NCBI GenBank assembly: GCA_963675375.2
Contig: OY776212.2
Span: 1,651,404-1,715,403 of the forward strand
Reading direction: 5' to 3'
Length of the DNA: 64,000 nt
Origin: Anaerolineales bacterium
Lineage (GTDB): Bacteria > Chloroflexota > Anaerolineae > Anaerolineales > UBA11579
Below the pieces are notes generated by a model. It made no database searches, was not told the DNA's origin, and worked only from the letters and a program-made list of their open reading frames with translations. Both the position numbers and the translations under genes were made by a program. Shown one piece after another: positions 1-64,000 of this stretch; position 1 is the first letter of the stretch; the number at the start of each line of letters is the position of its first letter.

Positions 1-477
1 ACAATTAATAATGAATTACCGGTGGATATGATCTACAATCCTGTGACCACAGAAGGGCCATTGGGGGTGTTCCCGAATGTGCACATGACTCATATTCCAT
101 TGCTGTGTATGCACTGTGATAACCCACCCTGTGTGGATGTTTGCCCGACGACCGCTTCTCAGCAGCGCGAAGATGGGGTTGTGTGGGTGGACGCCGATAA
201 ATGTGTGGGATGCAAAGCCTGTGTGATGGCTTGTCCGTATGGCGCACGCCACCCCAACCTGGAAACCGGCGTGGTGCAAAAATGCGATTTTTGTAAGGAT
301 CGGCTTGCTGAAAACGAAGAGCCGTTTTGTGTTAAAACCTGCCATCAACGGGCGCGTATTTTTGGCGATCTGGATGATCCAAACAGCGAAATTTCTAAGC
401 TGGTGAACAAAGAACGAACGGTTCGGCTGCTGCCTGAATTGGGCACAGATCCGTATGTTTTCTACATTATGGATTAG
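1..477 (+). CDS. 4Fe-4S cluster electron-transfer subunit (PsrB/DmsB/NrfC-like), 5' end cut by window edge
   Basis: The frame stays open to nt 1 (no stop in nt 1-21). Cys clusters CMHCDNPPCVDVCP, CVGCKACVMACP and CDFC...CVKTC are typical of the DMSO-reductase-family beta subunit. The first cluster motif is missing, so the N-terminus lies left of the window. Confidence 0.8.
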   Translation, partial: TINNELPVDMIYNPVTTEGPLGVFPNVHMTHIPLLCMHCDNPPCVDVCPTTASQQREDGVVWVDADKCVGCKACVMACPYGARHPNLETGVVQKCDFCKDRLAENEEPFCVKTCHQRARIFGDLDDPNSEISKLVNKERTVRLLPELGTDPYVFYIMD

Positions 478-488
478 GAAGGTGGCAT

Positions 489-1394
489 ATGGCACAACAT
501 AAAGAAACGACCTGGGGCTGGATGCTGGCAGTTGATTTTTTCTTTGCCGGAATGGGCGGCGCAATGGTAGCGATTGCCGGGATCGTACATTTGTTTTTTA
601 AGGATATGCACACTTCCCTGGTAGGGAATTTTATCGGCCCGGTGGGGGTGGCGATTGGGGCGGGATTCCTGATCTTTGAATTGGGGCGCCCTTTCCAGGC
701 GTGGCGGGTGTTCGTCAATCCCAAGGCGATTTTGACTTTTGGAGCATGGTGTATGACCCTGGCGATTGGATGCGGGCTGCTGCTGGCATCTTTTGGGATT
801 GAAAGCTTGCCCTGGGCTGATTGGGCTTGGGCACAAAATACGCTTTCCGTGCTATCTATTATCTTTGGCCTGATTGTGGCAACCTACCCCGGCGTGCTGC
901 TGGGGTCTCATAAGGGGCGTCCCTTCTGGACCGGGCCGGGAATGATCAGCCTGTTTTTGCTCTCTTCTTTGGTAACTGGGTTAGCCGGACACAGTCTTGC
1001 GGGGGTTTTATTTGGCGATGGTTTTCGGGTGAACATATTGCTTGCCACTTTGCTGGGACTGCAAATTTTGCTTTGGAGCATGTACCTGTACGTGAAGTGC
1101 AGCGGCACCACAGACCGGGAAGCGCAAGCGGCGGCTGAGTGGGTGAGCGGGAAATATGCGCCCGGCTTTTTGGGGATTCTGATGGGGTTAGGGTCTTTGG
1201 TTCCGGCAATGCTCTATGCAGTTGATACAACTGCCCTGACCGTGGTTGGCGGCGTGTTGGTGCTGCTGGGCGGAATTTGGATGCGCCTGACGGTGATAAA
1301 AAGCGGTGAAGCCCGCACCTGGCTGCCGGGAGAAGAATTTTATCTTTCGCAGCTGCCAAAAGGAGACGAAGATTTCTTAAAGGTATTAAAATAA
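489..1394 (+). CDS. NrfD/PsrC/DmsC-type polytopic membrane anchor subunit
   Basis: 301 aa and very hydrophobic, with about 8 helices. The N-terminus WGWMLAVDFFFAGMGGA is typical of the NrfD family. It sits 11 nt after the ferredoxin gene. Confidence 0.75.
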   Translation: MAQHKETTWGWMLAVDFFFAGMGGAMVAIAGIVHLFFKDMHTSLVGNFIGPVGVAIGAGFLIFELGRPFQAWRVFVNPKAILTFGAWCMTLAIGCGLLLASFGIESLPWADWAWAQNTLSVLSIIFGLIVATYPGVLLGSHKGRPFWTGPGMISLFLLSSLVTGLAGHSLAGVLFGDGFRVNILLATLLGLQILLWSMYLYVKCSGTTDREAQAAAEWVSGKYAPGFLGILMGLGSLVPAMLYAVDTTALTVVGGVLVLLGGIWMRLTVIKSGEARTWLPGEEFYLSQLPKGDEDFLKVLK

Positions 1395-1438
1395 GTGTAG
1401 AAATTCACAAATAGTGTTTGAAATTACAGGTAACCTAG

Positions 1439-2587
1439 ATGAATGACAAAATTTATATTCACTTACAGGACTTTGCAGACGACTGCATTCAGTGCGGGGA
1501 ATGTCTGCAAGCTTGTTCTTGGTTGGAAGATTTGGGCATGACCCCCGGCGAAATTGCCGAAAAGGTGGTCAGCGGGGAGTATGATGATGCCTTTATCCGC
1601 TCTCTACAACGCTGCGCCCTGTGTGGGTTGTGCAGCCAGATTTGTGTGGAAGAGCTGAACCCGGCTGAGATGATCCAGGCCTCCCGCGAAGTGCTGATGG
1701 AGCAGGGCAAGATCGTACTGGATGATTACGACCTGATGCAGGTAGACCGGGATTGGCACTATTTCAGTTTGTACCGCTCTACCTACGATATTAACTTTGA
1801 CGACCTGTACGCTGACAAGTATGACATGCTCTTTTTCCCTGGATGCACGTTGGCCAGTTATGCGCCTGAATTGACACGAGAAGTGCATGCCTGGCTGCAA
1901 GGGCAGGGCTACAAAATGGGCTTCACGGAAATATGCTGCGGGAAACCTTTGGTCAGTATCGGCCTGGGCGAACGCACAAAGCAGTGGCTTGGCCGTTTGC
2001 AAGCCGAGATGGAAGCTGCCGGCGCAACCAAACTGGTGACCGCCTGCCCCAACTGTTTACATTTGTTGGGGCAATATTTAGAGGGAATCGAGTTTATTTC
2101 GCTCTATGACTTGCTGCACGAAGCAGGGTTCCATGTGGAAGGGGCCGAGCGGCTGACGATTCACGATTCGTGCCCCGACCGTTATGAGCTGGAGGTTGGC
2201 AAACAAATCCGCGTGCTGCTGGACGGGCATCCCCTGGTAGAGATGGAGCATCATGGCAGCAATACAATTTGCTGTGGTTCCGGGGGGATCGTATCCATGA
2301 TAGACCCGCAGTTGTCCGAGGAGCGCGCCCGCCAGCGGTTGGATGAATTTGAAGCCACCGGGGCGGAACGCGTGGTGACTGCCTGCATGGCGTGCAGCTA
2401 TCGCCTGGCGCGGGCATCTTCTGCTGAAAAGATCGTACACTGCCTGGAACTGGTGTTTGACCATCGTGTGGACCTGACAAGTGTGACTGCCAAACTGCAA
2501 GCCATGTGGGAAGGGGAGTGGGGGCAATTCAATCAATACCGCTTATCCAATGCTCGAATCATAACCGGAGATGGGGACGACAGATGA
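1439..2587 (+). CDS. (Fe-S)-binding CCG-domain protein, HdrD/GlpC/DsrK-like
   Basis: Two ferredoxin-type motifs (CIQCGECLQAC, CALCGLCSQIC) followed by two CCG-type Cys-rich domains (EICCGKP...TACPNC and ICCGSGG...TACMAC). Confidence 0.75.
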   Translation: MNDKIYIHLQDFADDCIQCGECLQACSWLEDLGMTPGEIAEKVVSGEYDDAFIRSLQRCALCGLCSQICVEELNPAEMIQASREVLMEQGKIVLDDYDLMQVDRDWHYFSLYRSTYDINFDDLYADKYDMLFFPGCTLASYAPELTREVHAWLQGQGYKMGFTEICCGKPLVSIGLGERTKQWLGRLQAEMEAAGATKLVTACPNCLHLLGQYLEGIEFISLYDLLHEAGFHVEGAERLTIHDSCPDRYELEVGKQIRVLLDGHPLVEMEHHGSNTICCGSGGIVSMIDPQLSEERARQRLDEFEATGAERVVTACMACSYRLARASSAEKIVHCLELVFDHRVDLTSVTAKLQAMWEGEWGQFNQYRLSNARIITGDGDDR

Positions 2588-3894
2588 ACATTAAACCCGA
2601 AGTATTGACCTATACCAAAAGCCTGTGCCCCAAGTGTTTGAAAGTGATCGACGCCAGGATCGTGGAAATTGATGGGGCGGTGTACATGAAAAAAACGTGC
2701 CCGGATCACGGGCCGTCTATGGTATATGTGTGGCCGGATGTGGCGCATTACAACTGGACGCGTGCTTTCCGCGTGCCTTTCCGGGTGCAAAAGCACGACC
2801 CCAATTTCGATGACCGCTGCCCGACAAGCTGTGGACTGTGTTCGCTGCACAAACGCCATTCCACCTTGATCGAACTGGAAGTGACCCAACGCTGCAACCT
2901 ACGCTGCCCGGTATGTTTTATGTCTGCCGAGGCAGCATCGCCAGACCCTTCTGTGGCGCAGCTGACCCGAATTTATGCCGACATCCTGACCAAAGCGGGT
3001 GGACAGACCAGCATTCAACTGACCGGCGGCGAACCCACCATCCGTAAAGATTTGCCGGAGATCGTAAGCGCGGGGAAGCAGGTGGGCTTTTCGGCAATTG
3101 AGATCAACACCAATGGATTGGTCATTGCCCAAGATTTTGCATATTTGCAATCGCTGGTGCAAGCCGGGGCAACGGGGGTTTATTTGCAGTTTGACGGTCT
3201 TTCTGCTGAAATATACGAGCAAATCCGCGGGCGGGACCTATTAGCGCACAAGCTCCAGGCCATCGAAAACTGCCGCAAAGCCGGCATCCAGGTGGTATTG
3301 GCGATGACGATCATTGATGGGATCAACCACGACCAGATCGGGACGGTGCTTCAATTTGCGTTGGATAACCTGGATGTGATTGCCGGGGTTGCTTTGCAGC
3401 CTGCCTTTATGTCCGGGCGGTTTGATGTGGAAAATCCGCGCCAGATTACCATGGGGGATGTGGTCTTTATGCTGGCCGAACAAACGGGAGGGCTGATCGA
3501 ACCCTACGAGATGTGGCCGTTAGGTTGCTCCCACCCGTTGTGCTCCAGCGGCACCCAGCTGATCAAACAGGGAGATACCTTTACTCCCGTTACCCGTCTG
3601 ATCACCAGAGAAGAATATCTCGCCGCATTTGATGCCAACAGCCCGCAGGGGTCGATCTTTGCCGATATTCTGGCGCGAAAGACCGGTGAAGTGGTGCCGG
3701 GGCTGGCTGTGGTGGTGATGAATTATATGGACGCCGCGTCGATGGATATTGACCGTTTGATGGAGTGCAGCATGACGGTCTCTATGGATGATGGCCGTTT
3801 AATCCCTTTCTGCGCCTATCAGATGACGGATAGCAATGGGGGGCGTGTCTACCCGGCCTGGATCAGACCAGAAACGGCACCCATAGGTAAGTAG
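2584..3894 (+). CDS. radical SAM enzyme with N-terminal Cys-rich (zinc-ribbon-like) region
   Basis: The CNLRCPVCF CxxxCxxC motif is preceded by CPKC...CPDHG and CPTSCGLC. ATG 2584 overlaps the upstream stop (ATGA). The longer track ORF from 2506 would overlap the previous gene by 82 nt. Confidence 0.75.
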   Translation: MNIKPEVLTYTKSLCPKCLKVIDARIVEIDGAVYMKKTCPDHGPSMVYVWPDVAHYNWTRAFRVPFRVQKHDPNFDDRCPTSCGLCSLHKRHSTLIELEVTQRCNLRCPVCFMSAEAASPDPSVAQLTRIYADILTKAGGQTSIQLTGGEPTIRKDLPEIVSAGKQVGFSAIEINTNGLVIAQDFAYLQSLVQAGATGVYLQFDGLSAEIYEQIRGRDLLAHKLQAIENCRKAGIQVVLAMTIIDGINHDQIGTVLQFALDNLDVIAGVALQPAFMSGRFDVENPRQITMGDVVFMLAEQTGGLIEPYEMWPLGCSHPLCSSGTQLIKQGDTFTPVTRLITREEYLAAFDANSPQGSIFADILARKTGEVVPGLAVVVMNYMDAASMDIDRLMECSMTVSMDDGRLIPFCAYQMTDSNGGRVYPAWIRPETAPIGK

Positions 3895-3895
3895 T

Positions 3896-6118
3896 GTGGC
3901 GGAGATCAGGACCAACTGCCGGTTGTGCGGGTATCTCTGCGGCCTGATCGCTGAGGTCGAGGAGGGGCGGGTGTTGGGGATTACCCCAGACCCCAGCCGG
4001 TATCCTTATGATGCCGGGATTGTGCGCGGCTGCCGGCGTTTTCGGGGGAATATGGATTTCTTGGATCACCCCCAACGGATCAATTTCCCCATGAAGCGGG
4101 TAGGGGCACGCGGCAGTGATTCCTGGGAGCGGATTTCTTGGGCGCAGGCTTTGGATGAAATTGCCTCGCGGTTGGATGCTCTAAAAGCTGCTCATGGCCC
4201 CGAAACACTGTCGACCAGCATTGGCGGGCCGCATTCTGTGTATTGGCCGCTGCACCGCTTCATGAATCTGTTTGGCAGCCCGAACAATTTGGGGATTGGG
4301 CAAATCTGCTGGAACCCCGGCATCTGGGTCAACACGTTGACATTTGGCTGGCCGCTGGATTATGAATTGAACCCGGAAGCCACCCAATGCGCCATCATTT
4401 GGGGGATGAACCCGGCCGAATCGGACCAGTCTCTTTTGTGGCGCACAATTTTGAGGTATACGCGGGAAGGGGGAAAACTGATTGTGGTCGACCCGCGGAA
4501 AACGCGCACCGCCCGCCGGGCGGATACCTGGATTGCGCTTGAGCCGGGGAGTGATGCGGCGCTGGCGATGGGGCTGCTGCATGTCATCATCACGGAAAAG
4601 CTGTACGATGCCGCGTTTGTGCAAGCGTGGTGCCGCGGGTTTGAAGCCTTGGCGGCACAGGCGGCGCAGTACACGCCGTCTTATGTCGCGCACGCAACCG
4701 GTGTCCCGGTGGAAGTGATCGAACAAACGGCACGCGATTACGCCGAAAATTTTCCGGCAGCGCTGATTACCGGACGGGGGATTGACCAGCTTGGGGCGAA
4801 CAGCCTGCCAACACACCGGGCGCTGGCCTGCCTGAAGGCAATTACGGGGAATGTGGATATACCGGGGGCAGCCCATCTGGCAGAACCGCCCGACTTTTAC
4901 CCCGAAATAGCGTTCGAACTCAGCGACAGCCTGCCGGAAAGCCAGCGGGAGAAGCAGCTGGGCAGGGAGCGGCTGCAGCTGCAAAGTTATGCGGGGTACG
5001 ACCATGTGGCGCAAGCGACCCAAAAGGCTGGGGGGTATCTGCCGCACCGCTATATGACCTCTATCCATCCCGATCTGCTCTGGAAGGCGATGCTGGCGGG
5101 TGAACCTTACCCGGTGCGGGCGATGATCGCCATGGGGAGCAACCCACTGAGCGCACACGCCAATACTTCTGTGATCTACCAGGCGTTGAAGAGTCTTGAT
5201 CTTCTGGTAGCGTTGGAATTGACCCGTACACCCGTCACGATGCTGGCAGATTATGTGCTGCCGATTGCGGGAAGCCTGGAGCGGGCTACCTTCCAGACGA
5301 ACGCCGGGGTTGCCAACATCGCATACGGCGGGAAAGCGGCTATCGCCCCGCTGTACGAGCGGCGCACCGATTACGACTTCTGGCGGGGGCTAGGTTTACG
5401 GTTGGGGCAGGGGGAATTTTGGCCCTGGAAAACATTTGAAGAAAGTCTGGATGCAACCTTGTCTCCCGTGGGGCTTACCTGGGAGGCGTTTTGTGAAAGC
5501 GGGCTGTACGTGCCGCCCCCTGCGTATAAAAAATATGAGCGTGTAACTTCCGAAGGCTCTCCGGTGGGCTTTGCCACCCCCAGCGGCAAAATAGAACTGT
5601 ATGCCGCGATTTTAGCCGACCTGGGTGCGGAGCCTTTGCCGGCGCCCAAGCCGCTGCTGGCAGTGGATGCCGAGTACCCACTGCGGTTGATCAGCGGGGC
5701 GAGGGTGCTGCCTTATTATGCTTCTGGCTTCCGGCAAGTTGAGACGCTCCGAAGCATCCACCCCATTCCGCTGGCCGAGATGGGCAAAGAAACTTCGGCG
5801 CGGTTGGGGTACCAGGATGGGGACGCCGTATGGGTGGAAACTGAACACGGGCGCGCTTTGTTCTTGCTGAAAGTAGTGGAGATGCGGGAAGATGTGGTCA
5901 GTGTGGAATATGGCTGGTGGTACCCTGAATTGGAGAACGGCGATTTTGAAGGCGGCGTTTTGATCTCGAATGCCAACGTGCTCACCAGCGCAAAATTTGA
6001 GGCGTGCGACCCGGTATTGGGGCAGTGGCAGTTCAACGGGCTTCCCTGCCGTATCACGCGTGCAGGTGCAGACGAATTGGAATTTTTGAAGGCAAGAAGT
6101 GCGCCAATCGGTATCTGA
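3896..6118 (+). CDS. molybdopterin (bis-MGD family) oxidoreductase catalytic subunit, no Tat signal (cytoplasmic)
   Basis: 740 aa. The N-terminal CRLCGYLCG...C is the CX2CX3C...C Fe-S motif of the MopB superfamily. There is no RR leader. The GTG start lies 1 nt after the radical SAM stop. Confidence 0.8.
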   Translation: MAEIRTNCRLCGYLCGLIAEVEEGRVLGITPDPSRYPYDAGIVRGCRRFRGNMDFLDHPQRINFPMKRVGARGSDSWERISWAQALDEIASRLDALKAAHGPETLSTSIGGPHSVYWPLHRFMNLFGSPNNLGIGQICWNPGIWVNTLTFGWPLDYELNPEATQCAIIWGMNPAESDQSLLWRTILRYTREGGKLIVVDPRKTRTARRADTWIALEPGSDAALAMGLLHVIITEKLYDAAFVQAWCRGFEALAAQAAQYTPSYVAHATGVPVEVIEQTARDYAENFPAALITGRGIDQLGANSLPTHRALACLKAITGNVDIPGAAHLAEPPDFYPEIAFELSDSLPESQREKQLGRERLQLQSYAGYDHVAQATQKAGGYLPHRYMTSIHPDLLWKAMLAGEPYPVRAMIAMGSNPLSAHANTSVIYQALKSLDLLVALELTRTPVTMLADYVLPIAGSLERATFQTNAGVANIAYGGKAAIAPLYERRTDYDFWRGLGLRLGQGEFWPWKTFEESLDATLSPVGLTWEAFCESGLYVPPPAYKKYERVTSEGSPVGFATPSGKIELYAAILADLGAEPLPAPKPLLAVDAEYPLRLISGARVLPYYASGFRQVETLRSIHPIPLAEMGKETSARLGYQDGDAVWVETEHGRALFLLKVVEMREDVVSVEYGWWYPELENGDFEGGVLISNANVLTSAKFEACDPVLGQWQFNGLPCRITRAGADELEFLKARSAPIGI

Positions 6119-6140
6119 TTGGCGAATTGAATGAAATGGA

Positions 6141-7001
6141 GTGTTCTTGATGACAACGAAACATGCTTTTTTACTGTTTACCAAAGCGCCGATGCCCGGC
6201 CTGACCAAAACCCGGTTGACTACCGCACGCGGGGGTATCTTGACCGAAGCTGAAGCGGCGGAGTTTTATCAATCCACCCTGTTGGATGTGGCTGAAATTG
6301 GCTTCCGGGCGTTGGAAGAACTGAATGCGGCCGCCCAAAATGGGAATGGGACGGCCCCCGCACAGTACGATTTTGTGGTCTGCTGTTCCCCGCCGACAGA
6401 GCAGCCCATGCTTGAGAAAATATTTGCGGATGCCGGCCCCTGGCCCGGCCCGATGGCTTTTATCAATGACCGGGGGAAAAACTTCGACGAACACTTCGAC
6501 GATGCTTTCCAGCAGTTGTTCGACCATGGATACCATTCGGTGGTGTCCATTGGCGGCGATCTGCCCAATATGCCTGTTTCGCATCTGGTGCGGGCGTTTG
6601 AATGGCTGGCCTATTTTGATTCCTTTTCCGACCGGGGCGGCTTCGTGCAAGCGCCCTGCCAGGCATGCGGGGTTTCGCTGGTCGGGTATACCAAAGACAC
6701 CCCGATGGACTCGGAAGGCGTTTTCTATAACCTGAACGGGGTTCCGGCACTGGACGCCTACACGATCAAAGCACAGCAAAGAGGCGTGCCGGTCGCCTTG
6801 CTGGATGCAGTTGCCGATGTGGACGATGTTGAAGACCTGGCGCATGCCATTTCGATCATGCGGGCGGCTTCCTATTCGAGTATCTACCAGAAAGAATTGT
6901 TTATCCCACACCGGACGCTGGCCTGGATCGAAAAAACCGGGATTGTGATCAGCACCCCGCCCAACACGCTGCACGATCCACGGGAGCGGATTGATGCCTG
7001 A
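6141..7001 (+). CDS. DUF2064 / TIGR04282-like nucleotide-transferase-fold protein
   Basis: The N-terminus AFLLFTKAPMPGLTKTRL is characteristic of DUF2064. The likelier start is ATG 6150, 8 nt after GGAG. Confidence 0.55.
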   Translation: MFLMTTKHAFLLFTKAPMPGLTKTRLTTARGGILTEAEAAEFYQSTLLDVAEIGFRALEELNAAAQNGNGTAPAQYDFVVCCSPPTEQPMLEKIFADAGPWPGPMAFINDRGKNFDEHFDDAFQQLFDHGYHSVVSIGGDLPNMPVSHLVRAFEWLAYFDSFSDRGGFVQAPCQACGVSLVGYTKDTPMDSEGVFYNLNGVPALDAYTIKAQQRGVPVALLDAVADVDDVEDLAHAISIMRAASYSSIYQKELFIPHRTLAWIEKTGIVISTPPNTLHDPRERIDA

Positions 7002-7986
7002 AATCCAGATTGATTACGCCCGCTGTACGGGGTGCGGCTATTGTGTTGATTTTTGTCCGGTGGAAGTGTTTGATCTTGTCAGTGCCAATGGGGGCAGCAC
7101 GGGGAAGATGATTCCGCAGGCGACGCGGGCGGAGAACTGCTGGGCGTGTGATACTTGTGTGGGGCAGTGCCCGACGGGCGCTATCCGGGTGATTGAAGCG
7201 CCGGAAGAAGCCGCCGAAAAATATGCTTGTGATGAATCTTTTGCAGAGCCGATCCCGCAGACTGAAAAACGCCTGTATGCAGAATGGCACAACACACTGA
7301 TGCAGGTATTGGGTCTGCGCTGGAATCCGGTGGCCATCAAGCTGATCCCGGTAGGCGCGCCTTTGCCGGATGTGCACATGCCGCGCGTAAAACTGCGGCA
7401 CTGCCAATCGCTGATGATGGCTCGCAGGGGAAAGTCGCTGCTGATGCCGGCACAATGTCATGCCTGCCCGGACGGCACCCATATTCTGGGGTTGACCGAA
7501 ATCCCGCCCAAACTGGCCAGCGGAGAGTTGTATATTCACTTTAAGAAGTTAGCTTCTATCGAAGCCGCCCGCCAGATGATTGCGGAACGGCCGCGGCTGC
7601 CGGAACGCTCTATGCGGGCCACCCTGGTTACCCCCCTGGCGGATGCCGCACTGACACCGGACGTGGTGGCGGTGATTGCACAGCCGGAGCAAATGATGTG
7701 GTTGGTGATGGCTTCTTCATTCTATACCGGGCACCGGCCGACGTTCCAGGTGTCGGGGTACAATGCCCAATGTGTGGAAACGACCTTGATGCCGTATACC
7801 AGCGGGCAGTTCAATATCTCGCTGGGGTGCTATGGCTGCCGCGCCAGTTCAGATATCAGTGACGACCTGATGTTTATGGGCATTCCGTTGGCGCAAATGC
7901 CGGACCTGATGGCGGGCCTGAAAGCGCTGGGTAAAAAGGCGATCAAGGATTCTCGCAATAAAGTCTATCTGCCGCCCAATTTATGA
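6994..7986 (+). CDS. 2x[4Fe-4S] ferredoxin domain fused to a DUF169-like domain
   Basis: CTGCGYCVDFCP and CWACDTCVGQCP motifs, followed by a WNPVAIKLIP...RHCQSLMMARRG...CHACPDGTHILGL region that resembles DUF169. The start overlaps the upstream stop. Confidence 0.6.
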   Translation: MPEIQIDYARCTGCGYCVDFCPVEVFDLVSANGGSTGKMIPQATRAENCWACDTCVGQCPTGAIRVIEAPEEAAEKYACDESFAEPIPQTEKRLYAEWHNTLMQVLGLRWNPVAIKLIPVGAPLPDVHMPRVKLRHCQSLMMARRGKSLLMPAQCHACPDGTHILGLTEIPPKLASGELYIHFKKLASIEAARQMIAERPRLPERSMRATLVTPLADAALTPDVVAVIAQPEQMMWLVMASSFYTGHRPTFQVSGYNAQCVETTLMPYTSGQFNISLGCYGCRASSDISDDLMFMGIPLAQMPDLMAGLKALGKKAIKDSRNKVYLPPNL

Positions 7987-8528
7987 GGATGCCTGCAATG
8001 AACACTGTGACCGGCCGTGAGATTGCGGCCATGTTGAACCCCCGCCTGGCGGTATTGGTGACCTGCTGCGCACCGGACGGCACACCCAATGTGCTCACGG
8101 TGGCCTGGCATACGCCGCTTTCGCATTATCCACCGATGGTTGGCATTGCCATTGCCCCTACGCGCTACTCCCACCCGTTGATCGCGGGGGAAGGGACCTT
8201 TGTGTTGAATATCGTGGGACAATCTTTGCTCGCGGCAGTAAAAATTTGCGGGACCTATTCGGGGTTGAATGATAATAAATTTGAGATCGGCGACCTGCAC
8301 ACCCGCCCGGCCGAACTGATCCGCCCGCCGGTGCTGGCAGATGCGTTAGGGGTGCTGGAATGTAAGGTGGTAGAGGCGGTTGAAACCGGCGACCATACCT
8401 TTTTTGTCGGGCAGGTGCTGCTGGCGCAGGCGCGGCAAGACAGCTTTGCGCACAGCTGGAAAACATCCGGCACAGACCCTGTATTGCTCTGTTTGCAGAA
8501 AGATCAGTACGGCACATTCATGGAGTGA
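7983..8528 (+). CDS. flavin reductase-like (FMN-binding split-barrel) protein
   Basis: VLVTCCAPDGTPNVLTVAWHTPLSHYPPMVGIAI is typical of the flavin reductase-like domain. ATGA overlap with the previous gene. Confidence 0.7.
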   Translation: MRMPAMNTVTGREIAAMLNPRLAVLVTCCAPDGTPNVLTVAWHTPLSHYPPMVGIAIAPTRYSHPLIAGEGTFVLNIVGQSLLAAVKICGTYSGLNDNKFEIGDLHTRPAELIRPPVLADALGVLECKVVEAVETGDHTFFVGQVLLAQARQDSFAHSWKTSGTDPVLLCLQKDQYGTFME

Positions 8529-8535
8529 GACGTAG

Positions 8536-9045
8536 ATGGTACTGCCCCCCACTGAAAGTTATTTGAGAGATTCATCTGTGCAGGTGCGTCCGGCCGCGCA
8601 AGGCGACTTGCCCGGTATTCAAACCCTGATGGCGCAATCGGACATGTACGGCGAATTTTTGGCCGAAGAATGTGTGGTGGCAGAAATTGGTGGCCGCATG
8701 TGCGGGTTTGTCAGGATCGAGGTGGTGGATGCGCAGCCTTATTTGCGTCCAATCGTGGTGGATTTCCATGCGCAAGGCAGAGGGGTAGGGACGGCTTTAC
8801 TGCACTATGTCTTTGAGCGGACGAAGAGTGTGATTGCCATTGCGCGGGGAAGCGCAGCCGGTTTTTATACGAGGTTAGACTTTCAGCCGGTGGCGTGGGA
8901 TCAAATTTACGAGCCTTTCCGCCAGGAGTGTGCGGCGTGCCCGGACCTGGCAGAATGTCAGCCGCAGCCGATGATTGCGGTGACAAAATCGAAGGGTGAC
9001 AGAAACTACCCGATAAGTAATCCCAATGATAACCCGGATGGGTGA
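8536..9045 (+). CDS. GNAT family N-acetyltransferase
   Basis: 169 aa. The acetyl-CoA motif region RPIVVDFHAQGRGVGTALL (Q/RxxGxG/A) is present. It is the last gene of the tightly spaced operon. Confidence 0.65.
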   Translation: MVLPPTESYLRDSSVQVRPAAQGDLPGIQTLMAQSDMYGEFLAEECVVAEIGGRMCGFVRIEVVDAQPYLRPIVVDFHAQGRGVGTALLHYVFERTKSVIAIARGSAAGFYTRLDFQPVAWDQIYEPFRQECAACPDLAECQPQPMIAVTKSKGDRNYPISNPNDNPDG

Positions 9046-9085
9046 TGACAGAATGACCAGGACTTGATAGTATTTTTATACAACT

Positions 9086-9220
9086 GATCTCCGAAGTTTC
9101 TCGACCTAAGGCACTCGCTATGGTTGGGAAAACATCCCCTCTGGCGAGGAGCGGGTCTTGGATGGAAACATCTGGCCTCCCGACGTGCTGAATACGCAGC
9201 ACCGAATTGGAAAGGAGTAG
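9086..9220 (+). ncRNA. candidate molybdenum/tungsten cofactor (Moco/Wco) riboswitch aptamer
   Basis: Sequence blocks CUCCGA (9089-9094), GGCGAGGAG (9143-9151), GGCCUCCCGAC (9174-9184) and GGAAAGGAG (9209-9217) match my recollection of the Moco RNA motif. Local hairpins are ggga/tccc (9126-9138), gatg-GAAA-catc (9161-9172) and gtgctg/cagcac (9185-9202). CUCC at 9089 can pair with GGAG at 9214. Downstream genes are Mo/W-linked (FmdE, DUF364). Confidence 0.5.
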
Positions 9221-9248
9221 CTATACAAGGTATATTTACTATTCCATT

Positions 9249-9277
9249 TCGCCGGCAGATATGCTGGCGATTTTTTT
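9249..9277 (+). terminator. intrinsic terminator (candidate riboswitch expression platform)
   Basis: Stem tcgccggc / gctggcga with loop agatat, followed by TTTTTTT. It lies between the aptamer and the strong RBS (aaggagg) of the FmdE gene. Confidence 0.6.
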
Positions 9278-9352
9278 ATTTACTACATGACAGGCATTTT
9301 CTTTTCCCAACAGGTGGATGCTTAAAGGAGGAAAAGAAAACAAGGAGGTACT

Positions 9353-9937
9353 ATGACTGCTCAAAATGAACTGCTGGAAAGGTCGGCGGTAGAACACGAT
9401 CATTTATGCCCGCGCCAGGTGTTGGGGGTGCGCATGGGAATGTATGCGGCGGATATATTGGATCTAGCACTGCCGCAGGACAATAAACGCGTGTATGCCT
9501 TTATCGAAACGGACGGATGTTTTGTGGATGGCGTCAGCACGGCTACCGGATGCACCGTGGGGCACCGCACCATGTATGTGTTAGATTTCGGAAAAATGGC
9601 AGCCACATTTGTGGATACGCTTACAGACCGGGCGGTGCGCATTGCCCCGCATCCCGATATTCGCAATAATGTGTCGGTGTATGCGCCGCATGTGGAAGAT
9701 CCCTGGCAGGCGTATCTGGCGGCGTACCAGGTGATGCGATTCGATGAAATGTTTGTTGCCACGCCGGTCTTGCTAACCGTGTCTATGGAGAAGTTGATCA
9801 GCCGGGAAGGCATACGGGTGTGCTGCGAGCAGTGCGGTGAGGAGATTTTCAACGAACGCGAAGAATGTGTGCATGGAAAAGTACTATGCCGTGCCTGTGC
9901 CGGGGCGGCGTATTATCGACTGCCTGCTTCCTGGTAG
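9353..9937 (+). CDS. FmdE/FwdE-domain protein with C-terminal Cys4 zinc ribbon
   Basis: The HLCPRQVLGVRMG and TDGCFVDGVSTATGCTVGHRT motifs belong to the FmdE family. The C-terminus reads CEQCGE...CRAC. Confidence 0.75.
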   Translation: MTAQNELLERSAVEHDHLCPRQVLGVRMGMYAADILDLALPQDNKRVYAFIETDGCFVDGVSTATGCTVGHRTMYVLDFGKMAATFVDTLTDRAVRIAPHPDIRNNVSVYAPHVEDPWQAYLAAYQVMRFDEMFVATPVLLTVSMEKLISREGIRVCCEQCGEEIFNEREECVHGKVLCRACAGAAYYRLPASW

Positions 9938-10025
9938 CAAGAGGCTTTTATAGAAGGCCGGGATGATGATAGGATTGTTTTACCGGGTGTAGTATTCTCA
10001 ATGAAGATTACAAGAAAGGGATGAA

Positions 10026-10766
10026 ATGGATTGTTTATCGGAAGTAATGAATGGTTTGGGGGATGGCGTTGTTGAGAAAATCTCTGTGGGGACGCATTGG
10101 GCTTCTGTGGTGGTCTCTCAAAATGGGGAACGACATTGTGGGTTGGCTTCAAACCCGGTGAAGGATTTTCAGGCAGATGAAGCGTTTCGATCTGCCCTGG
10201 CTGCCTACGAGAAAAAAACTGCTTTAGAATTGTGCCAACTGGCATTGGACCAGGAAGCGCCTTTTTCCAGTATTGGCGTGGCCGCGATCAACGCACTGCT
10301 CCCGATGCAGCCAGAACGATGGGTAGACCGCAACGCCGGGGAGGTGCTGGCCGAAAAAGGGAAGGGAAAACGGGTAGCCCTGGTAGGCCATTTTCCCTTT
10401 GTGCCGGAACTGCGAGAGCAAGCCGGGCACCTGGATGTTTTGGAACTGCGCCCGCGCGATGGAGACACCCCGGCAAGCGAAGCCCCCAGGGTTATTCCAC
10501 AGGCGGATGTGGTGGCGATCACAAGTATGGCGTTTGTCAACGGCACCATGCCGGGATTGCTGGATTTGTGCGTACCGGAGACGTACCTGGTGATTCTGGG
10601 GCCGAGTACACCGCTTAGCCCGATCTTATTTGATAAGGGCGTTAATATGCTGTGCGGCAGTATTGTGGAAGATATTGATCCTGTTGTAGTGGGTGTGGAA
10701 AGCGGAGAGAGTTTCCGCCAGTTCAAATCTCGGGGAGTACGATTGGTGACGATTGAGCAAGTATGA
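10026..10766 (+). CDS. DUF4213/DUF364 Rossmann-like putative metal-chelation protein
   Basis: The pattern RVALVGHFPFV...ADVVAITSMAFVNGTMPGLL...LVILGPSTPLSP matches the DUF364 family signature as I remember it. Confidence 0.55.
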   Translation: MDCLSEVMNGLGDGVVEKISVGTHWASVVVSQNGERHCGLASNPVKDFQADEAFRSALAAYEKKTALELCQLALDQEAPFSSIGVAAINALLPMQPERWVDRNAGEVLAEKGKGKRVALVGHFPFVPELREQAGHLDVLELRPRDGDTPASEAPRVIPQADVVAITSMAFVNGTMPGLLDLCVPETYLVILGPSTPLSPILFDKGVNMLCGSIVEDIDPVVVGVESGESFRQFKSRGVRLVTIEQV

Positions 10767-11785
10767 TCGATTTGCCGGAAGTACGCGCCTATTTGCAATC
10801 GGTAGACTTTTCTGATGTCCCTGGTTGGGAGGTCGGGCGAGATTTTGAGATTCTGCCCCTGGCCCAGGGGGAATATAATGTAAATTACCGCTTGCGGCAG
10901 GGGGAACGGGAGTGGGTTTTCCGCGTCAATCTGGATACGCAAATTGGGCGTGATGACCAGATTGTGTATGAATATGAGGCTTTGCGGCTGTTGGCCGAGA
11001 TAGGCATGACGCCCAAACCGTATTTTGTGGATGATACCCGCCAGAATTTCCCCCACGGCGTGCTGCTGATGGAGTATTTGGTAGGCGAGCCGTTGGCCTA
11101 CCGGCGCGACCTGGAAGCGGTGGCGCAGCTGTTTGCCCGCATCCATGAGGGCTCTCACCATTTTGGCCCCCATCATCTGATCGTGGAAGAACACCCGCTG
11201 AGCATGACCTATGAGGAATGCACCCGTTTATTACAGGTTTATTTTGAGAGTGATTTGGGTGACCGGGAAATAAAGAAGTACTTAATAGAAGTGATGGTCT
11301 GGGCAGAAACAGCCCGCCGGAAAGAGTCGTATTTTTCTTCCGATCCGTGGAACTGCATCATCAACACCGAGCTGAATTCGGGGAATTTCATTGTCAACCG
11401 GGCGGCGGATAAGATTTTCCTGGTGGATTGGGAGAAGCCGCTGTGGGGAGACCCTTCGCAAGACCTGTCGCATTTTTGTGCGCTGACCACGACCTTGTGG
11501 AAAACCGACTTCCGCATGTTGGAAGCCGACCGGCAGCGATTTTTGCAAGCCTATAAATCCTGTCTCACTGATGCACATTTACGCGATACGATCGAGGAAC
11601 GCGTGCGGTTGCGCGACCCCTTCAACTGCCTGCGGGGAATTTCGTGGTCGGCAATGGCCTGGGTGTCGTACCAGAGCGGCACACATCTATTGAAAAACTC
11701 GGATACGTTTGAAAAGATGGAACAATATTTGCAAATGGATTTTTTGCGGGGTTTGTTTGACCCGCTTTTGTCGGTGAGAGGATGA
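10763..11785 (+). CDS. APH/choline-kinase-fold phosphotransferase
   Basis: 340 aa with ATGA overlap to the DUF364 gene. A C-terminal-lobe motif LVDWEKP (the DxE metal-binding motif) is present. The catalytic loop reads INTELNSGNF instead of HxDxxxxN. Confidence 0.6.
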   Translation: MIDLPEVRAYLQSVDFSDVPGWEVGRDFEILPLAQGEYNVNYRLRQGEREWVFRVNLDTQIGRDDQIVYEYEALRLLAEIGMTPKPYFVDDTRQNFPHGVLLMEYLVGEPLAYRRDLEAVAQLFARIHEGSHHFGPHHLIVEEHPLSMTYEECTRLLQVYFESDLGDREIKKYLIEVMVWAETARRKESYFSSDPWNCIINTELNSGNFIVNRAADKIFLVDWEKPLWGDPSQDLSHFCALTTTLWKTDFRMLEADRQRFLQAYKSCLTDAHLRDTIEERVRLRDPFNCLRGISWSAMAWVSYQSGTHLLKNSDTFEKMEQYLQMDFLRGLFDPLLSVRG

Positions 11786-11812
11786 GTTGGCAACACGTTG
11801 TCCAGCGGTTAT

Positions 11813-11840
11813 AAAAAAGTGCCCCTTCGGGCACTTTTTG
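11813..11840. terminator. bidirectional intrinsic terminator
   Basis: aaaagtgccc-cttc-gggcactttt: a 10-bp stem flanked by an A-run and a T-run, 28 nt after the kinase stop. Confidence 0.7.
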
Positions 11841-11895
11841 GTACATACCATAATGATACCTGTATCTGAAAGGGGTTTTGCCTATTCTCCCTCTC

Positions 11896-12000
11896 TTACA
11901 TACACCTCAAGCGGCTGCTCGTAGACACAAAACTGCTCGGCCCACACGCGGTTAGGACAACGCCCAACCATATAGCTGTAATTGTTTTGTAAGTTTTTTT
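11896..12000 (-). pseudogene. remnant of a lipoprotein 5' end (signal-peptide fragment, no start codon)
   Basis: The minus-strand translation reads ..KKTYKTITAIWLGVVLTACGPSS..*, matching MKPWKILSTITAIWLVFVLTACGQSS of the 12194-13669 gene. At the nucleotide level, 11964-11985 and 13624-13645 are identical at 21 of 22 positions. There is no ATG/GTG/TTG after the upstream in-frame stop. Confidence 0.5.
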
Positions 12001-12150
12001 GCCCCACCCGCCAGTATTTTGTTTAGAAATGGCTCTTCAGCCCTCCCCAATTTGGGGAGGGTGATCGTACCTTAGAAATTTAGGGCATCAATTGGGGTGG
12101 GGCGTGATAGAAATATTCTTCTCACGCAACGTTATGCCTCGATGAAACCA

Positions 12151-12350
12151 TATTCCCCCCTGAGCCGGATCTTCTGGGATCTTGAATGACAGATTATTCC
12201 AAATAGCGCACTTCAGCCAGCTTGTGCGGCGGTGCGGTGTGATAGATATATTTGGGGTAACCCAGGGTGAGGCTGGCGTACACTTCGCGGTCAGCGGGCA
12301 AGCCCAACAGTTCCCGAATTTCCGGCACGCGGTTGCAGGCCGGGGGGATG
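12151..12350. repeat. copy 2 of a duplicated segment (nitroreductase 3' end plus downstream flank)
   Basis: Aligns by eye with 13831-14023, with scattered substitutions and one short indel just after the stop codon. Confidence 0.8.
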
Positions 12351-13669
12351 GTGAATAGGTTGCTTTTGAACAGTATGTGGTTGGATTCGAGGCCGCTGTT
12401 GTTAAAGATGAAAGGGATCGGTTCACCGGCATTGTAGGTCTGGAAACGGCCGCGCTCGCGGTAGTATTCAAACAGCTCATCGGCATTTATCGGCGTGTCG
12501 AAAAGCTGGATGCTGTGCAGGATATAGCTTTCCGGCGCAAAATCCCCTAAGTCTGGGGTGCCAAACGCGGCAGAGAAGATGTATCCGAAAGGGGACAGTT
12601 CTACGCCGTAGCGCGTGTGGGCGCATCCATTGCAGCGTTCTAAATCGTCGAGGGTGACTAGATAGGGCAGGATTGAAATTGGATCGGGCCAGGTGAGGGC
12701 TTGTGCGTCGTTTTGCGTCTCTGTGGGGGCTGCTCCCTGGGTGTTATCCTGGGCTTGCTCTCCGGTATCTTCGCTTTCTTCGCTTGCGGTGGCGGGCATT
12801 TCTTGCGCTGCGTCCTGGGGGCCGCGAAGTTCGGGCAGGGGGGCGGGTGTTTGGGAGAAGAAGCTGTTCAATTCATCTTGATTTTCCAGGTAGGCCGGGA
12901 CGCTGTGGTACAGATAGTTGACCAGCGGACCCTGCCCGATGCGAATGAAGTCAATATCTAAAGCGGTTTGGGGTGTGGCGTCTGTGCTATCGTCAAAATA
13001 TGCGGTGATGCTGACATTCCAGCGGTTGACCTGCCAATCTTCGGGCAGCGATGTGGCCCCATACATGATAAAAGCGGGGTCGTCCGGGTCGCTGACCAGG
13101 AGGTAAAGCTGGTCGCTGCCGGGGGGTAGCCACAAAATCAGGTCGTTCCACGCATCTTGGTTGGCAAGCACGGTGCCGGAGAGGGGCAGCTGGGCAAAAA
13201 TGCTGTTGCCAAAATGGTCGAGGTTAAAAACGGCCCCGGCGTTGTAGGCGTTATTGGTGCAGGCGTCCAGGCCGATCGATTGGCTCTGGTTGGGGGTATC
13301 GCTGTATTCCAATCCAACCCCGTAGCAGACCTGTCCCTGGCTGGGGCGCACGCGCAGGTGGACAAAGTGGTTGGGTTCCAGCGAGTACTGCAAGCCGGCA
13401 GCGAAGAAGTGATTTTCTTTGCTCAGTTTGAGCGTGCCAGCTGAAAGCGCCGAATTGGGGCTGGTGGATGGGGACCCCTGGTTGGAAATCAGGTTCATCC
13501 AATTGAGGTCGTCTTCCGACTCAAATTCAAGATCGAGTTTTATTTTGGGTGGTTCGGGGGTTGCGGTAGGCGGTACGGGATTTTCCGACACACTGCTCTG
13601 ACCGCAAGCGGTCAGGACGAAAACCAACCATATAGCTGTGATTGTGCTGAGTATTTTCCAAGGTTTCAT
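12194..13669 (-). CDS. predicted lipoprotein of unknown function; the last 50 codons derive from a duplicated nitroreductase 3' end (chimeric ORF)
   Basis: Signal peptide plus lipobox (VLTACGQ) and an acidic low-complexity linker. The C-terminal IPPACNRVPEIRELLGLPADREVYASLTLGYPKYIYHTAPPHKLAEVRYLE differs at only one position (I/T) from the C-terminus of the 13867-14757 product. Confidence 0.6.
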   Translation of the reverse strand: MKPWKILSTITAIWLVFVLTACGQSSVSENPVPPTATPEPPKIKLDLEFESEDDLNWMNLISNQGSPSTSPNSALSAGTLKLSKENHFFAAGLQYSLEPNHFVHLRVRPSQGQVCYGVGLEYSDTPNQSQSIGLDACTNNAYNAGAVFNLDHFGNSIFAQLPLSGTVLANQDAWNDLILWLPPGSDQLYLLVSDPDDPAFIMYGATSLPEDWQVNRWNVSITAYFDDSTDATPQTALDIDFIRIGQGPLVNYLYHSVPAYLENQDELNSFFSQTPAPLPELRGPQDAAQEMPATASEESEDTGEQAQDNTQGAAPTETQNDAQALTWPDPISILPYLVTLDDLERCNGCAHTRYGVELSPFGYIFSAAFGTPDLGDFAPESYILHSIQLFDTPINADELFEYYRERGRFQTYNAGEPIPFIFNNSGLESNHILFKSNLFTIPPACNRVPEIRELLGLPADREVYASLTLGYPKYIYHTAPPHKLAEVRYLE

Positions 13670-13830
13670 TATTCCCAGTGGTCTCCATGATTGTATAGGT
13701 TAAGAATGGGGGGATGCGATTAACCCCTCTTGGATTTTACGGTGAGCAGGTGTTGCACTCGTGCCTTTCCTCACAAGATTTAGTGTAGCATACATTTAAA
13801 AGGCAGGGTAGAGCGGAGACCGGTAAATCG

Positions 13831-14023
13831 TATTCCCCCCTGTGATGGATCGCCTGGGATGGTGGATTATTCCAAATAGCGCACTTCGGCCAGCTTGTGC
13901 GGCGGAGCGGTGTGGTAGGTGTATTTGGGGTAGCCCAGGGTGAGGCTGGCGTACACTTCGCGGTCAGCGGGCAAGCCCAACAGTTCCCGAATTTCCGGCA
14001 CGCGGTTGCAGGCCGGGGGGATG
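13831..14023. repeat. copy 1 of the duplicated segment (authentic nitroreductase 3' end plus flank)
   Basis: Partner of 12151-12350. Confidence 0.8.
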
Positions 14024-14757
14024 ATGTCGTTGAAGCAGGTGCCAATCCCCAATACTTCTGCCATCAAGACGGCATGGAAGGCGGCGACCAGGCAGTTCTC
14101 TGCGGCAACAGGTTCGTTGACCGGGCTGTGGAAGAGGAGCAAGGCGGGGCAGTCCCGCAAGATTTCGTTGCTTTTGCCCTCCCGGTACCAGCGGATATAC
14201 CAGTGCATGCCGGGCATGAGAAATTCTTGCAGGGTGCGCAGCTGCTTTTTGCCCGCGCTGCGGCCGATGAAGATACGGGCGATGGGGTTCTTTAGGCCGG
14301 CTTCCAGCTTTTCGTACAGTTGGTATGCCAATTCGGAAAAGGCAGCCAAGGTATCGGGGTTGTCCATCACGATCACCCCGGTGGTGGCGCGGCCGGTGCC
14401 GGTGGGGGCAGATTGGGCTGCGCCAATCATCTGGTCGATCACCGGGCGGGGGACCGGTTTGTTTTTATAGCGGCGGATTGAGCGGCGCTGACGAAAGAGG
14501 GTTTGCAGCTGGCTTTCATCTATTGAGAGTGGGTGGATGGGTTGGTAATCTTCTGTATTCAAACCTGCCACCTGGATAGCCTGATTGGGACATGCCGCGG
14601 CGCAGTGCCCGCAGGTCATACATAGGTCAATTCGTTGGGCGGAGACCTGTGTGGTTTTCTTCCCGTCAATTTTGACGGTTTCTAAAATATAGCGCGGGCA
14701 AACCTGGCCGCATACACCGCAGGCGGTACAAAGCTTTTGGTTGATTTCAACGATCAT
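13867..14757 (-). CDS. nitroreductase-family protein with N-terminal 2x[4Fe-4S] ferredoxin domain
   Basis: CTACGVCGQVCP and CMTCGHCAAACP motifs followed by a nitroreductase-like region (RRSIRRYKNKPVP...). Confidence 0.8.
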   Translation of the reverse strand: MIVEINQKLCTACGVCGQVCPRYILETVKIDGKKTTQVSAQRIDLCMTCGHCAAACPNQAIQVAGLNTEDYQPIHPLSIDESQLQTLFRQRRSIRRYKNKPVPRPVIDQMIGAAQSAPTGTGRATTGVIVMDNPDTLAAFSELAYQLYEKLEAGLKNPIARIFIGRSAGKKQLRTLQEFLMPGMHWYIRWYREGKSNEILRDCPALLLFHSPVNEPVAAENCLVAAFHAVLMAEVLGIGTCFNDIIPPACNRVPEIRELLGLPADREVYASLTLGYPKYTYHTAPPHKLAEVRYLE

Positions 14758-14775
14758 TGTGTTTCCTTTTCCGAC

Positions 14776-15390
14776 TTATTTACTTTGTCCGGCTAACAAC
14801 CCGTGAAGCCACGAGTGGGGGATGGTTTCTGCCGTGCTTTGCCAATCTACGGCGCTTTCTTGCAGGGTGAACTGCACCATCAGGCCGTCGAACACGGCAA
14901 TAAATATGTTTGCCAAAGTTTGCGTATCGACCGGGTTGAATTCCCCGCTGGCAACACTTTGTTCGATCAGCTCGGTGAATAGGGCGCGCAGTTGAGCGTA
15001 GTTTTCTGCAAGTTTGTGTTGGATATCGGCATCGAACTGGGCCTGCACCCAGGCATCCATCAGCAGGGCGGCGTAGGAGGGGTAGAGGGGTGAGGTGGTA
15101 AAGCCAATCATGCTTGTGAGGGCGGCATTCAACCTTTGCCGGCCGGTAGGTGTATCTCCGCCATGGGTGGGGGATAAGCCTGTATCGGTCAGTAATTTCT
15201 CTAGCAAGGCAAGGTAGAGCACTTTCTTGCTTTTGTAATAAGTATAGATGCTTCCTTTGCTCAGCCCGGCTTCCCCAACAATATCGTCCATCGTGGTGCG
15301 GCTGTACCCGCTGCGTGCAAAGCAGGTCAGGCTGGCTTGCAGGATTTGTTTTTTACGAGCGGCAATGGTGGCGGGGGTTAGCTTGGGCAT
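14776..15390 (-). CDS. TetR/AcrR family transcriptional regulator
   Basis: The HTH region is SGYSRTTMDDIVGEAGLSKGSIYTYYKSK. I prefer ATG 15390; the track ORF starts at TTG 15411. It lies 19 nt upstream of the nitroreductase gene on the same strand. Confidence 0.8.
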   Translation of the reverse strand: MPKLTPATIAARKKQILQASLTCFARSGYSRTTMDDIVGEAGLSKGSIYTYYKSKKVLYLALLEKLLTDTGLSPTHGGDTPTGRQRLNAALTSMIGFTTSPLYPSYAALLMDAWVQAQFDADIQHKLAENYAQLRALFTELIEQSVASGEFNPVDTQTLANIFIAVFDGLMVQFTLQESAVDWQSTAETIPHSWLHGLLAGQSK

Positions 15391-15552
15391 ACAGAATTTG
15401 TCTCCATACAAACTGACTGGTCGGTTTGTATGTATTATACAGATGATTTCCTGTGCGTGTCAAGTAGATTGCCAGTATCCCTTATATATTCTAATTTGGA
15501 TAAATTAAGTGTAAAATAATTTAAGAAAAACCTTTGAAAAGGAGTATGAGAA

Positions 15553-16041
15553 ATGCAAAAGATCACCCCCTCATTATGGTTTGATGACCTGGCCGAAGAA
15601 GCGGCTGAATTTTATACTGCCATATTCCCCAATTCGCATATAGAGCATGTCTCTCGATATACGGCCGAAGGATTCGAGATCCACCAAAAGCCGGAAGGGA
15701 GCGCAATGACGGTTTCGTTCACGCTGGCAGGGCAGAACTTCACGGCAATCAACGGCGGCCCGCAGTTCCCTTTCACCGAGGCAGTTTCTTTTGAAATCAG
15801 CTGCGAATCGCAGGAAGAGGTAGATTATTACTGGGAAAAGTTGGGCGAGGGCGGCGACCCTGCTGCCCAACAGTGTGGTTGGTTGAAGGACAAATTCGGC
15901 CTCTCCTGGCAGATTGTGCCCACCGCCCTGGCTGAGATGATGTCGCATACGGATGGGGAGAAGGTGGCGCGCATGGTCAAGGCCATGTTGGGGATGAAGA
16001 AGCTCATTATTGCCGAATTGCGGGCCGCGATGGAGGCATGA
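15553..16041 (+). CDS. VOC-superfamily PhnB-like protein (3-demethylubiquinone-9 3-methyltransferase-type domain)
   Basis: The N-terminus KITPSLWFDDLAEEAAEFYTAIFPNS and the region YYWEKL...CGWLKDKFGLSWQIVP are typical of this family. Confidence 0.7.
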   Translation: MQKITPSLWFDDLAEEAAEFYTAIFPNSHIEHVSRYTAEGFEIHQKPEGSAMTVSFTLAGQNFTAINGGPQFPFTEAVSFEISCESQEEVDYYWEKLGEGGDPAAQQCGWLKDKFGLSWQIVPTALAEMMSHTDGEKVARMVKAMLGMKKLIIAELRAAMEA

Positions 16042-16418
16042 TGGTTAAAGTAATTGTGAAGCCGGATTGTGGGAATGCTCCTAAAAAGGAATTTATCAAG
16101 AATGTGATGGTTGCTTTTGTGGAAGGCGGCTTCGACTTTTTGATGAACAGTGTCACCGAGGATGTCAGCTGGCAAGTGGTGGGCCAGGAGTATTATGAGG
16201 GGAAAGCAGCTTTCGAGACAGTTTTGCAAGGCATGACCATCCAACCGGTCGAATCTCTACTGGTTGACAGCATCATCACCCACGGCCGAGAAGGTGCGGC
16301 GGCCGGCACGATCCGGTTTAAAGATGGCCGTGAATACGGCTACTGCGATGTTTACAAATTCAGCGGGGCAAAGGGAGACAAGATCAAATCGATTACATCG
16401 TATGTGATTGAACTATAA
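16038..16418 (+). CDS. small NTF2/SnoaL-like fold protein (tentative)
   Basis: 126 aa with ATGA overlap to the previous gene. The assignment rests only on size and pattern and is weak. Confidence 0.4.
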   Translation: MMVKVIVKPDCGNAPKKEFIKNVMVAFVEGGFDFLMNSVTEDVSWQVVGQEYYEGKAAFETVLQGMTIQPVESLLVDSIITHGREGAAAGTIRFKDGREYGYCDVYKFSGAKGDKIKSITSYVIEL

Positions 16419-16450
16419 AGATTCCTCCGTTAAAGTCAGAAAAAATGATA

Positions 16451-16487
16451 AAGCGTATGGCTGGATAACAGCGATACGCTTTTTTTT
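16451..16487 (+). terminator. intrinsic terminator
   Basis: Stem aagcgtat / atacgctt followed by a T-run. Confidence 0.6.
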
Positions 16488-16721
16488 GATCGAACGAAGT
16501 TCGATTTAATACATATGAGTGGCGCAAGGTATTCATATTTATTTGCTTCGCTTGTAGGGGAAAGGGTGTTTTCGTTCAGCGCTTGCCGATCTAAGTTTTG
16601 TATTTCAATATTGTTACAAAATTTACCATATAAATGACAAATTTTAGTGTCATAATAGAGATAATATTCTTATGCTTAACAATATTTTATAGGTGCATGT
16701 ACTTATTTTCTGGATTCCCTT

Positions 16722-19475
16722 TTGATAGAGAATCCAGATCTCATTCCTTGGCAAATAAGTTTTGGAAGGTTTTATGTTCCAATGGCAGGAAGATATGATA
16801 ATGACAGGTTTCAGGAGAATATCAAAATGAGCCGCGAGGAAAATGAAATTAAACGTCTCAATAAAGAAGTATTGGAGCTTCGTGCGCAGATTGAGGGGTT
16901 AAAAGAAGAACTTACCCAAAAAAGCTGGGAAAGACAGGACCGTTGGTGGGAAGTCCTTGAGAATATGTTTGAGGGCTGCCAGATCATCGGTTTTGATTGG
17001 CGCTATCTATATATCAATGAATCTGTTGCGGGACATGCTCAACTGCCCAGGGAGGATTTATTAGGCAAAACAATGATGGAAGTTTTTCCGGGCATTGTGG
17101 ATACCAGGGTGTTTAAAGAGCTGAGGCGGTGTATGGAAAAACACACTCCCCATGTGATGGAAAATAAATTCATCTATCTGGATGGTACCTCAAGATGGTT
17201 TGAACTGCGTATTCAGCCTGTGTCCGAGGGGTTGATTATCTTTTCGGAAGATATTTCTCAGAAAAAACGAGACCAAGAAATTTTAAATGAAAATGAGGAA
17301 AAGCTCCGGCTGTTTACCGAGCATGCACCGGCTTCCTTGGCGATGTTTGATAAGGAAATGTGTTATCTTGCCGTCAGCGACCGGTGGCTTAAAAGTTACG
17401 GTTTGGAAGGACAGAATATTATCGGCCGCTCACATTATGAGATCTTCCCGGAGTCAGCAGATGAGTGGAAACAATTCCACCAGCGCGGGTTGGCTGGGGA
17501 AGCGTTCACAGTAGATGAAGATAAAATTATCCTAGAGGATGGCACATTGCTATGGCTGCATTGGGAAATTTACCCGTGGTATGCGATGGATGACAAGGTG
17601 GGCGGGATTGTTATCTTTACCGAGGACATTACTCGAAGAAAAATTGCTGAAGATCGTTTTAGAGAAAGTCAGCGTAAACTTTCCACGTTGATGAACAATC
17701 TGCCGGGTTTGGCTTATCGCTGCAAAAACGATCAGGATTGGACGATGGAGTTTGTTAGTGAGGGGTGTTTTCCATTGACTGGCTATCATGTTGAGGACAT
17801 GATAGAGAATAAGAATATTGCCTTTGCAGACATTATCCACCCGGAAGATTTAGATCAGGTATGGAAAAATATCCAAATCGCTTTAGAAGAAAAATCCCAT
17901 TTTCAGCTTATCTACCGGATATACACTGCGGAAAACCAAATGAAGTGGGTATGGGAACAGGGGCAAGGAGTTTTAGATGAGAATGGGGAAGTGATCGCCC
18001 TGGAGGGGTTTATTACCGACATTACCCAGGCGAAGATGGCTGAAGAAGCACTGATCCGCAGCGAGGATTTGTTGAATAGAACCGGGGAGGTGGCCAAGGT
18101 AGGGGGATGGGATGTGGACCTGGAAACTAATTTTGTTGTTTGGACGGAAACGACCAAAATGATCCATGAGGTGCCTTTGGATTACCTCCCGACTGTGGAA
18201 ATGGCGCTTCAGTTTTACACACCTGAAAGCCAAGAATTACTCACCCAACGGCTGCAAGAGGCGATTGAACTTGGTAAATCTTACGACCTGGAATTGGAAA
18301 TGATCACCGCCAAGGGAAATCATCTAAAGGTACGCGCGATTGGCAACCCCATTTTTGATCAGGGTAAATGCGTGCACTTGTCCGGGACGATCCAAGATAT
18401 TACTGCCCAAAAAGAAGCGGAAGAAGCGCTGCGGGAGAGCGAGGAAAAATATCGTCTGTTGTTTGAAAATGCCGGTATGGGTATTGCGTATTATTCCCTG
18501 GATGGCAGAGTGCTGGAATATAACAAGATTGCCGAAGAAAATGTGGGCCTGCGAACAGAAGAAGTGGAGGGAAAATCTTTAATTGAGTTGTTTGACGAAG
18601 AATACGGTTCACTGTATTACAACCGGTTGAAAGATGTGGTTAAGACGCGTGAAACAGTGATCTACGAAGATTTTGTGGAAATCCCTACAGGTGAGAGGTG
18701 GTTCAGCTCGTCCTATACCGTGATCACAGATGCTGCCGGTAACCCTACCGGGGTACAAATAATTTCTAACGATATTACCGAACAAAAACTGGCGGCTTTG
18801 TCGCTCAAAGCAAACGAACAGCAGCTCAGGTCTCTTTCGCAACAGTTGTTAACCCTACAAGAAGATGAGCGTAAAAGACTGGCGCAAGACCTGCATGATG
18901 AAGCCGGTCAGGCGATTTCAGTCCTCAAAATATATTTAAATTTGCTGTCCAAAAAGGTAGATGGCAAGTACTCTGAACTCCAGCCGGATATTGATAAATT
19001 ATCTGAGGCGATCAATACCGCCCACGATGATATCCGTGAGTTGGCGTTTTCTCTCCGCCCATCTACCCTGGACTCGTTGGGGCTAGGGGCAGCAGTGGAA
19101 AAATTGTGCCAGTTGATCTCAGAGAACAGCAAGGTAAATATTTCGGTCCAAATTGGAGAAACACCGGCATTATCCGATCAGGCAGGGATCGCGTTATACC
19201 GCATCACGCAAGAGGCATTAAATAATGTCATTATGCATGGAAAAGCGGAGAATGTGTGGGTACAGTTACAGTTTGAAGCGCAAGATGGCCGTATTTGTCT
19301 CTCAATTCGAGATGATGGGATTGGCTTTGTCCCCATTTTATTGCAGGATGTTAAAAGCGGGCTGGGCATTTTGGGGATGCGGGAACGCATGGATTCGATT
19401 GGTGGTGATTTTCAGATCACCTCGGAACCTAGAAAGGGGACTACTATTCTGGCCTGTTATCCGCTGCCAAAGTAG
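16722..19475 (+). CDS. soluble multi-PAS sensor histidine kinase (HisKA_3/NarX-type transmitter)
   Basis: Several PAS/PAC-like repeats, an H-box LAQDLHDEAGQ, and an HATPase region GIGF...GLGILGMRERMDSIGG. No obvious TM helix. The start is uncertain: TTG 16722, ATG 16782 or ATG 16827. Confidence 0.85.
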   Translation: MIENPDLIPWQISFGRFYVPMAGRYDNDRFQENIKMSREENEIKRLNKEVLELRAQIEGLKEELTQKSWERQDRWWEVLENMFEGCQIIGFDWRYLYINESVAGHAQLPREDLLGKTMMEVFPGIVDTRVFKELRRCMEKHTPHVMENKFIYLDGTSRWFELRIQPVSEGLIIFSEDISQKKRDQEILNENEEKLRLFTEHAPASLAMFDKEMCYLAVSDRWLKSYGLEGQNIIGRSHYEIFPESADEWKQFHQRGLAGEAFTVDEDKIILEDGTLLWLHWEIYPWYAMDDKVGGIVIFTEDITRRKIAEDRFRESQRKLSTLMNNLPGLAYRCKNDQDWTMEFVSEGCFPLTGYHVEDMIENKNIAFADIIHPEDLDQVWKNIQIALEEKSHFQLIYRIYTAENQMKWVWEQGQGVLDENGEVIALEGFITDITQAKMAEEALIRSEDLLNRTGEVAKVGGWDVDLETNFVVWTETTKMIHEVPLDYLPTVEMALQFYTPESQELLTQRLQEAIELGKSYDLELEMITAKGNHLKVRAIGNPIFDQGKCVHLSGTIQDITAQKEAEEALRESEEKYRLLFENAGMGIAYYSLDGRVLEYNKIAEENVGLRTEEVEGKSLIELFDEEYGSLYYNRLKDVVKTRETVIYEDFVEIPTGERWFSSSYTVITDAAGNPTGVQIISNDITEQKLAALSLKANEQQLRSLSQQLLTLQEDERKRLAQDLHDEAGQAISVLKIYLNLLSKKVDGKYSELQPDIDKLSEAINTAHDDIRELAFSLRPSTLDSLGLGAAVEKLCQLISENSKVNISVQIGETPALSDQAGIALYRITQEALNNVIMHGKAENVWVQLQFEAQDGRICLSIRDDGIGFVPILLQDVKSGLGILGMRERMDSIGGDFQITSEPRKGTTILACYPLPK

Positions 19476-19675
19476 CGCAAAAGAAAGCCTGCTAAATTTT
19501 TCCAAAGCGAATGTGGTAGATGAACGCTTTTAGAGATATTTATAAGATGGATTGTATTTGATTTGAGATTATTGTTATAATGTTCACAACGCGTCTATTG
19601 ACCGTAATTTTAAATCTGCCCTTATATAGGAAAACACGCCAATTATTATAAATTTACGCATTAGAAAATGCCTTT

Positions 19676-22372
19676 ATGAATAAATCTCCAGACATTATTA
19701 TTCCGACCAAACTCAGTCAGCCGCCTGTCAGGCAAAATTTGGTAGCCCGCCAGGAGATTTTTAAGCGGTTGTCAGAGGGAATTTCACGAAAACTGACCCT
19801 GGTTTCTGCCCCCGCGGGGTTTGGAAAAACTTCTTTAGTGAATGCCTGGCTGCAAATGCAGCTTGCGCCAGTTTCCTGGCTGTCGCTTGATAAACGCGAT
19901 AATGACCTCTCTCGCTTCCTGACATATCTGGAAACATCAATCAGTTCCTCCGTACCTCTGCGGTTCAGCAGCATATTAGAAAGTGAAGGCGGGTCGGACC
20001 AATTTGCCTCCGATTCTATGCTGAAAAATATTCTGGAAAAGCTGTCAAACCAATCCGATTTCAGAATCATTGTTCTAGATGATTATCACTTGATCACTTT
20101 GCCTGCTATTCACGAGGCAATGATCTTCCTGCTGAGCAATTTACCGCAGCCCGAAATGGATGGGAAAGTGCCTGTGCGCGGGTGTCATTTTATGATCATG
20201 ACCCGGTCAGACCCGCCGTTCCCGCTGGCGCGCTGGCGGGTGAGTGGAGAAGTGAATGAGGTTCGCACGGATGATTTACGCTTCTCCTTGGAAGAATCGG
20301 CGGAATTATTGAACCATAACCTCTCACTCGACCTTACCCTGGAAGATATTGCCGAGTTGAAATCTCGCGCCGAGGGGTGGGTGGCAGGGCTGCATCTGGC
20401 CGCGGTCTCCATGCAGGGGCAAGATGCCAAGTTTTGTCATCAATTTATCAACCAACTCAAAGGCAGTTATCGTTTACTGTCCGATTATCTGATCGAAGAA
20501 GTATTCTTACAGCAGCCGAAAAAGGTGCAGGATTTTTTGCTCAAATCCAGTATTCTGGAACGGATGAACGGCGAGCTGTGTGACGCAGTCTTAATGGATC
20601 ATGGCAGCAAAGTGATTTTAGAGTCATTAGACCGGCACAATGTTTTTGTAGTTCCGTTGGACCACGAGCGCCAGTGGTACCGGTATCATCATTTCTTCGC
20701 CGATGTACTCTCGGAGCGTTTTAAGGCATCGGAACAGGAAGATTTTGCCCTGCTGCATGCCCGTGCAGCTCAATGGCTGCAAGATCATGGGTTTATCGAA
20801 GGTAGTGTACATCATTGGTTGTTGGCAGGTGAAGAAGATCGTGCCGATAAGTTGGTGGTAGATGTTTCTACTAAACTACTGGATACCGGGAAATTTTACG
20901 AACTGCGTACCCTCGTGGAGCTTTTCCCGGAAGAAAGCTTTAAGGATCGTCCCTGGCTGTGTGTGCTGCGTGCTTGGGTTTGTTATTTCTACCAACCAGA
21001 TGAGATGGAAATGTGGTTGGTACAAGCAGAACGGATCATTGCCGAAAAGGAAGAAGATACCCAGGAAGTAAGAGAAATTCTCGGGCATGTAGCTGCACTG
21101 CGCTCGATTATACGGATCAACATGGGAAGATTAGAGGAAGCCCTGGGGATTGCTGCGGAAGGGATTGCGATCCTTCCAAAGAAAAACTTTAGTATCAGCG
21201 GCTTGCTGCTGAATGCCATGGGAATTATCTGGATGTTGAAGGGGGATTTCAAGAAATCCCTCGATTATTATATGCAGGCAAAAACCACCCTGCTGCAGGG
21301 CGGTAACTACACAGCGGCGGCCAGAGCTTTAGATCTGGCAGGCAACATTGAAGTGGAGCGGGGAAGTCTGCACCACGCGCTGAGCATCTATAAAGAAGGA
21401 TATTCCTTGTCGGGGGTGGGCAAGGTGATGTATGAGTGGAACCAGTTGGATGAAGCCTTGGAAGCCTTTGAAAGAGCGTATGATTACAGCAAACGAGACG
21501 GCATCGCGGTAGAGATTTCACGATGTGTCCCCCTGGCTCGCGCTTTGGTGGAACTGGGGAAAATGGAGAAAGCTAAAAAGTTCTTTGACCGCTATGCCGA
21601 GTATATCGGCTATTCCAGCCTGACCCCGTGGCTCGATTCGGAATTGGTCGCTTTCCAGATTGAATATTTATCTGCATTAGGTGATTTCCGGGCGGTCGAT
21701 TATCTGGCTTCTAACCGGGGAATTGTGCTGGATAAAGATTTTGAACCGGCCTTAGAGGCAGAATATACCGCTTATGCCTTCTCTTTCCTCAGGCGCGGTG
21801 ATCTTGATGAGGTGATGCGGACAGCGCCGGTGTTGGAACAACGCATGGCACAATGGGGGCTGACCGGCAGGCAGATCAACCTGCTGGCCATCCAGGCTGC
21901 TGCCTACCAACTGGCAGGCGAAACAGACACTGCCCAGACATTGATCGCCAAAGCACTTACGTTGGGCGCTGAAGAGGGGCATATCCGTACCTTTGTTGCC
22001 CTAGGAGAACCGGTCTTAGAAGTGATTGCCGGACTTTCCCAAAATGAATTTGAGCTAGATCGCGCTTATGTGCGCGAAGTGATTGCCGCCTTCCTGAACA
22101 GTCCCAGTGGGGGGACGCTCAGCAGTCCGGTCCACCATGAATATATGGGCGACCAACCGGATCAGCAAGGGGTGCTGATTGAGCCGCTGACTTCTCGCGA
22201 ATTAGAAGTGCTGCATTTGGTGGCGGCCGAACAAAATAACCAGGAAATTGCCGGTAAGTTAAATATTTCGATCAATACGGTCAAGACACATGTTTCGAAT
22301 ATCTTTACCAAGCTGGGGGTCAGCAACCGCCTACAGGCGGCTAACCGCGCACGTCAGTTAGATATTATCTAG
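19676..22372 (+). CDS. LAL-type regulator A (MalT-like ATPase + helical repeats + LuxR HTH)
   Basis: 898 aa. Walker A LVSAPAGFGKTSL, a long helical/TPR-like middle region, and a C-terminal LTSRELEVLHLVAAEQNNQEIAGKLNISINTVKTHVSNIFTKLGV. Confidence 0.85.
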   Translation: MNKSPDIIIPTKLSQPPVRQNLVARQEIFKRLSEGISRKLTLVSAPAGFGKTSLVNAWLQMQLAPVSWLSLDKRDNDLSRFLTYLETSISSSVPLRFSSILESEGGSDQFASDSMLKNILEKLSNQSDFRIIVLDDYHLITLPAIHEAMIFLLSNLPQPEMDGKVPVRGCHFMIMTRSDPPFPLARWRVSGEVNEVRTDDLRFSLEESAELLNHNLSLDLTLEDIAELKSRAEGWVAGLHLAAVSMQGQDAKFCHQFINQLKGSYRLLSDYLIEEVFLQQPKKVQDFLLKSSILERMNGELCDAVLMDHGSKVILESLDRHNVFVVPLDHERQWYRYHHFFADVLSERFKASEQEDFALLHARAAQWLQDHGFIEGSVHHWLLAGEEDRADKLVVDVSTKLLDTGKFYELRTLVELFPEESFKDRPWLCVLRAWVCYFYQPDEMEMWLVQAERIIAEKEEDTQEVREILGHVAALRSIIRINMGRLEEALGIAAEGIAILPKKNFSISGLLLNAMGIIWMLKGDFKKSLDYYMQAKTTLLQGGNYTAAARALDLAGNIEVERGSLHHALSIYKEGYSLSGVGKVMYEWNQLDEALEAFERAYDYSKRDGIAVEISRCVPLARALVELGKMEKAKKFFDRYAEYIGYSSLTPWLDSELVAFQIEYLSALGDFRAVDYLASNRGIVLDKDFEPALEAEYTAYAFSFLRRGDLDEVMRTAPVLEQRMAQWGLTGRQINLLAIQAAAYQLAGETDTAQTLIAKALTLGAEEGHIRTFVALGEPVLEVIAGLSQNEFELDRAYVREVIAAFLNSPSGGTLSSPVHHEYMGDQPDQQGVLIEPLTSRELEVLHLVAAEQNNQEIAGKLNISINTVKTHVSNIFTKLGVSNRLQAANRARQLDII

Positions 22373-22389
22373 TTCCTTGTAACTTTCTG

Positions 22390-22458
22390 AAATCATACCG
22401 GGGGGTGATGACATCTCACCCGAACTTTGTATAATGGCAATGTGTAAATTTTCACAAT
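22390..22458 (+). promoter_or_regulatory. conserved upstream element of cytochrome cassette A
   Basis: The 29-nt block aaatcataccggggggtgatgacatctca (22390-22418) is identical to 31189-31217. A second shared block, attttcacaat (22448-22458), matches 31249-31259. Confidence 0.55.
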
Positions 22459-22483
22459 AATTGTCTAATATGTAAAGGAAGAG

Positions 22484-23299
22484 ATGAAGAATAAACTACA
22501 TTCCCCCCACAAACTGCTGCTGTTGATGAGCCTGATCGCAGTATTGCTCGTTAGCGGTTGTTCATCTAATTCAGCAGTTCCATCTACTTACCAGCCTGAT
22601 CCCGCCGATGTAGACCTGGAAGGGTGGGCAGAAGCCTATCCCCAAATCTATGCGGACTGGGAATCTTCCATTCACGGTACTGCCTACTTGAGTGGAGATG
22701 AGAACGCCCCAACCTGTAACGACTGCCACGATGCCCCGGTTGAGGGTGAGGTGGTCAATACGGCCGAGTTTCATCTGCAAGTCCCCAACCGCTGTGCCCG
22801 CTGCCACAACGACGACGCACTGATGGCCGATTATGGGATTGCCGATGATGTGTACGAAACCTACCTAGCAGACTTCCACGGGACGACGATCCAGTATTAC
22901 GCGGAAAACGACCCGACTGCGCTGCGCGACGAAGCAGTGTGCAGTGACTGCCACGACAGCCACGCCGTTTACCCGCAGGACGATGAACGTTCCAGCGTAG
23001 CGGCGGTCAATTTACAAACTACCTGTGCCAAGTGCCATGCCGGTGCCAGCGAAGCTTTCACCAGTGCATACGGACACTACCGCCCGATCCAGGACCCGGT
23101 ATCAAAAGCCGATACCACCATCGTTTTCATTGTCAAACTGGCTTACCAGGCCCTGATCCCGATCACCCTGGGCGGTATGTTGGCCTACATCGGCCTGGAT
23201 ATCTTCTTCCGCATCAAGAAGAAAAACACCGCAGCCCCAGCGGAAGAAACCACGGAAACCCCCGAACCTGAGACAAACGAAAGTGAGGCGTCATCATGA
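22484..23299 (+). CDS. tetraheme c-type cytochrome lipoprotein with C-terminal membrane helix (module A)
   Basis: Lipobox LLVSGC, four CxxCH motifs (CNDCH, CARCH, CSDCH, CAKCH), and a hydrophobic C-terminal segment. The stop overlaps the next start (ATGA). Confidence 0.85.
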
Positions 23300-24500
23300 G
23301 CAGCGTTACGACAACTTCCCCCATTCAACAAGAAGAAACCCTCATTCGTTTCGACCTCAGCCAGCGCATTCAGCACATTGTGATGATGGTTTCTTTCATC
23401 ACCCTGGCGCTGACCGGCTTGCCGCAATCCTTTTCAGACGCCGGCTGGGCTAAAGCCTGGATGTCGCTGTTCGGGGGTATCGCCGGGGTGCGCAAGGTGC
23501 ACCATCTGGCAGCTGTATTGATGGTCTTTGTGTTCGTCTACCACTTCATTGTGGTGATCGGCGACCTATTCAAGAAAGACACCGGACGCTGGATGCTGCC
23601 GGTCAAGCAAGACCTGACCGATGCTTCCCATGCAGTCAAGTACCTGCTGGGCAAGGTAGACAGCCCCCCGCAGTACGGGCGTTTTGACTTCCGCCAGAAG
23701 CTGGAATACTGGGCCTTGATCTGGGGGACGATCCTGATGGGGATCACCGGGTTGGTGCTCATGTTCCCGGTGGCGTTTGCCAACTTTTTGCCGGGCGAGG
23801 TGATCTATGCCGCCAAAGCGGCGCATGGGTTAGAAGCTTTGCTTGCAGTGGCATCCATTGTCAGTTGGCACATGTACAATGCGCACTTTGCGCACGGTAT
23901 CTTCCCGATGGATAAGAGCATCTTCACCGGCAAGATCAGCGTGGAGCGCATGAAGGAAGAACACCCCTTGGAATACGAAGCCTTGATGTCTGCCCGAGCG
24001 GCGGAAGCACAGGCTGTTGAAGCAAGCGAACAGAGCGAAGTGGCAGAAACCACTTCGGATGAGAAATAGGGATTAGCCATGTCAAACAAACTAAAACTAA
24101 TCATCGCCATTGTGTTGGTGATCGTGATGATCCCGACCATGGGCAGTGTGTATGTCAAAGATAACCTGCACAGCAGCAACTACTGCGCCGGCTGCCACGA
24201 AGATCACTACACCACCTGGGCAGCACCGGAGAGTGAATACTCCCTGGCGCACCAGCATGCCGAAATGGGTGTCTCTTGCCAGAGCTGCCACCAGCGCACA
24301 ATGGGCGAGTCGGTCATGGAAGTGGTCAACTATGCGACGGGTAATTACTATTACCCCTTCCCGGAGATCGAATTGGGGATGGATACCTGCTTTGCCTGCC
24401 ACGGCAGCTATGCGGAGATCATCCCGCTGACCGATCCGTTGATCACGGGGGAAGAGCGCAACCCGCACGATGGACACTGGGGTGAGCTGGAATGCGGCAC
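22589..24500 (+). repeat. near-identical copy A of the three-gene cytochrome cassette
   Basis: Collinear with 31394-33239. By manual comparison, 22589-23218 differs from 31394-32023 at 7 positions in 630 nt. Only the gene termini and linkers diverge. Confidence 0.85.
23296..24069 (+). CDS. membrane b-type cytochrome, FdnI/PhsC/Ni-hydrogenase cytochrome b-like (module A)
   Basis: About four TM helices with candidate heme-ligand His residues ([29 protein letters not shown]). Confidence 0.75.
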
Positions 24501-24594
24501 ATGCCACAATGCGCACCGAGATTCTGTGGATTACTGCGCGGACTGCCACAACCCGGTCACCGATATGCCCGGATGGGTAAGCGGCACAAAGTAG
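24079..24594 (+). CDS. membrane-anchored small pentaheme c-type cytochrome (module A)
   Basis: An N-terminal TM helix LKLIIAIVLVIVMIPT and five CxxCH motifs (CAGCH, CQSCH, CFACH, CGTCH, CADCH) in 171 aa. Confidence 0.85.
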   Translation: MSNKLKLIIAIVLVIVMIPTMGSVYVKDNLHSSNYCAGCHEDHYTTWAAPESEYSLAHQHAEMGVSCQSCHQRTMGESVMEVVNYATGNYYYPFPEIELGMDTCFACHGSYAEIIPLTDPLITGEERNPHDGHWGELECGTCHNAHRDSVDYCADCHNPVTDMPGWVSGTK

Positions 24595-24713
24595 TATCTG
24601 AGGGGCGGTTCCCGATTGGAACCTGAAAATAGTTAGGAAATTAGAGATTAGGAAAGAATTAATATCTCTTGATACAAATTTTATAAAAATAAAGTAACGA
24701 AGGAGATTTAACA

Positions 24714-26333
24714 ATGAAGCAAGAAGAGTTCGACAAGAAAAATTTGTCCCGCCGAGAGTTTCTCAAGGGCGCAGGGGTAAGTGTAGCCGCATTGGCAGGT
24801 AGCAGTGTGCTGACCGGCTGCAAACCGAAAGCTGCCCCTGCAGAAGGCGAAGCAACCGATACCCCCGCGGCCGGTGGAACGTACTCATTCGAGACACCCC
24901 CGGAACCGATTGCGGACAAAGATATTACCGAAACCGTGACCGCCGACGTAGTTGTGGTTGGTGCCGGTGATGCCGGCCTGGCTGCCACTTTGGCTGCGGC
25001 CGAAGCGGGTGCAAGCGTTATTTTGCTCGAAAAGAGCGCGTCTTTCAACTCGCGCGGTTTTGGCAATGGTGCGCTGGATACCAAGTACCACAAAGAACAA
25101 GGCATTGAACTGGACAAAGGCGCCATCGTCAATGACCTGGTAGAGTTTGCCGGTGCAAAAGTGGACCAGGCAAAGATCGAGTTGTGGGCCGACCACAGCG
25201 GTGAAGTGTACGACCACCTGATCGATCTGGCAACCGAAGCTGAATTACCGATCATGCTGTTCCCCGCCGGACAAGACCCAGAAGCCCGCTACTTTGAATA
25301 TCCCACCTGTTTGGTCTTTGGTTCCACCATGCAGCAGGCCGACCTGCTGTCTGTGGTAGAAGCCGAAGCGATCAAGCAAGGCGCTGACATTCGCTACGAA
25401 ATGACTGCTCAGCAGTTGGTGCAGGAAGATGACGGCACGGTGAGCGGTGTGATCGTTACCAATGCTGCTGGTGAATATGTCAAGTTCGTGGGAGAGAAGG
25501 GCGTTATCCTGGCAACCGGTGACTATGGTCATAACGAAGAAATGATGGATAAGTGGTGTTCCTGGGCAAAGAACGTAGACATGAATGTGTACGTGCCCGC
25601 AGTGAACACCGGCGACGGCCACAAGATGGGTTTGTGGGCCGGCGGCCAGATGGAAATTGGCCCGCATGCACCCATGATCCACACCTTGGGCGGCGGTACC
25701 TTCTCCATGAACCCGGTGCTGCGCGTGAACGGCAAGGGCTTGCGCTACGAGAACGAAGACATCCCGAACCCCTATATCTGCAACAGCCGTCTGCGCCAAC
25801 CGGGCAACGTTGCTTACGCAATTTTTGACTCCAACTACGCAGAATATATCCCGAACACCATCCCCGGCTTTGCCCGCACCACGGCCGTCTCCGAAATGAC
25901 CGCCGAAACGCTGGCATCTGAAGTGGAAAGCGGCGCAGTGCTGAAAGCCGATACCCTGGAAGATTTGGCCGAGCAGATGGGTGTACCGGCAGACAACTTT
26001 GTTGCCACCGTAGAACGCTACACCGAGTTGGCCTTGGCCGGCGAGGACGAAGATTTCCATAAGAATCCCCGCATGATGGCTGCCATCAACCAGGCACCGT
26101 TCTATGCCTCCAAGGTATTCGCCGTACTGCTGGTCACCCTGGGCGGTTTCCGCACCAACACAGACCTGCAAGTTTTGGACGACAACTTTGATGTGATCCC
26201 CGGCCTGTACGCTGCTGGGAATGTCTCCGGCGGTTTCTACGCCAACGACTACCCGGTTTTGGCTGCCGGTCTGAGCCACGGCCGCTGCATCACCGAAGGG
26301 TACCTGGCAGGAAAGCACGCTGCCAACGCATAA
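24714..26333 (+). CDS. Tat-exported lipoprotein FAD-dependent oxidoreductase A1 (fumarate reductase/urocanate reductase/KstD flavoprotein class)
   Basis: Twin-arginine motif SRREFLKGAG, lipobox LTGC, dinucleotide fold DVVVVGAGDAGLAATLAAAEAGASVILLEK, and C-terminal GLYAAGNVSGG. Confidence 0.85.
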   Translation: MKQEEFDKKNLSRREFLKGAGVSVAALAGSSVLTGCKPKAAPAEGEATDTPAAGGTYSFETPPEPIADKDITETVTADVVVVGAGDAGLAATLAAAEAGASVILLEKSASFNSRGFGNGALDTKYHKEQGIELDKGAIVNDLVEFAGAKVDQAKIELWADHSGEVYDHLIDLATEAELPIMLFPAGQDPEARYFEYPTCLVFGSTMQQADLLSVVEAEAIKQGADIRYEMTAQQLVQEDDGTVSGVIVTNAAGEYVKFVGEKGVILATGDYGHNEEMMDKWCSWAKNVDMNVYVPAVNTGDGHKMGLWAGGQMEIGPHAPMIHTLGGGTFSMNPVLRVNGKGLRYENEDIPNPYICNSRLRQPGNVAYAIFDSNYAEYIPNTIPGFARTTAVSEMTAETLASEVESGAVLKADTLEDLAEQMGVPADNFVATVERYTELALAGEDEDFHKNPRMMAAINQAPFYASKVFAVLLVTLGGFRTNTDLQVLDDNFDVIPGLYAAGNVSGGFYANDYPVLAAGLSHGRCITEGYLAGKHAANA

Positions 26334-26605
26334 ATAAAACATACTGAAAGTGCTGCGAGCACTAACATTAACACTTTGACACAAGACAGTGCCCGGTACA
26401 TTGAGAAAAGAACGTGCCGGGCACTGTCGACAAAGCAGATGAGGGAAAAGGTAAGAGAGAGAAAATCTCCTGGAGAATGAAGAGGAATTATGACAATGGG
26501 GAAGGCCTGTTAACTATGGGTTGCTAAATGCTGTGTCAGGTTTAGCCTGGTATGATGCCAGGCTAAATTAAACGTTCAATCTTTTTACACAAGGAGAAAA
26601 AAAGA

Positions 26606-28213
26606 ATGAGTACAGAAGATAAGCACAAGAAAGACCTGTCCCGTCGAGAGTTTTTGAAGGGTGCAGGGCTCGGTGTGGCAGCGATCGCGGGAGGAAGCGT
26701 ACTCTCCGGCTGCAAACCGAAAGCAGCATCAGAGGGGGAAGCCGAGGAACAAGCATCAACTGGATTTTCATTTGAAACGCCGCCAGAGCCAATTGCAGAA
26801 AAAGAGATTACCGACACCGTTACCGCAGATGTAGTTGTGATTGGAGCCGGGGTTGCCGGCGTAATGGCGGCCATGTCAGCCGCGCAAGCCGGTGCCAGCA
26901 CCGTACTGCTCGAAAAATCTGAAACCTACAATGCCCGCGGCGGCCACAACGCTGCTTTGGGCAGCAAGCTGCAAAAAGCCAATGGGATTGATTACGACCC
27001 GAACGAAGTGATCAACGCCCTTGTTCGCTGGTCTGGACACAAAGTAGACCAACGCTTGCTGATGTTGTGGGCCAACAATGTGAATGAAACCATTGACCTG
27101 ATGATTGACATGGCTGAAGCAGAAGGCATGGAAGTGATCCTGTGGGGTAATGATGTGCCCGATGCCGCTTACCCGGAATACAAGACTGTGCACATGTTCG
27201 GCGGTATGGACGAGAAAAATGTGACCATGCTGTGTGAAAAAGCGTTCCTGGAGGCCGGCGGGGAAGTGTACTACTCAACCCCTGCTGCACAGCTGGAACG
27301 GGAAGACGGCGGCCGTGTCACCGGCGTGATCGCCGGCGAACCTGGCGCTTACACGCGCTTTGTTGCCAACAAGGGTGTGATCTTATGCACCGGCGACTAC
27401 GGCAATGACCCCGAGTTGGTTGCCCGTTACTGCCCCAAAGCTGCTGATGTAGACATGAATGTGTACGCACCGCAGGTTAACACCGGCGATGGGCACAAGA
27501 TGGGTATGTGGATTGGCGCCGCCATGCAAGAAGAAGACCCGGCCGCGACTGTGATGCATAACTTGGGTGCCTTGAGCCTGACTTCCAACCCCTTCTTGCG
27601 GGTGAACGGGGTGGGCGAACGCTACGAAAACGAAGATGTACCGCTTACCTACATGGTCAACAAGATCCAACTGCTGCCCGACAACACCGCCTATACTGTC
27701 TTCGACAGCACCTACGGCGACGAACTGGCCAACTTTACGCCCAGCTTTGCGCGTGTGACCGCCATGAGCGACAGTGTGCAGGAAGAACTGGATGCAGCTG
27801 TTGAAGCCGGCACGACCGTCTTCAAAGCCGATACAATCGAAGAATTGGCCGAAAAACTCAACGTCCCCGCCGCCAACCTTAAAGCCACTGTTGACCGCTA
27901 CAATGAACTGGCTGCCAATGGTGAGGATGTCGACTTCGGTAAAGACCCCAGCATCCTGACCCCGATTGATACTGCCCCGTTCTACGGCGCACGCATCACG
28001 GTTGCCCTCCTGGTGGTTTTGGGTGGTTTGAACACCAACACCAACCTGGAAGTGCTGGATACAGAAGGGAATGTGATCCCCGGTCTGTATGCTGCCGGCA
28101 ACACAGTGGGCAACTTCTTTGCCAACGATTATCCGGTCATCGTCCCCGGCCTGAGCCACAGCCGCGCTTTGGTATTCGGCCGCCTGGCCGGTCAGACCGC
28201 TGCAAACGCCTAA
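26606..28213 (+). CDS. Tat-exported lipoprotein FAD-dependent oxidoreductase A2 (paralog)
   Basis: SRREFLKGAG, lipobox LSGC, DVVVIGAGVAGVMAAMSAAQAGASTVLLEK and GLYAAGN. Clearly paralogous to A1 over its full length. Confidence 0.85.
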   Translation: MSTEDKHKKDLSRREFLKGAGLGVAAIAGGSVLSGCKPKAASEGEAEEQASTGFSFETPPEPIAEKEITDTVTADVVVIGAGVAGVMAAMSAAQAGASTVLLEKSETYNARGGHNAALGSKLQKANGIDYDPNEVINALVRWSGHKVDQRLLMLWANNVNETIDLMIDMAEAEGMEVILWGNDVPDAAYPEYKTVHMFGGMDEKNVTMLCEKAFLEAGGEVYYSTPAAQLEREDGGRVTGVIAGEPGAYTRFVANKGVILCTGDYGNDPELVARYCPKAADVDMNVYAPQVNTGDGHKMGMWIGAAMQEEDPAATVMHNLGALSLTSNPFLRVNGVGERYENEDVPLTYMVNKIQLLPDNTAYTVFDSTYGDELANFTPSFARVTAMSDSVQEELDAAVEAGTTVFKADTIEELAEKLNVPAANLKATVDRYNELAANGEDVDFGKDPSILTPIDTAPFYGARITVALLVVLGGLNTNTNLEVLDTEGNVIPGLYAAGNTVGNFFANDYPVIVPGLSHSRALVFGRLAGQTAANA

Positions 28214-28251
28214 ACTCCTGTTTTCTTCTTTCCAGGATAGGTAACTAAACC

Positions 28252-28289
28252 TTTGCCCCTCGCAGATATGTTGATGTGCGGGGGGCAAA
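28252..28289 (+). terminator. 13-bp stem hairpin after flavoenzyme A2 (no T-run)
   Basis: tttgcccctcgca ... tgcggggggcaaa. No U-tract follows, so terminator function is uncertain. Confidence 0.35.
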
Positions 28290-28392
28290 AACCTTAACTT
28301 TGTGGTTTATAGTACAATTGGTTTGATCGACCAATTAGGAAAGGGTTTTGATCGAAAGTATGGGATAGTCTGCGGCTCACAACATAGAAAAA

Positions 28393-31161
28393 ATGCTGAA
28401 CAGATTTCCGGATATGATTATTCCCACCAAGTTGAATCAGCCGCTTGTCAGGGCGGACTTGGTGACGCGCACCAATTTGGATGAACGCTTGCGCGAAGGG
28501 CTGACAAAAAAACTGACCCTTGTATCTGCCCCGGCCGGATTTGGTAAGACAACCCTGATCTCGGCCTGGCTGAACCATTTACCTTATCAGGCTTCCTGGT
28601 TATCGTTAGATCAACGGGATAACAATTTTTCTCGTTTCCTGGCTTACTTGGAGATTTCGTTAAATCCTTTCCGGTCAAACAAAGAATGTTTGTACGAAAA
28701 CTTCACGTCTGCCGACCACCAATATACCGAACAGTTTCTTGAGAAAGCCCTGCAGAAGATGGCAAACCAACGGCCTTTCCGCCTGTTGGTGCTGGACGAT
28801 TACCATTTAATCACCAATCAAAAGGTACACAATACCCTCGTCTTCCTGCTCAACAATCTTCCCTTGCCCGATCCTTCTTTCAAGGGCGGAGGGAAAGGGT
28901 GTCATGTGGTGTTGCTCACTCGCTCAGATCCGCCTTTCCCGGTGGCGCGCTGGCGGGTGCATCATCAGGTCAACGAGATTAGAACGGATGACCTGCGCTT
29001 TTCTTTGGAAGAAACTGCCCAACTTTTCAATCATTCGATGCAGTTAGGGCTTTCTTTAGAAGATGTCGCCGAATTGAAATCGCGTGCCGAGGGGTGGGTG
29101 GCCGGTTTGCAGCTGGCCGGGGTTTCCCTGCAGGGTCAAAAACCGCGCAACCACCATCATTTCATCAGCCAGATCAAGGGGAGTTACCGCCTGCTGGCCG
29201 ACTTTTTGATCGAAGAAGTCTACTTACAGCAAACGCCGGAGATCCAAGATTTCCTCCTGAAGACCAGTATTTTAGATCGGATGAACGGCGAGTTGTGCGA
29301 TGCATTGCTGCAAAGTTTTGGCGGGAACAAAATCCTGACTTTTTTAGAGCGCAACAATGTCTTTGTAGTCCCATTAGACCACGACCGTCATTGGTACCGC
29401 TATCATCACTTTTTTGCCGAGGTGCTTGCCGACCGCCTGAAAGCGATCCAGGATGAAGAGTATAAACAACTCCATATCCGAGCGGCGCAGTGGCTGGAAG
29501 AACATGAATTTATAGAAGATAGTGTGCGCCACTGGCTGCAAGCCAAAGACTACCAACATGCCTCTAGCCTGATCGTCAGGACGGCCTCTAAATTGTTGGA
29601 TCAGGGTAAGTTTTATATTCTGCGCAGCCTGGTGGAATTGTTCCCCGAAGAATCCTTCCAGCGGTCTCCCTGGTTGAGCATTTACCGCTCCTGGACTTGT
29701 TTTATGCTGGAACCTGCTGAAATGGAGACCTGGTTGATGTCCTCTGAACGGGTGATTGACAGCATGATCGAGGAAGGCGAGACGGATACGGATGAGATCA
29801 ATGAAATGCTGGGCAATATTGCCGCTATCCGCGCTCTGGCAGCCGTGCGGCAGGGAGATTTGGAAAAGACCCTGTCGTTAGCGCCTTATGCCCTGGCACT
29901 TCTGCCTGAAAAAGCGATCAAAGTGCGCGGCCTGGTGTTCAACGCCATCGGCACCAGCTGTATGTTGAAAGGCGAGCAGGAGAAAGCGCTGGAGCATTTC
30001 ATGGAAGCCAAAACCATCCTGCGCAAGGGCGGTAATTTTGGCGGGTCGGCAGATGCGCTCAGTTTTGCCGGAGAAATTCAGCTGGACCGGGGAGAGCTGC
30101 GTCTTGCTTTAGACACCTTCAAAGAAGCCATTTCGTTGGAGAAGTACCATTCCGGCGGGGAACCTTGTTATGTCAGCCAGGCGTATAGTGGGGTGGGGCA
30201 AATTTTGTTTGAGTGGAATCAACTGGATGAGGCATTTTGGAACTTCCAAAACGGCTATCAATACAGCGGGCGGATGGGGGTTTCTAACCAGATTTCTTGT
30301 GCCATCCCGATGGTGGCAGCCTGGTTGGAGTTGGGCCAATTGGATAAAGCCGAAGAAGTCTTGAGCCAGTACAGCGGGTATATTGGGCATACTTCGCTCA
30401 CCCCGTGGGTAGACTCGCGGCTGGTTGCCACCCAAATCCATTTTCTGGCTGCTCAAGCAGATTTTCGCGAGATCGACCATTTGATCCGCTACCGGGGAAT
30501 CGATTTAGGGGAACATTTTACCCTGACGCGGGAACCGGAATACACCGCGGTAGCGCTGTCTTACTTGATGCGCGGCAATATGAAACAGGCGGTCAACCTC
30601 TCGACGCGCCTGGAGGGACGCGTGGGGGCATTGGGCAGCACAGGCCGTCAAATCCGGCTGTTGGCGATCTTGGCGGCTTCTCTCAGTTTGCTCGGCCAGC
30701 AAAAGGCCGCACTGAAAAAGGTTGCCAGAGCTTTCAAACTGGCAGGCAGCGAAGGGTTTATCCGCAGCTTTGTGGCTATGGGGGAACCGATGCTGTCTCT
30801 GATTGCCGAATTAGCCGATTCGGAATTTGTGGAAACTTACCGGCTCGACAAGGCTTACCTGGGCGAGGTGGTGTCTGCTTTCATCGCTGGCGAAGATGGC
30901 AGTGCCTTTTACAACCCGCTGCGTACCGAACCAGCCCGCGCGATGGGGAATATGCCGGGACTAATTATGGAGCCATTGACCGAACGCGAGTTGGAAGTTT
31001 TGCAGCTGCTTGCCGCCGAGAAAAACAACCGAGAAATTGCCAGCCGGTTGAGCATTTCGATCAATACGGTCAAGACGCATATCGCCAATATTTACAGCAA
31101 GCTGGGGGTCAGCAACCGGTTACAGGCCGCTAACCGGGTTCGGCAGCTTAAAATTTTCTAA
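28393..31161 (+). CDS. LAL-type regulator B (paralog of regulator A)
   Basis: 922 aa. Walker A LVSAPAGFGKTTL and a C-terminal LuxR HTH (LTERELEVLQLLAAEKNNREIASRLSISINTVKTHIANIYSKLGV). Collinear with regulator A but heavily substituted. Confidence 0.85.
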   Translation: MLNRFPDMIIPTKLNQPLVRADLVTRTNLDERLREGLTKKLTLVSAPAGFGKTTLISAWLNHLPYQASWLSLDQRDNNFSRFLAYLEISLNPFRSNKECLYENFTSADHQYTEQFLEKALQKMANQRPFRLLVLDDYHLITNQKVHNTLVFLLNNLPLPDPSFKGGGKGCHVVLLTRSDPPFPVARWRVHHQVNEIRTDDLRFSLEETAQLFNHSMQLGLSLEDVAELKSRAEGWVAGLQLAGVSLQGQKPRNHHHFISQIKGSYRLLADFLIEEVYLQQTPEIQDFLLKTSILDRMNGELCDALLQSFGGNKILTFLERNNVFVVPLDHDRHWYRYHHFFAEVLADRLKAIQDEEYKQLHIRAAQWLEEHEFIEDSVRHWLQAKDYQHASSLIVRTASKLLDQGKFYILRSLVELFPEESFQRSPWLSIYRSWTCFMLEPAEMETWLMSSERVIDSMIEEGETDTDEINEMLGNIAAIRALAAVRQGDLEKTLSLAPYALALLPEKAIKVRGLVFNAIGTSCMLKGEQEKALEHFMEAKTILRKGGNFGGSADALSFAGEIQLDRGELRLALDTFKEAISLEKYHSGGEPCYVSQAYSGVGQILFEWNQLDEAFWNFQNGYQYSGRMGVSNQISCAIPMVAAWLELGQLDKAEEVLSQYSGYIGHTSLTPWVDSRLVATQIHFLAAQADFREIDHLIRYRGIDLGEHFTLTREPEYTAVALSYLMRGNMKQAVNLSTRLEGRVGALGSTGRQIRLLAILAASLSLLGQQKAALKKVARAFKLAGSEGFIRSFVAMGEPMLSLIAELADSEFVETYRLDKAYLGEVVSAFIAGEDGSAFYNPLRTEPARAMGNMPGLIMEPLTERELEVLQLLAAEKNNREIASRLSISINTVKTHIANIYSKLGVSNRLQAANRVRQLKIF

Positions 31162-31188
31162 AATAAGTCCTCTATCAGACCATTGAAT

Positions 31189-31259
31189 CAAATCATACCG
31201 GGGGGTGATGACATCTCATCCTGCTTATCCGTATGCTAAGAATGTGGATATTTTCACAA
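31189..31259 (+). promoter_or_regulatory. conserved upstream element of cytochrome cassette B
   Basis: The same 29-nt block and the same attttcacaat block as in 22390-22458. Confidence 0.55.
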
Positions 31260-31285
31260 TCTGAATACATTTAACCAAGGAAAAT

Positions 31286-32083
31286 ATGAGAAGAAAAAGA
31301 CAAAAATATTCGATAGGCCCGGTACGTACGCTCTGTATCTGGGTCTTGCTGCTCGCCAGCGGATGTTCTAGTGTTGGCGATCTGGCGGTTGCATACCAGC
31401 CTGATCCCGCCGATGTAGACCTGGAAGGGTGGGCAGAAGCCTATCCCCAAATCTATGCGGACTGGGAATCTTCCATTCACGGTACTGCCTACCTGAGTGG
31501 AGATGAGAACGCCCCGACCTGTAATGACTGCCACGATGCCCCGGTTGAGGGTGAGGTGGTCAATACGGCCGAGTTTCATCTGCAAGTCCCCAACCGCTGT
31601 GCCCGCTGCCACAACGACGACGCACTGATGGCCGAGTATGGGATTGCTGATGATGTGTACGAAACCTACCTGGCAGACTTCCACGGGACGACGATCCAGT
31701 ATTACGCGGAAAACGACCCGACTGCGCTGCGCGACGAAGCAGTGTGCAGTGACTGCCACGACAGCCACGCCGTTTACCCGCAGGACGATGAACGTTCCAG
31801 CGTAGCGGCGGTCAATTTACAAACTACCTGTGCCAAGTGCCATGCCGGTGCCAGCGAAGCTTTCACCAGTGCATACGGACACTACCGCCCGATCCAGGAC
31901 CCGGTATCAAAAGCCGATACCACCATCGTTTTCATTGTCAAACTGGCTTACCAGGCCCTGATCCCGATCACCCTGGGCGGTATGTTGGCCTACATCGGCC
32001 TGGACATCTTCTTCCGCATCAAGCGCAAGAACGCCAAGCAAAACACCGAACCCGAAACTGACGAAAGCGAGGCGCAGTCATGA
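31286..32083 (+). CDS. tetraheme c-type cytochrome lipoprotein (module B)
   Basis: Lipobox LLASGC and four CxxCH. The conserved core (YQPD...FFRIK) differs from copy A at one residue (D to E); the signal peptide and C-terminal tail differ. Confidence 0.85.
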
Positions 32084-33239
32084 CCCATTCAACTTCCACA
32101 CCAATGCCGCAGGAAGAAACCATGATCCGTTTCGACCTCAGCCAGCGCATTCAGCACATTGTGATGATGGTTTCCTTCATCACCCTGGCGCTGACCGGCT
32201 TGCCGCAATCCTTTTCAGACGCCGGCTGGGCCAAAGCCTGGATGTCGCTGTTCGGGGGTATCGCCGGGGTGCGCAAGGTGCACCATCTGGCAGCTGTATT
32301 GATGATCTTCGTGTTCGTCTACCACTTCATTGTGGTGATCGGTGACCTGTTCAAGAAAGACACCGGACGCTGGATGCTGCCGGTCAAGCAAGACCTGACC
32401 GATGCTTCCCATGCGGTCAAATACCTGCTGGGCAAAGTGGACAGCCCCCCGCAGTACGGGCGTTTTGACTTCCGCCAGAAGCTGGAATATTGGGCCTTGA
32501 TCTGGGGGACGATCCTGATGGGGATCACCGGGTTGGTGTTGATGTTCCCGGTGGCGTTTGCCAACTTTTTGCCGGGCGAGGTGATCTATGCCGCCAAAGC
32601 AGCGCATGGGTTGGAAGCACTCCTGGCAGTGGCATCCATTGTCAGCTGGCACATGTACAATGCGCACTTTGCGCACGGTATCTTCCCGATGGATAAGAGC
32701 ATCTTCACCGGCAAGATCAGCGTAGAGCGCATGAAGGAAGAACATCCTTTGGAATACGAAGCCTTGATGGCGGCACAGACGACAGCCCGCACCGAAACAG
32801 AAGAATAGGAGCCAGCCATGTCAAACAAACTAAAACTAATCATCGCCATTGTGTTGGTGATCGTGATGATCCCGACCATGGGCAGTGTGTATGTCAAAGA
32901 CAGCTTGCACAGCACCAATTACTGTGCCGGCTGCCACGAAGATCACTACACCACCTGGGCAGCACCGGAGAGTGAATACTCCCTGGCGCACCAGCATGCC
33001 GAAATGGGTGTCTCTTGCCAGAGCTGCCACCAGCGCACAATGGGTGAGTCGGTCATGGAAGTGGTCAACTATACCACCGGTAATTACTATTACCCCTTCC
33101 CGGAGATCGAATTGGGGATGGATACCTGTTTTGCCTGCCACGGCAGCTATGCGGAGATCATCCCGCTGACCGATCCGTTGATCACGGGGGAAGAGCGCAA
33201 TCCGCACGATGGACACTGGGGTGAGCTGGAATGCGGCAC
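31394..33239 (+). repeat. near-identical copy B of the three-gene cytochrome cassette
   Basis: Partner of 22589-24500. Confidence 0.85.
32080..32808 (+). CDS. membrane b-type cytochrome (module B)
   Basis: Nearly identical to 23296-24069 except at the extreme N- and C-termini. ATGA overlap with the upstream gene. Confidence 0.75.
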
Positions 33240-33333
33240 GTGCCATAAAATGCACCGCGACTCGATTGATTACTGCGCCAGCTGCCATAACTCGGTCACC
33301 GATGCGCCGGGGTGGACGAAGCCAAGCCCATAG
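32818..33333 (+). CDS. membrane-anchored small pentaheme c-type cytochrome (module B)
   Basis: Five CxxCH motifs. Differs from copy A at a few residues, mostly in the last 35 aa. Confidence 0.85.
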   Translation: MSNKLKLIIAIVLVIVMIPTMGSVYVKDSLHSTNYCAGCHEDHYTTWAAPESEYSLAHQHAEMGVSCQSCHQRTMGESVMEVVNYTTGNYYYPFPEIELGMDTCFACHGSYAEIIPLTDPLITGEERNPHDGHWGELECGTCHKMHRDSIDYCASCHNSVTDAPGWTKPSP

Positions 33334-33438
33334 GGTATGACCGCGATTTAAGTAAGCAAGGAAAATGAAGAGTTTTCTGGGAAAGTTTTATTCCCTCAAA
33401 CTCGGAGTGAATAATCAAAAGTTCAAGGAGAAAAAAGA

Positions 33439-35073
33439 ATGAGTACAGAAGAAAAAAACAAGAAAATGCTGTCTCGCCGTGAATTCCTCAAAGGAGCCGG
33501 CATCAGCGTGGCTGCTATCGCTGGCAGCAGTGTGTTGTCCGGCTGCAAGCCAAAAACCGCACCGGCAGAAGATGCCGCTGCGGATGGCGCAGTAGAAAGC
33601 GGCGCAGCATCCTATTCGTTTGAAACCCCGCCAGACCCGATTGCCAAAAAAGACATCAAAGACACCAAATCGGCAGACGTAGTTGTGTTGGGCGCAGGAA
33701 TTTCTGGCCTGTGCGCAGCCTATGCAGCCGCCGAAAAGGGCGCCAGCGTGATCGTTTTGGAGAAGCGTGAAACCTTTACTTTCCACGGGATGGACAACGG
33801 TGTGATCGGCGACCGCCTGCATAAAGCCGAAGGTTTGGATGTGCCCAAAGACCAGGCGATGGCCGATATTATGCGCTTCGGCGGCTACCGCCAGAACCCC
33901 CGCGTGGTGTCCTTGTGGGCCAATGAGAGCGGCCGGGTGATGGATCGCTTGTTGGATATGGCCGATGAGGCTGGCTTTACTTACATCGTGGATAATGATG
34001 TCAAAGAGCATTTCCCCTACAAAGAATTTGCCACTTCCATCCAATTCCAACCGGCTCGCCAGGCTACCCTGGTACCGATGCTGGAAGGCAATGTGCGCGG
34101 CATGGGCGTCGAAATTTTATACGATACCCCCGCACGTCAGCTGCTGCGTGGCGATGATGGTAAGGTGACCGGTGTGGTCGCCGAAACCGAAGACGGCTAC
34201 CTCCAGGTAGATGCCAGCAAGGGCGTGATCATCTGCACCGGCGGGTACGGCAGCAACCAGGAAATGCTGGCGAAGTATGCCCCCCGCGCTACCAAGATCG
34301 TTAACAACCAATACGCTGAACAGAGCAATACCGGCGACGGTATCTTGATGGGGATGTGGGTTGGCGGCGCCAAGCAGGAAAGCTCCTGCCCGATGTTGTG
34401 GGACGGACATATCCCTGGGATTGGCGGCATGCATATGACCCTTGCCCGCCAGCCGTGGCTGTATGTGAATGTTTTGGGCGAACGCTATGCCAACGAAGAT
34501 GCTCCCTTTGGCTACACAGCCAACCAGGACATCATGCAGCCGACCAGCATGAAGTGGGCGGTGTGGGATGCCAAATGGGAAACCGATGTGCACCAGCTGC
34601 ATGGTACGGTTTGTGAAGCAATGCGCCCGCCGTTCTGGACAGAAGATAGTTACCAGGACTATATGGACAGAGGCGTGATTGTGGAAGCCGACACCCTGGA
34701 AGAACTGGCCGAGGTGATGGAAGTGCCGGTAGACGCCTTGATGGCGACGGTTGCCCGCTACAACGAACTCTACGAGATGGGTGAGGATGTAGACTTTGGG
34801 AAAGACCCCGCCAAACTGACCTCGATTGTAGAAGGTCCCTTCGGTGCTGCCAAAGTCGGCGCCGGGATTTTGGTCACAGTCGATGGCCTGCGCATCAACA
34901 CCGATCTGCAAGTGTTGGACACGGAAGGACAACCGATCCCTGGCTTGTACGCCGCCGGGAATGCCTCTGGTGACTTCTTTGCCCAAGACTACCCGATTGA
35001 CCTGCACGGCCTCAGCCACGGGCGTGCCCTCACCTTTGGCTGGTTAGCCGGAGAAAAGGCTGCGGAAGCATAA
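33439..35073 (+). CDS. Tat-exported lipoprotein FAD-dependent oxidoreductase B (divergent paralog)
   Basis: SRREFLKGAG, lipobox LSGC, DVVVLGAGISGLCAAYAAAEKGASVIVLEK and GLYAAGNASGD. More diverged from A1 and A2 than they are from each other. Confidence 0.85.
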   Translation: MSTEEKNKKMLSRREFLKGAGISVAAIAGSSVLSGCKPKTAPAEDAAADGAVESGAASYSFETPPDPIAKKDIKDTKSADVVVLGAGISGLCAAYAAAEKGASVIVLEKRETFTFHGMDNGVIGDRLHKAEGLDVPKDQAMADIMRFGGYRQNPRVVSLWANESGRVMDRLLDMADEAGFTYIVDNDVKEHFPYKEFATSIQFQPARQATLVPMLEGNVRGMGVEILYDTPARQLLRGDDGKVTGVVAETEDGYLQVDASKGVIICTGGYGSNQEMLAKYAPRATKIVNNQYAEQSNTGDGILMGMWVGGAKQESSCPMLWDGHIPGIGGMHMTLARQPWLYVNVLGERYANEDAPFGYTANQDIMQPTSMKWAVWDAKWETDVHQLHGTVCEAMRPPFWTEDSYQDYMDRGVIVEADTLEELAEVMEVPVDALMATVARYNELYEMGEDVDFGKDPAKLTSIVEGPFGAAKVGAGILVTVDGLRINTDLQVLDTEGQPIPGLYAAGNASGDFFAQDYPIDLHGLSHGRALTFGWLAGEKAAEA

Positions 35074-35202
35074 GAATTTTCTTTTCCTTTGATTGAAGTT
35101 TCATCAACACATTTCCCCTCTTTCGAATGTTGAAAGGGGGGAAATTGTGTATATGCGGTTACAATTATTCCTGGAAAAACATTACCTAAAGAGGAATCTG
35201 CC

Positions 35203-36255
35203 ATGACCAAACCGACCGATCTGCTGCTCAAAGATTTTCGCCCCCAACCCAAGCTGGTAGTGCCGCAAACCAGGGTGGAAAAACCGCGTTTTCCCGTATT
35301 CGATGCCCATAACCATTTAGGAGACCTGTTTGGCGGCGGCTGGATCAACCGGCCGGTCAGCCAGCTGCTGGATGTGCTGGATGAGGCCGATGTGCAGTAT
35401 CTGGTAGACCTGGATGGCGGGTGGGGGGAAGATGTGCTCGAAAAGCACTTGGCGGTCTTGAAAGCTGCTGCCCCGGATCGCTTCATCGTTTTCGGTGGGG
35501 TAGACTGGGCGCGCTGGCCGGAGCAGGGGGCGGTCTTTGGCGAATGGGCGGCCAAACGGCTACACGTGCAGGCGCAGCGGGGGGCAGAAGGGTTGAAAAT
35601 TTGGAAGCCGTTTGGGTTATCGATGACCGATGACCAGGGCGTGCTGGCCCGCCTGGATGACGAACGTCTGGCGCCGATCTGGGAGACGGCTGCCGAGCTG
35701 GGTTTGCCGGTAATCATCCATGTGGCCGACCCGGTGGCTTTCTTTGACCCCCTGGATGCCAATAACGAACGCTGGGACGAACTCAATGCCCATCCCGATT
35801 GGCATTTTCCATCTCCGCCGTACCCGCCCTTTATGGAGATCATGAACCAACTTGCCAGCCTGGTGATAAGCCACCCGCAGACGACTTTCATCGGGGCGCA
35901 TGTGGGCTGTTACTCGGAGAACCTGGCCTGGGTCGGCAGTTTGCTGGAGCGGGCGCCGAATTTCTATGTCGATATCAGCGCACGGATTGCGGAGTTGGGG
36001 CGGCAGCCGTACTCCGCCCGCAAATTCTTCCTCAAGTATACCGACCGCATTTTGTTTGGCACCGACCTACCCGCCGATGTGGAGATGTACCGTTTGTATT
36101 ACCGTTTCTTAGAGAGCGAAGATGAATATTTTAACTATTCGTTGGAAGACCTGCCGCCGCAAGGGCGCTGGCAAATCTACGGCCTGCATTTGCCGGAGGA
36201 TGTGCTGCAAAAGGTCTACAATTTGAATGCCAAGAGGATTTTTAAGAAAGATTAA
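35203..36255 (+). CDS. amidohydrolase-family (TIM-barrel metal-dependent hydrolase) protein
   Basis: The N-terminal FDAHNH HxH motif, plus later His and Asp residues (IIHVAD, GAHVG, FGTD) typical of amidohydrolase_2. Confidence 0.7.
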   Translation: MTKPTDLLLKDFRPQPKLVVPQTRVEKPRFPVFDAHNHLGDLFGGGWINRPVSQLLDVLDEADVQYLVDLDGGWGEDVLEKHLAVLKAAAPDRFIVFGGVDWARWPEQGAVFGEWAAKRLHVQAQRGAEGLKIWKPFGLSMTDDQGVLARLDDERLAPIWETAAELGLPVIIHVADPVAFFDPLDANNERWDELNAHPDWHFPSPPYPPFMEIMNQLASLVISHPQTTFIGAHVGCYSENLAWVGSLLERAPNFYVDISARIAELGRQPYSARKFFLKYTDRILFGTDLPADVEMYRLYYRFLESEDEYFNYSLEDLPPQGRWQIYGLHLPEDVLQKVYNLNAKRIFKKD

Positions 36256-36302
36256 CCTGACTGAATAATCCATATTTCGTTGATTGGACTCTATTTAATC
36301 CG

Positions 36303-36332
36303 AGACCGCCGGTGAATCCCGGCGGTTTTTTT
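36303..36332 (+). terminator. intrinsic terminator
   Basis: accgccgg-tgaatc-ccggcggt followed by TTTTTT. Confidence 0.75.
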
Positions 36333-36361
36333 GACTCAGGGGAATAAGTATGTTAAGATAT

Positions 36362-36387
36362 TGTTACCGATAACGTTAGCGATAACA
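36362..36387. promoter_or_regulatory. tandem LacI-family operator-like sites upstream of the ADH-araBDA operon
   Basis: tgttaccgataacg overlaps cgttagcgataaca. The second site contains GTTAGCGATAACA, the reverse complement of the site at 42619-42632. Confidence 0.55.
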
Positions 36388-36503
36388 TAACTATCTAATA
36401 CCATTAAATACCCATATTTCACCTTCGATAACCGGAGAGACCGTGCGGGTGGATGGGGTTTGCTGGATCAGCTTTGAGAGACCTAAAGGACAGTGACGGA
36501 TAG

Positions 36504-37511
36504 ATGAAGGCGCTTAAACTGCATGGCATTCAAGATTTAAAGTTAGAGGAAGCAGAGAAACCTACTCCTGCCCCTGGTGAGGCTTTGGTCCGGGTGACCG
36601 CGGTTGGAATTTGCGGCTCTGACCTGCATTGGTTTGCGGATGGCTCGACCGGGGATGGCGGAATCACCCAGCCTTTTGTATTGGGGCACGAGTTTGCCGG
36701 AGTGGTGGAACAGGGGGAAAAACGCGGGATGCGCGTGGCGGTTGACCCGCATATCCCTTGCGGCACATGTGAATTTTGTTTGGAAGGCAATCCCAACTTG
36801 TGTGTAGATCATACTTTTGCCGGGCAAGCCCCGCAGGACGGCGCTCTGCGCACTTACCTGACCTGGCCGGAAGAAAACCTGCACCCGCTGCCCGATTCAA
36901 TCTCGGATCAGGGGGGCGCGATGTTAGAGCCTTTGGGAGTAGCCATCCATACGGTCGATTTGGGAAAACTGCGCGTGGGGATGACGGTGGGCGTTTTTGG
37001 CTGTGGGCCGATTGGGCTGTTGGTGTTGCAGTTGGCGCGGCTGGCCGGGGCGGCGGCTGTGTTTGCCACCGATCGTCTGCCGCACCGCCTGGAAGCGGCG
37101 AAAGCGTATGGGGCAGAGGAGACCTTTTTAGTTGGGCACACAGAAGAAAGCCGGGAAATCCTGGCGCGCACGGGCGGCCGGGGATTGGATGTGTGCTTTG
37201 AGGTGGCGGGCGACAACCTCGCGGTAGAAGCTGCGGTGAAGGCCTGCAAGCCGGGGGGACGGGTTGTATTGTGCGGCATTCCGGCAGACAACCGCACCAG
37301 TTTCACGGCTTCGACTGCCCGGCGCAAGGGACTGACCATCAAAATGGTGCGGCGGATGAAACACACCTATCCTCGGGCGATTGCCCTGGTGGAAAGCGGG
37401 CAGATTGATGTGGATGGGTTGGTTTCTCATACCTTCGCCTTAGAGGAATTTGAGCAGGCGTTTGAGGTTGCTGAAAAGCGAGAAGGATTGAAAGTGGTTG
37501 TAAAACCTTAG
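36504..37511 (+). CDS. zinc-dependent medium-chain alcohol/polyol dehydrogenase (sorbitol/L-arabinitol dehydrogenase-like)
   Basis: [18 protein letters not shown] and CGTCEFC structural-zinc motifs, plus a GCGPIGL Rossmann motif. Confidence 0.8.
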
Positions 37512-37530
37512 TTCTTGGTTGGAGGAAGAG

Positions 37531-39225
37531 ATGAGTAGTACAAAATATGCAATCGGTGTAGATTTTGGCACGTTGTCTGGGCGGGCAGTGATCGTGAATG
37601 TGTCGGACGGGAAAGAACTGGCCACCGCGGTGCATGAATATGCCAATGGGGTGATTGATGAGGTTTTGCCGGAAAGCGGGGTCACACTGGAGCCGGATTG
37701 GGCTTTACAAGACCCTAATGATTATCTGGAAGTTTTCAAGCACACCATCCCGGCGGTATTGGCACAAAGCGGGGTAGCCCCAGAAGATGTGATCGGGATT
37801 GGGATCGACTTTACCGCCTGCACCATGCTGCCGACCAAGGCGGATGGCACCCCGCTGTGTTTCTTGCCCGAATGGCGGGCGCGGCCGCATGCCTGGGTGA
37901 AGTTGTGGAAACACCATGCCGCCCAGCCGGAGGCCAATCAATTAAACGAAACTGCCTATGCCAGCGGGTTTGGCGATATTTTAGACCGCTATGGGGGCAA
38001 GATCAGCTCGGAGTGGTTTTTTCCCAAAGCCTGGCAGATACTCAATGAAGCCCCCGACGTATACCAGGCAGCCGACCGCTTGATCGAAGCAGCAGACTGG
38101 GTGGTGTGGCAGCTCACCGGGGTGGAAACGCGCAATTCCTGCACCGCAGGCTACAAAGCGATGTGGTCAAAAGAGCAAGGATTCCCGCCCAAGGCGTTCT
38201 TCAAAGCCTTAGACCCCGGCCTGGAAAATATTGTGGACGAAAAAATGATGCGGGAGATTTCTCCGCTGGGTGCAAAGGCGGGCGGGCTAACTGAAGAAGC
38301 GGCGGCATGGACGGGATTGAAAGCGGGCACGGCGGTGGCGGTGGCCAATGTGGATGCGCATGTAGCCGTTCCGGCCGCCACGGTTACCCAGACGGGGCGT
38401 ATGGTAATGATCATGGGTACCAGCATTTGCCACATGGTGGTGGGAGAACAGGAAGAAATTGTGCCCGGTATGTGCGGCGTGGTAGAGGATGGCATTCTCC
38501 CCGGTTTGCCGGGGTTCGAAGCCGGGCAGTCGTGCGTGGGTGATCACTTCCAATGGTTTGTGGAAAACGCGGTGCCGGCCGCGTATGAAAAGGAAGCCGC
38601 CGCGCAGGGCATCTCTGTGCATGAATTATTAGAAGCCAAGGCCGCGGCCCAACTGCCGGGCGAACATGGTTTGCTCGCCCTGGATTGGTGGAACGGCAAC
38701 CGCAGTGTGTTGGTGGATGTGGACTTGACCGGTTTGCTATTGGGGGCTACTTTGCTGACCAAGGCCGAGGATATTTACCGCGCTTTGATCGAAGCGACCG
38801 CTTACGGCACGCGCCTGATCGTGGAGACATTTGAGCAGAACGGCGTGCCGGTCAATGAATTGATTGCCACCGGCGGGCTGCCCGACCGCAACAAGCTGTT
38901 GATGCAAATTTATTCGGATGTCACCGGTTTGCCGATCTACATTCCAGAAGCGACCCAAATTGGCGCACTGGGTTCGGCCATGCACGGAGCTGTGGCTGCC
39001 GGGGAGGCAGCCGGCGGGTATGACGATATTGTGGATGCCAGCGTGCATATGGCCCGCCTGCGAGAAGAATATTACGAACCAAACTCGCACAATAAGGCGA
39101 TCTACGACCGTTTGTTTGAGGAGTATAAGCGTCTGCATGATTATTTTGGGCGGGGCGACAACGATGTGATGAAGCGCTTAAAAGCGCTTAGAGCAGAGGT
39201 ACTCGCTACCAAAAAGGAGCGGTAA
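37531..39225 (+). CDS. araB: ribulokinase
   Basis: About 565 aa, FGGY family, with the N-terminus [15 protein letters not shown]. It sits directly upstream of araD and araA. ATG 37531 follows a GGAGGAAGAG RBS; the track ORF starts at TTG 37519. Confidence 0.85.
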
Positions 39226-39226
39226 G

Positions 39227-39871
39227 ATGCTGGAAAAAATTCGTGAGGAACTTGTTGTTCTCAACCAGGCTTTAGAAACCTACGGGCTGGTGGTATGGAC
39301 CAGCGGGAATGTCAGCATGCGGGATGTGGAGAGCGGTTTGGTGGCGATCAAGCCTTCCGGGTTGATGTTCCCTGACCTGACCCCGGAAAGCATGGTGGTG
39401 GTGGATTTGGACGGGCATGTGGTGGAAGGTGAGTTGAAACCTTCTTCCGATACAGCCAGCCACCTGTATATCTACCGCCATATGGAAGAAGTTAACAGCG
39501 TGGTGCATACCCACTCGAACTACGCCAGCGCTTTTGCCGCCAACAATATGCCTATTCCGCCGATCCTGACGGCTATTGGGGATGAGTTTGGCGGGCCGGT
39601 GCCGTGCGGCGGGTTCGCCCTCATCGGGGGGGAGGAAATCGGCAAGGTAGTGGTGGAGGCGATTGGGCGCAGCCCGGCGGTACTGCTCAAGAATCACGGT
39701 GTGTTTACGGTGGGGAAAAGCGGCAAAGCAGCCCTCAAAGCGGCCGTGATGGTGGAAGATGTGGCAAAAACCGCCTGGTTGGCCCTGGGGCTGGGGCAGC
39801 CTGACCAAATTTCCCCTGAAGATATTGAGAAACTGAATGACCGCTACTTGAATGTATATGGTCAGCAGTAA
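39227..39871 (+). CDS. araD: L-ribulose-5-phosphate 4-epimerase
   Basis: Class II aldolase/adducin fold (GNVSMRD, PSSDTASHLYIY, HTHSNYA), located between araB and araA. Confidence 0.85.
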   Translation: MLEKIREELVVLNQALETYGLVVWTSGNVSMRDVESGLVAIKPSGLMFPDLTPESMVVVDLDGHVVEGELKPSSDTASHLYIYRHMEEVNSVVHTHSNYASAFAANNMPIPPILTAIGDEFGGPVPCGGFALIGGEEIGKVVVEAIGRSPAVLLKNHGVFTVGKSGKAALKAAVMVEDVAKTAWLALGLGQPDQISPEDIEKLNDRYLNVYGQQ

Positions 39872-39913
39872 GCAGGACACAGACGACAAAGACCGGTAAT
39901 AGAGGAGATGGAT

Positions 39914-41410
39914 ATGTTCGATTTTGATAAAAAAGAAATCTGGTTTGTGACGGGCAGCCAACATTTGTACGGCCCCGGGCCATTGAAGCAGGTCGCGGAA
40001 GATTCGGCAGTGATTGCCGCCGCGCTGTCGGACGCCGAGCAGCTGCCGGTGAAGGTGGTTTTCAAGCCGGTGGTCACCCGGCCGGATGAGGTGCGCCAGC
40101 TGTGCCTGGAAGCCAATAATGCGCCAGACTGCATCGGATTGATTACCTGGATGCACACCTTCTCCCCTGCCAAGATGTGGATCGCGGGGTTAAGCGTGCT
40201 GAACAAGCCTTTTGTGCATCTGCATACCCAATTCAACCGTGATATTCCCTGGGACAGCATTGACATGGATTACATGAACCTGAACCAGTCAGCGCACGGC
40301 GGGCGGGAGTTTGGTTTTATCGGCTCACGCATGCGCCTGAACCGCAAAGTGGTGGTGGGGTACTGGAAAGACCCGGCGGTGCTGGCGGAGTTGGGCGTGT
40401 GGGCGCGGGCCGCGCTGGCCTGGGCGGATGCCCAGCAGCTTAAAGTGGCTCGCATTGGGGACAATATGCGCGAGGTGGCCGTGACGGAAGGGGATAAGGT
40501 CTCGGCACAAATACAGCTTGGCTACAGCGTGAACGGCTATGGATTGGGGGATGTGGTTGCTTTTGTGGATCAGGTGAGTGACGCAGAAGCCGAGCGGCTG
40601 ATGCGGGAATACGACGAGAGTTATACCGTGCAGCCAGATTTACAGCCGGGCGGCGCCCGCCGGGGAGAATTGAAAGAGGCGGCCAAGATCGAGCTTGGTT
40701 TGCGTGCTTTCTTAGATCAGGGCGGCTTCAAAGCCTTCACCACTACCTTTGAAAACTTGCACGGCCTGGTGCAGCTGCCCGGCCTTTCGGTGCAGCGGCT
40801 GATGAACGATGGCTATGGATTTGGTGCCGAAGGCGATTGGAAAACAGCAGCTTTGCTGCGGGCAATGAAAGTGATGGCGGTAGGATTAAAGGGTGGTACC
40901 TCTTTCATGGAAGACTACACCTATCACATGGAGCCGGGGAATAACCTGGTGCTGGGGGCGCACATGCTGGAAATCTGCGAATCGATTGCGGCCGGTAAGC
41001 CCTCGTTAGAGATGCACCCGCTGGGAATTGGCGGGAAAGCCGACCCGGCCAGGCTGGTGTTCAATGTGTCCGCCGGCCCGGCGATCAATGCCTCGGTCAT
41101 TGACCTGGGCGACCGTTTCCGCATGCTGGTCAATGAAGTAGATGTGATCGACCCGCCGCAAGATTTGCCCAAACTCCCCGTGGCGCGGGCAGTGTGGAAG
41201 CCGCGGCCCGATTTGAAGGTGGGGGCAGGCGCGTGGATATTGGGCGGGGGAGCGCACCATACCGGGTTCAGCATGGCGCTGACCAGCGACTATATGCAGG
41301 ATTTTGCCGAAATGGCCGGGATTGAGCTGGTGATGATTGATGCCGATACGACCATTCGGGAATTCAAGCAGGAATTAAATTGGAATGAAGTCTTCTTTTC
41401 CCTCCATTAG
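39914..41410 (+). CDS. araA: L-arabinose isomerase
   Basis: About 498 aa with the N-terminus [13 protein letters not shown] typical of AraA. ATG 39914 is 6 nt after GGAG; ATG 39908 is an alternative. Confidence 0.9.
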
Positions 41411-41433
41411 TAAGTTGTAGTACCTGTATCAGC

Positions 41434-41465
41434 AAAAAGAGCCTTTTTATCAAGGCTCTTTTTGT
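41434..41465. terminator. bidirectional intrinsic terminator between the convergent araA and AKR genes
   Basis: aaaaagagcc - loop - ggctcttttt. Confidence 0.75.
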
Positions 41466-41491
41466 TTAATCGAAATGTGTATCTTTTTCTC

Positions 41492-42475
41492 TTACCAGTA
41501 GTGATGCACCAGCGGCTTGATCTTTTCGGTGTAAATCGCTTTGATCGCCTGCATGGTTTCAGGTGAAATTTCCGGCAGGTCGGCAGCGGCGGTATTGTCT
41601 TCCACCTGGCTGGGGCGTTTTGCGCCGGGGATCACGCAGCTGACTGCCGGGTGCATCAAAATCCAGCGCAGGGCGAATTGTGCCATTGTCCAGCCTGCGG
41701 GGAGCAGCTGCTTCAGTTCTTCCACCGCTTCCAGCCCGGTTTTGTAATCTACCCCGGAGAATGTCTCGCCGCGGTCAAATGCTTCGCCGTGGCGGTTGAA
41801 CTTGCGGTGGTCGTCCTGCTCAAATTCGGTGTCCAGGCTCATTTTGCCGGTCAGCATCCCGGAGGATAGGGGCACGCGTGCCAGGATGGCAATTTGCTTT
41901 TCTTGCGCCAGGGGGAAGAAAAGGTCTTCGGGGCGTTGGCGGAAGATGTTATAGATGATCTGGACGGACTGCACGTTGGGGAATTCAATCGCCTTGATCG
42001 CTTCTTCCACTTTTTCTACGCTGACCCCGTAATAACGGATTTTGCCCTGGGCAACGAGGTCATCCATCACGCCAAAGGTTTCCGGCATGTAATAGACCTC
42101 GGTCGGCGGGCAGTGCAGCTGCACCAGGTCGAGGGTCTCGGTTTGCAGATTTTTCAGGCTGCGTTCGATAAAGGCGGTCAGGTTCTTGCGGTTGTACCCT
42201 GCGGCGGTGTGCGGGTCCAGCCTGCGCCCGGCTTTGGTGATGATGTAGAAATCTTCTTTGCGTTCTTTCTTCAGCTTTGCCAGCAGTTGTTCGCTGCGCC
42301 CGTCGCCGTAGACATCGGCAGTATCGAACAGGTTGATGCCGTTATCCAGGGCGGTATGCAGGGCGCGGATCGAATCCTGGTCCTGCACTTCTCCCCACGA
42401 GCCGCCGATAGCCCAGGCGCCAAAACTGACGGCAGAAACTTCCCAACCAGTTTTACCAAATTGTCGGTATTTCAT
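41492..42475 (-). CDS. aldo/keto reductase
   Basis: 327 aa. The AKR pattern GAWAIGGSWG, DTADVYGDGRSE and LDLVQLH is present. Confidence 0.85.
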   Translation of the reverse strand: MKYRQFGKTGWEVSAVSFGAWAIGGSWGEVQDQDSIRALHTALDNGINLFDTADVYGDGRSEQLLAKLKKERKEDFYIITKAGRRLDPHTAAGYNRKNLTAFIERSLKNLQTETLDLVQLHCPPTEVYYMPETFGVMDDLVAQGKIRYYGVSVEKVEEAIKAIEFPNVQSVQIIYNIFRQRPEDLFFPLAQEKQIAILARVPLSSGMLTGKMSLDTEFEQDDHRKFNRHGEAFDRGETFSGVDYKTGLEAVEELKQLLPAGWTMAQFALRWILMHPAVSCVIPGAKRPSQVEDNTAAADLPEISPETMQAIKAIYTEKIKPLVHHYW

Positions 42476-42555
42476 GTGTTTTCCTTCCTTTTACTTATTT
42501 TAACCTCTCCATAATTGTCTTTCAGAGGTGTAGATTATTTCATTTAGAGTTGGTT

Positions 42556-42632
42556 GTGATTGCACAATCACATTGGCTTGACGGTGAATCTTGGATATGC
42601 TAAACTCATTTTTAATTTTGTTATCGCTAACA
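42556..42632 (+). promoter_or_regulatory. promoter/operator region of the LacI-family gene
   Basis: A palindrome gtgattg-ca-caatcac (42556-42571). A sigma70-like promoter TTGACG (42578-42583), 17 nt spacer, TAAACT (42601-42606). An operator-like TGTTATCGCTAACA (42619-42632). Confidence 0.5.
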
Positions 42633-42654
42633 TCGGTGTCTATAGGAGATTATA

Positions 42655-43719
42655 ATCGCTAAATCAAAAGTAACCATTAAAGACGTTGCGGATGCAGCGG
42701 GGGTATCCACGCAGACCGTCTCTCGGGTGATCAACAACCGGGTAGATGTTTCCTCTCAAACACGCGCACATGTGAAGAAGATCATCAAGCAGTTGGGGTA
42801 TGCACCCAATACGATTGCCCGCAGCCTGAGCCGGGGACATACCAATACGTTGGGAGTGGTCGGCTTTGGGCTGGAATATTTTGGGCCTTCCAGTGTGCTA
42901 ACCGGCATCGAGCAAAAAGCCAGTGAAATGGGATACTCCATCCTGCTGAGCCTGTTTGATCCTTTTGGCGGTGAATACGCCGAAAATATTCTTATGCAGC
43001 TCAGCGCCCAGCAGGTAGCCGGGATCATTTGGGCGGTACCCGCCTTTACCGATGCACCTGAATTGGATCAGAGTGTAAAAGAAGCGTTGGATGTCCCCAT
43101 TGTTTTCCTCAACCGCGACCGCTTACAAGGTTCGATTGTCGTCTCGATGAACAACTATGTTGGCGGGCAGTTAGCCACCCAGCATTTATACGACCAGGGG
43201 TACCAAAAAGTCGGTATCATCACCGGCCCGAAGTCGTGGTGGGAAGCCAATGAGCGCATGCTGGGGTGGCGGCAGGTATCGGAAGCGCAGGAGCAATCGA
43301 ATATTGAGTCGCTCATCTTTGAGGGCAATTGGGAAGCCGAGAGCGGCGTGCGCGGCTTTGAAATGTTGAAGGCCAAAAATCCCGATCTGGATGCGATCTT
43401 TGTTAGCAACGACCAGATGTCTTTGGGCGTCATCCAGGCGGCGCACCGCATGGGGATTCGAATCCCGGAAGAGTTGGGCATTGTGGGCTTTGACGGCATC
43501 CGCGAATCCGGTTATTTTATTCCGCCGTTAAGCACCGTGCGGCAGGACGCCAATCGATTGGGTGCGCTGGCGGTGACCCAACTGCTGCAGCGCGTAGATG
43601 CCTTGCACAAGCGGGATGCCGGAGAGGGTGGGGAAGAAAAAGAGCGCTCGGCGGTGAGTGAAACTTTGGTCATGCCAGAGTTGGTGGTGCGGAAAAGCAC
43701 ACTGCGCATAGATAAATAA
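42655..43719 (+). CDS. LacI family transcriptional regulator (start apparently non-canonical, ATC 42655)
   Basis: The HTH sequence KVTIKDVADAAGVSTQTVSRVINNR is encoded at 42667-42741, mostly upstream of the first canonical start (GTG 42727). An in-frame stop lies at 42643-42645. AGGAG (42644-42648) is 6 nt before ATC 42655. Confidence 0.7.
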   Translation: MAKSKVTIKDVADAAGVSTQTVSRVINNRVDVSSQTRAHVKKIIKQLGYAPNTIARSLSRGHTNTLGVVGFGLEYFGPSSVLTGIEQKASEMGYSILLSLFDPFGGEYAENILMQLSAQQVAGIIWAVPAFTDAPELDQSVKEALDVPIVFLNRDRLQGSIVVSMNNYVGGQLATQHLYDQGYQKVGIITGPKSWWEANERMLGWRQVSEAQEQSNIESLIFEGNWEAESGVRGFEMLKAKNPDLDAIFVSNDQMSLGVIQAAHRMGIRIPEELGIVGFDGIRESGYFIPPLSTVRQDANRLGALAVTQLLQRVDALHKRDAGEGGEEKERSAVSETLVMPELVVRKSTLRIDK

Positions 43720-43744
43720 TTTTTTAAAGATCCGAGATAACACG

Positions 43745-43779
43745 AAAGCACCAGGGAATAGACACTGGTGCTTTTTTTG
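43745..43779. terminator. bidirectional intrinsic terminator
   Basis: aaagcaccag - loop - ctggtgcttt followed by a T-run, between the convergent LacI and ABC ATPase genes. Confidence 0.75.
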
Positions 43780-43820
43780 ATTTTATTTCACCACATGAAG
43801 TTTATCTGCGGTTGGGCTGC

Positions 43821-45338
43821 TTACTCGGCGCCCGCAATGGACTGCATGATCTTGCGTTCGCCAACTTCGCCGGTAAATTCGATGATCTTTTGTTTGTCGC
43901 GCAGCACCACAATGCGGTGGCTGGTGCGCAGCACTTCTTCCAATTCCGATGAGATGAACAGACAGGATTTGCCTTCCTCTGCCAGCAGAAGTACCAACTT
44001 TTGAATCTCGGCTTTCGCGCCCACGTCCACGCCGCGGGTTGGCTCATCCAGGATGAGCAGCTTGGGGTTGGTTGCCAGCCAGCGGGCCAGGATCACTTTT
44101 TGCTGGTTGCCGCCGCTCAGGTTCTTTACCGGCTGATCGGGGGAGGGGGTGGAAATATTCAGCAGTTGGATGTATTTGTCGGCAATTTCGTACTGCTGCT
44201 GCAAGCTGATATATTTGAACCATCCCTGGCGAGCCTGGATGGCGAGGATGATGTTTTCCCGCACGGTCAGGTCGCCGGCAATTCCTTCGGCTTTGCGATC
44301 TTCGGGGCACAGCCCAACCCCACGTTCAATGGAGGAAAGCGGCGAGTAGTCGGTGATCTTTTTCCCGTCCATCAAGATGTCCCCATGGTCGGGGGCGTCG
44401 ATGCCAAACAATAATTTGGCAATCTCTGTGCGTCCCGAACCAAGCAGGCCGGCCAAACCAACCACTTCGCCTGCCCGCATTTCCAGGTCGAAGGGCTCTA
44501 TCGAGCCGGTGAGGCCGAGGCCATCGGCTACATAAAGCGGCTCTTCTTTGATGTTCTTGCTGGCTTCTAGCTTGGTGGCTTTCATATCATCGTAGTCGGA
44601 AAGGATGCGGCCAATCATCTTGGAGATCAACTCCAGGCGCGGCAGAGTGGCGGTTTCGAAAGTGCCGACCAGCTTACCGTTGCGCAGGATGGTGATGCGG
44701 TCGGAGGCTTCGTACACCTGGTCGATAAAGTGAGTGATGAAGATGATCCCCACGCCGTCATTTTTTAATTTCTCCATGACCCGGAAGATTTGCTCGGTTT
44801 CGTGGGCATCCAGGCTGGAGGTGGGTTCGTCCAGGATCAAGACGCGCGCCGAGGCGACCTCTAGCGCCCTGGCAATGGCGGTGATCTGCTGGATGGCAGT
44901 GGAATACGACCCCAAAGGCTGTGAGACATCGATAAAAACGTCTAAGCCTTCCATAATTTGCTGGGCACGTTGATTGGTTGCATTCCAATCGATCCCTATG
45001 AGCTTGTGGGGTTCACGGCCTAACAAAATATTCTCGGCAACCGTGAGGTAATCGCACAGGTTCACTTCCTGGTAAACTGTGCTGATCCCTGCCGTTTGCG
45101 CGTGTTGGGGGGACTTGATTGAGACTTCCTTGCCATCCAGCATCACAACCCCTTGGTCCTGCTCTTCTACGCCGGTCATTACTTTGATCAGTGTAGATTT
45201 TCCTGCACCGTTCTCCCCAACTAGTGCATGGATTTCTCCTTTACGGAGGCAAAAATCAACGTCTTCGAGGGCCTGCACACCGGGAAAGGACTTGTAGATA
45301 CCTTCCATTCGGATAATTTCTTGGTTAGATTCTGACAT
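43821..45338 (-). CDS. sugar ABC transporter ATP-binding protein (duplicated ABC domains; YtfR/RbsA/AraG-like)
   Basis: 505 aa. Walker A GENGAGKST, a signature LSGGNQQK, and a second ABC domain. Confidence 0.85.
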   Translation of the reverse strand: MSESNQEIIRMEGIYKSFPGVQALEDVDFCLRKGEIHALVGENGAGKSTLIKVMTGVEEQDQGVVMLDGKEVSIKSPQHAQTAGISTVYQEVNLCDYLTVAENILLGREPHKLIGIDWNATNQRAQQIMEGLDVFIDVSQPLGSYSTAIQQITAIARALEVASARVLILDEPTSSLDAHETEQIFRVMEKLKNDGVGIIFITHFIDQVYEASDRITILRNGKLVGTFETATLPRLELISKMIGRILSDYDDMKATKLEASKNIKEEPLYVADGLGLTGSIEPFDLEMRAGEVVGLAGLLGSGRTEIAKLLFGIDAPDHGDILMDGKKITDYSPLSSIERGVGLCPEDRKAEGIAGDLTVRENIILAIQARQGWFKYISLQQQYEIADKYIQLLNISTPSPDQPVKNLSGGNQQKVILARWLATNPKLLILDEPTRGVDVGAKAEIQKLVLLLAEEGKSCLFISSELEEVLRTSHRIVVLRDKQKIIEFTGEVGERKIMQSIAGAE

Positions 45339-45368
45339 GAATATTTACTCCATGAGTTGTGTAACAGA

Positions 45369-46349
45369 CTATGAGTGTTTCTTTCTCATATAGAACAGGC
45401 TTTGGATGCCGATAAAGATCAATGTGAGGGCACCCACCCCAATGCGGGTCCACCAAGAACTAAGTGTGCCGTTGAACTGTAAAATAGAAACAATTGTGCC
45501 GTTGATCAGCACGCCAAATAAAGTGCCGATCACATTGCCGACCCCGCCGGTCAGCAGGGTGCCGCCAATCACGACAGATGAAATTGCATCCAATTCCATG
45601 CCGGGGGCATACCCGCCGTACCCGGAGAGCAGCGAGATGCTGAACACTACCCCGCCGAGGGCTGAACAGAACCCGCCGATGGAATACACGGCAATCTTGG
45701 TGCGTTCCACAGGCAGCCCCATCAGACGGGCAGATTGCTCGTTATTGCCGATGGCGTAAATTGTGCGCCCAAAGCGGGTGTATTTCAGTATGTAGAATAC
45801 AACCACCAGCAGGATTGGCCCGATCAGCGAAGGGATATAGACATAGGCTTTTTGGAAGAATGGAATATTGATCTTGGTGAGCGCCAGATAGCGGTAGGTA
45901 TCGTCGCTGATCGTCAGGGAGGTGAGGGTGATAATGTATGCCATTCCCCTGGCAAACCATAATCCCATCAGGGTAACGATAAAGGGTTCCACTTTAAAAT
46001 TGTGGATGATCCACCCCATGATGAAACCCAGGGCGGTCCCCATCGCCAGCATCAAAGCCATCACCGCCCAGGCATTTCCGCCATCCTTCAGTAATGCTGC
46101 TGAGGCAGCCGAAGTAAGGGCGATGATTCCGGCAACGGAAAGGTCAATTCCCTTAGTGAGGATCACAAGGGTAGAGCCAATGGAGATAATCAGTAAACTG
46201 GCGTTGTTAATAAACAGGTTAAAGAAAACCTGTGGTTTTTGCATCGCCGGGTAGAGCTGCCCCCCGACAATATAAACAATCATAAAGATACCAATGGTTG
46301 TCAACAGCGGGGCATGATTTTTTATGAAGGTTTTAATTCGATGTGCCAC
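45369..46349 (-). CDS. sugar ABC transporter permease (YjfF/RbsC-like)
   Basis: 326 aa polytopic protein of the BPD_transp_2 type. Overlaps the upstream permease gene. Confidence 0.8.
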   Translation of the reverse strand: MAHRIKTFIKNHAPLLTTIGIFMIVYIVGGQLYPAMQKPQVFFNLFINNASLLIISIGSTLVILTKGIDLSVAGIIALTSAASAALLKDGGNAWAVMALMLAMGTALGFIMGWIIHNFKVEPFIVTLMGLWFARGMAYIITLTSLTISDDTYRYLALTKINIPFFQKAYVYIPSLIGPILLVVVFYILKYTRFGRTIYAIGNNEQSARLMGLPVERTKIAVYSIGGFCSALGGVVFSISLLSGYGGYAPGMELDAISSVVIGGTLLTGGVGNVIGTLFGVLINGTIVSILQFNGTLSSWWTRIGVGALTLIFIGIQSLFYMRKKHS

Positions 46350-47412
46350 GTTGACTTCCTTTCCGCTCGAAGAGCCTGGTGATCAATTTGCGGGTGTAAT
46401 CCGAATACAGCAGGATCACCACCAGAACGAGAACGGCCCGGCCGGCCAGCAGGGCATTGGCAGGTACGCCAAAGGTATACATGGTGATGGTAAAGTTCCA
46501 GATGAGGAGGGCGCCGATCATGCTGGCAAATAAGGAAAAACGCCCGCCGGACATGAGCGTGCCGCCGATGACCACCGCCAAAATTGCATCCAGTTCGTAG
46601 CTGAGGCCAATATTGTTGGCATCGCAGCCATGGATGTAGGAACTGAGGATCAGCCCGGCAATTGCACTGCAAAACCCGCAGAAGGTGTAGGCGAACAGCT
46701 TGACATTCTTCTCGCTGATCCCGGAATAATAAGAGGCTTTGGCATTGATGCCAACCGTCTCTATAAACAGCCCGATGGACGTTTTGCGCACCAACAGCCA
46801 GGCGAGCACGAACACCAGGGCGACAATATACATGGAAACCGGCAGCCCGAGGATAAAACCATTCCCAAACCACCAGTAAGGTTTGTAGTAGACGGTCATG
46901 ATTTGCCCATTGGTGATCAATTGGGCAATCCCGCGCCCGGCTACCATTAAGATCAGGGTGGCGACCATTGGCTGGATCTTCCCCCGTGAGACCAGCATCC
47001 CATTCCACAAGCCACACAATGTACCTGCGGCAAGGTTGGCTATCACCACCAGCCACAGGGGGGTGTTGGTGGTGTTGGCGGCGAGGATATCGTTGGTGAT
47101 CAGCTCATTCCCCAGGGCAGGGTTGATCAGCACCGTGCCCATTGCCGCAGAGATGGCGATCACTGCTCCCACAGAAAGGTCGACCCCTTCGGTGGCAATC
47201 ACCATGGTCATCCCCAGCGCCACCAGCATCAGCGGAGCGGCATTGTTGATCACATCGATCAGGTTGCCATATAAGTGCCCCTGTACAATCCCGAATTTAA
47301 AGAATCCAGGCGCAAAAATGGCATCTACGATCAAGAGAATTGCCAACGCAACCAAAGGCCAGAAAAGCTGGCTCTCTCGAAAACGTTTGGAAAAAGGCGT
47401 GTTTTTTTTCAT
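46333..47412 (-). CDS. sugar ABC transporter permease (YtfT/RbsC-like)
   Basis: 359 aa polytopic protein, paralogous to the downstream permease. Confidence 0.8.
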   Translation of the reverse strand: MKKNTPFSKRFRESQLFWPLVALAILLIVDAIFAPGFFKFGIVQGHLYGNLIDVINNAAPLMLVALGMTMVIATEGVDLSVGAVIAISAAMGTVLINPALGNELITNDILAANTTNTPLWLVVIANLAAGTLCGLWNGMLVSRGKIQPMVATLILMVAGRGIAQLITNGQIMTVYYKPYWWFGNGFILGLPVSMYIVALVFVLAWLLVRKTSIGLFIETVGINAKASYYSGISEKNVKLFAYTFCGFCSAIAGLILSSYIHGCDANNIGLSYELDAILAVVIGGTLMSGGRFSLFASMIGALLIWNFTITMYTFGVPANALLAGRAVLVLVVILLYSDYTRKLITRLFERKGSQRGTSN

Positions 47413-47564
47413 AACTGTCCAGTCTTAAACCCAGGTTATTGTTTGGGGCATTGGTCATAAAAGCCGGAATTTGGGTTGAGAAGCGGCGTATCAGAACGCC
47501 GCTCCTCGTCTACGATAAGTGAGGCAGGGAAGTTTGACACTGCCTCACTCAGTACAGAAAGTGT

Positions 47565-48539
47565 TTAGTATTTACGGCTGGGCAGCAGTTCTTCTGCCTC
47601 ATCCGGGAAGTATACGGTTTCGTCGGTGAGCACTTCGCGGTTAATGGTTTCACCGTTCATCAGTGAGAGTGCCATTTCGTATACTTGCGGGCCAAGCAGC
47701 GGGTTGCATTCCACGTCTGCCTGTACCCACCCATCAATCATCAGCTGGAAGCCGCCGCGGGTGCCATCCACAGAGACGATCACGATGTCTCCGGGTTCCA
47801 GGCCGGCCGCTTTCATTGCTTCAACCGCGCCGATCGCCATGTTGTCGTTGTGGATGAATGCGCCGTCGATTTCACCTTCGTATTTCTTCAAGAAGGCTTC
47901 CATCACGGGTTTGCCTTCGGCGGTGGTGAAGTTACCGGTCTGGGAGTCGATGATTTCGATGTTGTCATTCAGGTTTGCGCGGAAGCCTTCTGCACGGCCA
48001 ACCGCAGCGCCAGAGCCAGGGGTGCCGCTCAGTTCTACAATTTTGCCGCCGTCAGGGAGCAGGGCATTCATTTCATCGGCAGAACGCTGGCCTTCCAGAT
48101 ACATGTCGGAGCCGATATGGGCCGCATAGAGTGATTCGTCTGCGGTCACAGAGCGGTCGACGATGATGACGGGGATGCCCGCTTCTTGTGCCTCGGTGAG
48201 TACGGTTTCCCAACCGTCTTCAACCACAGGCGGAAGCCCGATCACATCTACTTCTTGCTGAATGCAGGCACGCATGGCGGAAATTTGGTTTTCCTGTTTT
48301 TGCTGCGCATCGGAGAAGATCAAGCGGACGCCCAGTTCGCCGGCGGTTTCCTTGAAGGAAGCGGTGTTGGCGGTGCGCCAGTCACTCTCGGCACCGAGCT
48401 GTGGGTAGCAAAAAGTCATATCCGTATATTCACAGTTGGGGGCGCAGCTCTCTTCAGCCGCATCTGGTGCATTGCCGCAAGCTGCCAGCAGCACAGCCAG
48501 GATCAGGACCAAAAATCCAATTTTCTTGAACCGAAACAT
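47565..48539 (-). CDS. sugar ABC transporter substrate-binding lipoprotein (periplasmic binding protein type 1; YtfQ/AraF/RbsB-like)
   Basis: Signal peptide plus lipobox MFRFKKIGFLVLILAVLLAACG. ATG 48539 follows an AAAGGAGAGA RBS; the track ORF extends to 48578. Confidence 0.8.
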   Translation of the reverse strand: MFRFKKIGFLVLILAVLLAACGNAPDAAEESCAPNCEYTDMTFCYPQLGAESDWRTANTASFKETAGELGVRLIFSDAQQKQENQISAMRACIQQEVDVIGLPPVVEDGWETVLTEAQEAGIPVIIVDRSVTADESLYAAHIGSDMYLEGQRSADEMNALLPDGGKIVELSGTPGSGAAVGRAEGFRANLNDNIEIIDSQTGNFTTAEGKPVMEAFLKKYEGEIDGAFIHNDNMAIGAVEAMKAAGLEPGDIVIVSVDGTRGGFQLMIDGWVQADVECNPLLGPQVYEMALSLMNGETINREVLTDETVYFPDEAEELLPSRKY

Positions 48540-48938
48540 TCTTCTCTCCTTTATAGGCATTGTTCCGTATCGGAACATATTGTCGTATAATATTTACGCG
48601 AAATTCCCCTTCAAATAGAAGGTGAGATCGCACAACCGAAGTGCTTGCTTGGGCCGCAAATCCGGGCAAGCGCTTCTCTTTGTGAGCACATTTATTTTCT
48701 ACTCGATAGGAACCTCCTTCCTTGTATATTTTCCAAATTACATCGGGTTGATTCCTGAATTGTCGTAGTGATAAATCTTTTATATGACCTAAAGTGTTCG
48801 GTTTGTGGGTGCCTGGCTGAGAATGTCGCCAGAGTCATGCTGATTTGTACTTACAGCTTAACAAAAAGTTAATATCTCACTCAAGGTTATTTCATTGGGA
48901 CTATGTTAAGAATTTTTGGGGCTTTATATAGCAAAATA

Positions 48939-48968
48939 TACCCTGCCAACCCAGGGTGTATTTTTATT
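48939..48968. terminator. hairpin with flanking T/A runs, probably the displaced terminator of the sensor operon
   Basis: accctg-ccaacc-cagggt with a T-rich flank. It lies immediately beyond the IS insertion point relative to the 50202-51209 gene. Confidence 0.4.
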
Positions 48969-48988
48969 TTTAAAAGGTTAATATTTTT

Positions 48989-50183
48989 CTAGCCACCTGA
49001 CAGTTTCAAAAATCATCGATACACACAGGTAGGAACGGCAACAGGTAGGGCATTGGTAAGTCGCCTTTCGATAAATCGCAATCCAATTTGGAAGATACTC
49101 AAGTCTCGACGCTCATTGCGATCAACGAGATGGCGCTGACCACGATGGATAACCCGTGTGCCAGTCGCAATGGCCCACAAGTAAAGCAAAGCGACAACCA
49201 GGGTCAGCCGAGATAATCGCAAAAAGGATTGCAACATTGAAGCTTCCAAATCAAAACCATGTCCTTTCATATCACCAAACATTTCTTCGATCCACATTCT
49301 TCTTTTGTAGAATGCGAGCGTCATTGGCTTGTCGGGCAGGTTGGTCGCCAGCAGCCAGGGCTCCTTTTCTCCGACTTTCCAATGAGCACATAAATTGACA
49401 GGAAAAATATCCGTCTCGGTCAGATAGCCAGCGCCCAACCAGATACTTTGTCCAGCTCGCTCAATGGTCGATGAAAATGAGACCCAGACTTGCTCAAGTT
49501 CTGTCCAGATTTTTGTGCGCCCTGTTTGGCGCAAAACATAGTACCAGTGCCATTCATTCAGCTGTTTGAGTACCTTTATGGCGCCAAATTCGACGTCTCC
49601 GACCAGAAAAACAGCTACTCCTTCTGGCAGTAAATTCCTGACATAGCTCAATAATGCGATTTGTTTGCTGGCTGTACTGTGCCCACGAACATGTTTGACC
49701 CATGTCCATACGATCGGGATCGCCCGACGTCGATAGGCGATACTCACCATCAAGAGTTGATGTGAAAATCCTACTTTTGTGCCATCCACAATCAATCGGA
49801 TCTCTTTCAGATTGGCATATTGTGCTTGCAGCCAACTTCTCGCTAGCGGTTCATACCATGGCCTCACCCGAATTGCTGGATTATCTAAAAATCGAGATAC
49901 TCGTCTGGTGATGCTCACCAACTTCGCTTTTCCTGGTATCTTGCCAGCGATCTTGCTCAAATACACAGAACGACTTTCATGGATGCCAATCATCATCCAG
50001 GCTAAATTCCTTACGCGTGTCATTCTTTCTTGAGGATACAGTTCCATAATTCGTTGTTTCCAGATATGATACAGTTGAGTGATCGGCATCTTTTACTCCG
50101 TTTCTAAAATGGTTTTCGCAAACTCATTTTATGGCAGAATTGATGCCGATTGCTCCTTTCTCACCAAACTGTCAGGTGGCTAG
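48989..50183 (-). mobile_element. IS4-family insertion sequence, apparently intact
   Basis: Perfect 18-bp terminal inverted repeats: ctagccacctgacagttt (48989-49006) and aaactgtcaggtggctag (50166-50183). They are flanked by the 8-bp direct repeat atattttt (48981-48988 and 50184-50191). A single transposase ORF lies inside. Confidence 0.9.
49013..50089 (-). CDS. IS4-family DDE transposase
   Basis: 358 aa. The Y-(2)-R-(3)-E-(6)-K signature is visible in YKRRMWIEEMFGDMK. Confidence 0.85.
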   Translation of the reverse strand: MPITQLYHIWKQRIMELYPQERMTRVRNLAWMMIGIHESRSVYLSKIAGKIPGKAKLVSITRRVSRFLDNPAIRVRPWYEPLARSWLQAQYANLKEIRLIVDGTKVGFSHQLLMVSIAYRRRAIPIVWTWVKHVRGHSTASKQIALLSYVRNLLPEGVAVFLVGDVEFGAIKVLKQLNEWHWYYVLRQTGRTKIWTELEQVWVSFSSTIERAGQSIWLGAGYLTETDIFPVNLCAHWKVGEKEPWLLATNLPDKPMTLAFYKRRMWIEEMFGDMKGHGFDLEASMLQSFLRLSRLTLVVALLYLWAIATGTRVIHRGQRHLVDRNERRDLSIFQIGLRFIERRLTNALPVAVPTCVYR

Positions 50184-50201
50184 ATATTTTTTAGATTTGC
50201 T

Positions 50202-51209
50202 TCAATATTTGCGGGTAGGTAATATTTCCGCCGCATTTTCGGGGTAGAAAATCGATTCTTCGGAAGGAATCCATTTGGGCACTTCTTCGCCATTGACCAC
50301 TTGCAGGGCGATTTCAAAAAATTGGGGACCCAGCAGCGGGTTGCATTCGATGGTGGCATTCAACTTGCCATCGATCATGGCCTGGAAGGCGTCCCGGATG
50401 GCATCAATGGAAACGATGATGATGTCTTCGCCCGGTTTGAGGCCGTAGGCTTCAATCGCCTTGATCGCCCCAATCGCACTGTCATCGTTGTGGGCAAACA
50501 CGGCATCAATCTGTTCGCCATATTCCAATAAGAGGTTTTCCATCACTTCTTCCCCTTTGGCGCGGGTAAAATCGGCAGACTGCGAGGCGATAATGTGCAT
50601 GTCGGGGTAGTCGCGCAGTACTTCCCGGAAACCATTGTAGCGGTCATTGGCGGGGGCGGAGCCGAGAGTGCCCTCTAACTCGACAATATTCCCCTGACCT
50701 TCGAGTAGGTCGGCCATCACGCGGGCCGCGTTTCGCCCTTCTTCTACAAAGTCAGAGCCGAGATGGGTGGCGTACAGGTCTTCGGGGACATCTGCCCAAC
50801 GATCTACCAGGATGATGGGAATGCCGGCGTCTTTCGCTTCCTGAAATACCGATTCCCACCCGGTTTCCACCACAGGGGAGACGCCGATCACATCGACTTG
50901 CTGGGCGATGAAGGTGCGGATCGCTTTGATCTGATTTTCTTGTTTTTGCTGCGCATCTGAAAAGATGAGTTCTACGCCTAACTCTTGGGAGGCTTCCTTG
51001 ATCGATTCGGTGTTCCCGGTGCGCCACTCGCTTTCATCGCCAATCTGCGAAAAGCCCACCACCAGGTTTTGGTAGGTCTTTTTCCCGTTGACGATTTCCG
51101 GGGTGGAGGTAGGGGTCTCAATAATAGCGCTCTGACACCCGCTAATTGTTACCGCTAACAATGTAAAAACAATAAAATTCTTAACCACCTCTTGTAGTTT
51201 GTACCTCAT
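50202..51209 (-). CDS. sugar-binding lipoprotein (type 1 PBP), sensor-associated paralog of the transporter binding protein
   Basis: Lipobox ISGCQS. Long stretches are shared with the 47565-48539 product (ELIFSDAQQKQENQI, DAGIPIILVDR). It is the last gene of an operon with the kinase and response regulator. Confidence 0.8.
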   Translation of the reverse strand: MRYKLQEVVKNFIVFTLLAVTISGCQSAIIETPTSTPEIVNGKKTYQNLVVGFSQIGDESEWRTGNTESIKEASQELGVELIFSDAQQKQENQIKAIRTFIAQQVDVIGVSPVVETGWESVFQEAKDAGIPIILVDRWADVPEDLYATHLGSDFVEEGRNAARVMADLLEGQGNIVELEGTLGSAPANDRYNGFREVLRDYPDMHIIASQSADFTRAKGEEVMENLLLEYGEQIDAVFAHNDDSAIGAIKAIEAYGLKPGEDIIIVSIDAIRDAFQAMIDGKLNATIECNPLLGPQFFEIALQVVNGEEVPKWIPSEESIFYPENAAEILPTRKY

Positions 51210-51212
51210 TTT

Positions 51213-52736
51213 TTATTCCTTTTTGGTTGATGGGGAATCTACTTGAAGGGGAATCTTAACCGTTACGAGCGTACCTTCCTGGTATTGGCTTTCAATGGTA
51301 AGCCCGTATTCATTACCATAATACAGCTTGATGCGTTTGTTGACATTTGCCAGGCCAAATCCTTCTCCTTTTTGTGCGTTTTCGTCGATGGATTCGGTCA
51401 ACCCCTCCCTGATCTTGGCGAGTTTATAAGGGGTACAGCCAACCCCGTCGTCCTGCACTTCGATCAGCACCTGATTGTTGTTCGTCCTTTTGGCGCGGAT
51501 CCAAATCTTGCCGCCGTTGCGCTTGTTCTTGATGCCATGGTAGAGGGCGTTCTCTGCCAGGGGCTGCAAAGTTAGTTTTAGGATGGTGCCGTCCAGGATG
51601 CCTTCATCAATGTCGATCTGATAATCCAAAATATCCCGGTAGCGAATTTTTTGGATATACAGGTAGCTTTGCACGTGTTCGATTTCCTGCTGGATCGATA
51701 TCCAATCTTTGCCGCGGCTGAGCGCGATCCGGAAGAAGCTGGAAAGCGCCCGCACCAGCTCAATCACCTGGGCAGATTTATTGCCTTCCGCCATCCACAC
51801 GATGGTATCCAGGGTGTTGTACAAAAAGTGGGGGTTGATCTGTGCCTGGAGGGCTTTCAGCTCGGCCTTTTTTAGGTTCTCCTGTTCCTGCACTTTGGCG
51901 TCCAGCAGTTCGCGGATTTTGCTGGTCATGATGTTGAAGCTCAAGCCCAGCTCGGTGATCTCGTCCACATTTGAGCGGGTCACCAGGGCTTGCAGGTCGT
52001 TTTTGGTGATGGTGGTGGTCAGGTCTTGCAGTTTCTTGATCGGCAGGTAGATGCTGGCAGAAATGACCCAGGCAGCGGCGAAGGAGAACCCGATCACACA
52101 GGGGAGCAGGATGAAATAGATCATCACCCAGCGGTTGAAGTGGGATTGATTTTCCAGGTACTGCTGTTCGGCTTGCTGCACTTCAAAGATCATGTAATCT
52201 TGCACGGTTTCCTCGACCACTTCGGAAACGCCGCGGATATTTTCCAGCACCAGTTCATTTTCCGCCACCCGGCTGCCCTGCTCGATCTGCTCCCCCATTT
52301 TGTTCACGTAGCTGGTCAGGGTCGCCAGCGTCCGGCGAATGACTTCCAGCTTGATTTTTGATTTATCCGAGTCGGTGTTTTCATGCAGCTGGTCGAGCTG
52401 CTGGTTGACCTGGTTGATGATTTCGTATTGATTGCCTTCATCAAATTCCATTTTGCCCGCTACAATGTTCCACATCTCGGTATCGATGGCGGGCTTGATG
52501 TAGCCGTTGATGCTGTTTGCCAGGGTGATGTTGGTGATGAGGGCGTCATAATCGCGGTTAAAGCGCAGCACTTCCAAGATCATCATGGTGTTAATCGCAA
52601 CCATGAGGACGATCACGGTAATAAACGAGATCAATATCTTGGAGCGCAGAGAGATATTGATGCGGCTGAACAGGTCGATGAATCTGTTCAGGTATTTAGG
52701 CGTACTGCCGGGGGTGGTCGTATATCCAATTTCCAT
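51213..52736 (-). CDS. sensor histidine kinase, YesM/LytS-type (His_kinase PF06580-like)
   Basis: An N-terminal TM helix, an extracytoplasmic region, a HAMP-like segment, the LQAQINPHFLYNTLDTI H-box and an HATPase domain. Confidence 0.85.
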   Translation of the reverse strand: MEIGYTTTPGSTPKYLNRFIDLFSRINISLRSKILISFITVIVLMVAINTMMILEVLRFNRDYDALITNITLANSINGYIKPAIDTEMWNIVAGKMEFDEGNQYEIINQVNQQLDQLHENTDSDKSKIKLEVIRRTLATLTSYVNKMGEQIEQGSRVAENELVLENIRGVSEVVEETVQDYMIFEVQQAEQQYLENQSHFNRWVMIYFILLPCVIGFSFAAAWVISASIYLPIKKLQDLTTTITKNDLQALVTRSNVDEITELGLSFNIMTSKIRELLDAKVQEQENLKKAELKALQAQINPHFLYNTLDTIVWMAEGNKSAQVIELVRALSSFFRIALSRGKDWISIQQEIEHVQSYLYIQKIRYRDILDYQIDIDEGILDGTILKLTLQPLAENALYHGIKNKRNGGKIWIRAKRTNNNQVLIEVQDDGVGCTPYKLAKIREGLTESIDENAQKGEGFGLANVNKRIKLYYGNEYGLTIESQYQEGTLVTVKIPLQVDSPSTKKE

Positions 52737-52740
52737 TTGT

Positions 52741-54357
52741 CTACTCTACATTCTTGTTTTCTTTAAATTGTTCCCGGAATTTTTGAGGGGATAAACCGGT
52801 TTTCTTTTTGAAAACAAAACTAAAATAATGGGAGTCGTTATACCCACTCTGATAGGCAATTGTGGCGCATTTGAGGTTGGTGGTGACGAGCAGCTCTTTA
52901 GCATGACCGATCCTCAGTTTTGCCAGGTAGTCTTTAAAAGGTTCGCCCATTTCCTGGCTGAAGATGGTGCTGAAATAACTGGGGGTGATGTTGTACAGCT
53001 CTGCCACCCGGCTCATTTTTAGATCGGGGTTGGAAAAGTTTTCTTCCAGGTAAGTTTTGGCGTGCTGTAAGGTGCGGGAGCGCTCCCGATTGGTCTGGTT
53101 GCTGCGGGAAGCCAGCGCAGTGGCGAAGGTCTCCTGCATATATGCTTTGATCTTCTCCATATTGTCCAGGTCATTGAGCGTGTTCTCAATCTTTTGCAGG
53201 TCTACGGAAAACGCCTCGGCTTGCTCCCCCAGATTGCTGATGAATTGTGCCACCGTGAGGATGATGTCGACGAACATGTAATGCTTCATCACATAAGACT
53301 GCAAGGAGAGACGGGCGGCGGGTGCGATGGTGGCAGCAAAGAACGGTTCAAAGTTTTGCATATCCCCAAACTTTAGATAATTCTCAATGGCGGCGTGGTC
53401 GATTTTGAGGATTTCTACCGGTTCGCTTTGGGTGGGTGGGGCAGTTTGGGAGGGAGGCGTGGCTTTACTTTTTGCCAAGGCTTCTGCAAAGGAGCGGTGG
53501 ATATTCCCTAACCGATCCTGCGGGCGGCCTAATGCTACAACCGCACGGCAGTCGATCCGCTTTTCAATCTCTTTTTTCAGCAGACCGCCCAAGAAGGCAC
53601 CTTCCTGAATCAATTGTTCTGGGCTTTCCCCTTTCATCAGCAAGACCAGTTCTTCAAAGTCCTTTTTGGTCAGGAAAATATCCAGGTTGTTGCCGGCAAA
53701 TTCAGAAACAATCTTTTCAACTTCCTGATACAGCTGGTAGTCAAAGGGGCCGTGTTCGTCACATAACTCGATTTTTATCAGGATCACGAGGTAATGTTTG
53801 GCAATCAGCGCCAACCCCAGCTGGCGGCTCTGTTCAAAAGCCTCGACAGATGAAATTCCGCCCATCACCAATTGAAGTAAAAATTTCTCCCTGCTGAGGG
53901 CTAAAGTGTTTTCTATTTTGTGTTCCAGCTTTTTTAGTTTTTCGCGGGCTTGTTGTTCCTGGTCTAGTTTTGCGGCGAGATCGATCAGTACTTGTTTTAA
54001 GTCCCCCGCGCTGATCGGTTTGAGCAGGTATTCGGTGATACCCAGTTTGACGGCCGACTGGGCATAGTTGAATTCGTCGTGCCCGCTGAGGATGATGACC
54101 TTGATCCAGGGCATATGTTCACGGACGATTTTACTTAGCTGTAATCCATCCATGAAGGGCATCTTGATATCGGTGATCAGAACATCAGGCTTAGCTTCTT
54201 CTATCAGAGGAAGGGCGATCTCTCCATTTGGTGCTTCCCCGCAGAATTCGAACCCGGCTGCTCCCCAATCCACGTTATCCCGGATGCCTTCTCTGGTGAT
54301 TATTTCGTCCTCAACCAGGAAAACCTTGTAGTTCATAATTTCATTATACATTAACAA
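52741..54357 (-). CDS. response regulator with AraC-type HTH output (YesN-like)
   Basis: A receiver domain (KVFLVEDE...DVLITDIKMP) and a C-terminal AraC double HTH. The likelier start is ATG 54336 (MNYKVFLVEDE). Confidence 0.85.
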   Translation of the reverse strand: MLMYNEIMNYKVFLVEDEIITREGIRDNVDWGAAGFEFCGEAPNGEIALPLIEEAKPDVLITDIKMPFMDGLQLSKIVREHMPWIKVIILSGHDEFNYAQSAVKLGITEYLLKPISAGDLKQVLIDLAAKLDQEQQAREKLKKLEHKIENTLALSREKFLLQLVMGGISSVEAFEQSRQLGLALIAKHYLVILIKIELCDEHGPFDYQLYQEVEKIVSEFAGNNLDIFLTKKDFEELVLLMKGESPEQLIQEGAFLGGLLKKEIEKRIDCRAVVALGRPQDRLGNIHRSFAEALAKSKATPPSQTAPPTQSEPVEILKIDHAAIENYLKFGDMQNFEPFFAATIAPAARLSLQSYVMKHYMFVDIILTVAQFISNLGEQAEAFSVDLQKIENTLNDLDNMEKIKAYMQETFATALASRSNQTNRERSRTLQHAKTYLEENFSNPDLKMSRVAELYNITPSYFSTIFSQEMGEPFKDYLAKLRIGHAKELLVTTNLKCATIAYQSGYNDSHYFSFVFKKKTGLSPQKFREQFKENKNVE

Positions 54358-54498
54358 ACTTTTAATCTAAGGATGTTTTGTACAAAGTCTGGAAATTTCC
54401 TGGGTATTTTGGTTTTAGTTTTCATTTGGTATACTAAAGGTGCATATGGGTGAGAATTACTGCACATCCGTGAATGGATCAAGATAATATTTATTCAT

Positions 54499-54515
54499 TA
54501 ATCAATCATTGATTA
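54499..54515. promoter_or_regulatory. AT-rich perfect palindrome (Fur-family-box-like) 24 nt upstream of the LRR protein start
   Basis: taatcaat-c-attgatta, embedded in gataatatttattcattaatcaatcattgattatcatt. Confidence 0.35.
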
Positions 54516-54538
54516 TCATTGTTTGTCTGGAGGGGAAG

Positions 54539-57334
54539 ATGCTGCCTCACGAACCTAATTGGAAATTTGTATTTGCTGCTGTCGTCTTGGTGGGGGTAAT
54601 AGCCTTGCTGACGCCGTTTTCTGCACGGGGAGAAATCTTTTCTCTGCAAGGGAATGATCCGCAGCCAACACCACAGCCTTCTAATCCTGCTCCTAATTAT
54701 CGCCCCAGCTCTTCTGTCCCGTCTGAGGTGGTGGAAAGTATGGGTTTGATCACCCCCAGCATTGTAGGCGGTTCCATCGTAGAACCGGAAAACAAATACC
54801 CGTGGATGGTTTCACAGCAGATGGATGGAGAGCAATACTGCGCTGGTATTTTGATTGGTGGGGATGGCAGTACATCTGAGTGGGTGCTGACCTCCGCACA
54901 CTGCTGGGTAGATGGTGAAGGTATGCTCTATTCGATAACAGATGAAGTCATAGTATTAGGGGAATACAATTTGGTAACTGACTCAGGACATGAACAGGTG
55001 ATTGCCCCAGCCGCGGTATATATTCACCCTGAGTATGTGTACTTTCCTAAACAGTACGATCTGGCACTGGTGCAGTTGAGCACGCCTGCGGTGCTCAATG
55101 ACTACGTCCAGCCGATCTCGCTGACGCCATATAATCATATGGAAAACACCCCAGCGATCATTGCCGGGTGGGGAGCGACTTCCTTTGAAGGGGAATTCCC
55201 TGATGTGCTGTATGAGGCAGCAGTGGATATCTTGCCGGACAGCGCTTGTGATAGCTACAATGAGTTGTTTTACCCCGATTCGATGTTGTGCGCTGCATCA
55301 TCTGATTTTAGCCAGGATACCTGCTCTGGAGACAGGGGCGGCCCGCTCTTCTTTCAGGATGAGGGTGGGAATTGGGTGCTGGCCGGGGTAACCAGCTTTG
55401 GTTTTGAGTGTGCCCGGCCAGATTATCCTGGTATCTATGCAGATGTTTCTGCGGCCTTAGGCTGGATCCAAAATTATGTAACCTATGACTGCTCGCAGGT
55501 GACCACCATCCCGCAGAGTGAGTGTGAAGCTTTGGTGAGCCTGTATACAGCGACGAATGGGCCTGACTGGGATGAAAATACAGGTTGGCTGGAAGATGTG
55601 GAAATTTGTGATCAATGGTTTGGGGTAGATTGTGAAGATGGGCATGTAACTGGGATTGATTTTGAATATCTTTGGGTGGATCAAGAATTATCCGGCGTTA
55701 TTCCTTTTAGTATTGCAAATTTACCTTTTCTCAAAGTATTTGCTATACCTCACAACCAGGTCTCTGGTCCCATCCCAGCAGAATTGTGGACGTTATCTCA
55801 GCTAGAGGTATTGAATTTAGAGGACAACTTGTTTGATGGAGAGATTCCAGCAGCCATCTCAGCATTAAGTGCTCTCAAAGACATCAATCTACGAGAAAAT
55901 GCGTTTAGCGGTGACATTCCAGCAGAGATTTGGACGATGGATACTCTCGAGAAGCTGGTATTGGCGGAGAACGAATTTAGCGGTGAGCTTTCTAGTGCAA
56001 TTGTAAACTTGACTAATTTGGAATGGCTTGATCTGGCAGATAATTCTTTGGAGGGTAATATCCCATCTGAAGTCGGCGATAACCCTAATTTAGATCATGT
56101 GTCTTTGGCGTACAACAATTTCACAGGAGAGATTCCTTCCTTTGCCAATACTTTCAATTATTTGAATCTATCTCATAATGAATTAGAAGGAAATATCCCT
56201 GCGAGTTTATCGATTGAGTCTGCTTCAGATTTTAATCAAACCATTTTATTCCTTTCCCATAATAATCTAACCGGAATCATCCCGGATAACTTTTTAGAAG
56301 TGGCTTGGGTAGATCTTTCATATAATGCGTTGACTGGCGATGTGCCTGGATTCAGATCAAGTAGTTTGAACCTTTCTCATAATGAATTAGATGGGGTTGT
56401 TATTGAACCCAGTGGCCCCCGAGTTTATCCGGCTTTATCGCCATGGATAGATTTGTCTTACAATTATTTGAAAGGAACGCTTCCCGATTTTTATAAAGGC
56501 TTTTCGCAAATAAACCTATCTCATAATGAATTTACCGGTTCTATTTCGACACTACTAGCTACTATGAACCCTGATTTGGAAGATCTAAATGTTAGCTTTA
56601 ACCAACTTTCGGGAGATTTGCCAGAGGAATTTAGTACGCTGCGTTACTTTTCTGGTTTTTGGATGAACGATAATGCGATTTCGGGGGCTATTCCTTTGGT
56701 GTATATGGACCAGACTTTTGAAAATTTCCATTTTGAGAATACAAATATTTGTGAGCATGGCGGGCGGGATTTTCAAGATTGGTTGATGGGAATTCAGGAT
56801 TTGGAAAGATCAGGGCTTTTGTGCCCTGCCCCCGATCCGGTAGTCACATTTCTATCCCCGAAGGCCGGCGGTGTGCTTACCCAGCCGCGGGCGAACATTT
56901 TTATTGATGCCGAGGAAAATGGCAGTACGGTCACCGGGGTTGATTTTTATGCGTACTATTCAGGCGCGTGGCATCTTCTTGGGACTGATGAAAATGGGGA
57001 TGATGGCTGGCTGTATAAGTGGACGACACAGGATATTCCTGCGGAGACGGTGGATATCAAGGTGGTGGTCACCGATAATGTGTTGAACGAGGTAACCGCC
57101 CAATTGGATGACATCCGCGTGAGTGCGGTGAAATCTGTGGGGGATGAAGAGAACGGCTTTACCACCAGAGGCGGGGAGGACGATGAAGAAGAATCTCCAG
57201 CAGAAACAGCAGAAGAAACACCTGCACCTGTTGTGCAAGCGCCTGTTGTGGTGATTCCACTCGCACCTGTCGAAGCAGTGCATTTCCCGCCGCGGGCCGA
57301 TATTCTGGATGGGGGCAGGCAGTATTTGCAGTAA
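54539..57334 (+). CDS. secreted trypsin-fold (S1) domain + plant-type leucine-rich repeats + Ig-like domain protein; catalytic Ser replaced by Arg
   Basis: A signal or anchor helix, then IVGG, TSAHC (His57) and DLALVQL (Asp102), but DTCSGDRGGP instead of GDSGGP (codon AGG at 55334-55336). An LRR cap (LVSLYTATNGPDWDENTGW...WFGVDC) is followed by about 24-residue LxxLxLxxNxLxGxIP repeats. Confidence 0.8.
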   Translation: MLPHEPNWKFVFAAVVLVGVIALLTPFSARGEIFSLQGNDPQPTPQPSNPAPNYRPSSSVPSEVVESMGLITPSIVGGSIVEPENKYPWMVSQQMDGEQYCAGILIGGDGSTSEWVLTSAHCWVDGEGMLYSITDEVIVLGEYNLVTDSGHEQVIAPAAVYIHPEYVYFPKQYDLALVQLSTPAVLNDYVQPISLTPYNHMENTPAIIAGWGATSFEGEFPDVLYEAAVDILPDSACDSYNELFYPDSMLCAASSDFSQDTCSGDRGGPLFFQDEGGNWVLAGVTSFGFECARPDYPGIYADVSAALGWIQNYVTYDCSQVTTIPQSECEALVSLYTATNGPDWDENTGWLEDVEICDQWFGVDCEDGHVTGIDFEYLWVDQELSGVIPFSIANLPFLKVFAIPHNQVSGPIPAELWTLSQLEVLNLEDNLFDGEIPAAISALSALKDINLRENAFSGDIPAEIWTMDTLEKLVLAENEFSGELSSAIVNLTNLEWLDLADNSLEGNIPSEVGDNPNLDHVSLAYNNFTGEIPSFANTFNYLNLSHNELEGNIPASLSIESASDFNQTILFLSHNNLTGIIPDNFLEVAWVDLSYNALTGDVPGFRSSSLNLSHNELDGVVIEPSGPRVYPALSPWIDLSYNYLKGTLPDFYKGFSQINLSHNEFTGSISTLLATMNPDLEDLNVSFNQLSGDLPEEFSTLRYFSGFWMNDNAISGAIPLVYMDQTFENFHFENTNICEHGGRDFQDWLMGIQDLERSGLLCPAPDPVVTFLSPKAGGVLTQPRANIFIDAEENGSTVTGVDFYAYYSGAWHLLGTDENGDDGWLYKWTTQDIPAETVDIKVVVTDNVLNEVTAQLDDIRVSAVKSVGDEENGFTTRGGEDDEEESPAETAEETPAPVVQAPVVVIPLAPVEAVHFPPRADILDGGRQYLQ

Positions 57335-57356
57335 TTTCGGCTAAAAAATTTAATTC

Positions 57357-57398
57357 AAGACAGGACGTGCCTTTCAGGTGTGTCCTGTCTTTGCTTTT
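57357..57398 (+). terminator. intrinsic terminator
   Basis: aagacaggac - loop - gtcctgtctt followed by tgctttt. Confidence 0.7.
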
Positions 57399-57447
57399 CG
57401 GAGTAGGGGGCATTTTCCCAATCTATCGTGAATAAAAAAACAATTTC

Positions 57448-57506
57448 TTGACAGCCGGTTTTTTATTCTATATAATGACTTTGTAAGTTCGGCGAACAAA
57501 CAAAGT
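57448..57506 (+). promoter_or_regulatory. consensus sigma70-type promoter with overlapping palindromic operator
   Basis: TTGACA (57448-57453), 17 nt spacer, TATAAT (57471-57476). Immediately after comes the 29-nt near-palindrome actttgtaagttcggcgaacaaacaaagt (57478-57506), with 24 of 29 positions self-complementary. Confidence 0.65.
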
Positions 57507-57525
57507 AAACAGAATAGACTTTGAT

Positions 57526-58716
57526 ATGATGAAAAAAGCGACTCGTGAACAATCTAAGTTCCACAATAAATCCCTGATTCTCAACACAATCTATAACGCG
57601 AAACATATTTCTCGCGCAGACATCGCCCGTACCACCCATCTGACCCGCAGTACGGTTTCCGATACGGTTTCGGAGCTGATCGAGGAAGGTCTGGTAGCAG
57701 AAATTGGCTACGGCCAATCGGCAGGGGGCAAACCCCCCGTGCTGCTGCAAGTGGTGGATGATGCCCGCCAGATCATTGGCATTGACCTTGCCAGCGGTGA
57801 ATTCCGCGGGGCATTGGTGAACCTGCGCGGCGAAATAAATGAGCGCATCAATATTCCGATTGACGAGAAATCAGGCGACATGGCACTGGAGTTTGTGTAT
57901 GTGCTGGTCGAAAAACTGCTGGCCGCCGCCACCCAGCCGATCATGGGGATTGGCATCGGCGCCCCTGGGTTGATGGATTCGGATGAGGGCGTTGTGCTTA
58001 CGGCCGTCAACCTGGATTGGCAGGATTTGCCCCTCGTAGATCTGTTACAAGAAAGATACGACCTGCCGGTTTATATTGCCAACGACAGCCAGGTGAGCGC
58101 GTTGGCAGAATCTAAATTTGGCGCCGGAGATAAATCCCCCAACTTGCTGGTTGTCAAGATCAGCCGTGGTGTGGGTTCCGGTATCGTGATCGACCACCAG
58201 CTGTACCAGGGCGACAAGTACGGTGCCGGCGAAATCGGCCATATCAAGGTAGAAGAAGACGGCGAGCTGTGCCGCTGCGGCAATTACGGTTGTCTGGAAA
58301 CCAAGATCAGCAGCCGGGCCATTCGTAAGCAGGCCGGGCAGCTCTTAGCAGCTGACCCCGATTCAATTTTGCATGAATATGTCTCACCGGGCACCTCGGT
58401 GAGTTTAGAGAATGTGTATGCTGCCTATCAGGCTGGCGACCCGGCCGTGACTGAATTGATCGCCGCTGCCGGGCAGGATTTAGGCCGCTCGTTGGCCTTT
58501 ATCATCAGCGTTTTGAACATCAACCAGGTGATCGTGGCAGGCAGTATGTCGGTCTTTGAGGATGGACTTCTCAACCCGGCTTTAGAAGTGCTGCGCAAAA
58601 GCGTGCTGCCCAATATTGCCTATGACGTACAAATGGGGGCCAGCGTCTTGGGAGAAGAGATCGTGATATTAGGCGCGGCCGGCCTGGTGCTACAGCATGA
58701 ATTAGGACTTTTGTAG
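57526..58716 (+). CDS. ROK family transcriptional regulator (NagC/XylR-like)
   Basis: An N-terminal winged HTH (ISRADIARTTHLTRSTVSDTVSELIEEGLV) and the ROK zinc motif GHIKV...CRCGNYGCLE. Confidence 0.85.
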   Translation: MMKKATREQSKFHNKSLILNTIYNAKHISRADIARTTHLTRSTVSDTVSELIEEGLVAEIGYGQSAGGKPPVLLQVVDDARQIIGIDLASGEFRGALVNLRGEINERINIPIDEKSGDMALEFVYVLVEKLLAAATQPIMGIGIGAPGLMDSDEGVVLTAVNLDWQDLPLVDLLQERYDLPVYIANDSQVSALAESKFGAGDKSPNLLVVKISRGVGSGIVIDHQLYQGDKYGAGEIGHIKVEEDGELCRCGNYGCLETKISSRAIRKQAGQLLAADPDSILHEYVSPGTSVSLENVYAAYQAGDPAVTELIAAAGQDLGRSLAFIISVLNINQVIVAGSMSVFEDGLLNPALEVLRKSVLPNIAYDVQMGASVLGEEIVILGAAGLVLQHELGLL

Positions 58717-58735
58717 AAGGAAGAGACCCTACCGT

Positions 58736-60127
58736 ATGAATGATAGAAAATTCCTCACTCCCCCTGCAATCCTCCCACCACTAGACCCGGATTTCCGTCC
58801 GGCGGTGTTAGCGAACCGCGCTTTTCAGCAGGCAGTGGCAGCTTTAGAAAACCCGCAGAAATTGGTCATCGGCCTGGAACGGGTGGATGGCGCATTTACC
58901 CGCTATGAAATGGATGTGTTTCCAGAAGACCACCCCGATGCGCCCCATAATGGGTGGGTGGTAGAACGGATCCTCAAATTTTTGTTGTGGCAGCGCGGCG
59001 GCTGGAAGGTGTATATTGGCGGTTCTGAGCGCATTGGCCGCTACATTCAGGCAATTTATGCATCGGAAGGCCGCCAAAAATTTGATTATGACTTTATGGG
59101 CGAGATTTATGACCATCCCTTCACCGTCATTTCTTGCCCGGTAGAAGATGTGCCCCAAGAGAACGAACTGGAAAAAGCCTTAGGCCGCAATTTAGAAGGC
59201 AGCCGGATTGGCTTTGACCTGGGTGCCTCTGACTTGAAGGTCTCGGCTGTGGTGGATGGGGAGGCCATCTTCAGCACCGAGATCGAGTGGCAGCCGGTAG
59301 AACAGACGGATCCCGCGTATCATCGTGAGCGCATCCAGTCTGCCATAAACCTTGCCGCATCTAAATTGGCCCGGTTGGATGCCATAGGGGGGAGTTCAGC
59401 CGGGGTTTATGTCAATAACCGCCCGATGATCGCTTCGCTGTACCGCGGCATTCCCAAAGAGAAGTTCGACCGCATCCACAGTATGTTCCTCGACATCCGG
59501 GACGAGATGGGTGTGCCTTTGGAAATCGTCAACGATGGCGAAGTGACTGCCCTGGCAGGCTCCATGTCCCTGGAAGATAACAGCGTTTTGGGGATTGCGA
59601 TGGGTTCCAGCGAGGCGGCGGGTTATATTACCGAAAAGGGCAAGATCACCGATTGGCTCAACGAGCTGGCTTTTGCCCCGGTAGATTACCAGCAAGACGC
59701 CCCCCTGGATGAATGGTCTGGCGACCGGGGCGTGGGCGCTTTGTATTTCTCCCAGCAGTGTGTTTTCCGGCTGGCGCCTAAAGTGGGTATTCAGATTCCG
59801 GATGACTTGACCAATGCCCAGAAATTGAAATTCGTGCAGGAAAAATTAGAAGCCGGTACGGATAACGCCCATCAAATTTGGGAGAGCATGGGCGTATACC
59901 TGGGGTATGCAATTGCCCATTATGCCGATTTTTATCAGATCAAACATGTGCTCATCCTGGGGCGCTGCACTTCTGGCAAGGGCGGCACGCTCATTCTGGA
60001 AAATGCACAGCATGTCTTAGAAACCCAATTCCCAGCCCTGGCAGAGCAAATTGTCGTGCAGCTCCCGGACGAGAAAAGCCGCCGGGTAGGCCAGTCGATT
60101 GCGGCTGCCAGCTTACCACAACTATAA
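58736..60127 (+). CDS. ROK/ASKHA-fold sugar-kinase-like protein with an N-terminal extension
   Basis: 463 aa. The GFDLGASDLKVSAV phosphate-1-like motif starts near residue 170. No HTH is evident. Confidence 0.55.
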   Translation: MNDRKFLTPPAILPPLDPDFRPAVLANRAFQQAVAALENPQKLVIGLERVDGAFTRYEMDVFPEDHPDAPHNGWVVERILKFLLWQRGGWKVYIGGSERIGRYIQAIYASEGRQKFDYDFMGEIYDHPFTVISCPVEDVPQENELEKALGRNLEGSRIGFDLGASDLKVSAVVDGEAIFSTEIEWQPVEQTDPAYHRERIQSAINLAASKLARLDAIGGSSAGVYVNNRPMIASLYRGIPKEKFDRIHSMFLDIRDEMGVPLEIVNDGEVTALAGSMSLEDNSVLGIAMGSSEAAGYITEKGKITDWLNELAFAPVDYQQDAPLDEWSGDRGVGALYFSQQCVFRLAPKVGIQIPDDLTNAQKLKFVQEKLEAGTDNAHQIWESMGVYLGYAIAHYADFYQIKHVLILGRCTSGKGGTLILENAQHVLETQFPALAEQIVVQLPDEKSRRVGQSIAAASLPQL

Positions 60128-60143
60128 GAAGGATCACAGTTAG

Positions 60144-60992
60144 ATGAAGTTACGACACCCAAACGCACAAATTTATGTTCCCGACGGTTCTGACCCGGAA
60201 ACCGCCCTTTCCCGCACCACCCACCTGGGCATCAGCGCCCACCAGGACGATTTGGAAATTATGGCCGTAGACGGCATTCTGGCTTGCTTCCAGCAGCCCG
60301 GTAAATGGTTTACCGGTGTGGTGGTTACCAACGGCAGGGGTTCGCCGCGGGCAGGCATGTATGCCGACTACACGGATGAAGAAATGATGGCTATCCGGGT
60401 AGAAGAACAGAAAAAAGCGGCCTATGTGGGTGATTATTCCGCGCAGGCTTTTTTGGCTTACCCCAGCTCGGCAGTCAAAGACAAGAACAACACCGACCCG
60501 GTGGAAGACCTCAAAGCGATCATCACTGTCGCTCAGCCGGAAGTGGTTTACACCCATAACCTGGCCGACAAACACCCCACACATGTGGGTACGGTGGTTA
60601 AAGTGATCCGTGCGCTGCGCGAGCTGCCCGAAGCAAGCAAACCGAAAAAGGTGTACGGCTGCGAGGTGTGGCGCGGGTTGGATTGGGTGATGGATGAGGA
60701 GAAAGTGGTCTTCAACTGCTCCCAGCAGCCCAGCTTGCAGGAAGCTTTGTTGGGTGTCTTCGACTCCCAGATCACCGGCGGTAAACGCTATGACCTGGCG
60801 ACCATGGGACGCAGGACGGCGAATGCCACCTATTATGCTTCTCACAACACGGATGAAACCGACAGCCTGGCTTTTGCCATGGATTTAACCCCTTTGATTT
60901 ATGACGCCGAACTAGATATTCAGGCGTATGTCCTTGCATTTATCGAAAGATTTTCCCAAAATGTATCCCAATTAATAGGAGGTGTTTTATAA
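60144..60992 (+). CDS. PIG-L/LmbE family deacetylase
   Basis: GISAHQDDLEIM (AHxDD motif) and HPTHVG (HxxH). Confidence 0.75.
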   Translation: MKLRHPNAQIYVPDGSDPETALSRTTHLGISAHQDDLEIMAVDGILACFQQPGKWFTGVVVTNGRGSPRAGMYADYTDEEMMAIRVEEQKKAAYVGDYSAQAFLAYPSSAVKDKNNTDPVEDLKAIITVAQPEVVYTHNLADKHPTHVGTVVKVIRALRELPEASKPKKVYGCEVWRGLDWVMDEEKVVFNCSQQPSLQEALLGVFDSQITGGKRYDLATMGRRTANATYYASHNTDETDSLAFAMDLTPLIYDAELDIQAYVLAFIERFSQNVSQLIGGVL

Positions 60993-61077
60993 CGCGATTT
61001 TTCACACGTTATGGATTGAAAATAAGATTTTCAAAAATCTGAAACACAATTTGTATACAAAAGGAAACGGAGAAAAG

Positions 61078-62526
61078 ATGAAAAGCAAGAAACTCATTGT
61101 AGTACTTAGCATGCTCTTGATCGTAGCGATGCTCGCAGCATGCGGCGGTAACAATACGGCTAATACTGAAAATAACACCGCCAACAATATGGAAGAAAAC
61201 ACGACCAATGACATGGCGAATGAACCCGCCAATGACACCGCCAACACCCCCGCCGAGGATGAAGCCGAAGAGGCCGACACCGCAGACGAAGGTGAAGCGA
61301 TGGATTCAACCACCCTCAAGATCTATCTGTTGGACTACACCCCGGAGACGATTGAATGGTTGAACAGCGAGATTAACCCTGCTTTTGAAGCCGAACACCC
61401 CGGCGTCAAGGTTGAGATCACCGAAGGTTCGTGGAGTGGTTGGGACACCACCTTCAGCGGCTTCTTTGCAGCTAGCGAAGGCCCCGACATTATCAACCTG
61501 GGTTCCGAAATGAACACCCTCTACGGCGAAAGCCTGGCCGACATGGATGCCTACCTTGGCGAAGCTGCCTGGGCAGACATTGCTAACTTTGGCCCTGCGC
61601 TGGAAAATGCCAAATACGATGGCAAACTGCGCGGCCTGCCGATCTTCACCGCGCCTCGCTACGTGTTCTGCCGCGAAGACCTGATGGAAGACGCTGGCTG
61701 GACCACCGGCACCCCCCAGAACTTCGCTGAATGGGTGGCATTTGGTGAACAGGCTTCCGTGATTGATCCCGCAACCAATTCCCTCACCCAGCAGGCTTTA
61801 GTACCGGTAGATGCCGGCTCCATGGCCGACTGGCAGTGGTGGCTGTTGGTCTACTACTCCTTGGGCGGCGAACTGTACAAAGCAGACGGCACCCCCAACT
61901 TTGATTCCCCCGAAGCACTGGCAACAACCCAGTTCATGCTGGATATGCGCCAGTCCATCTACGGCTCTGCCCTGGACGCAGTTGGCTCTCTGCCCACCGG
62001 GCAAGGCTCTGTGATCGACGTTAATGACGAAACCGGCGAGAACAACGGCGGCGTATGTCTGGCACACTCTGGCTGGGCAGCCCCGGCCTTCGACCGAGAG
62101 ATCTGGGACACAATTTCCATCGACCCGTTCTATGGCGATCCGGAAAACTTCCCGAACAGCACCCCCGTAGTGTTGGCCTTCAACGACTGGTTGGCCGTAC
62201 CGGAATACAGCGACAATAAAGAATTGGCTGCTGAGTGGTTGAAGATGGCCTTCAGCAAAGAAGCTAACCACCGCTGGAACGAGACCATGGGTCTGATCCC
62301 CGCCCGCAATGACGCCCAGTATGGGTATGTCACCGACTCCCCGCAGCTGGCCCGCGAAGCGGAACTGGCCGCCGAATACGGCGTTGGTTTTGCCGGCATC
62401 GAAGAATCTGCGAAACTCTCCACCATCATGCAGGAAGCCTTGGGTAAATTGGTTACCGAAGAGCTGACCGTAGAGCAGGTTGTGGAAAAGATTCAGCAAG
62501 AATACACAGACGCACTGGCTGAGTAA
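61078..62526 (+). CDS. ABC transporter substrate-binding lipoprotein (solute-binding family 1, CUT1)
   Basis: Signal peptide plus lipobox MKSKKLIVVLSMLLIVAMLAACGG, followed by an Asn/Thr/acidic low-complexity linker. The track ORF begins earlier, at 60982. Confidence 0.8.
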   Translation: MKSKKLIVVLSMLLIVAMLAACGGNNTANTENNTANNMEENTTNDMANEPANDTANTPAEDEAEEADTADEGEAMDSTTLKIYLLDYTPETIEWLNSEINPAFEAEHPGVKVEITEGSWSGWDTTFSGFFAASEGPDIINLGSEMNTLYGESLADMDAYLGEAAWADIANFGPALENAKYDGKLRGLPIFTAPRYVFCREDLMEDAGWTTGTPQNFAEWVAFGEQASVIDPATNSLTQQALVPVDAGSMADWQWWLLVYYSLGGELYKADGTPNFDSPEALATTQFMLDMRQSIYGSALDAVGSLPTGQGSVIDVNDETGENNGGVCLAHSGWAAPAFDREIWDTISIDPFYGDPENFPNSTPVVLAFNDWLAVPEYSDNKELAAEWLKMAFSKEANHRWNETMGLIPARNDAQYGYVTDSPQLAREAELAAEYGVGFAGIEESAKLSTIMQEALGKLVTEELTVEQVVEKIQQEYTDALAE

Positions 62527-62648
62527 ACTACCCACCTTAGAACCAATCGGGCTGGCGGGACCCCGCCAGCCCGATTGGCCACTCTAGTGCACAAGATGAT
62601 GTATCAAAAAGGAGATCGGACTTCCTTTTTGATTGAGGAGTAAATCTT

Positions 62649-63803
62649 ATGATGGAAAATCCTTATCTGAATGCGCTCATTACCGCAGCGGGGGCACTTC
62701 TTTTTATTTTGCTTTCCAGCTTGGGGATTGGGGCATTTTCTCGCTGGGTAGCTAAATTGCGCGGCGCGTCGGCCAAAAAACAGGAAGAGACCTTTTCCGG
62801 TTATTTGTTTGCTGCGCCGTGGATCGTAGGTTTCTTGATCTTTGTGGTCATCCCACTCGGTTTCTCGCTCTATTGGAGCTTTACCGACTACCGGGTGACC
62901 TCCAGCACCCCGGCAGAATGGGTGGGTTGGGAGAATTATGCCAAACTGCTGCTTAAAGATGATGGTTTCCGTCAATCGATTGTCAACACGCTCTACCTGA
63001 CCGTGATCGGCCTGCCGCTCCAGATTGGAGTGGCGTTGGCTTTGGCAGTTTTGCTGAATCAGAAAATGCGCGGCGAGCGCGTTTTCCGTATGGCGTTTTA
63101 CCTGCCGGTGATCTTGGGCTTTAATACCGCGGTGCTGCTGTGCTGGCGCCTGATGCTCAACACCGGCACAGGCATTATCAACCAGCTGATCCGCGGCCTG
63201 GGCAATGTGTTTCCCCCCTTCCAGCTTTTCAACCGGGTGGTTATTTACGTTCAGGAAATCTCCAGCGCTTTTTTCCTCGGCATCAGCAACGGCAACTTTA
63301 ACCTGATGCAAAAGGTGATTGAAGCCGGTTTGCCGGTGGAGACGCGGGTGCCTTTGTGGGTGCAAAGCCCGCTGTGGTCTAAGATGTCGGTGGTGCTGCT
63401 GATGGTTTGGGGCTGCGGCACGATGATGCTGATCTTCTTGGCCGGGCTGAACAACATCCCCAAGGAGCTGAATGAAGCCGCCGAGGTGGATGGCGCTTCC
63501 CGCTGGAAACAGTTCTGGAAAATTTCCCTGCCGCTGCTCACCCCGCACATCTTCTATAACCTGGTGGTGGGGATGATCAATGCCCTGCAAATCTTTGAGC
63601 CTATCTTTGTGCTCTACCGGGATAACCAACCTTTGGTGTCCTCCTCTATTTCGATGGTCTATTATCTGTGGCAGGCCAGTTTCAGCCACTTCGAGATCGG
63701 CTACGGCTCTGCCATTTCGTGGGTCATCCTGGTGATCATCCTGATCATTACGTTCATCCAGTTCCGGCTGCAAGACCGCTGGGTGACCTACGACTTGTAT
63801 TAG
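62649..63803 (+). CDS. carbohydrate ABC transporter permease (MalF-like)
   Basis: Polytopic. The EAA-type loop EAAEVDGASRWKQFWKISLP is present. Confidence 0.85.
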   Translation: MMENPYLNALITAAGALLFILLSSLGIGAFSRWVAKLRGASAKKQEETFSGYLFAAPWIVGFLIFVVIPLGFSLYWSFTDYRVTSSTPAEWVGWENYAKLLLKDDGFRQSIVNTLYLTVIGLPLQIGVALALAVLLNQKMRGERVFRMAFYLPVILGFNTAVLLCWRLMLNTGTGIINQLIRGLGNVFPPFQLFNRVVIYVQEISSAFFLGISNGNFNLMQKVIEAGLPVETRVPLWVQSPLWSKMSVVLLMVWGCGTMMLIFLAGLNNIPKELNEAAEVDGASRWKQFWKISLPLLTPHIFYNLVVGMINALQIFEPIFVLYRDNQPLVSSSISMVYYLWQASFSHFEIGYGSAISWVILVIILIITFIQFRLQDRWVTYDLY

Positions 63804-63812
63804 GAGACTGCC

Positions 63813-64000
63813 ATGCAAAATGTTTGGACGATCCTCAAAAAACTGATCCTCTATATTTTACTGACGGCTGCCAGCGTGATCATGTGCTTCCCGTTGTTCT
63901 GGATGATTTCTTCCTCGCTAAAGACGATTGAAGAGACCAACTCCCCCGGCATTATCTGGATCCCCGACCAGCCGAGCCTGAATGCTTATATTGATATTCT
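63813..64000 (+). CDS. carbohydrate ABC transporter permease (MalG-like), 3' end cut by window edge
   Basis: AGGAG lies 6 nt upstream of the ATG. My translation reads MQNVWTILKKLILYILLTAASVIMCFPLFWMISSSLKTIEE..., a typical MalG-type N-terminus. The frame is open to the window end. Confidence 0.75.
   Translation, partial: MQNVWTILKKLILYILLTAASVIMCFPLFWMISSSLKTIEETNSPGIIWIPDQPSLNAYIDI

What the first reader, a model, noticed from the sequence alone, without database searches (positions are those of the whole stretch)
55320..55345. Trypsin-fold domain with catalytic Ser195 replaced by Arg, fused to plant-type LRRs: probable pseudoprotease receptor or adhesin
- The S1 domain keeps IVGG, His57 (TSAHC), Asp102 (DLALVQL), the S1-pocket Asp189 and the oxyanion Gly.
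- The nucleophile motif reads C-S-G-D-R-G-G-P. The codon AGG at 55334-55336 is one substitution away from the Ser codons AGC and AGT.
- Downstream lie an LRR N-terminal cap and more than a dozen 24-residue LxxLxLxxNxLxGxIP repeats of the plant-specific type, then an Ig-like domain and an acidic tail.
- If the sequence is correct, the protease domain cannot perform serine catalysis. It may instead act as a binding module, as haptoglobin or HGF-type pseudoproteases do.
- A basic side chain at position 195 next to an acidic S1 pocket is intriguing.
Basis: seen in the sequence. Interest (0 to 1): 0.6.

Follow-up and report, generated by a model that had tools for sequence, protein, structure and literature searches.

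The report
Trypsin-LRR surface protein lacking catalytic serine
A secreted bacterial protein joins a trypsin-like domain to plant-style leucine-rich repeats, and one base change has turned its catalytic serine into arginine; it is probably a recently inactivated protease that still binds things, but the reads could not be checked, so a base-call error is not excluded.

Summary
ORF 54539-57334 (+) encodes a 931-aa secreted protein. In order it has a signal peptide, a propeptide, an S1A trypsin domain, an LRR N-cap, about 15 plant-type LRRs, an LRR C-cap, a Big_7 Ig domain and a disordered acidic tail. Codon 55334-55336 is AGG, so the nucleophile motif reads GDRGGP. His57, Asp102, Asp189, Gly193, Asp194, Ile16 and all three disulfides are intact.

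The protein belongs to a rare six-member family with this architecture, known only from metagenomes. Its sister (59% identity in S1) and three other members keep Ser. One member (P0091) has lost all three triad residues yet keeps an intact ORF, so the family tolerates a dead protease domain.

In the window protein the change looks recent:
- It is one C-to-G step from AGC, the codon every relative uses.
- AGG is the genome's rarest Arg codon.
- The S1 domain shows no extra divergence.

An assembly error would produce the same pattern.

Verdict: a real but young pseudoprotease (about 0.55), a base error (about 0.22), or a non-adaptive knockout (about 0.2). It is a new variant of a known kind and of moderate interest.

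The parts
54461..54488 (+). Weak sigma-70-like promoter candidate (TGCACA, 16-nt spacer, GATAAT)
   Evidence: 9 of 12 consensus matches. The region has no more such sites than shuffled sequence, so this is only a candidate.
54500..54514 (.). Perfect 7-1-7 palindrome AATCAAT-C-ATTGATT between the -10 candidate and the RBS; possible operator
   Evidence: Read directly from the sequence. An earlier first-reader note, e1-3104656, called it Fur-box-like. Its function was not tested.
54530..54536 (+). Shine-Dalgarno-like GGAGGGG, 3 nt before ATG 54539
54539..57334 (+). CDS of the 931-aa S1-LRR-Big_7 protein (P0002), stop codon included
   Evidence: The database protein P0002 starts at this ATG.
54539..54631 (+). 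Signal peptide or N-terminal hydrophobic helix (residues 1-31, ...FSARG/E)
   Evidence: The sequence shows it. AlphaFold predicts a helix at 8-29. Relatives have typical Sec signal peptides here.
54632..54760 (+). Pro/Ser-rich propeptide (residues 32-74) ending TPS just before IVGG
   Evidence: pLDDT is below 50. The motif TP-x followed by [IV][IV]GG is conserved across the clade.
54761..55468 (+). S1A (chymotrypsin-fold) domain, residues 75-310
   Evidence: Pfam PF00089, E 7e-45. pLDDT is about 80-93. Foldseek TM-score (target-normalised) is about 0.9 and rmsd about 2 A to DESC1, enteropeptidase and TMPRSS2. Best PDB sequence match is enteropeptidase 1EKB, E 2e-38.
54899..54901 (+). His57 codon CAC (TSAHC), intact
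55058..55060 (+). Asp102 codon GAT (YDLAL), intact
55316..55318 (+). Asp189 codon GAT at the base of the S1 pocket. Gly216 and Gly226 are also present, so the pocket is trypsin-like (Arg/Lys).
55334..55336 (+). AGG = Arg at chymotrypsin position 195 (residue 266), where all relatives have AGC = Ser
55484..55639 (+). LRR N-terminal cap with four Cys (residues 316-367), plant LRRNT_2-like
   Evidence: It aligns with the caps of P0177 and P0059, which hit PF08263. P0002 itself gave no PF08263 hit at E 0.01 or better.
55640..56719 (+). About 15 LRRs (residues 368-727). Eleven fit a relaxed core pattern (L-x2-L-x-L-x2-N-x-L-x-G, similar residues allowed), mostly at 24-residue spacing; the middle ones are irregular.
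   Evidence: pLDDT is 85-98. Foldseek top hits are plant LRR receptor-kinase ectodomains.
56720..56833 (+). LRR C-terminal cap, FHFENTNIC...LLCP (residues 728-765)
   Evidence: Conserved in all six family members. Model confidence is low.
56837..57118 (+). Big_7 bacterial Ig-like beta-sandwich (residues 767-860)
   Evidence: PF17957 at 24.8 bits against a cut-off of 24.1. AlphaFold predicts strands at 786-860 with pLDDT of about 66-88.
57119..57331 (+). Disordered acidic, then Pro/Val-rich tail ending RQYLQ. The G[FY]xxRGG motif and a C-terminal R-x-[YP]-x-[YQ] motif are shared with relatives.
   Evidence: pLDDT is below 40. Its role is unknown.
57357..57391 (+). Terminator-like hairpin with a 16-bp stem, 22 nt after the stop; the gene is monocistronic

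Best explanation
The codon is real as assembled. The gene encodes a Sec-exported, modular extracellular protein of a rare family found in Anaerolineae-like bacteria: an S1A trypsin domain, plant-type LRRs, a Big_7 Ig domain and a disordered tail. In this lineage a single AGC-to-AGG transversion recently replaced the Ser195 nucleophile with Arg. The S1 domain therefore cannot carry out serine catalysis. It is otherwise a complete, foldable trypsin module: activation N-terminus, Asp194, the oxyanion Gly, an Asp189/Gly216/Gly226 Arg/Lys pocket and all three disulfides are present. The protein most likely still works through its LRR-Ig part as a binding protein for surfaces or ligands. The S1 domain is either an inert passenger or a non-cleaving Arg/Lys-recognising module. 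Shown here: the sequence, the domain architecture, the family, and the private and recent character of the change. Inferred: export, loss of activity, a binding role, and any role of Arg195 itself.
For: - AGG is at the Ser195 column of a full-length Trypsin match.
- The gene looks functional. It is an intact 931-codon ORF with an RBS and a terminator hairpin, and its domains are confidently modelled.
- A family of six proteins with the same architecture forms one clade in the S1 tree. One member, P0091, has Gln57, Asn102 and Glu195 plus 10 departures at near-invariant columns. It still keeps an intact 747-aa ORF and a Trypsin match of E 1.5e-46. So a dead S1 domain is retained in this family.
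- The genome also encodes an LRR-Big_7-tail paralog without any S1 domain (C1:1172791-1175004). So the LRR-Ig module can stand alone.
- Arg at position 195 recurs in other natural S1 domains: 4 of the roughly 400 other domains aligned from the top hits. It is therefore structurally tolerated.
- From general knowledge of assemblies rather than any test run here, a consensus substitution error at one given base should be rare. In contrast, 1 of the 17 other members of this clade aligned has truly lost Ser195.
Against: - The change is exactly one base from AGC, the codon used by all nine relatives examined.
- AGG is the rarest Arg codon in the genome (5.5%) and AGC is the commonest Ser codon (25%).
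- The S1 domain has only 3 departures at near-invariant columns, within the range 0-4 seen in active members.
- It shows no rate acceleration against its active sister: 24 versus 21 unique changes in S1, and 28 versus 25 in the rest of the protein.
- All of these points are equally what a base-call error would give.
- No ortholog or second assembly carries Arg.
- Reads could not be inspected.
Confidence: 0.55

Rival explanations
1. Assembly or base-call error. The true codon is AGC (Ser), and the gene is an ordinary active secreted trypsin-like protease targeted by its LRR-Ig module, like its relatives P0003, P0005, P0059 and P0177.
For: - There is a single C-to-G difference from the AGC used by every relative.
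- The base lies inside a G-rich run (GACAGGGGCGGCCC).
- AGG is a rare codon in this genome.
- The rest of the catalytic machinery and the substitution rate look like those of an active enzyme.
- The genome is a 2-contig, 95%-complete assembly of the kind produced from long reads. That reading of the assembly type is my inference.
- No independent copy of the gene exists to confirm the base.
Against: - The prior chance that an error hits this one base is very low.
- Indel errors look uncommon: this gene is an unbroken 931-codon ORF, and the genome has 2143 ORFs of at least 300 aa in 4.87 Mb.
- True loss of the triad does occur in this family (P0091).
Confidence: 0.22
2. A real mutation with no new function. 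This would be a very recent, neutral or mildly deleterious knockout of one of three S1A paralogs, possibly only a variant within the population. It would be on its way to decay rather than a maintained pseudoprotease.
For: - The change is private, single-step and uses a rare codon.
- Two other S1A-type proteases lie at C1:3.66 Mb; the closer one, P0008, has an intact triad and could cover the activity. The second was not checked for its triad.
- No ortholog was found in 7 genomes of the same genus or in 400 genomes of the class, so the gene is dispensable at lineage level.
Against: - The ORF has no frameshift or stop over 2.8 kb.
- P0091 shows that long-term retention of a dead S1 domain is possible in this architecture.
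- This rival cannot be separated from the best explanation without population or expression data.
Confidence: 0.2
3. The domain still hydrolyses peptide bonds by an alternative route, for example water activated by His57-Asp102 or another nucleophile.
For: His57, Asp102, the oxyanion-hole Gly193 and the S1 pocket are intact.
Against: From the general enzymology of S1 proteases, removing Ser195 lowers kcat by several orders of magnitude. A bulky Arg at position 195 would also occupy the site of the scissile carbonyl. No relative uses such a mechanism.
Confidence: 0.03

Closest known systems
Type II transmembrane and enteropeptidase-like S1A proteases (enteropeptidase light chain 1EKB, DESC1 2OQ5, TMPRSS2)
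   Same: They are the best sequence and fold matches for residues 75-315: E 2e-38, TM-score (target-normalised) 0.88-0.92, rmsd 1.6-2.3 A. They share the IVGG activation N-terminus, the Asp189 trypsin-like pocket and the three core disulfides.
   Different: They are animal enzymes with Ser195, whereas this protein has Arg195. The flanking domains differ, and this protein is bacterial.
Eukaryotic S1 pseudoproteases: haptoglobin, HGF/MSP, azurocidin, arthropod serine-protease homologues, inactive polyserase domains
   Same: They have an S1 fold with the nucleophile replaced and use it as a binding module. Arg at position 195 is seen in some multi-domain relatives found.
   Different: They usually lack His57 as well and show the replacement conserved across orthologs. 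Here only Ser195 is changed, and the change is private to one genome. The comparison rests on my own knowledge and was not tested here.
MamO, the trypsin-fold pseudoprotease of magnetotactic bacteria (PMC4794232)
   Same: It is a bacterial trypsin-fold protein with a degenerate active site, retained for non-catalytic roles. That paper reports that pseudoproteases arose independently several times after duplication. This parallels the two independent losses (P0002 and P0091) among the six S1-LRR proteins.
   Different: MamO belongs to the HtrA/trypsin_2 branch (S1C) with PDZ and TauE partners, binds metal, and has a remodelled oxyanion hole. The window protein is S1A with an intact oxyanion Gly and an LRR-Ig partner.
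Plant LRR receptor-kinase and receptor-like-protein ectodomains (MIK2, ERL1, FLS2, HAESA, PSKR)
   Same: They share the 24-residue LxxLxLxxNxLxGxIP repeats with Cys-paired N- and C-caps. They are the top Foldseek matches for residues of about 320-760, at E about 1e-21 and 22-27% identity.
   Different: This protein has no transmembrane helix or kinase. It is bacterial and is fused to a protease domain and a Big_7 domain. Bacterial proteins with such repeats are numerous in the homolog search, so the repeat type is not evidence of a plant origin.
Same-architecture metagenomic relatives P0003, P0005, P0059, P0177 (active-site intact) and P0091 (dead triad)
   Same: The order signal-propeptide-S1-LRRNT-LRR-LRRCT-Ig-like domain-acidic tail is identical (Pfam scores Big_7 only in P0002 and P0005). 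They form one clade in the S1 tree.
   Different: Four have Ser195 (AGC in the two whose DNA was read). P0091 has lost all three triad residues. The number of LRR modules varies from 1 to 4 (639 to 1642 aa).

Membership tests
Peptidase family S1A (chymotrypsin fold) | Full-length match to the Trypsin profile, and the fold | tested here: met
   PF00089 at 154 bits against a cut-off of 20.6, over profile positions 1-220 of 220. Foldseek TM-score (target-normalised) is about 0.9 to S1A structures.
Peptidase family S1A (chymotrypsin fold) | Catalytic triad His57-Asp102-Ser195 | tested here: not met
   His and Asp are present. Position 195 is Arg (AGG 55334-36). The protein is a structural homolog, not a predicted active peptidase.
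Peptidase family S1A (chymotrypsin fold) | Activation N-terminus (IVGG), Asp194, the oxyanion Gly193, and the three disulfides 42-58, 168-182 and 191-220 | tested here: met
   All are present and fall in invariant alignment columns.
Maintained S1 pseudoprotease (serine-protease homologue) | The non-Ser residue at position 195 is conserved among orthologs, or the gene has been retained long after the loss | tested here: not met
   The sister and the other relatives have Ser. No ortholog carries Arg. The change looks recent.
Maintained S1 pseudoprotease (serine-protease homologue) | Absence of proteolytic activity and a demonstrated non-catalytic function | not testable with these tools
   This needs biochemistry.
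Plant-specific-type LRR proteins | 24-residue repeats with the consensus LxxLxLxxNxLxGxIPxx | tested here: met
   Eleven repeats fit the core pattern, mostly at 24-residue spacing. There are Pfam LRR_1, LRR_8, LRR_4 and LRR_14 hits.
Plant-specific-type LRR proteins | LRRNT_2-type Cys-paired N-cap | tested here: inconclusive
   P0002 gave no PF08263 hit at E 0.01 or better. Its cap does align with those of P0177 and P0059, which hit PF08263.
Plant-specific-type LRR proteins | Fold similarity to plant LRR ectodomains | tested here: met
   Top Foldseek hits are MIK2, ERL1, FLS2 and HAESA at E about 1e-21.
Big_7 bacterial Ig-like domain | Profile match above the cut-off, and a beta-sandwich fold | tested here: met
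   PF17957 at 24.8 bits against 24.1, which is marginal. AlphaFold predicts an all-beta module at 786-860.

The most novel reading that the evidence does not exclude
The S1-plant-type-LRR-Ig proteins may be an undescribed family of extracellular bacterial proteins in which the trypsin domain is primarily a recognition module, binding Arg/Lys-bearing ligands, rather than a degradative enzyme. Catalysis would then be dispensable and has been lost at least twice independently, in P0091 and in the window protein. On this reading Arg195 is a selected change that converts a protease into a non-cleaving trap or plugs its own acidic S1 pocket.
Probability: 0.15. Interest if true: 0.6.

Novelty: new variant of a known kind. 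Interest (0 to 1): 0.35.

Why it matters
If the base is real, this is a very young bacterial S1A pseudoprotease. Only the nucleophile has gone and everything else is intact. It sits next to an old, fully degenerate relative (P0091) and four active relatives in the same rare architecture. Together these would give a natural series for studying how proteases turn into binding proteins, and how a trypsin domain cooperates with plant-type LRRs outside eukaryotes. If the base is an error, what remains is a rare but ordinary secreted protease family, and a warning against reading single-base catalytic anomalies in metagenome-assembled genomes without reads.

Tried and rejected
- **Read pile-up.** I did not try to get around this.
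- **Independent copies of the gene.** A protein-pattern scan of JGI metagenomes found nothing. The exact DNA pattern with N at the variable base found nothing in GTDB genomes. A codon-degenerate pattern for D[S/R]GGPLFFQ[D/E]E found nothing in metagenomes or genomes.
- **Orthologs in relatives.** Forty genomes of the same genus, family and order gave none. Four hundred genomes of the class gave none.
- **Third homolog search**, with the sister P0003 as query: no new S1-LRR members, only animal polyserases and S1-only bacterial proteins.
- **Relaxed-constraint tests.** I counted departures at near-invariant columns and ran a Tajima-type relative-rate test per domain. Neither showed a signal for the window protein, so they cannot separate a recent change from an error.
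- **Tree branch length.** The window branch is 0.52 against 0.27 for its sister. However, the active pair P0059/P0177 shows a similar asymmetry (0.48 against 0.15), so I did not use this as evidence.
- **In-frame-stop count as a proxy for substitution errors.** It gave 266 cases, dominated by normal neighbouring genes, and was uninformative.
- **Synteny with relatives.** None is conserved; the neighbours differ in L019, L020 and L021.
- **Literature.** I found no paper on S1-LRR fusions or on LRR proteins of Anaerolineae.
- **Rejected readings.** Recoding or a non-standard code: the ORF is ordinary under table 11. A receptor with a signalling domain: there is none.
Full report
**What is there.** The window has an open frame at 54509-57334 on the + strand. 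The likely start is ATG 54539, which has GGAGGGG 3 nt upstream, and the database copy P0002 (931 aa) starts there. A 16-bp-stem hairpin followed by a T-rich stretch lies at 57357-57391. Together with the opposite-strand gene upstream (a REC-AraC regulator ending at 54357), this makes the gene monocistronic.

Pfam finds Trypsin (PF00089, E 7e-45, full profile), several LRR families, and Big_7 (24.8 bits against a cut-off of 24.1). The nucleotides at 55322-55345 read TGC TCT GGA GAC AGG GGC GGC CCG, which is CSGDRGGP, and AGG 55334-36 falls on the Ser195 column. The following are all present and sit in invariant alignment columns:
- IVGG (Ile16)
- TSAHC (His57)
- YDLAL (Asp102)
- Asp189, Gly193, Asp194, Ser214, Gly216 and Gly226
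- the six cysteines of the three S1A disulfides

**Structure.** A full-length AlphaFold2 model was built on an 18-sequence alignment and has a mean pLDDT of 75.7.

| Residues | Feature | Confidence |
|---|---|---|
| 8-29 | N-terminal helix (signal peptide) | – |
| 30-75 | propeptide | disordered |
| 76-320 | S1 domain | pLDDT about 80-93 |
| 360-730 | LRR solenoid | pLDDT about 85-98 |
| 737-783 | cap and linker | low confidence |
| 786-860 | beta-sandwich | pLDDT about 66-88 |
| 863-931 | tail | disordered |

In Foldseek against the PDB, the LRR part matches plant LRR receptor ectodomains best (MIK2, ERL1, HSL1/HAESA, FLS2, PSKR; E about 1e-21). The S1 part matches DESC1, enteropeptidase, matriptase and TMPRSS2, with a target-normalised TM-score of about 0.9 and rmsd of about 2 A. 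By sequence, the closest solved protein is the enteropeptidase light chain (E 2e-38). The 'plant-type LRR' label is thus supported by repeat length and consensus and by fold. Many bacterial proteins with such repeats appear in the homolog search, so the repeat type says nothing about origin.

**Relatives.** Three homolog searches and one exhaustive representative search turned up only five other proteins with the same order of domains:
- P0003: 639 aa, 59% identical in S1
- P0005: 1072 aa
- P0059: 1637 aa
- P0177: 1642 aa
- P0091: 747 aa

All come from metagenome contigs, and none shares gene neighbours with the window. In a maximum-likelihood tree of S1 domains the six form one clade (support 88/83). 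It contains three well-supported pairs: window+P0003 (97/91), P0005+P0091 (99/98) and P0177+P0059 (100/100). The clade sits inside a larger group of bacterial secreted S1A proteins that carry other C-terminal binding modules. No ortholog exists in 7 same-genus genomes, 33 further genomes of the family and order, or 400 sampled genomes of the class. I did not re-derive that assignment.

**The residue in context.** P0003, P0005, P0059, P0177 and the closest S1 paralog in the genome itself (P0008) all have GDSGGP. In every relative whose DNA I could read, the Ser codon is AGC. The window's AGG is therefore one C-to-G transversion away from Ser. AGG is the rarest Arg codon in this genome (5.5%) and AGC the commonest Ser codon (25%).

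Among 18 clade members, the window protein departs from near-invariant columns three times: Gly43Ala, Gly184Ala and Ser195Arg. Active members depart 0-4 times. A relative-rate test against the sister, with three outgroups, gives 24 versus 21 unique changes in the S1 domain and 28 versus 25 in the other alignable parts. So there is no sign that the S1 domain has drifted since losing its nucleophile. The change is recent, or it is not real.

**Why I still favour a real change.**
- First, the family does tolerate a dead protease domain. P0091 has Gln57, Asn102 and Glu195, a degraded 214-216 segment, and 10 departures at near-invariant columns. It is nevertheless an intact 747-codon ORF with a Trypsin match of E 1.5e-46 and all the other modules. 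Its sister P0005 is intact, so loss in P0091 and loss in the window protein would be independent events.
- Second, the genome encodes an LRR-Big_7-tail protein with no S1 domain at all (803-codon frame at C1:1172791-1175004). The binding part can therefore function alone.
- Third, Arg at position 195 occurs in four other S1 domains among the roughly 400 aligned from the top hits. It is compatible with the fold and is the expected one-step outcome for lineages that use AGY for Ser.
- Fourth, this point rests on general knowledge and not on any test run here. A consensus substitution error at one particular base is far rarer than genuine nucleophile loss, which occurs in 1 of the 17 other clade members. 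The assembly also does not look error-ridden: this ORF is unbroken, and there are 2143 ORFs of at least 300 aa in 4.87 Mb.

Against this, the exact pattern seen is what an error predicts with near certainty: a single step, a rare codon, and everything else intact. A real pseudoprotease shows this pattern only if it is young. No second copy of the gene could be found anywhere. I put a real change at roughly 0.75. That splits into a retained binding protein (0.55) and a non-adaptive fresh knockout (0.2). I put an error at about 0.22.

**How it most likely works.**
- Inferred: the protein is exported by Sec. Relatives have canonical signal peptides.
- Inferred: the propeptide is cut before IVGG. 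The P1 residue here is Ser, as in the genome's own active paralog P0008. Several relatives instead have Arg or Lys at P1, which would suit self-activation.
- Inferred: the new Ile16 N-terminus pairs with Asp194 and shapes the pocket.
- Inferred from general S1 enzymology: without Ser195 no acyl-enzyme can form, so proteolysis is lost. Arg195 would also sit where the scissile carbonyl binds.
- Inferred: the LRR solenoid and the Ig domain provide the ligand or surface binding that in active relatives presumably aims the protease.
- Not testable here: whether Arg195 reaches Asp189 or His57. The structure tool returns no coordinates.

**Comparison and novelty.** Catalytically dead S1-fold proteins are well known in animals. 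In bacteria, MamO is an example; its paper also reports repeated independent losses of the triad after duplication (PMC4794232). What is new here is the architecture, S1A fused to plant-type LRRs and Big_7. I found no description of it. Loss of catalysis also appears twice within its six known members. That makes this a new variant of a known kind. Interest is moderate (0.35), held down by the unverified base and the absence of any ortholog carrying Arg.

Noticed in passing
window 54500-54514: The perfect 15-bp palindrome AATCAAT-C-ATTGATT lies between the candidate -10 box (GATAAT, 54483-88) and the RBS of the S1-LRR gene. It is a likely operator. An earlier first-reader note called it Fur-box-like.
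   Followed up: partly
L021 1736-3979 (JGI 3300022550, protein P0091): A same-architecture relative has a completely degenerate triad (Gln57, Asn102, Glu195) and a degraded 214-216 segment (TRE), but an intact 747-aa ORF. It is an old pseudoprotease in the same family and sister to the active P0005.
   Followed up: partly
own genome C1:1172791-1175004 (- strand, 803-codon frame): This paralog has signal peptide, LRRNT, LRRs, LRRCT, Big_7 and an acidic tail, but no S1 domain. Two relatives of the same family (G011, G014) carry 25-28 matches to the LRR part, which suggests a lineage-specific expansion of LRR surface proteins.
   Followed up: partly
window 57119-57331 and the C-termini of P0005, P0059, P0091, P0177: The disordered tails share a G[FY]xxRGG motif after the Ig domain and end in R-x-[YP]-x-[YQ] (RQYLQ, RLYLY, RYLLY, RMPY, RIRPY). 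P0059 and P0177 also share PME[HR]V, compared with PVEAV here. This may be an unrecognised C-terminal sorting or anchoring signal.
   Followed up: no
window residues 102 and 253 of P0002 (codons 54842-44 and 55295-97): There are two further Gly-to-Ala changes at near-invariant S1 columns, Gly43 (CGG to CAG motif) and Gly184 (CAG to CAA motif). The Gly184Ala change is shared only with P0091, the other dead member, although the two are not sisters.
   Followed up: partly
own genome C1:3660376-3663624 (- strand): Two tandem S1A paralogs (774- and 785-codon frames, the latter being P0008) carry repeated C-terminal modules with YLPM[LT]F motifs. The closer one (P0008) keeps Ser195 and has the same Ser-before-I[IV]GG activation site as the window protein.
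   Followed up: no
S1 clade relatives P0099, P0103, P0109, P0136; P0073, P0087, P0092: The wider clade of bacterial S1A proteins swaps its C-terminal binding modules. These include FG-GAP/VCBS-like GDWDGDG repeats, Cys-bracketed Ig-like repeats and LRRs. This suggests a modular 'protease plus targeting domain' design.
   Followed up: no
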